In this document: in pieces, positions 1-10,440 of the stretch | Layout of the letters: each line of letters starts with the position of its first letter | Numbering within the stretch: position 1 is the first letter of the stretch | Source of the DNA: an uncultured Myxococcales bacterium | GTDB lineage: Bacteria; Myxococcota; UBA4151 | NCBI GenBank assembly: GCA_964013405.1 | Contig: CAXGWI010000128.1 | Location: forward strand, 1 to 10,440 | Reading direction: 5' to 3' | DNA: 10,440 bases | The notes under the pieces: generated by a model | The model's database searches: none | The model's input: the letters and a program-made list of their open reading frames with translations, nothing else | What the model was told of the DNA's origin: nothing | Position numbers and translations under genes: made by a program

Positions 1-599
1 AAGCGCTCGACAGGTCACCAAGTCCAGCACCCGCCCAAAACGAAGAAGCCAAGCCTGGAGCCCGTATCCGTTCTGGACATCTCGGCCGTGCACCCCGGAG
101 CCTGCCTAGCGAGGGTGATCAGGCACTGTTGAGCAAGGCCTCTGAAGGTTTCCGGTCAGCGCAAACGCGTATACCCACACCAAGGGTACAACCGCCTAGG
201 GCCCGACCGCCTAGGGCCCGGCCGCCCTCGGCTGGGCAAACCCGCATTTCGATGCCGACTCAGCGAACTCAGATCCCTGGCGGTATCGTATCATCCGGTC
301 GGACAGAACGACCTCAGCCCCGGCGAGACCAGATGCCCGCGCCGGCGGCTCCTCCCAAGGCGCCACAGCGCCGGCGGCCGCCGATCTCGAGCGACCGGAT
401 GCCTGGGCTGCCCAAAGCACGACCGCGTCCGTCCGTGCCAGCGGACCAGGCGTCGCCGCCAACTCCAACTCGTCCGAGTCGGCCGCCGGCGCCAGCGCCT
501 GCCGCAGCGCCGACCCCCGCCGAGCATGAACTCGACCAAACCCAAATGGTGCGACTCGACGAACTGAATACCGATCTCGGTTCACCCGACGACTATTGA
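1..599 (+). CDS. Partial CDS (5' end outside window): Pro/Arg/Ala-rich, probably disordered C-terminal tail of an unidentified protein
   Basis: The frame of ORF 129..599 is open back to position 3 (ALDRSPSPAPAQNEEAKPGARIRSGHLG...), so the TTG at 129 is probably not the start. Low-complexity Pro-rich sequence ends in an acidic segment (EHELDQTQMVRLDELNTDLGSPDDY), TGA at 597-599, co-oriented with dut. No folded domain is recognisable. Confidence 0.65.
   Translation, partial: ALDRSPSPAPAQNEEAKPGARIRSGHLGRAPRSLPSEGDQALLSKASEGFRSAQTRIPTPRVQPPRARPPRARPPSAGQTRISMPTQRTQIPGGIVSSGRTERPQPRRDQMPAPAAPPKAPQRRRPPISSDRMPGLPKARPRPSVPADQASPPTPTRPSRPPAPAPAAAPTPAEHELDQTQMVRLDELNTDLGSPDDY
191..220 (+). repeat. 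Exact 15-bp tandem duplication (accgcctagggcccg x2) encoding PPRAR-PPRAR, followed by a degenerate partial copy
   Basis: Read directly: 191-205 and 206-220 are identical, and 221-231 (gccgccctcgg) is a degenerate continuation. The unit length preserves the reading frame. Confidence 0.9.
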
Positions 600-653
600 T
601 TCTTCCTTGCGTCGGCTCCGCCCTCGCGCGCAAAAGCGTAGGGCAGGGGACAC

Positions 654-658
654 GGGGA
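654..658 (+). promoter_or_regulatory. Putative Shine-Dalgarno for dut (GGGGA)
   Basis: Purine-rich GGGGA 8 nt upstream of ATG 667. Confidence 0.5.
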
Positions 659-666
659 CTTAGATC

Positions 667-1116
667 ATGGAAGTGAATATCCGGCTGGCGGAGTCGGCGG
701 GGGGCGACCCATCGTTCATGCCCGTCTACGCAAGTGGTCAAGCCGCGGGCGCAGACCTTCGGGCGGCCGTTGCTGAGACCGTGACCTTGGCCCCCGGCGA
801 CCGACTGCTGATTCCAACGGGAATCCATATGGCCTTACCACCGGGATTTGAGGGCCAGGTCCGCAGTCGGTCCGGTTTGGCCCTCCACCATGGGCTCTAT
901 CTACCCAACGCACCGGGAACGATCGATTCGGATTACCGAGGTGAAATCGGCGTCATTCTGCAAAATGGTGGTGACCATCCGGTTCAGATTGAACGGGGCG
1001 AGCGGATTGCTCAGTTGATTATCGCACCGGTGTTTCAGGCGGACTTCGTGCCCAGTGATCACTTGGCTGGCACCGGCCGGGGAGCGGGTGGTTTCGGAAG
1101 TACAGGTCGGGCATGA
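667..1116 (+). CDS. dut: Trimeric dUTP diphosphatase (dUTPase), 149 aa
   Basis: All five trimeric dUTPase motifs are present: AGADL, RSRSGLA, GTIDSDYRGEI, ERIAQL and RGAGGFGSTG. Confidence 0.97.
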   Translation: MEVNIRLAESAGGDPSFMPVYASGQAAGADLRAAVAETVTLAPGDRLLIPTGIHMALPPGFEGQVRSRSGLALHHGLYLPNAPGTIDSDYRGEIGVILQNGGDHPVQIERGERIAQLIIAPVFQADFVPSDHLAGTGRGAGGFGSTGRA

Positions 1117-3278
1117 ATCACCCCCTCGACACCCTGTTGCCCACGTCGCGGCGGATCGCAGATCGCTATGAGGTGATCCGCCCCTTGGGTGTCGGCGCAT
1201 TGGGTGTCAGCTACCTGTGTCGGGACCAAGACCTCCAGGAGTTGGTCTGCTTAAAACTCGCCTACCGCCATATGTTGATCGGCCGCCGAGATCGGCGTGC
1301 GTTCGATCAATGGCTGCGGTCCATGCGCACGGCGAATTCGCCACGGTTGGCCGCCTTACAGCGGAGTGGCAGTGATGCCGAGGTCGGGACGTTCTTCGTG
1401 TCGAGCGTTGTCGAAGGTACGCCCTTAGCGAAGGTCGTTGCGGAAGCCGACAGATCCTTCCTGGCTTCAGAGGTCCGTGAACTTCTCGCGGGAATTCAGC
1501 GGGGGCTGAACGATCTTGGTGAGTTGGGCCCCCACGGCGTCCTTCACCTGAACAATATTCTGCTGACCGATGGGGATCCAGTGCTCACCGATGCCGGCAG
1601 CTATTTGAGTGTGCCAAGTCGCCTTTTTGTCGACGCCCACCGGCGTCAGGGGACCCATATCTGGTTGGCACCGGAAGTGATGCGGGAGCGCCAGGATTTA
1701 GACGGCCGGACCGACATCTATTCTGTTTGCGCCATCGCTGCTCATCTTTTGACGGGTCGGCCGCCGGGTTTACAGCAGCGCAAGGAACTCGAGACCTTGC
1801 ATCCCGCACTGCAGGCGGCCTTGCGAGCGGGCCTCACCGATACGGCTGAGGATCGGGTCGCCTCCTTGCACGCATTGGAAGCCGCACTCGATACCGCAAT
1901 CCAGACCGAGCCAGATGCAGAAGAGTTCACCGAGCGGACGGAGCGGTCTGAGCTGAGTATTCGCCAGGAGGACTTGGTCGATATCTACGAGGTGAGCGAG
2001 GAGCCAGCGGCTGGACAAGCCCAACCCACGACCACCGAATCGGAGGTGTCGACAAGGAACGAGGCCCCCTCGACGGTGGAAGAGACGGGTATCGAATCCG
2101 TGACGGACCGATCCCCCATGGATGAAGAGGAAGTGTCTCTGAGCCATGGCGTGTTGCGGTCCATGCCGGAAGGGCCAGCCCAAATGCCCCGAGTTCAGCG
2201 CTCACTCACAGCACTGCAGTGGGTTCTTTTGGCTGTGATTGGCCTGGGCGCGCTGGTTGCCAGCTATCTCATTTTTCAGGGTCTCCTGACGCGGGGGCCA
2301 ACGGATCCTGCCGGGACCCATCGGACCGTTGCAAAGAGTCCCCAGCATGAGGGCGACAACCTGGAGTTGCCTGGCCCTAGTCCGGACCAGAACGTGATCA
2401 GGGCGCCTTCCAGTCTCACCAAACCGGACGCAGGTCCCTCGGCTCGCCCGGCCTTGGCGAGGCCTCTGCGTGATGCTGGTATCGCCCACCGTGTGATTCG
2501 GGTCGATGGGGGGGGCGGCACAAATCTGGAAGTTCTCGCGGAGCAGGCCCTGGAGAAAGTCAGCGGAGAGGAAGGCTTGGAGGGGCTCGAGTCACCACCA
2601 CCGCCAGCCTTGGAGATTCGCCCAGCCCCGGAACCTGCTACTCCCACACCGCCAGCCGCCAAAGCCCAAGAGCCCATCGCGGCGCCCCAGAAAAAAGTGG
2701 GGGGGCGGGCCATTTGCAGCCGAGGGATGGCCCTGATTCCTGGGGGGCCGTTTTCGGCTGGCTCCAATGTGTCGGCCGCTGTGCGAAGTTCCGGCGAGCG
2801 GCAACCGACTCAAGTCGCTGTGGGGGATTTCTGCATGGATCGCTACGAGTACCCCAATTATTTGCGAAGCCCCCCCCGAGGAAATTTCGGCGCGTTCCAG
2901 GCCAAGGCCATGTGCGAGGCGAAGGGGAAGCGTTTGTGTGCGGAAGACGAGTGGGAAAAGGCATGCAAAGGGCCGAGGGGGCATAGCTATGCCTACGGTC
3001 CGGGTTACGTGCCCGGTCGATGCAATACGGTGGATGAAGGCCATGGGAGTGCTGTCGCGCCCTTGAAGTATCCCAAGTGCCGAGCGGGCTATCGAACATT
3101 CGCCATGACCGGTAATCTCGCCGAGTGGGTTCAGGCCAAATCAGGCTTTGCCCTCAAAGGTGGCTCCTATGAAGAAGGACAGTCCTCGGCCCGGTGTGCT
3201 GCGAGAGCGCCGGCTCCAGCCAGTCGTCGACGGGCAGAATACGGGGTGCGTTGTTGTGCGGATCCGAGTTACGAGTAG
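1113..3278 (+). CDS. Membrane-anchored Ser/Thr kinase-like (probable pseudokinase) / FGE-sulfatase (SUMF1-like) domain fusion protein, 721 aa
   Basis: N-terminal Hanks fold: RYEVIRPLGVGALGV, VCLK, NILL, LAPE, DIYS...LTGRPP. Then an acidic linker, one TM helix (LQWVLLAVIGLGALVASYLIF, about 2214-2276) and a Pro-rich spacer. C-terminal FGE-type motifs from about 2712: GMALIPGGPF, FCMDRYEYPN, GKRLCAEDEWEKAC, MTGNLAEW, KGGSY, GVRCC. ATGA overlap with the dut stop. Confidence 0.88.
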   Translation: MNHPLDTLLPTSRRIADRYEVIRPLGVGALGVSYLCRDQDLQELVCLKLAYRHMLIGRRDRRAFDQWLRSMRTANSPRLAALQRSGSDAEVGTFFVSSVVEGTPLAKVVAEADRSFLASEVRELLAGIQRGLNDLGELGPHGVLHLNNILLTDGDPVLTDAGSYLSVPSRLFVDAHRRQGTHIWLAPEVMRERQDLDGRTDIYSVCAIAAHLLTGRPPGLQQRKELETLHPALQAALRAGLTDTAEDRVASLHALEAALDTAIQTEPDAEEFTERTERSELSIRQEDLVDIYEVSEEPAAGQAQPTTTESEVSTRNEAPSTVEETGIESVTDRSPMDEEEVSLSHGVLRSMPEGPAQMPRVQRSLTALQWVLLAVIGLGALVASYLIFQGLLTRGPTDPAGTHRTVAKSPQHEGDNLELPGPSPDQNVIRAPSSLTKPDAGPSARPALARPLRDAGIAHRVIRVDGGGGTNLEVLAEQALEKVSGEEGLEGLESPPPPALEIRPAPEPATPTPPAAKAQEPIAAPQKKVGGRAICSRGMALIPGGPFSAGSNVSAAVRSSGERQPTQVAVGDFCMDRYEYPNYLRSPPRGNFGAFQAKAMCEAKGKRLCAEDEWEKACKGPRGHSYAYGPGYVPGRCNTVDEGHGSAVAPLKYPKCRAGYRTFAMTGNLAEWVQAKSGFALKGGSYEEGQSSARCAARAPAPASRRRAEYGVRCCADPSYE

Positions 3279-3281
3279 GTC

Positions 3282-4058
3282 ATGCTAGAGTTATGCGTTA
3301 GTCTGGTTTTGGTCTTGGATCCGGCGGCTCCGTTCGCCGCAGCAGCGACCGCAGCCGCAAAATCCCGTCCCTGCACGAAGGTGCTGACCATCACCGGGAG
3401 TGCCGAAGCGGACCGGGCCCAGGTCGGTGGCGTGAAAGAGCAAGCTGTCCTCGTCGCTTACGGGCCGGCTGCAGCCGTGGCGGTCGTGACCCGCTGGCCC
3501 GACCGGTCGGTGACTCTTGGCGGACTTGGACCGGCTAATTCGGTCCTTTTTGAAGCCCCACACCGGCGCGTCCTGCCCCTATCCCCAGAGGGGCATGTGG
3601 CAATCGCACTTGCGAATCGACTCTTACCCTCTCGAAAAGTTTGGTGCGTGCCTGTCTCTCCGGACATGGCCCGAGATCGGGTGGAGCGTAGCCGTTCGGC
3701 CCTGCGCCAGGCGGGCATGAGTCTCGTGCCCTACCGGGATGCGCCGCCCGCTGGCTGTGAGGGGCTCGTCGCCTGGTACGAGGGCCCCGCGACGACGGCT
3801 GATGGCTTTCAGACGCTGCTGCAGCAGGCCCATCGCTTGAAGTTGCCCGTGCTCGCTTTTTCGCCAGAACTCCTGGGACAAGGTACGGAGTTGGCTGTGG
3901 GCGTCCAGTTGGGCCTGTACTTGGGCCATCTTCTCGACGGGGGGTCGGTCCAGGAGGATTGGCTCCTGTGGGTTGATCCGGTCGGGGCCGCTCGCAAGGG
4001 GCTGGCTTGGCCAAAAACCTGGCCAAACGTACCTGTGCGGATTCAACCGCCGGAGTAG
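3282..4058 (+). CDS. Exported protein, divergent ABC_sub_bind-like (type I periplasmic binding protein fold), 258 aa
   Basis: Hydrophobic/Ala-rich N-terminus. Segments VLVAYGPAAA, LANRLLPSRKVWCVPVSP and AHRLKLPVLAFSPELLGQGTELAV resemble ABC_sub_bind (PF04392-type) patterns as I recall them (llP..k.igv.y.p; kiPv......v..Gal.a). Starts 3 nt after the upstream stop. Confidence 0.6.
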   Translation: MLELCVSLVLVLDPAAPFAAAATAAAKSRPCTKVLTITGSAEADRAQVGGVKEQAVLVAYGPAAAVAVVTRWPDRSVTLGGLGPANSVLFEAPHRRVLPLSPEGHVAIALANRLLPSRKVWCVPVSPDMARDRVERSRSALRQAGMSLVPYRDAPPAGCEGLVAWYEGPATTADGFQTLLQQAHRLKLPVLAFSPELLGQGTELAVGVQLGLYLGHLLDGGSVQEDWLLWVDPVGAARKGLAWPKTWPNVPVRIQPPE

Positions 4059-4062
4059 ATTG

Positions 4063-4734
4063 ATGGGTCGTATCTGCGTTCTTGGCGCTGCCATCTTCAT
4101 GGCTGCACCGGCTCAAGCCCACGCAGGCTTGGACGTCATGGGTGTGCACCTGGGGCAGAAGAAGCGGACTGCGTTACGGTGGGCCCGTAAGAAAACAGGC
4201 TGTCGGCCCATCAATCGCAAGTTGCGGAGCTTCTACGTCGCCGACGACCACAGCGTGGTGAGTCGTGGGCGGAAAGACCGCTCCGTGGCCGTGATGAACT
4301 GTCGGGATAAGCACTGGCGAGAGGCGAAGATTCGCGAATACCATTTCGTCCGGGGCCGCCTGGCTCGTATCGTGGTTCATCTGGACCCGGGCCTCGGTAG
4401 CAACCGGAGTGCCGGCGAGCCCTGGGTACCAAAGTATCATGAGATTAAGGCCGTCTTGACCGGCGTGCTTGGCGAGCCGGATGAGGTGGTCGAGCACGTG
4501 CCGAAGAGCTTTGCGGGTGACCCGGTCCGGGCCCTCGAGCAGCGGCGTGGAGGCTACTGGAGCCGCTGGGCTGAGCGATCCCGTCAGCGGGTGGATATGG
4601 GTTTGCGGTTAAGTGGAGACCGTAAGCAGCCGGGACGGGTGCTCTTTTACGTCGATATTCGGGGACGCAGTCAGATCAAGTCCCAGAAGAAGCGCCGGCG
4701 CAACCGATTGCGGCCTCGTTATAATCCCTATTGA
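4063..4734 (+). CDS. Highly basic exported hypothetical protein, 223 aa (start reassigned from 3973 to ATG 4063)
   Basis: GGAG at 4052-4055 lies 7 nt before ATG 4063, just after the upstream stop at 4058. This start yields a classic Sec signal peptide, MGRICVLGAAIFMAAPAQAHA|G. Confidence 0.75.
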   Translation: MGRICVLGAAIFMAAPAQAHAGLDVMGVHLGQKKRTALRWARKKTGCRPINRKLRSFYVADDHSVVSRGRKDRSVAVMNCRDKHWREAKIREYHFVRGRLARIVVHLDPGLGSNRSAGEPWVPKYHEIKAVLTGVLGEPDEVVEHVPKSFAGDPVRALEQRRGGYWSRWAERSRQRVDMGLRLSGDRKQPGRVLFYVDIRGRSQIKSQKKRRRNRLRPRYNPY

Positions 4735-5930
4735 GATCGCCTGATGCCTAGGGATTGGTGAAATCCAGGCCAGCTGACATCCACCGCATCGGCACTATCT
4801 AACTGGAGCCCGCCTGGGACGGTGGCTGCCAGGGCGCAGAGCGCCATGTGGATCCGATGATCGCCGTAGCAGGGGATCTCGGCGCTTTGGGCCTGTCCGC
4901 CGACCACTGTGAGCTCGTCTCCGGTCACATGGACCTCAAGGCCACATCTGTGGAGCGCCTCAGCCATCACCGCGAGGCGGTCGCTCTCTTTATGGCGGAT
5001 GCCAGGACTGCATTGGAGTCGCGTGGGACCTGGGCTGAGACTGGCGAGCACGGCCATCGGTGGCAGCAGGTCCGGTTGAGCCCTTAGATCCAAGTACGGA
5101 ACGGCCAATCGCTCACCGGGATGTATCGAGAGTCCATCGTCATGCCAACGCACGCTGGCGCCAAACTGCTCGAGAAACTGAGGGAGGGCCCGATCCGATT
5201 GTCGGGAGTGGCGTTGGAGGTTCGCTAGGCGCAGGGGTTGTCCCATGGCGATGGAGAAAGCCCCAGCCAAACCGGCTGCCGACCAGTCGCCCTCGATGGG
5301 GTAAAGCCCTCCTTGGGCCGTCTGGTTGCCAGGGATCTGGAAGCCATCGCTGGTTTTCTCGATCATCAAACCGAAATGGGCCGCCGCCTGCTGGGTCAAC
5401 TCGACATAACCCTGGGACGGCACCTCGCCGAGCAGCTGAATCCGGCTGTCTCCGGTGGCAAAGGGCAGGGCGAGCAGGAGGCTGGAAAGGAATTGGCTGG
5501 AGAGCTCCGCAGCGACGGAAAACAATCCGGGCTGGAGTGGTCCACGGATGCTGATGGGTAAGTGGTCGTCTCGGCTCTCGATCCAGACACCGGCTGCTTC
5601 GAGACTCCTGAGCAAGGAGGCATTCGTGCGTCGGGAGAGGGAAGCATCACCGACAAAATGGGTCGTTTCACCCAACAGCGCGGCCTGGCCTAAGAGGAAA
5701 CGCAGCGTCGTGCCTGAATTGCCACAGTCGATCGTGATCCCGTCGCCCAGGGCCGCCATGCCACGGTGGGTGGCTTCGGTATCCGCACAGTTCAAAAGCC
5801 CATCGAGCACGGGCGGATCAGGGCAGTGATGGGAAAGGATGAGGGCCCGGTGACTCAGGGACTTGCTACCGGGGACAGCCAGTGAGTCGGGTAGCTTCGA
5901 GGGAGCCTCGATACGCTGCAAAAGGCTCAT
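4728..5930 (-). CDS. aroA: 3-phosphoshikimate 1-carboxyvinyltransferase (EPSP synthase), 400 aa
   Basis: Motifs VPGSKSLSHRAL, DCGNSGTTLRF, SSQFLSSLLL, IEGDWSAA, PDL, RHKESDR, DHRI and SWPGF. ATGA overlap with the upstream transporter gene. Confidence 0.96.
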   Translation of the reverse strand: MSLLQRIEAPSKLPDSLAVPGSKSLSHRALILSHHCPDPPVLDGLLNCADTEATHRGMAALGDGITIDCGNSGTTLRFLLGQAALLGETTHFVGDASLSRRTNASLLRSLEAAGVWIESRDDHLPISIRGPLQPGLFSVAAELSSQFLSSLLLALPFATGDSRIQLLGEVPSQGYVELTQQAAAHFGLMIEKTSDGFQIPGNQTAQGGLYPIEGDWSAAGLAGAFSIAMGQPLRLANLQRHSRQSDRALPQFLEQFGASVRWHDDGLSIHPGERLAVPYLDLRAQPDLLPPMAVLASLSPGPTRLQCSPGIRHKESDRLAVMAEALHRCGLEVHVTGDELTVVGGQAQSAEIPCYGDHRIHMALCALAATVPGGLQLDSADAVDVSWPGFHQSLGIRRSQ

Positions 5931-6985
5931 AGTGACTCGACATGGACCGAGTCCCCTTCCGATGTGGAGTGGATCGCGCCAGGAAGCCTTCCTGCAAGAA
6001 TCTCGGCGGCCGGTCGCGTCGTCTCAAAGCGCGCGAGGATGATGCCCATAATCGCCGTCATCGGTGCGGCCATCAGCATGCCGACGGGACCCCAGATCAT
6101 GCCCCAAAAGATCAAAGCGAGGAGAATGCTCAGGGGGTGAAGGTCGAGGCCATCGCCCATCAGTTTCGGCTCGATGACGTTGCCGATCGTGAACTGGATC
6201 GATCCAGGAATCACGATGGCTGCGGCCACCATCAGTCCGCTCTCTAACTGAATCATCGCAATGGGTAGGGGCAGGAGGGTCGCGATGATGGAGCCAACGC
6301 TTGGAATGAAGTTCAGGAGGAAGGCCATAAAGCCGAAGACCATGGCGAGGTCGAGGCCAAAGAGTGCGAGGGTGCTGCCGACCAGGATGCCGGTGACTGC
6401 AGAGGTGATCACCTTGGTCGCCAGGTAGCGACGAATCTTCCGATCCATCTCCCCCCAAAGCCCCGAACGAACCTCTAGCGGCTGCCTTCCCAGAATCATG
6501 AAGACCGCAAACAACGCCACCAAGACCGAGGTGGTCAGGAAGTTCATGACACCGCCTACGGCGTCTTGCAGCAAAGGCAGGACAGGCAGTTCACGAATGC
6601 GATCGACGAAGTCCTTTTGACCGAGGTCGATGTTCCACCGTGTGAGCAGGCCGAGGACCCGATCGACCAATTGCAGTCCTTTTTCCTTGAAGGTGTCCAC
6701 GTTCTCCATCAGCCCGCCGATGGAGGTGATGAGGAGCAGCGTGAGCAAGGTGAGCAAGGATGCGATGACGAGAAAGGCTGCGAACAAAGCCACCCAACGA
6801 GGTGCCTTCAGGCCCAACTGCAGCCCATCGACTAAAGGGGCCACCAAATGGGTGAGAAACAGGGCGAGCATGAAAGGGACCATGACCGGCCGCGTCCAGT
6901 AGAGGGCGAAGGCCAGGCAGGTGGAAGCAATCACCAACAAGGAGACTGTCGTCAGGTTGCCTTGTTCGATCTGTCGTCCGCCCAT
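5927..6985 (-). CDS. AI-2E family (PerM/TqsA-like) transporter, 352 aa
   Basis: Multiple hydrophobic helices with family motifs LLNFIPSVG and NVIEPKLMGDGLDLHPLSILLALIFWGMIWGPVGMLMAAPMT. Typical length for the family. Confidence 0.93.
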   Translation of the reverse strand: MGGRQIEQGNLTTVSLLVIASTCLAFALYWTRPVMVPFMLALFLTHLVAPLVDGLQLGLKAPRWVALFAAFLVIASLLTLLTLLLITSIGGLMENVDTFKEKGLQLVDRVLGLLTRWNIDLGQKDFVDRIRELPVLPLLQDAVGGVMNFLTTSVLVALFAVFMILGRQPLEVRSGLWGEMDRKIRRYLATKVITSAVTGILVGSTLALFGLDLAMVFGFMAFLLNFIPSVGSIIATLLPLPIAMIQLESGLMVAAAIVIPGSIQFTIGNVIEPKLMGDGLDLHPLSILLALIFWGMIWGPVGMLMAAPMTAIMGIILARFETTRPAAEILAGRLPGAIHSTSEGDSVHVESL

Positions 6986-7009
6986 GGGCGGTGCTTAGCC
7001 TCTCGAGCC

Positions 7010-10000
7010 TTAGTCCGAAACCCCCAATGCAACAGGTCCCGTCGCTTCGCCGCTTCCGGGCTCATAGTAGCTGTCGATCGTCGAGGCCGGCGCATTGCCA
7101 TTCATGGGGTACCGGGCTCGCAGGCGGAAGCTCAGCGATTGTGGGGTCTGGGGAGGGAGTCCCATGAGGTAGAAGACGATTTTGCGAGGGTCTGCCTCCC
7201 AGCGTGCAGCCCGTCGCTCGGCCACCAGGGCGTCGAGATCTTCCGGCATGATATCGAAGCCAGGGGGACGGCCGATGCTCACGATCACTTGATCCATGGG
7301 GCCCTCGGCCAGGTTGGTCGCTGTTGCTCGCACCCGAGTCGTCTCCCCAGGGGCCAAGTCCGTTCGGTCGTAAGCCACGTCCAAACTCAGGGTTTGGTTC
7401 GGATTCGGGACGGGGCGCCGATCCCAGGGGCGATAGTGGGTCCCAACCACTTGGTACATCAGGCTGCCCTCACCACGGATCCCAACATTCACCACGTTTT
7501 CACCGGTCACCAAGTGCTCACTCAGATCGGTGGTGAGGTGGACATCACCGAAGTCCTCGTTGCGAAAGTCATAGCGCTGAACGGCCCGGCCATTGTGGGT
7601 GATGACGATCTCGGCATCGATGCTGCGAGTCGCTTCCATCGCCGCGGTCAGCAGGGCTCGAAGGCTGTTCACGGTGGCCTGGGTGGAGTACCAATTCCCG
7701 AAGGCATCTTTCGTGGCCGCGAGGAAGGCCAAACCTTCGGAGACGAGGCCACTACTGGTCCCGGCCTTGATGAAGGCGTAGACGACGAGGCCAGTCATCT
7801 CCACCTCGCCAGGCGTGCCACCTCCTCGCGCACCGGTCCACGAGCCCCCTTCGAAACTCCACTTCTTCTGCCCTTCTCCAGGGGTCTCTGCGGCCGTCGC
7901 CAGCTGGCTCAGCAAGCCCGGGAGGGCTGGGTCCGCAGGATCCCGGGCCAATAAGGCGTTGGCCATGAGGGCGATGGCGTAGCGGTCGCGGGAGGCCTCC
8001 TCAATGTTGGCGACCAGGAAATCTCTTCCCCGCCGCGTCGCGTCTGGAGCGCCACCATCTTTGGCAAGTCCCCATGTGATGAAGGCTGTCGAGCGATAGG
8101 GGCTCGTACCCAAGGCCTCGTTGCCTGAATGTAGGGCATCACCGGCGGCCCAAGAGCCATCACCGGCCTGTTGCTCGACGAGCCAAGTCCGGTGGCGGTC
8201 TGCGACTCGCTCATCGGTCTCGATGAGCCCATCAAGGGCTGCGAACTGCATGAGGGCAATGGCTGTAAGAATGCGGTTGCCAGGATCATTATTGCCCCAC
8301 CAGTTGTAGCCACCTGTTGGGCTTTCGAAGGTCAAAATACGTTGGTAGCCGGTGGCCAAAAGTTCCATGGCCCGGGCCCGGAGATCCGGATCGATCTCTC
8401 CCGTGGCTTCCAGGTATTGCAGGGCAAGGATGTTGGGCCACGCGGTGGATGTGGTCTGCTCGAAGCAGCCCGAGGGAACCCGTAGCATCGATTCCATCCC
8501 CTCCACCGCGTTGGTGGCGTAGCCAGGATAGAGTTTGATCATCAACTCGTTGGCGTCGGGCACTGCATCCACCGGGAAAAGGGTGGTGATGTTGTTGTCT
8601 GGACCCTCTGCCCGCCCACCGACGGTTTGTTCGACAGCATCGCCATTGGGCGCAATGCGGAGGCTTCGCTGGACTGCATCAGCCTCGTCGCCGGCCTGGC
8701 CCTGAATCGTGAGTTGGGCTGTCCCCACCGACGTCGCGGCGATGGTGTAGTAGACGCCCCGGACCTCACCGGCCCCTAAGCGGAGGGTCTGCCGGGCCTG
8801 GGAGCGTAACTCCAGGGGACCATCGATCTCCAGTTGAAGGTCAACCTCCTGGGCCTCTTCTAGGTAGTTGTAGACCACAACCGGTAGGCCGATTTCATCG
8901 CCGACCGTGAGCTGGGCCGGAAGGTCGATATCCACGAAGAAGGGTTGGAAGACCTCAAGTCCCTGGGCACTGGAGCCGAGGGCGCCCTGCGCGCTGTTGG
9001 CTTGGGCCCCGACGCGCCAGGTGGTGATGCTGTCGGCCAGGGGGATCTCCACTTCCGCCCGTCCCTGCTCATCAACGATGACGCTTGGAGCCGTAAACAG
9101 TGTCTCGGGGAACCAACTGCGAACTTGGATTCCCCCAGCCCCGCCAGGCTCGGCAACACCGGTGTCTTCTGGACCATTCGGGTCGGCACCTCCGCCGCCA
9201 CCGCCACCACCGGCTTGGGGAGGGCCGGCCCCTTCCTCATCTTCAAGAAAGCCTCTGGCGAGGGGGCGAATCCAACCGGAGACATCATCGAGGGTTTCAA
9301 AAACTTCGTCGGGACCGGCCGTCGTTAGTCGGATGTGCCAACCGTTGCCGGTATGGCGATAGGGTTGCCCGAAGGGGTCGCTTAATTGAGCGACGAGTCG
9401 GAGAGCCTCAGCCTCCAGTTGGTCCCAATCAAGCTCGCCGGAATTAAGTCGTTCCTGGAGATCGCGACCGATGCGCTCACCCTCCTTCTGGATGCGCAAT
9501 TGGAGCGCAACCCGGACTTCGTGAAGCGCCAGTCGTTCTGAGTCCAGTTGAACCAAAGCGAGGGGCCCTAAGGCGGCGGGAAAGGCCAGACGAGCGAGGG
9601 CCTCTCGCCGACCATCATCGGACTCGGAGAGGACCTCGCCAGGCCGCACCGGGCCGGTCGCTGCATCGGCATCTCCCGAAAGGTCGAAATGGGTCTCAAG
9701 GCGGCCGGGTGCGGCATCACCGAGGGCGAAGACAGCTTCGTCGACGGCCGTCAGACCGACGTTCGCCTGCACCGGCTGTCCTAGGTGGTCAGCCACTTGA
9801 ATCCGCAGGTTCGCCCGCTCACCGGGACGGTATTGGGCTTGGTCAAAGCGCAGGCCCACGTCCAGGGCGGCTAAGGCTTGCACATAAACCATGGCTTGCC
9901 CTGTCACGAGGGCCTCATCGCCCCGTCGAGCCATGGCGCTCAAGGTCAAGCCGCCATGAAAGCGCTCGTCGAGGGGAACCACCAGTTGGGCCTGCCCATC

Positions 10001-10440
10001 TTCGAGCCGCCCCTGGACGGTGGCGAGGGTGCTGCCAGCTTTGATCACGTCGAGGAAGACATCGCCCGATGCCTCCGGGACGATGGCCGTGACCTCGAGG
10101 GCCCCAGGCGCTCGCAGGACGTGGCGGTTGGGCCGGAGGAGAAAACGATCCTGGCTCGCCAGAGGGAGGGTGACATTTTGTTCGAAGGCCGGCGCACCGT
10201 CGGGCTCGACGGTCATCGTGATGCCCTGGCCTGCCGCCTCCTGGGGCAGATCGAAATGGCCCGAGCCCGTGGCATCGGTATTGATCCGCAGCCCAGAAAG
10301 GCCCGGCCCAGCGAGTGTGATCGGCAGGGCCAGCGGTGCGCCGCCCGGGTCACGGGCAAGCACTTGGATCCGATTGTTGGTGCCGGGAATGACGGCGCCA
10401 TTCTCCGGGACGAGGTGAACGAGGGCGGCGCCAGCCGCAA
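7010..10440 (-). CDS. Alpha-2-macroglobulin / thioester-containing protein (partial, 5' end outside window; more than 1140 aa)
   Basis: The frame is open beyond GTG 10363 to the window edge (AAGAALVHLVPENGAVIPGTNNRIQV...). Motifs: YRPGE, AVDEAVFAL, VRSWFPETL, DSITTW, VFQPFFVDIDLP, thioester GCFEQ (CFEQ at 8456-8467), GYQRIL, VEMTG, STQATV..L.AL, and a C-terminal receptor-binding/MG8 domain (PPGF...SYYEP). Confidence 0.95.
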   Translation of the reverse strand, partial: AAGAALVHLVPENGAVIPGTNNRIQVLARDPGGAPLALPITLAGPGLSGLRINTDATGSGHFDLPQEAAGQGITMTVEPDGAPAFEQNVTLPLASQDRFLLRPNRHVLRAPGALEVTAIVPEASGDVFLDVIKAGSTLATVQGRLEDGQAQLVVPLDERFHGGLTLSAMARRGDEALVTGQAMVYVQALAALDVGLRFDQAQYRPGERANLRIQVADHLGQPVQANVGLTAVDEAVFALGDAAPGRLETHFDLSGDADAATGPVRPGEVLSESDDGRREALARLAFPAALGPLALVQLDSERLALHEVRVALQLRIQKEGERIGRDLQERLNSGELDWDQLEAEALRLVAQLSDPFGQPYRHTGNGWHIRLTTAGPDEVFETLDDVSGWIRPLARGFLEDEEGAGPPQAGGGGGGGGADPNGPEDTGVAEPGGAGGIQVRSWFPETLFTAPSVIVDEQGRAEVEIPLADSITTWRVGAQANSAQGALGSSAQGLEVFQPFFVDIDLPAQLTVGDEIGLPVVVYNYLEEAQEVDLQLEIDGPLELRSQARQTLRLGAGEVRGVYYTIAATSVGTAQLTIQGQAGDEADAVQRSLRIAPNGDAVEQTVGGRAEGPDNNITTLFPVDAVPDANELMIKLYPGYATNAVEGMESMLRVPSGCFEQTTSTAWPNILALQYLEATGEIDPDLRARAMELLATGYQRILTFESPTGGYNWWGNNDPGNRILTAIALMQFAALDGLIETDERVADRHRTWLVEQQAGDGSWAAGDALHSGNEALGTSPYRSTAFITWGLAKDGGAPDATRRGRDFLVANIEEASRDRYAIALMANALLARDPADPALPGLLSQLATAAETPGEGQKKWSFEGGSWTGARGGGTPGEVEMTGLVVYAFIKAGTSSGLVSEGLAFLAATKDAFGNWYSTQATVNSLRALLTAAMEATRSIDAEIVITHNGRAVQRYDFRNEDFGDVHLTTDLSEHLVTGENVVNVGIRGEGSLMYQVVGTHYRPWDRRPVPNPNQTLSLDVAYDRTDLAPGETTRVRATATNLAEGPMDQVIVSIGRPPGFDIMPEDLDALVAERRAARWEADPRKIVFYLMGLPPQTPQSLSFRLRARYPMNGNAPASTIDSYYEPGSGEATGPVALGVSD

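Follow-up and report, generated by a model that had tools for sequence, protein, structure and literature searches.

A myxococcal alpha-2-macroglobulin-family gene assigned by sequence to a third, animal-side prokaryotic class

Results

The gene and its surroundings

The window, the 10,440-nucleotide stretch of DNA analysed here at full length, is the entire contig C128 of a 3.9-Mb, 94%-complete genome of a marine, Myxococcota-related bacterium. Its minus strand holds the 3′ part of an alpha-2-macroglobulin (A2M)-family gene at 7010-10438, with its stop at 7010 and 1,142 aa (P0001) of open frame running off the end of the window and contig. All motifs listed in a preliminary description of this DNA fall within this one minus-strand frame. 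The span given there, 7010-9124, is in frame but covers just the last 705 residues; the frame extends past the window end into contig C200, which carries the 5′ 472 codons with a signal peptide, a lipobox-like Cys20 and N-terminal MG domains. The two contigs join in frame through a unique 29-nt overlap, giving a full gene of ~1,605 aa, and an uninterrupted relative (P0002) matches the two pieces at residues 1-471 (66%) and 463-1597 (75%). The gene order thiG, dsbD, A2M-family gene, AI-2E transporter, aroA is identical at a second locus, L005. The continuation on C200, the match to P0002 and the shared gene order thus point to an intact bacterial gene of ~1,605 codons and not to a eukaryotic contaminant. 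The nearest relatives of the protein are Myxococcota records, the top one being 81% identical over the C-terminal 706 aa.

Read from its amino end, with residues numbered in P0001 and all features on the minus strand, the protein has the domain order of an animal-type A2M. MG β-sandwich domains and a linker (residues 1-296, 9551..10438), marked by Pfam A2M_BRD at 131-239 and the AF2 model, lead into an inserted domain (residues 297-390, 9269..9550; AF2 pLDDT 90.5) and a predicted bait region (residues 391-436, 9131..9268), placed by its disorder and by the position of the CD109 bait. The second half of MG6, MG7 and the first half of the CUB domain follow (8519..9127), recognised by Pfam A2M at 452-536 and by RSWFPET (9101-9121), DSITTW (9017-9034), FQPFF and YNYL; the motifs VFQPFFVDIDLP and VYNYL lie at 8918-8953 and 8861-8875. 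The thioester domain (TED; residues 644-935, 7634..8509) matches positions 15-309 of the 312 in Pfam TED_complement. Its thioester motif C658-F-E-Q661 (8456..8467, within PSGCFEQ at 8456-8476) has TGC as the Cys codon, and all 251 aligned proteins of the clade described below (clade A) keep its C, E and Q. GYQR (8339-8350), GGYNWWG (8294-8314), EVEMTG (7790-7807) and STQAT (7673-7687) follow, and LTA is also present in the translation. His770 (8129..8131) is the predicted catalytic His; in pairwise and multiple alignment it matches the ‘VIH’-loop His of CD109, which we take to be the catalytic residue of that protein. The AF2 model places the second half of the CUB domain at residues 940-1004 (7427..7621), and the gene ends in an MG8 or receptor-binding-type domain (7013..7405) with SYYEP (7058-7072) at its end, which passes the Pfam A2M_recep cut-off and gives no bMG10 match.

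By eye and by regular expression, the N-terminus reads as a plain lipoprotein-type signal, hydrophobic and with the lipobox-like Cys20; 169 of 205 N-termini examined are likewise hydrophobic. MG2 begins at residue 255 in the window protein (median 144 in clade B, introduced below, and 130 in animals), which implies about one additional N-terminal domain. No promoter-like site was seen upstream of the window gene. Two marine metatranscriptomes yielded only short contigs (3 and 2 records), a weak hint that is no evidence of transcription.

Sequence and structure resemble animal proteins more than E. coli-type A2M

Four Pfam families exceed their cut-offs in the window protein (TED_complement, E 2e-33; A2M, 4e-20; A2M_BRD, 9e-9; A2M_recep, 3e-8), so the motif match is no chance event; among NCBIfam models, none matched P0001, P0002 or a second A2M of the same genome. 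In a phmmer search of the PDB, the protein scored 148.8 bits against CD109, 139.8 against A2ML1, 125 against A2M, 79 against C3, 65 against TEP1, 57 against Salmonella A2M and 52.5 against ECAM. The second A2M gene, on contig C84, encodes bMG5/bMG10 domains, is followed by pbpC and gives the mirror image, its C-terminal 700 aa scoring 148 bits to ECAM and 16 to CD109. Five motifs (R..F.ET, F..FF, [YF]NY[LM], [GS]YQ[RKT] and [ST]TQ[AD]T) are shared by 13-22 of the 22 rows from clade A and 12-21 of the 22 from eukaryotes, versus 0 of 15 YfhM/YfaS-type rows and 0-1 of 9 rows of a bacterial group labelled ‘D’. The bit scores and motif counts bear out the earlier proposal that the protein is closer to metazoan A2M/CD109/TEP than to E. 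coli-type A2M. The multiple alignment contains shared indels as well as motifs. Raw identity is a weak discriminator between the groups (21.4% to eukaryotes, 21.2% to the ‘D’ group, 18.5% to YfhM types), and in the ESM Atlas the animal-type and bMG10-type clusters did not separate.

The structural comparison proposed in the preliminary description came out on the same side. With the AF2 model of P0001 (pLDDT 85, pTM 0.54), the best Foldseek matches are native CD109, A2ML1 and A2M (TM 0.52-0.53, versus 0.32-0.37 for activated states); native ECAM and Salmonella A2M reach 0.46, a modest step down from 0.53, with ECAM first appearing at rank 22. VIA ranks TEP1 at the top (Z 37.5, rmsd 5.4 Å over 698), with no bacterial A2M among the 50 matches listed. 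The TED alone superposes on C4d (Z 32.2, rmsd 2.5 Å over 281) and C3d (Z 30.8, rmsd 2.4 Å over 274). The loop bearing His770 aligns in clade A, clade B and eukaryotes, and not in YfhM or ‘D’ rows.

The predicted bait is rich in Gly, Pro and acidic residues, has Arg, Phe, Leu and Glu at its start and ends at RSWFPET; pLDDT falls below 50 at residues 395-406 and 408-434. Its position equals that of the CD109 bait in the alignment, and its sequence has diverged from that of the 75%-identical relative P0002. The insert that precedes it consists of a long helix, a short helix and a β-hairpin with a D-P-F-G..Y..G-P-D..T-x-D-D motif. Foldseek ranks 1-9 for the insert are all major pseudopilins, none of them significant (E 0.12-1.7), and a wide VIA search gave nothing at Z≥8 (EpsG 4.8, PulG 4.7). 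Pfam T2SSG is over its cut-off in the relative P0070 and not in the window protein. The motif G.D..[TNS].DD is found in 92 of 124 parsable clade-A proteins, one of eight from clade B and none of 20 from animals. The acidic loop motif expected of a pseudopilin head is also conserved. The insert is likely related to the head of a GspG/PulG pseudopilin.

Two prokaryotic clades accompany the animal proteins

Of the 7,996 candidates scored, 2,541 match at E≤1e-10. Among these 2,541, the 120 with the best scores are mostly ~1,600 aa and, where named, come from Myxococcota, Armatimonadota, Planctomycetota and other bacteria; further loci belong to Acidobacteriota, Chloroflexota and others. The window protein falls in a large prokaryotic clade with a GCFEQ motif, clade A, which has a shorter Myxococcota offshoot, A′, and some of these relatives carry several copies per genome. 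A His occupies the CD109-loop column in 128 of 251 clade-A proteins and lies somewhere within the loop in 136 of 251. A metagenome scan for a CD109-type motif supplied the eukaryote sequences, as transcript contigs and as contigs interrupted by introns; the same scan brought up a second group, free of introns, which we call clade B. Its members have a GCGEQNM motif and come from Planctomycetota, Chloroflexota and Methanosarcinales/ANME-2; some were automatically named ‘CD109 antigen’ by JGI (P0259 from Anaerobaca lacustris; P0351 and P0364 from ANME-2/Methanosarcinales). One subgroup, B2, has members in 9 of the 201 genomes of a Chloroflexota-titled phylum, with identities of 57-62%.

No pbpC homolog was found at 41 clade-A loci, some with short flanks, versus 12 of 27 classical loci. 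Across 38 clade-A loci no neighbour gene is conserved beyond the same-genus relative, bar two three-locus families; an ECF sigma factor lies immediately upstream in 3 of the 38 (L021, L027, L028), a ~370-aa family of no assigned function lies near three clade-A loci, and two relatives (P0126, P0130) have zf-HC2 at their N-termini.

On these sequence grounds we assign the window protein to a third class of prokaryotic A2M-family proteins, animal-side and new beside types I and II. A literature search, to which Budd 2004, Doan 2008 and the supplementary trees of PMC9156758 were outside scope, returned no description of clade A or B, and the word ‘macroglobulin’ is absent from PMC8195603.

Clade A lies on the animal side of a long branch, and clade B lies closer

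Trees spanned MG6b to MG8. The largest had 98 rows and 686 columns (LG+G4, quick search), and trees of 60 and 38 rows used hand-picked subsets of these. The rows comprised named animal CD109, iTEP and A2M proteins and classical outgroups, with no C3/C4/C5, placozoan or Asgard sequences among them. M_P0392, which is the same transcript as L087, was omitted. A long-branched piece of the K-12 yfaS pseudogene was kept in the 98-row trees only, and two eukaryote rows (L104, L073) are metatranscriptome contigs without identification.

In the 98-row tree, A, A′, B and the eukaryotes share one side of a branch of length 0.63 (SH-aLRT 100), and the eukaryote rows (22 of 22) group together to the exclusion of all prokaryotes. 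A 60-row quick tree under LG+C20 PMSF gave SH-aLRT values of 96 for A, 99 for B+eukaryotes, 98 for B2+eukaryotes and 100 for the classical split. The careful 38-row tree supports A+B+eukaryotes at 100/99, B+eukaryotes at 100/100, eukaryotes at 100/100, B2+eukaryotes at 99/94 and clade A at 85/82; the eukaryote clade at 100 excludes the window protein. Separate trees of three domains, two of them without the motif used to find clade B, give 93/63/82 for A+B+eukaryotes and 99/99/100 for B+eukaryotes. The value of 63 comes from the TED-only tree, which does not recover B2+eukaryotes. Path lengths from the window protein in the CUB-MG8 tree are shorter to ECAM (3.73) than to eukaryotes (3.99).

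By AU test, placing clade A with YfhM/ECAM is rejected (p 9.6e-55), as is joining clade A to the eukaryotes without B (p 2.6e-5). Placing the window protein alone with classical rows is also rejected (p 7e-8), a test that splits it from its own clade and is less informative than the clade-level one. Monophyly of clade B is not rejected (p 0.115), so support for animals nested within B falls short.

Taken together, trees and AU tests do not nest the protein inside the YfhM/ECAM clade, the placement named in the preliminary description as speaking against it, yet they make clade B, not the window’s clade A, the nearest to animals. The idea of a bacterial clade close to animal TEPs therefore stands as far as the animal side of the long branch goes and must be qualified with respect to proximity, in which B comes first. 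The window protein is itself an ordinary Cys member of clade A and not the animals’ closest kin. The suggested link to predation found no support in these data.

Some clade-A relatives carry UGA at the thioester cysteine

In 30 intact clade-A relatives, UGA stands exactly at the codon of the thioester Cys, with at least 304 aa of open frame ahead of it and at least 456 aa behind. A scan for this pattern matched 7 of 401 genomes in the window’s phylum (3 true, one of the three frameshifted); in the phylum of G151, whose record bears the title Planctomycetota, it matched 18 of 251 genomes, 15 of them true. On the clade-A tree the UGA rows need at least five changes. The 63 nt downstream of the UGA form more stable folds (-20.9 kcal/mol) than those of 58 Cys genes (-13.1), in rows that are not independent; RNAalifold on the UGA genes gave 0 consensus pairs, and a strict bSECIS model did not discriminate (11 of 30 UGA versus 14 of 58 Cys genes pass). 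selA has strong E-values in 14 of the 15 true-UGA genomes of G151’s phylum, against a background of 184 of 251 over the cut-off, and is over the cut-off in G076 and G086. The window gene has TGC at this codon, and its genome gave no match to selA. Judged from these sequences, the UGA probably encodes selenocysteine. No macroglobulin figures among the 119 prokaryotic selenoprotein families in the consulted part of a 2026 review (PMC13188914), to which these relatives would add a selenoester warhead.

Discussion

The closest counterparts of the window protein in sequence and in Foldseek matches are the monomeric animal inhibitors CD109 and A2ML1 (PDB 8s3o, 7q1y). It shares with them the order MG-bait-MG7-CUB-TED-CUB-MG8, a CxEQ motif, the His loop and an N-terminal export signal. 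It differs in having GCFEQ where they have GCGEQ, a likely N-terminal lipid anchor in place of a C-terminal GPI, ~120 extra N-terminal residues before MG2 (255 versus the animal median of 130) and the pseudopilin-like insert before the bait, at ~21% identity overall. Anopheles TEP1 and C3/C4/C5 (PDB 2pn5, 2a73, 1hzf) supply the best VIA match and the C3d/C4d superposition of the TED; however, TEP1 and C3 score lower in sequence (65-79 bits), and the window protein, in which Pfam detects no anaphylatoxin or C345C domain, ends at MG8.

Among bacterial proteins, type I A2Ms are defined as encoded with pbpC, whereas type II A2Ms lack CxEQ and belong to a six-gene operon (both as given in part of PMC5764988). 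ECAM/YfhM and Salmonella SaA2M (type I; PDB 5a42, 4u48) resemble the window protein in CxEQ, bait and fold (Foldseek E 4e-43), and probably in a lipoprotein-type N-terminus. In contrast to them, the window gene has no pbpC neighbour and no bMG10, has a full TED_complement match and the His loop, and lies a long branch apart with nesting rejected; a genuine type I gene, accompanied by pbpC, is present on another contig of this genome. ECAM has two extra N-terminal domains (PMC9156758, in part), the window protein about one, judged from its MG2 start. With type II MagD (P. aeruginosa) and YfaS (E. coli) it shares the A2M-family fold, but it has CxEQ and stands alone without a conserved operon. 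Clade B, which the trees place as sister, shares 28% identity and the His loop with the window protein, but it has GCGEQNM, an animal-like MG2 position (median 144) and a closer resemblance to animals (31%), and its few parsable rows have no pseudopilin-like insert.

We favour, with a probability of roughly 0.6, the reading that this gene of the third, animal-side class encodes a membrane-anchored covalent protease trap. This reading draws on the domain order, the CFEQ motif, His770, the disordered bait, the lipobox-like signal, the lack of an adjacent pbpC and the placement in the trees, and its mechanism is modelled on A2ML1 and CD109, as described in parts of PMC9156758 and PMC12927315. The protein would be exported as a monomer and anchored by lipid. 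A protease would cut the bait (391-436), upon which the TED would leave its seat on MG8 and His770 would attack the Cys658-Gln661 thioester; the resulting acyl-imidazole could then react with an amine or a hydroxyl on the protease and so couple the two, and the protease would be held and shielded. The pseudopilin-like insert would likely stabilise or tether the bait. Counting against the trap, only about half of the clade-A proteins retain the His, and TEP1, the best VIA match, is an insect protein not shown to inhibit proteases, according to part of PMC9156758.

The same features could instead serve a C3- or TEP1-like protein that, once triggered, attaches covalently to surface hydroxyls or amines of a prey cell, a particle or its own envelope as a tag or anchor. 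The TEP1 matches at the top of the VIA ranking would fit this, as would His770, which should permit reaction with hydroxyls (PMC9156758, in part), the position of the insert directly before the bait and the multiple copies in some relatives. We nevertheless consider it unlikely: A2ML1 has the same His-type chemistry, and it and CD109 are protease inhibitors (parts of PMC9156758 and PMC12927315); a long disordered bait is present, no partner genes are conserved in the 38 loci, and the family spans many phyla besides Myxococcota. Cleavage and conformational change might also signal across the membrane or release the protein, making it a protease sensor, and the ECF sigma factor directly upstream in L021, L027 and L028, the zf-HC2 N-termini of P0126 and P0130 and the release of CD109 from cells by cleavage (PMC12927315, in part) could be read in that way. 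This seems improbable for a protein whose N-terminus is plain lipoprotein-type and whose gene has thiG, dsbD, an AI-2E transporter and aroA as neighbours, the sigma link being seen in just 3 of 38 loci. Least probable is an artefact, in which the contig would be eukaryotic contamination, or an ordinary bacterial A2M would look animal-like through convergence and long-branch effects. The trees are flagged for deep divergences and for heterogeneous composition, and the mixture-model result rests on a quick tree; but the gene is intronless, lies among bacterial housekeeping genes and is syntenic with a Myxococcales record at 81% identity, the best 120 matches bear bacterial names where named, indels and motifs are shared, and two models and three separate domains return the same splits. 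The artefact reading is thus largely refuted already.

If the protease-trap reading describes what the protein may do, the trees bear on where its animal relatives came from. Recent reviews recognise two types of bacterial A2M, structurally distinct from the animal ones and possibly animal-derived (parts of PMC5764988, PMC9156758 and PMC13069473), one of the three having the animal family arise only after sponges had branched off; PMC12939704, in the part consulted, names only Gram-negative bacteria. We infer from the sequences that clade A branches deep within a prokaryotic radiation and that animal CD109, A2M and TEP arose from its sister clade B. In its full form, this proposal could equally well prove right or wrong: animal thioester proteins (CD109, A2M, TEP and, by extension, complement) would descend from a large undescribed prokaryotic radiation with clade A branching deeply and a Chloroflexota-type B subgroup as sister to eukaryotic TEPs, which would have been acquired by transfer near the base of animals. 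The His-catalysed thioester, the pseudopilin-derived insert and the selenocysteine (selenoester) warheads of clade A would then represent diversification beyond that of animals.

The opposite direction, in which clades A and B stem from an early animal gene moved to bacteria, follows the hypothesis of Budd et al., as restated in parts of PMC13069473 and PMC9156758. Since the tree is unrooted, the root could lie on the branch leading to eukaryotes; the AU test does not reject a monophyletic clade B (p 0.115), and the distribution in prokaryotes is patchy, as with the B2 type in 9 of 201 genomes of the Chloroflexota-titled phylum. Yet the eukaryote rows form a single clade (22 of 22) with no prokaryote inside, and the transfer would have to be older than all bacterial diversity, the far longer YfhM/YfaS branches included. 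The family is, moreover, reported as missing from sponges and fungi (PMC9156758, in part; the same paper reports it in some Mamiellales algae). We regard this direction as rather doubtful.

Microbe-to-animal transfer could account for that reported absence in sponges and fungi, and a microbial origin would, if true, turn the textbook direction of transfer, from animals to bacteria, around. Given a third class of prokaryotic proteins whose TED, His loop and MG8 are of the animal type, phylogeny and simple biochemistry can directly test where the animal family came from, and proteins of this class would serve as bacterial models of CD109/A2ML1 chemistry.

Prokaryotic relatives of the eukaryotic proteins

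In every tree, the nearest prokaryotic relatives of the eukaryotic thioester-containing proteins (TEPs) belong to clade B, the second prokaryotic clade, with members from Planctomycetota, Chloroflexota and Methanosarcinales/ANME-2 (intronless loci L031-L106, proteins P0255-P0374, loci L266-L274). These proteins carry the thioester motif GCGEQNM, the His loop and a domain count like that of animal TEPs. Two CD109-like ORFs, L104 and L078, are intronless, GC-rich and eukaryotic; L104 is sister to the remaining eukaryote rows in the tree, and both may be green-algal (Mamiellales-type) copies.

UGA codons at the thioester cysteine

Among relatives in clade A, the clade of the window's protein, an in-frame UGA lies exactly at the thioester Cys position in L236-L265 (27 of 30 sites), L229, L235 and L230; L228 is a broken copy of this type. 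The frames on either side of the UGA are intact, a stable hairpin lies downstream, and the host genomes are mostly selA-positive. A consensus-fold test and a strict SECIS test of these genes were both negative. The encoded proteins are probably selenocysteine (selenoester) forms. In two Myxococcota genomes, a trypsin-family protease gene lies near the UGA-type TEP genes (L225:12052-13278, L226:1-432).

Variation within clade A

An ECF sigma factor gene precedes the clade A gene at L021, L027 and L028, and a zf-HC2 (anti-sigma-like) segment opens proteins P0126 and P0130, whose N-termini are resembled, by eye, by those of P0120 and P0139; such forms could possibly act as a protease-sensing signal device. 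Other modules can occupy the slot before the predicted bait: a YscJ/FliF-like domain (P0130, residues 1029-1317) and carboxypeptidase-regulatory-like domains (P0108, P0163, P0184, P0235). The Myxococcota offshoot A' (L199-L211, one complete genome among them) is shorter (1,380-1,670 aa) and retains CFEQ; most animal-type motifs are lost, and often the His as well. Immediately 3′ of three clade A genes lies an unannotated family of ~370-aa proteins (L213:10674-11765, L218:10915-12024, L227:10811-11962) without a match in a Pfam search.

Genomic setting

By Pfam, the window also encodes a dUTPase (667-1116, + strand), a membrane protein that resembles Ser/Thr kinases and carries an FGE-sulfatase domain at its C-terminus (1113-3278, +), and aroA with an AI-2E transporter (4728-6985, −); ORFs 3282-4058 and 4063-4734 had no match in the Pfam search. 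Elsewhere in the same genome (contig C84), a classical type I A2M gene (L002:11548-15588) is followed by pbpC (L002:9213-11519), so that two unrelated A2M classes occur together in one genome.

Follow-up and report, generated by a model that had tools for sequence, protein, structure and literature searches.

The window, that is, the whole 10,440-nucleotide stretch of DNA analysed here, is an entire contig (C128). Most of a gene for an animal-type thioester protein, about 1605 residues long and hereafter called the window protein, lies on its minus strand. The open frame exits at the end of the contig; its initial 472 codons, lipobox included, are found on a second contig, C200. The end of C128 overlaps the start of C200 by 29 bases, and one homologue (P0002) spans the junction, its residues 1-471 matching C200 and 463-1597 matching C128. 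In L003, a close relative labelled Myxococcales, the genes follow the order thiG, dsbD-like gene, window-protein gene, AI-2E transporter and aroA; because this is also the order around the window gene, it supports both the join of the two contigs and the broad taxonomic assignment. A frameshift or a truncation of the window protein was ruled out, the frame being open and continuing on C200. The features are the following:

Contig C200, L001 1-1416, minus strand: N-terminal part of the window protein, 472 codons
7010..10438, minus strand: open reading frame of the window protein, C-terminal 1142 codons of about 1605 aa
9284..9379, minus strand: family-specific insert before the bait, consensus DPxG..Y...GPD..T.DD
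9128..9283, minus strand: bait-like low-complexity linker of about 52 aa, Gly/Pro/acidic, with Arg, Leu and Phe at its start, just before the plug motif
9101..9121, minus strand: R-S-W-F-P-E-T plug motif, aligned to A2M, A2ML1 and CD109
7652..8509, minus strand: thioester domain (TED), Pfam TED_complement, aa 644-929, E 2e-33
8456..8467, minus strand: thioester motif CFEQ, Cys at 8465-8467 (PSGCFEQ), codon TGC, with Val, not Tyr, at Cys-4
8129..8131, minus strand: His (GDALHSG), codon CAT, at the catalytic position of C3, C4B, A2ML1 and CD109; its loop is shorter by one residue than the animal one
7055..7291, minus strand: MG8 (receptor-binding type, A2M_recep), animal-type pocket Tyr at aa 1090, 1124 and 1125; Gln1050 replaces the pocket Met

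Pfam recognizes MG2, A2M_BRD, A2M, TED_complement and A2M_recep domains in the full chain, the last four of them in the 1142-residue window part. From Pfam and fold comparisons, this is an MG-CUB-TED-MG8 chain whose TED contains a CxEQ motif, as in the A2M/complement thioester superfamily. The CFEQ motif is present in all 121 sequences of the homologue alignment. Where the first-pass annotation spoke of an intact thioester, the statement holds for the motif, and the bond itself is a prediction. The N-terminus starts with a signal peptide, and the lipobox, recognized by eye and by pattern, lies at Cys20 after a hydrophobic stretch. Among the 42 full-length sequences of the window-type subgroup, a permissive pattern finds a lipobox-like Cys in 36. 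At the family-specific insert, relatives match Pfam T2SSG (PF08334 at residues 803-878 of P0061). Pfam detects no anaphylatoxin or C345C domain and the chain stops after MG8; the absence of these domains is also supported by the cysteine content, since the entire protein has three cysteines. No NCBIfam model matches the window protein. Databases label such proteins alpha-2-macroglobulin family or CD109 antigen.

In similarity searches, the window protein stands on the animal side of the superfamily. As a single sequence, it scores 149 bits against CD109 (E 2e-42), 140 against A2ML1, 125 against A2M and 79 against C3, compared with 57 and 52 bits for SaA2M and ECAM. The family profile gives 469 bits with human A2M, 432 with CD109, 402 with A2ML1, 350 with C3, whose beta chain is matched too, and 317 with TEP1; with a profile derived from that same alignment, E. 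coli YfhM reaches 84 bits. Bacterial and eukaryotic thioester pockets have been reported to differ, type I bacterial proteins having TED tyrosines (YPY) and a C-terminal Met-Tyr (PMC4498604). The window pocket is on the eukaryotic side, with Val at Cys-4 and Tyr-Tyr, not Met-Tyr, in MG8; the MG8 Tyr and the Tyr-Tyr pair are found in 202/202 and 201/201 of the members covering those columns. The Arg/Phe plug located after the bait region, which is the trigger of animal family members (PMC9352918; PMC9156758), is present in the window protein and in neither of two type I proteins. An unstructured bait-like region followed by an R..FP plug is, at the level of sequence, what is expected of an A2ML1-like trap.

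Two types of bacterial A2M are described in the literature, where it is repeatedly said that bacteria may have obtained them from animal hosts (PMC3735191, PMC9156758, PMC12874980). Membership in type I (YfhM) was ruled out: PBP1c is not adjacent to the window gene, whose neighbours are the dsbD-like gene and thiG upstream and the AI-2E transporter and aroA downstream, the type I pocket is missing, and the corresponding grouping is rejected in trees. The N-terminal lipobox (Cys20) is the one type I feature that the window protein has. Among 80 related loci, a single weak PBP1c-like (transglycosylase) hit was found. Type II (YfaS/MagD) is defined by the lack of a thioester motif and by a six-gene operon (PMC5764988); it was ruled out as well, CFEQ being present and no such operon being found. 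The window genome also encodes a type I A2M beside PBP1c, whose scores are 266 bits against ECAM and 23-45 against animal proteins. The window protein is an animal-type thioester protein, distinct from the classical YfhM and YfaS types.

Phylogenetic trees agree with this assignment. All of them separate the animal-like class, as a single clade, from type I and the other classical bacterial proteins (99-100 SH-aLRT); these supports come from quick searches without bootstrap, with a long-branch outgroup and hand-picked rows, and one tree omitted 16 of the 58 rows. Joining the window group to type I was rejected (p-AU 5e-119), and so was holding the animal-like prokaryotic rows together (p-AU 1.3e-4), in a test of 27 of the 58 rows, with no C3, whose groups were named after the first tree had been seen. 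In a further tree, containing one C3 and combining 23 of those 27 rows with 23 of 148 new representatives, the eukaryotic rows make up one clade with four unassigned ones (100), nested within the nearer prokaryotic proteins (100 and 99); the window group is a separate branch beside these and lies outside the clade that they make up with the eukaryotes (99-100 SH-aLRT). The window protein belongs to a broad prokaryotic animal-like class, in which it represents a cousin lineage of the animal proteins and not the nearest one. A recent transfer from an animal to this genome was ruled out, since relatives are found in at least 11 phyla and the group lies outside the eukaryotic clade.

This class is widespread. 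At least 594 loci in species genomes fit the family patterns, out of 600 matches listed. The 79 loci examined belong to at least 11 named phyla, including Myxococcota, Acidobacteriota, Armatimonadota, Planctomycetota and Verrucomicrobiota, together with candidate phyla. Of the 301 genomes in the phylum of the window, 176 have a TED match at E 1e-5, with weak, type I-like half-domain hits counted in. A metagenome scan with a vertebrate A2M alignment gave 80 loci, 73 of them with uninterrupted frames. These 73 nearer relatives are 32-39% identical to lungfish A2M and lie on contigs of up to 241 kb with bacterial-type neighbours, e.g., rpsG, an FtsH-like gene and response regulators. Their profile recruits clusters named after Altiarchaeales, Atribacteria, Undinarchaeales and Acidobacteriota, as well as acorn-worm C3, a sponge, a choanoflagellate and a dinoflagellate transcript. 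An Atlas search added only TED clusters, and a search of viral contigs gave no viral or phage-borne copy. In 14 distinct subgroup loci, no conserved partner gene was found beyond the synteny of L003 and one downstream unannotated gene common to L008, L009 and L013 (L182 duplicates L009).

In C3 and C4B, a catalytic His forms an acyl-imidazole that reacts with hydroxyls. The first-pass annotation had proposed that a His of the window protein occupies this position. The coordinates that it gave, 8465-8467 for the Cys of CFEQ and 8129-8131 for the His, were confirmed, on the minus strand, in one open frame and 112 codons apart; the distance of 112 residues falls within the approximately 110-116 residues that separate a catalytic His from the thioester Cys. 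The positional equivalence holds too: the His stands in the catalytic column in three of four alignments and one column earlier in the fourth. HMMER aligns it with the ends of “VIH” in CD109, “LLH” in A2ML1 and “LLN” in A2M. By counting in this alignment, it corresponds to A2M Asn1088 and, assuming an 18-residue offset for chain 7q1y, to A2ML1 His1084, the two positions named in PMC7864068. The one-residue gap that the by-eye alignment had needed is also required here, the His being 7 residues past the G-S-W aromatic, vs. 8 in animals and most relatives. Conservation, which had been suggested as a check, is complete among the 34 best homologues (41-81% identical), which all retain the His. In these sequences L-H is invariant amid varying flanking loop residues, and the conservation of the His hence exceeds chance. 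In two AlphaFold models, the 10-residue block that contains the His has a pLDDT of 64 and 60, and it is the weakest internal block of the TED model. The His is probably functional, a view that we hold with reasonable assurance, and hydroxyl reactivity of the window protein is possible, as a fair prediction from positional equivalence.

The site varies across the family. Called by a spacing rule in 208 members, it is His in 99, Asn in 33, Ala in 22, Asp in 14, Arg in 11 and another residue in 29. The His cases comprise 68 short-loop sequences and 31 with the animal spacing. As the “+7” short-loop subgroup is defined by its His motif, its 68/68 is circular and the count in the 34 best hits is the fair one. 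The residue tracks lineage, with His in 10 of 15 Myxococcota loci and Asn in 30 of 32 Acidobacteriota loci. A family from large genomes of the window's phylum, in a form of 1350-1570 aa, has His at the full C3 spacing in 9 of the 12 members fetched and Asp, as seen by eye, in the other three. His is found in 72 of the 73 prokaryotic proteins nearer to animals. Animal proteins are described as varying likewise at this site, between His, Asn, Asp and Ser (PMC7016707), and the variation between His, Asn, Asp and Ala in the prokaryotic family would fit a tunable nucleophile preference. Finally, 53 of the 68 short-loop sequences and none of the other members examined carry Gln instead of the pocket Met of MG8, so that the chemistry of this subgroup may differ.

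Predicted structures were compared with those of animal proteins. The AlphaFold model of the TED (pLDDT 92.9) matches A2M (Z 33.3), CD109 (32.4) and C3d (30.1), with rmsd values of 2.4-2.5 over 273-288 aligned residues. The model of the C-terminal half, made of the last 707 residues (pLDDT 88.6), resembles native A2ML1 (TM 0.79), CD109 (0.76) and C3 (0.74), the whole native set including TEP1 ranging from 0.71 to 0.79, compared with 0.32-0.36 for activated C3b. Its top Z score is with TEP1 (38.2; rmsd 4.6, 657 aligned), followed by A2ML1 (36.2; rmsd 4.1, 669 aligned). Because AlphaFold knows the animal structures, these fits indicate compatibility only. Type I structures were missing from the top 50 fold matches, to which no weight was given as evidence.

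What such a protein might do was the subject of further claims in the first pass, and these fared less well. The His had been taken to point to opsonin-like tagging, and C3 with its His had been set against protease traps with Asn. This contrast is wrong, since the trap A2ML1 carries the His, and tagging as a consequence of the His is unsupported. Indeed, A2ML1 is a monomeric inhibitor that needs His1084 to bond proteases lacking amines and forms an ester with a protease Ser; conversely, a His introduced into A2M brought only a minor gain in hydroxyl reactivity (PMC7864068). As A2ML1 shares the His, this residue predicts possible hydroxyl reactivity and not tagging.

On balance, we favour the view that the window protein is a predicted lipid-anchored, monomeric covalent protease trap of the A2ML1/CD109 kind, in which the His likely widens the targets from amines to hydroxyls. 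The protein would be exported and lipid-anchored through its N-terminal lipobox, of which the motif is visible. A Cys-Gln thioester would form and be shielded against MG8, as suggested by the motif, the pocket tyrosines and a model that resembles unactivated animal proteins. By analogy with A2M and A2ML1, cutting of the bait-like linker by a foreign or stray protease would cause the R..FP plug to retract and the TED to swing out. As in A2ML1 and C3, the His would attack the thioester, and the resulting short-lived acyl-imidazole would bond either water or a protease residue (Lys, Ser, Thr or Tyr). The tethered protease would be kept from envelope substrates. The closest solved relatives, CD109, A2ML1 and A2M, which come ahead of C3, make a trap likely, as do the lipobox, the bait-like linker, the lack of anaphylatoxin and C345C domains and the native-like model of the C-terminal half. 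Against it stand the loop shorter by one residue, the low model confidence in this loop, the one alignment that is off by one column, the Gln of the pocket and the minor effect of a His put into A2M. Moreover, with a type I A2M next to PBP1c already encoded in this genome, a second trap needs a distinct job. A gene for an ECF-type sigma factor and a zf-HC2 anti-sigma gene precede the family gene in 10-11 loci, a hint of envelope-stress control.

The same irregularities of the loop, together with the Met-to-Gln pocket change tied to the short-loop subgroup and the fact that CFEQ is kept without the His in about half of the wider family, would suit a trap reacting only with amines, whose His is kept in the short-loop subgroup for folding or thioester protection and forms no acyl-imidazole. 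We consider this unlikely, although it survives best among the alternatives: L-H is invariant in the 34 best hits, and a His with animal spacing is found in 31 more members, in the nearer-to-animal proteins (72/73) and in the large-genome relatives of the same phylum (9/12).

Less probable still is a complement-like tag, in which the cleaved protein would bond glycans of prey, competitors or phages and mark or tether them. By its closest named relatives the host groups with Myxococcota, which contain many predators, the His is at the C3/C4B position, and a LamG lectin-like domain is present in some nearer-to-animal relatives (P0345). Insect TEP1 shares the architecture of the window protein and is not known to carry an anaphylatoxin or C345C domain. 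It is believed to be complement-like (PMC9156758), so that architecture alone cannot exclude tagging. Archaeal TEP-like proteins have also been proposed to be immune-like (PMC8416519). However, the His is not diagnostic, as A2ML1 illustrates, and a lipid anchor would hold the protein on its own cell. The complement-like tagging system envisaged in the first pass finds little in the anatomy, which combines a lipobox and a bait-like linker and is devoid of anaphylatoxin, C345C or lectin domain and of a conserved partner gene. None of the 120 best hits has a lectin domain in its Pfam list, no protease, vWA or receptor gene is a conserved neighbour within 4 kb in the 14 distinct subgroup loci, and viral contigs hold no family member. 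A tag also needs a reader, and none was found in the gene neighbourhood.

The least probable is a self-crosslinker that on damage would bond the cell's own peptidoglycan, LPS or matrix polysaccharide as a patch or a covalent adhesin: anchoring in a hydroxyl-rich envelope, short-lived intermediates that hit the nearest partner (PMC7864068) and the ECF sigma neighbours of some relatives speak for it, but there is no cell-wall gene link apart from the weak PBP1c-like hit in 80 loci, the ECF-linked relatives are mostly of the Asn form, and the literature consulted offers no precedent.

The preferred reading, a covalent protease trap, is accompanied by a question of origin. The trees suggest that eukaryotic thioester proteins emerge from the prokaryotic animal-like radiation; the alternative is that an early eukaryote donated the gene very long ago and that the root is misplaced. 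We lean towards an origin of eukaryotic C3, A2M and CD109 in the bacterial and archaeal animal-like class. A broader scenario would have the thioester-plus-His chemistry of complement invented in prokaryotes, the His/Asn/Asp switch of C3, A2M and C4A already varied there, and the His form of predatory myxobacteria bonding glycans of prey or competitors as a forerunner of opsonization. Taken as a whole, this scenario is a long shot; the tagging half is its weak link and the origin half is stronger.

In full-text searches of a literature that includes few subscription papers, we found no description of this class or of a catalytic His in bacterial members. The class is apparently an undescribed third one, widespread in environmental bacteria and sharing the trigger motif, the pocket and the catalytic His of the animal proteins. 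If eukaryotes do lie inside the prokaryotic diversity, the direction of transfer would be reversed and complement chemistry would predate animals. Chemistry and function can both be tested, thanks to natural variants with His, Asn or Asp and to complete, single-contig genomes of the same phylum that carry a His-bearing copy (L165, L167-L174).

Several known systems can be compared with the window protein. The archaeal TED proteins of Makarova et al. (2021; PMC8416519) are prokaryotic too, have an intact CxEQ and a TEP-like arrangement, and were proposed to be immune-related; the comparison is by description only, and the available passages of that work give no His analysis or animal tree. Type I A2M (YfhM/ECAM, Salmonella SaA2M) is a bacterial lipoprotein, as the window protein is predicted to be, with CxEQ and a bait region, and probably has the same broad job. 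In contrast to type I, the window protein scores only 52-57 bits against these proteins, has no Tyr at Cys-4 and no adjacent PBP1c, and carries an animal-type MG8 pocket and plug. C3/C4B and insect TEP1 share the thioester motif and the His, and the profile matches both C3 chains. The window protein differs in that it lacks the anaphylatoxin and C345C domains of C3/C4B, and no partner of the convertase or receptor kind was found nearby; sequence scores with C3 and TEP1 are lower than those with A2M and CD109.

A2ML1 (PDB 7q1y, 7q5z) has an aligned His and is the best fold match of the whole C-terminal half (TM 0.79). It is a monomeric trap with hydroxyl reactivity driven by His1084 (PMC7864068), and the window protein is predicted to be alike. 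However, A2ML1 is a soluble, disulfide-rich animal protein, whereas the window protein has a His loop one residue shorter and Gln for the pocket Met. CD109 (PDB 8s3o, 9fx2, 9fx3) has a GPI tail at its C-terminus, whereas the window protein is predicted to be lipid-anchored at the N-terminus. The latter also differs by its CFEQ, which is CGEQ in CD109, by its T2SSG-like insert and by a total of three Cys, and the window family has about 170 additional N-terminal profile positions ahead of the part that matches the beta chain of C3. Yet CD109 is the best single-sequence hit, with the His at the same position and the same MG7-CUB-TED-MG8 arrangement, and it is tethered to the membrane, by a GPI anchor (PMC7016707), as the window protein is predicted to be.

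The eukaryotic thioester proteins are closer to a second prokaryotic subfamily, found in metagenome loci (L090, L092-L141 and L143-L164), than to the window protein. This subfamily carries the motif pattern GCGEQNM ... GFVHHQEMxGG, with the catalytic-site His in 72 of 73 members, and vertebrate A2M shares 32-39% identity with it across about 700 aa. Three His-bearing thioester proteins (P0479, P0399 and P0381), from one choanoflagellate and one dinoflagellate transcriptome, branch basally within the eukaryotic clade in the tree, these source organisms being putative. Also within the clade is the P0462 cluster, a thioester protein of 1640 aa from assembled contigs of at most 214 kb. It is apparently encoded in one uninterrupted frame, and its host may be a protist, a giant virus or a prokaryote.

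In large genomes of the window's own phylum, the family takes a form of 1350-1570 aa (L165, L167-L176 and L180). Its catalytic-site residue is His in some members and Asp in others, all 12 lack the R..FP plug pattern, and the form offers good candidates for genetic work. Relatives of about 2000 aa with carboxypeptidase-regulatory-like inserts (P0125-P0181), some with names including Pyrinomonadaceae or Blastocatellia, keep CxEQ intact, and the catalytic His is not conserved in them (present in 1/56). An ECF-type sigma factor gene and a zf-HC2 anti-sigma gene adjoin the family gene upstream in L048 (3806-6168), L050 (3893-6129) and nine further loci; the members downstream of this pair are for the most part the Asn form in Acidobacteriota. 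In genome G086, two family copies lie near each other on a single contig (C438, 3831-11400) and a third lies elsewhere.

The window's genome also encodes a classical type I A2M adjoining PBP1c (L002, 211-6589; contig C84). Within the window, the neighbours at 667-6985 are ordinary genes, and the kinase-like/FGE-sulfatase-like fusion is also kept in L003.

Features of the window
667-1116, plus strand, dUTPase
1113-3278, plus strand, fusion of a Ser/Thr kinase-like domain, a transmembrane stretch and an FGE-sulfatase-like domain
3282-4058 and 3973-4734, plus strand, two unassigned ORFs
4728-5930, minus strand, aroA
5927-6985, minus strand, AI-2E transporter
7289-7291, minus strand, pocket Met-to-Gln change
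9284-9379, minus strand, conserved insert that precedes the bait region and is similar to the T2SS pseudopilin G motif

Among the members examined, the Met-to-Gln change is restricted to those with the short His loop (53/68, a raw count across related sequences), and loop and Gln are possibly a co-adapted pair. At the site of the pseudopilin G-like insert, animal proteins have instead a linker or an anaphylatoxin domain.

Follow-up and report, generated by a model that had tools for sequence, protein, structure and literature searches.

A macroglobulin gene and the layout of its insert

The window, by which we mean the whole stretch of DNA analysed (10,440 nucleotides from an uncultured Myxococcales bacterium), is an entire contig, C128. 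Its final 3.4 kb is a minus-strand frame of 1142 residues, open at the 5' end. The 5' part of this gene lies on a second contig, C200, which shares a 29-nt overlap with the end of the window, giving about 1,600 residues altogether. By eye, the C200 part opens on a lipoprotein-type signal, and the protein is likely lipid-anchored. The window part carries the following features:

7010..10438 (-): 3' part (1142 aa) of a thioester alpha-2-macroglobulin-family gene (ORF, Pfam, contig overlap)
9722..9745 (-): end of the MG6 N-terminal half, VDEAVFAL, aa 232-239 (PF07703 end at aa 239, alignment, model)
9560..9721 (-): linker (LNK), two short predicted helices, aa 240-293, 54 residues (model; assigned by position from the part of PMC9156758 drawn on here)
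9266..9559 (-): GspG-head-like domain, aa 294-391 (profiles, hhalign, domain model)
9443..9541 (-): long predicted helix, aa 300-332; it and pilin helix 1 align over their C-terminal parts (models)
9359..9379 (-): DPFGQPY, equivalent to GspG DPWG.Y, aa 354-360, with D354 in 84/84 aligned inserts (profile alignment)
9284..9322 (-): predicted calcium loop, aa 373-385 (sequence match to PulG/OutG ligands)
9125..9265 (-): Gly/Ala/Pro/acidic low-confidence bait-like region, aa 392-438, 47 residues (model pLDDT < 50, comparison)
9098..9124 (-): VRSWFPETL, aa 439-447, alpha'NT plug (R440, F443) and start of the MG6 C-terminal half (alignment)
8456..8470 (-): thioester motif GCFEQ, aa 657-661 (sequence)
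8129..8131 (-): H770, predicted acyl-imidazole catalyst (aligned with the CD109/A2ML1 His; Asn in human A2M)
7652..8509 (-): thioester domain PF07678, aa 644-929 (Pfam, E 2.2e-33)
7055..7288 (-): C-terminal MG8/receptor-binding domain PF07677, aa 1051-1128 (Pfam)

Pfam also matches A2M_BRD (aa 131-239) and A2M (aa 452-536) in this frame. Together, Pfam, the structural model and the fold match reveal a series of MG domains with a split MG6 that holds the LNK and the bait, followed by CUB, TED and MG8; the protein stops 14 residues past the MG8 match, and Pfam finds no C345C domain. The thioester domain is nearest to those of human CD109 (E 8.5e-25) and A2ML1, with the Salmonella and E. coli A2M proteins far away (E ~6e-4). 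The closest named relative is a Myxococcales bacterium protein with 75% identity. An AlphaFold2 model of the frame (pLDDT 76, pTM 0.44, 11-row alignment, without MG1-MG3) has native CD109 (8s3o) and A2ML1 (7q1y) as its best fold matches. The host protein is a CD109/A2ML1-like thioester macroglobulin.

Like CD109 (PDB 8s3o, 9fx2) and A2ML1 (7q1y), its best matches in both sequence and fold, the window protein has the MG-ring/LNK/bait/CUB/TED/MG8 arrangement, a CxEQ thioester, a histidine at the catalytic position, an R-x-x-F plug (R440 and F443 are invariant in 11/11 aligned sequences) and no C345C. Unlike them, it is bacterial, carries a lipoprotein-type signal and extra N-terminal domains, and has a 98-residue GspG-like domain between the LNK and the bait. 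A histidine at the H770-type position permits reaction with hydroxyls, according to the part of PMC9156758 consulted. ECAM from E. coli and Salmonella A2M (PDB 4u48, 4ziq, 5a42) share with the window protein an envelope-anchored thioester protease-trap design, as outlined in the accessible portion of PMC4498604, but they are distant in sequence and have no folded domain ahead of the bait. No pbp1C was found next to the window gene, either in the window or on C200.

Two side observations concern the genome and the gene. A second macroglobulin with a short bait is encoded on contig C84 of the same genome and is the likelier ECAM-type member. Contigs from two marine metatranscriptomes lie over small parts of the gene, one of them over 9411-9568, at a depth of 2-3, which is no proof of transcription.

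The initial annotation had placed a GspG pseudopilin-like module, a long helical stretch followed by DPFGQPY and an Asp loop, between the two MG6 halves, where complement C3 carries its anaphylatoxin. The minus-strand reading was confirmed, and the motifs lie where it had put them: AVDEAVFAL ends at aa 239 (9722), VRSWFPETL covers aa 439-447 (9124-9098), DPFGQPY starts at 9379 and the W of DDVSGW ends at 9272. The long helix is predicted by the models at aa 300-332. The extent needed correction, the domain being slightly bigger than proposed (aa 294-391, 9266-9559). Similarly, the domain does lie between the MG6 halves, as only part of the MG6 insertion, with the 54-residue linker before it and the 47-residue bait after it. 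Its elements are ordered as long helix, short helix, DPFGQPY, beta-hairpin and calcium-type loop. Folded alone with 84 homologues, it was modelled with a mean pLDDT of 88.6 as a helix of 36 residues, a second, short one and three short strands, and the linker-head junction (aa 292-303) is low-confidence in the model.

In the part of PMC9156758 on which we rely, the LNK and the bait form a single MG6 insert, and complement has an anaphylatoxin instead of the bait. The positional analogy with the anaphylatoxin is correct because of this LNK/bait/anaphylatoxin order, and the comparison of domain order thus supports a C3-anaphylatoxin-equivalent position; yet here a folded domain and a bait coexist. 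Complement C3, C4 and C5 resemble the window protein in having a folded domain between the LNK and the cleavable stretch and a catalytic-position histidine, the latter not being specific to complement. They differ in having a disulfide-linked anaphylatoxin after a furin-type site and a C345C domain, whereas the window protein has a domain related to the pilin head, a long disordered bait, no furin-type site ahead and no C345C. Neither an anaphylatoxin Pfam match nor a cysteine was found in the insert.

Relationship of the insert family to GspG

The GspG proteins (PulG 1t92/5o2y, EHEC GspG 3g20, EpsG 3fu1/3gn9, OutG; PF08334) share with the insert, as predicted for it, the helix, the short helix, the DPWG.Y motif, a two-strand hairpin and a calcium-type loop with the same ligand spacing. 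In contrast to GspG, the insert is an internal domain of a large protein encoded outside the gsp operon, and it has no prepilin N-terminus (G/FTLIE, hydrophobic helix), with neither the prepilin cleavage site nor Glu5.

The window copy itself has diverged. Searched alone, the insert matched no Pfam family at E <= 1, and none at 0.1 on an insert-only scan; a profile built from 24 prepilin GspG heads gave it -0.9 bits, and it has lost the YP motif. As it misses PF08334, its link to GspG is transitive, through its relatives. The PF08334 match proposed as a check in the initial annotation fails for the window copy, and homology to GspG holds for the insert family. We aligned 84 inserts from 103 loci with a domain match, after dropping duplicate and nearly identical inserts together with some that were partial or long. 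PF08334 was matched by 44 of the 84 at E <= 0.1 (best 9.4e-10), and any other family by at most two. The top five PDB sequences retrieved by the insert profile were all GspG (E 1.9e-6 to 3.7e-4), matched over the C-terminal part only, and hhalign aligned the insert family with the genome's own GspG at 97.8% over 77 columns, including the helix. The Pfam cut-off was passed by five of six full-length relatives, hand-picked as the most GspG-like.

A further profile was built from 34 inserts of another clade of the host-protein tree, with the window's clade excluded. Among the 34,109 frames of the window's own genome, it found only GspG (E 1.5e-13) and the window insert (3.8e-7) as significant matches. 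The part of this profile before DPWG ranked GspG first of the 34,109 frames (E 0.018; 2.3e-5 with DPWG.Y included), and the pre-DPWG half-profiles from the whole family or from the window's clade did not find GspG. In the reverse search, the best match to the GspG profile fell inside the slot in 96/101 head-bearing proteins versus 0/22 others, with only 31 reaching 10 bits. A strict motif pattern had a single match in the whole 3.9-Mb genome, the window domain; it missed the genome's own GspG.

Structural searches gave less. With the domain model, Foldseek ranks 1-10 were all GspG, but at E 0.21-2.9 and TM <= 0.46, with none at E <= 0.001. A VIA-wide fold search reached a best Z of 5.5 with no clear match, GspG lying outside the top 50 and PilV (Z 5.2) and GspK (Z 4.6) appearing among unrelated helical matches. 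An ESM Atlas feature search with the domain returned no usable match.

In the part of PMC13081927 drawn on here, the side-chain calcium ligands of PulG/OutG are D117, S/T122, D125 and possibly D124, the site governs the stability of both proteins, and calcium loss unfolds PulG. Residues D377, T382, D384 and D385 of the window protein correspond to D117, S/T122, D124 and D125 with identical spacing, supporting the GspG-type calcium loop of the initial annotation as a predicted site. Across the 84 rows, D377 is kept in 84, T/S382 in 83, D384 in 84 and D385 in 83, counts that lean high because the rows came from a motif-seeded profile; G375 is kept in 84/84. Conservation is limited to the fold and the calcium positions, and most of the long helix is variable. 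Since a similar loop recurs in the SdrD-B repeat adhesins, the loop alone would not prove kinship with GspG.

From the profiles and hhalign, homology of the insert family to the GspG head is well supported at the sequence level, the window copy being a diverged member whose membership is transitive. In a tree of the heads, the 84 inserts separate from the 24 GspG heads (90 columns, long branches).

Occupants of the slot among bacterial macroglobulins

Species genomes were scanned with MG6/MG7 peptide patterns, and the best 80 of 549 relatives, ranked by similarity to the window protein, were analysed. The domain was present in 75 of these 80 loci; three loci begin inside or after the slot, and two have membrane helices there. 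Thus, 75/77 scorable loci among the best 80 of 549 carry the domain, and the motif on which the initial annotation was based is conserved in homologous macroglobulins. These relatives span Myxococcota, Planctomycetota, Armatimonadota, Hydrogenedentota, WOR-3, Acidobacteriota and others. An artefact or chimera is ruled out, as the domain is conserved in frame across phyla. Within the window's phylum, 198 of 401 genomes have a macroglobulin match and at least 33 have a head-bearing one.

When 1.84 billion representatives were searched with the profile, 8619 matched at E <= 0.001, true pilins included. The best 150 of these 8619 matches comprised 117 macroglobulins, 112 of which had two or more heads, in a score ranking that favours repeats. 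Tandem heads without a prepilin signal also occur as small secreted proteins, composed of a signal and three heads. Among 19 hand-picked weaker matches from the phylum, 16 were head-less (one with a TonB-C-like domain), two had membrane helices and one had a head. The slot is an exchangeable cassette, occupied by nothing, membrane helices, a TonB-C-like domain or one to four heads.

The bait is retained after the head in 94/94 single-head loci (36-194 aa, median 61; Gly 20%, Ala 15%, Pro 8%), which rules out the replacement of the bait by the head. The R-x-x-F plug is kept in 199/200 head-bearing, 16/16 head-less and 6/6 membrane-helix rows (221/222). In complement, C3a is freed because furin cuts ahead of it. 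Here, a polybasic site near the linker-head junction was found in only 4/94 loci, suggesting that the head likely stays attached. The catalytic-position histidine is present in only 27/102 single-head rows (a gappy column). Consequently, the head and the hydroxyl chemistry are not coupled, and co-variation of the head with this histidine was rejected.

For the history of the slot, 147 rows of the MG6-TED core, 25 of them representative matches drawn at random, were placed in a FastTree tree. Head presence needs five changes and the membrane-helix forms three, and the head-less forms make up one group. Both the head-less and the membrane-helix forms nest among head-bearing ones in this weakly rooted tree. 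That the head-bearing form is ancestral among animal-like bacterial macroglobulins is a suggestion only, because the root is one very long branch.

Our literature search, which covered openly accessible articles, found no paper on a macroglobulin combined with T2SSG or with a pseudopilin. The architecture is apparently an undescribed, widespread variant of a known family, and its function is what we infer below. The combination of macroglobulin and PF08334 is already visible to Pfam in some relatives.

Proposed role of the head

We hypothesize, with roughly even confidence, that the head is a spacer, tethered and stabilised by calcium, which offers the bait to proteases. The retained bait, the retained plug, the lack of a release site, the cassette nature of the slot and the lack of T2SS genes together favour a spacer over its rivals. 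By extension from the family, a protease would cut the Gly-rich bait, the plug would retract through the MG2-MG3-LNK channel and the thioester domain would swing out, so that the thioester could form a covalent bond with the protease or with a surface close by, through amines and, with H770, hydroxyls. To these family steps our model adds that the head would remain on the N-terminal fragment after bait cleavage, that calcium would merely staple the head fold, as in PulG/OutG, and that the head would set the position and reach of the bait, being neither trigger nor pilus subunit. However, a plain spacer need not be kept in 75/77 loci across many phyla or be triplicated in other members, a pattern that fits a binding role equally, and release by non-polybasic processing at the low-confidence junction (aa 292-303) would also be compatible with the data.

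One of the readings in the initial annotation was a folded, perhaps calcium-stabilised trigger or wedge resembling C3a. In this scheme, the head would pack against MG3/MG8 or block the plug channel, and the protein would stay native only while the head is calcium-folded; if true, this would be a calcium-gated thioester protein. What stands of the proposal is the position, identical to that of the C3 anaphylatoxin, and the predicted calcium loop, whose ligands are almost invariant; the predicted long helix, the compact model of the head with its high confidence (pLDDT 88.6) and the unfolding of PulG on calcium loss (in the part of PMC13081927 consulted) agree with it. What speaks against it is that no N-terminal release site is conserved, that the bait is kept, and that head-less and membrane-helix relatives retain both thioester and plug. 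The slot may be empty or hold membrane helices or several heads, and three or four tandem heads poorly fit a single wedge. Moreover, in the part of Harwood et al. (PMC9352918) drawn on here, the A2M trigger is the retraction of the post-bait segment, whose conserved residues R732 and F735 correspond to the R-x-x-F of the plug here, and the authors argue that the trigger does not lie in contacts between MG3/MG8 and the cleavable part. On this evidence, we regard a wedge or stopper as unlikely.

Alternatively, the head could be a targeting module: by attaching to a surface, a glycan, a protease or a partner in the envelope, it would direct the thioester, making the protein opsonin-like, as C3/TEP1, and not a general trap. 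Tandem copies are typical of avidity modules, and they are found in 112/117 macroglobulins among the best 150 matches, a ranking that favours repeats, and in the small secreted proteins. H770 is present in the window protein, and the variable helix-loop region roughly coincides, by a putative mapping, with the GspG specificity region described in the consulted part of PMC13081927. On the other hand, no conserved surface patch was evident by column counts, and the histidine occurs in only 27/102 single-head rows. Clustering of the 80 loci found no conserved neighbour gene, with a crude ORF caller that recovered 73 macroglobulin frames. A targeting role therefore remains, in our judgement, a minority reading of doubtful standing. 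Somewhat more doubtful still is the boldest reading, in which bacteria would have arrived at a complement-like protein of their own. Separately from the animal lineage, a lipid-anchored, His-catalysed thioester protein would have taken up the calcium-binding pilin head at the anaphylatoxin position, either as a safety catch that depends on calcium or for targeting, and would use it to tag prey, predator or phage surfaces covalently.

It had also been suggested that the domain is a pilin mimic or a link to the secretion machinery: the head would cap or bind the pseudopilus or type IV pili, lure pilus-binding phages or predators, or serve as a T2SS export tag. GspG homology does span the whole head in one clade, the same genome carries a full T2SS operon on another contig (C6), and all 61 searched genomes of the window's phylum have a GspG-family gene. 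Since the crude ORF caller often took antisense frames, the T2SS test was repeated by tblastn: the T2SS genes of the genome's own operon found nothing except the insert itself in the 80 loci (1.06 Mb; flanks of up to 7 kb, many shorter), and a prepilin motif was seen in only 3/80. The insert has no prepilin N-terminus, tandem heads occur in secreted non-pilins, and the YP motif has been lost from the window copy, which gets -0.9 bits against GspG heads. The separation of the inserts from the 24 GspG heads fits an old divergence and not the tracking of host pilins. A pilin or secretion link is thus very improbable. Least credible, to the point of being nearly negligible, is convergence, in which a domain unrelated to GspG shares only a generic calcium loop: the match of the loop alone to SdrD-B repeats, the non-significant fold searches and the silent half-profiles of the whole family and the window's clade would fit it, but it is opposed by the other-clade profile (GspG ranked first by the pre-DPWG part, E 0.018; only GspG and the window insert found by the full profile), the 77 columns aligned by hhalign and the five of six hand-picked relatives that pass the Pfam cut-off.

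Several points follow for the family. The GspG head is reused as a general extracellular module, and PF08334 matches do not automatically indicate secretion systems. Complement is not alone in having a folded domain at the anaphylatoxin position, and in a large bacterial branch of animal-like thioester proteins, so far unstudied, the slot works like a cassette with exchangeable contents. Cultured Sorangium has members of this branch, and the system is therefore experimentally testable. The cassette variants form a natural test set for telling a wedge trigger from a plug-in-channel one and for asking why a folded domain is found at this place in complement.

Neighbouring genes and a second macroglobulin

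The window neighbours of the macroglobulin are listed below; those other than the kinase-like gene look like housekeeping genes:

667-1116: dUTPase
1113-3278, + strand: kinase-like gene, encoding a Ser/Thr kinase-like domain and an FGE-sulfatase domain as well as a membrane segment
3282-4058: ABC substrate-binding protein (weak match)
4066-4734: exported protein of unknown kind
4728-5930: EPSP synthase
5927-6985: AI-2E transporter

Read by eye, the catalytic-loop letters of the kinase-like gene depart from the usual HRD and, judged on this sequence, it may therefore encode a pseudokinase. The gene order running from this gene through to the macroglobulin is conserved at L032, a related macroglobulin locus. 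The same genome carries a second macroglobulin on another contig (G000:C84; L151, 2549-6589, - strand), with a short bait, an intact CxEQ thioester motif and no GspG head-like domain.

Slot fillings and heads in other proteins

Among the related macroglobulins, the MG6 slot that holds the pilin head in the window is occupied in L028, L029, L100 and L108 by hydrophobic, predicted membrane helices, while the L149 macroglobulin (752-5485, + strand) carries a TonB-C-like domain there instead (PF03544, E 0.002). Heads also occur elsewhere: in the small proteins P0020, P0034, P0035, P0057 and P0047, matches to the insert profile, a signal-like N-terminus is followed by 3 or 4 tandem GspG heads, and the prepilin motif is absent. 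Further profile matches (P0013, P0015, P0027, P0049 and P0113) are giant SdrD-B repeat adhesins, with a GspG calcium-like loop in 10-22 repeats.

Frame breaks before the thioester, N-terminal zinc fingers and bait composition

In the relatives L074, L107, L113, L116-L118, L126, P0008 and P0011, the reading frame stops just upstream of the thioester motif, and the thioester domain lies in the next frame. Two macroglobulin matches from the phylum of the window have one in-frame TGA. These arrangements may reflect a natural gene split or readthrough.

Some members of the macroglobulin family start with an anti-sigma-type zinc finger, followed by a membrane helix:

L140, 943-5895, + strand
L141, 355-5574, - strand
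P0014, from the profile search

The zinc finger of P0014 matches PF13490 (E 6e-12); those of L140 and L141 were recognized by eye from an H-x3-C-x2-C pattern, the L140 N-terminus giving no Pfam match for it. The bait slot of L140 and L141 also holds membrane helices. The arrangement suggests a membrane-spanning protease sensor tied to sigma-factor control.

In the window macroglobulin, Gly abounds in the acidic bait (9125-9265), where 2 of 48 residues are basic. Baits in its own clade share this composition, but those in other clades are basic and rich in Met/Ala, a contrast that may reflect different target proteases.
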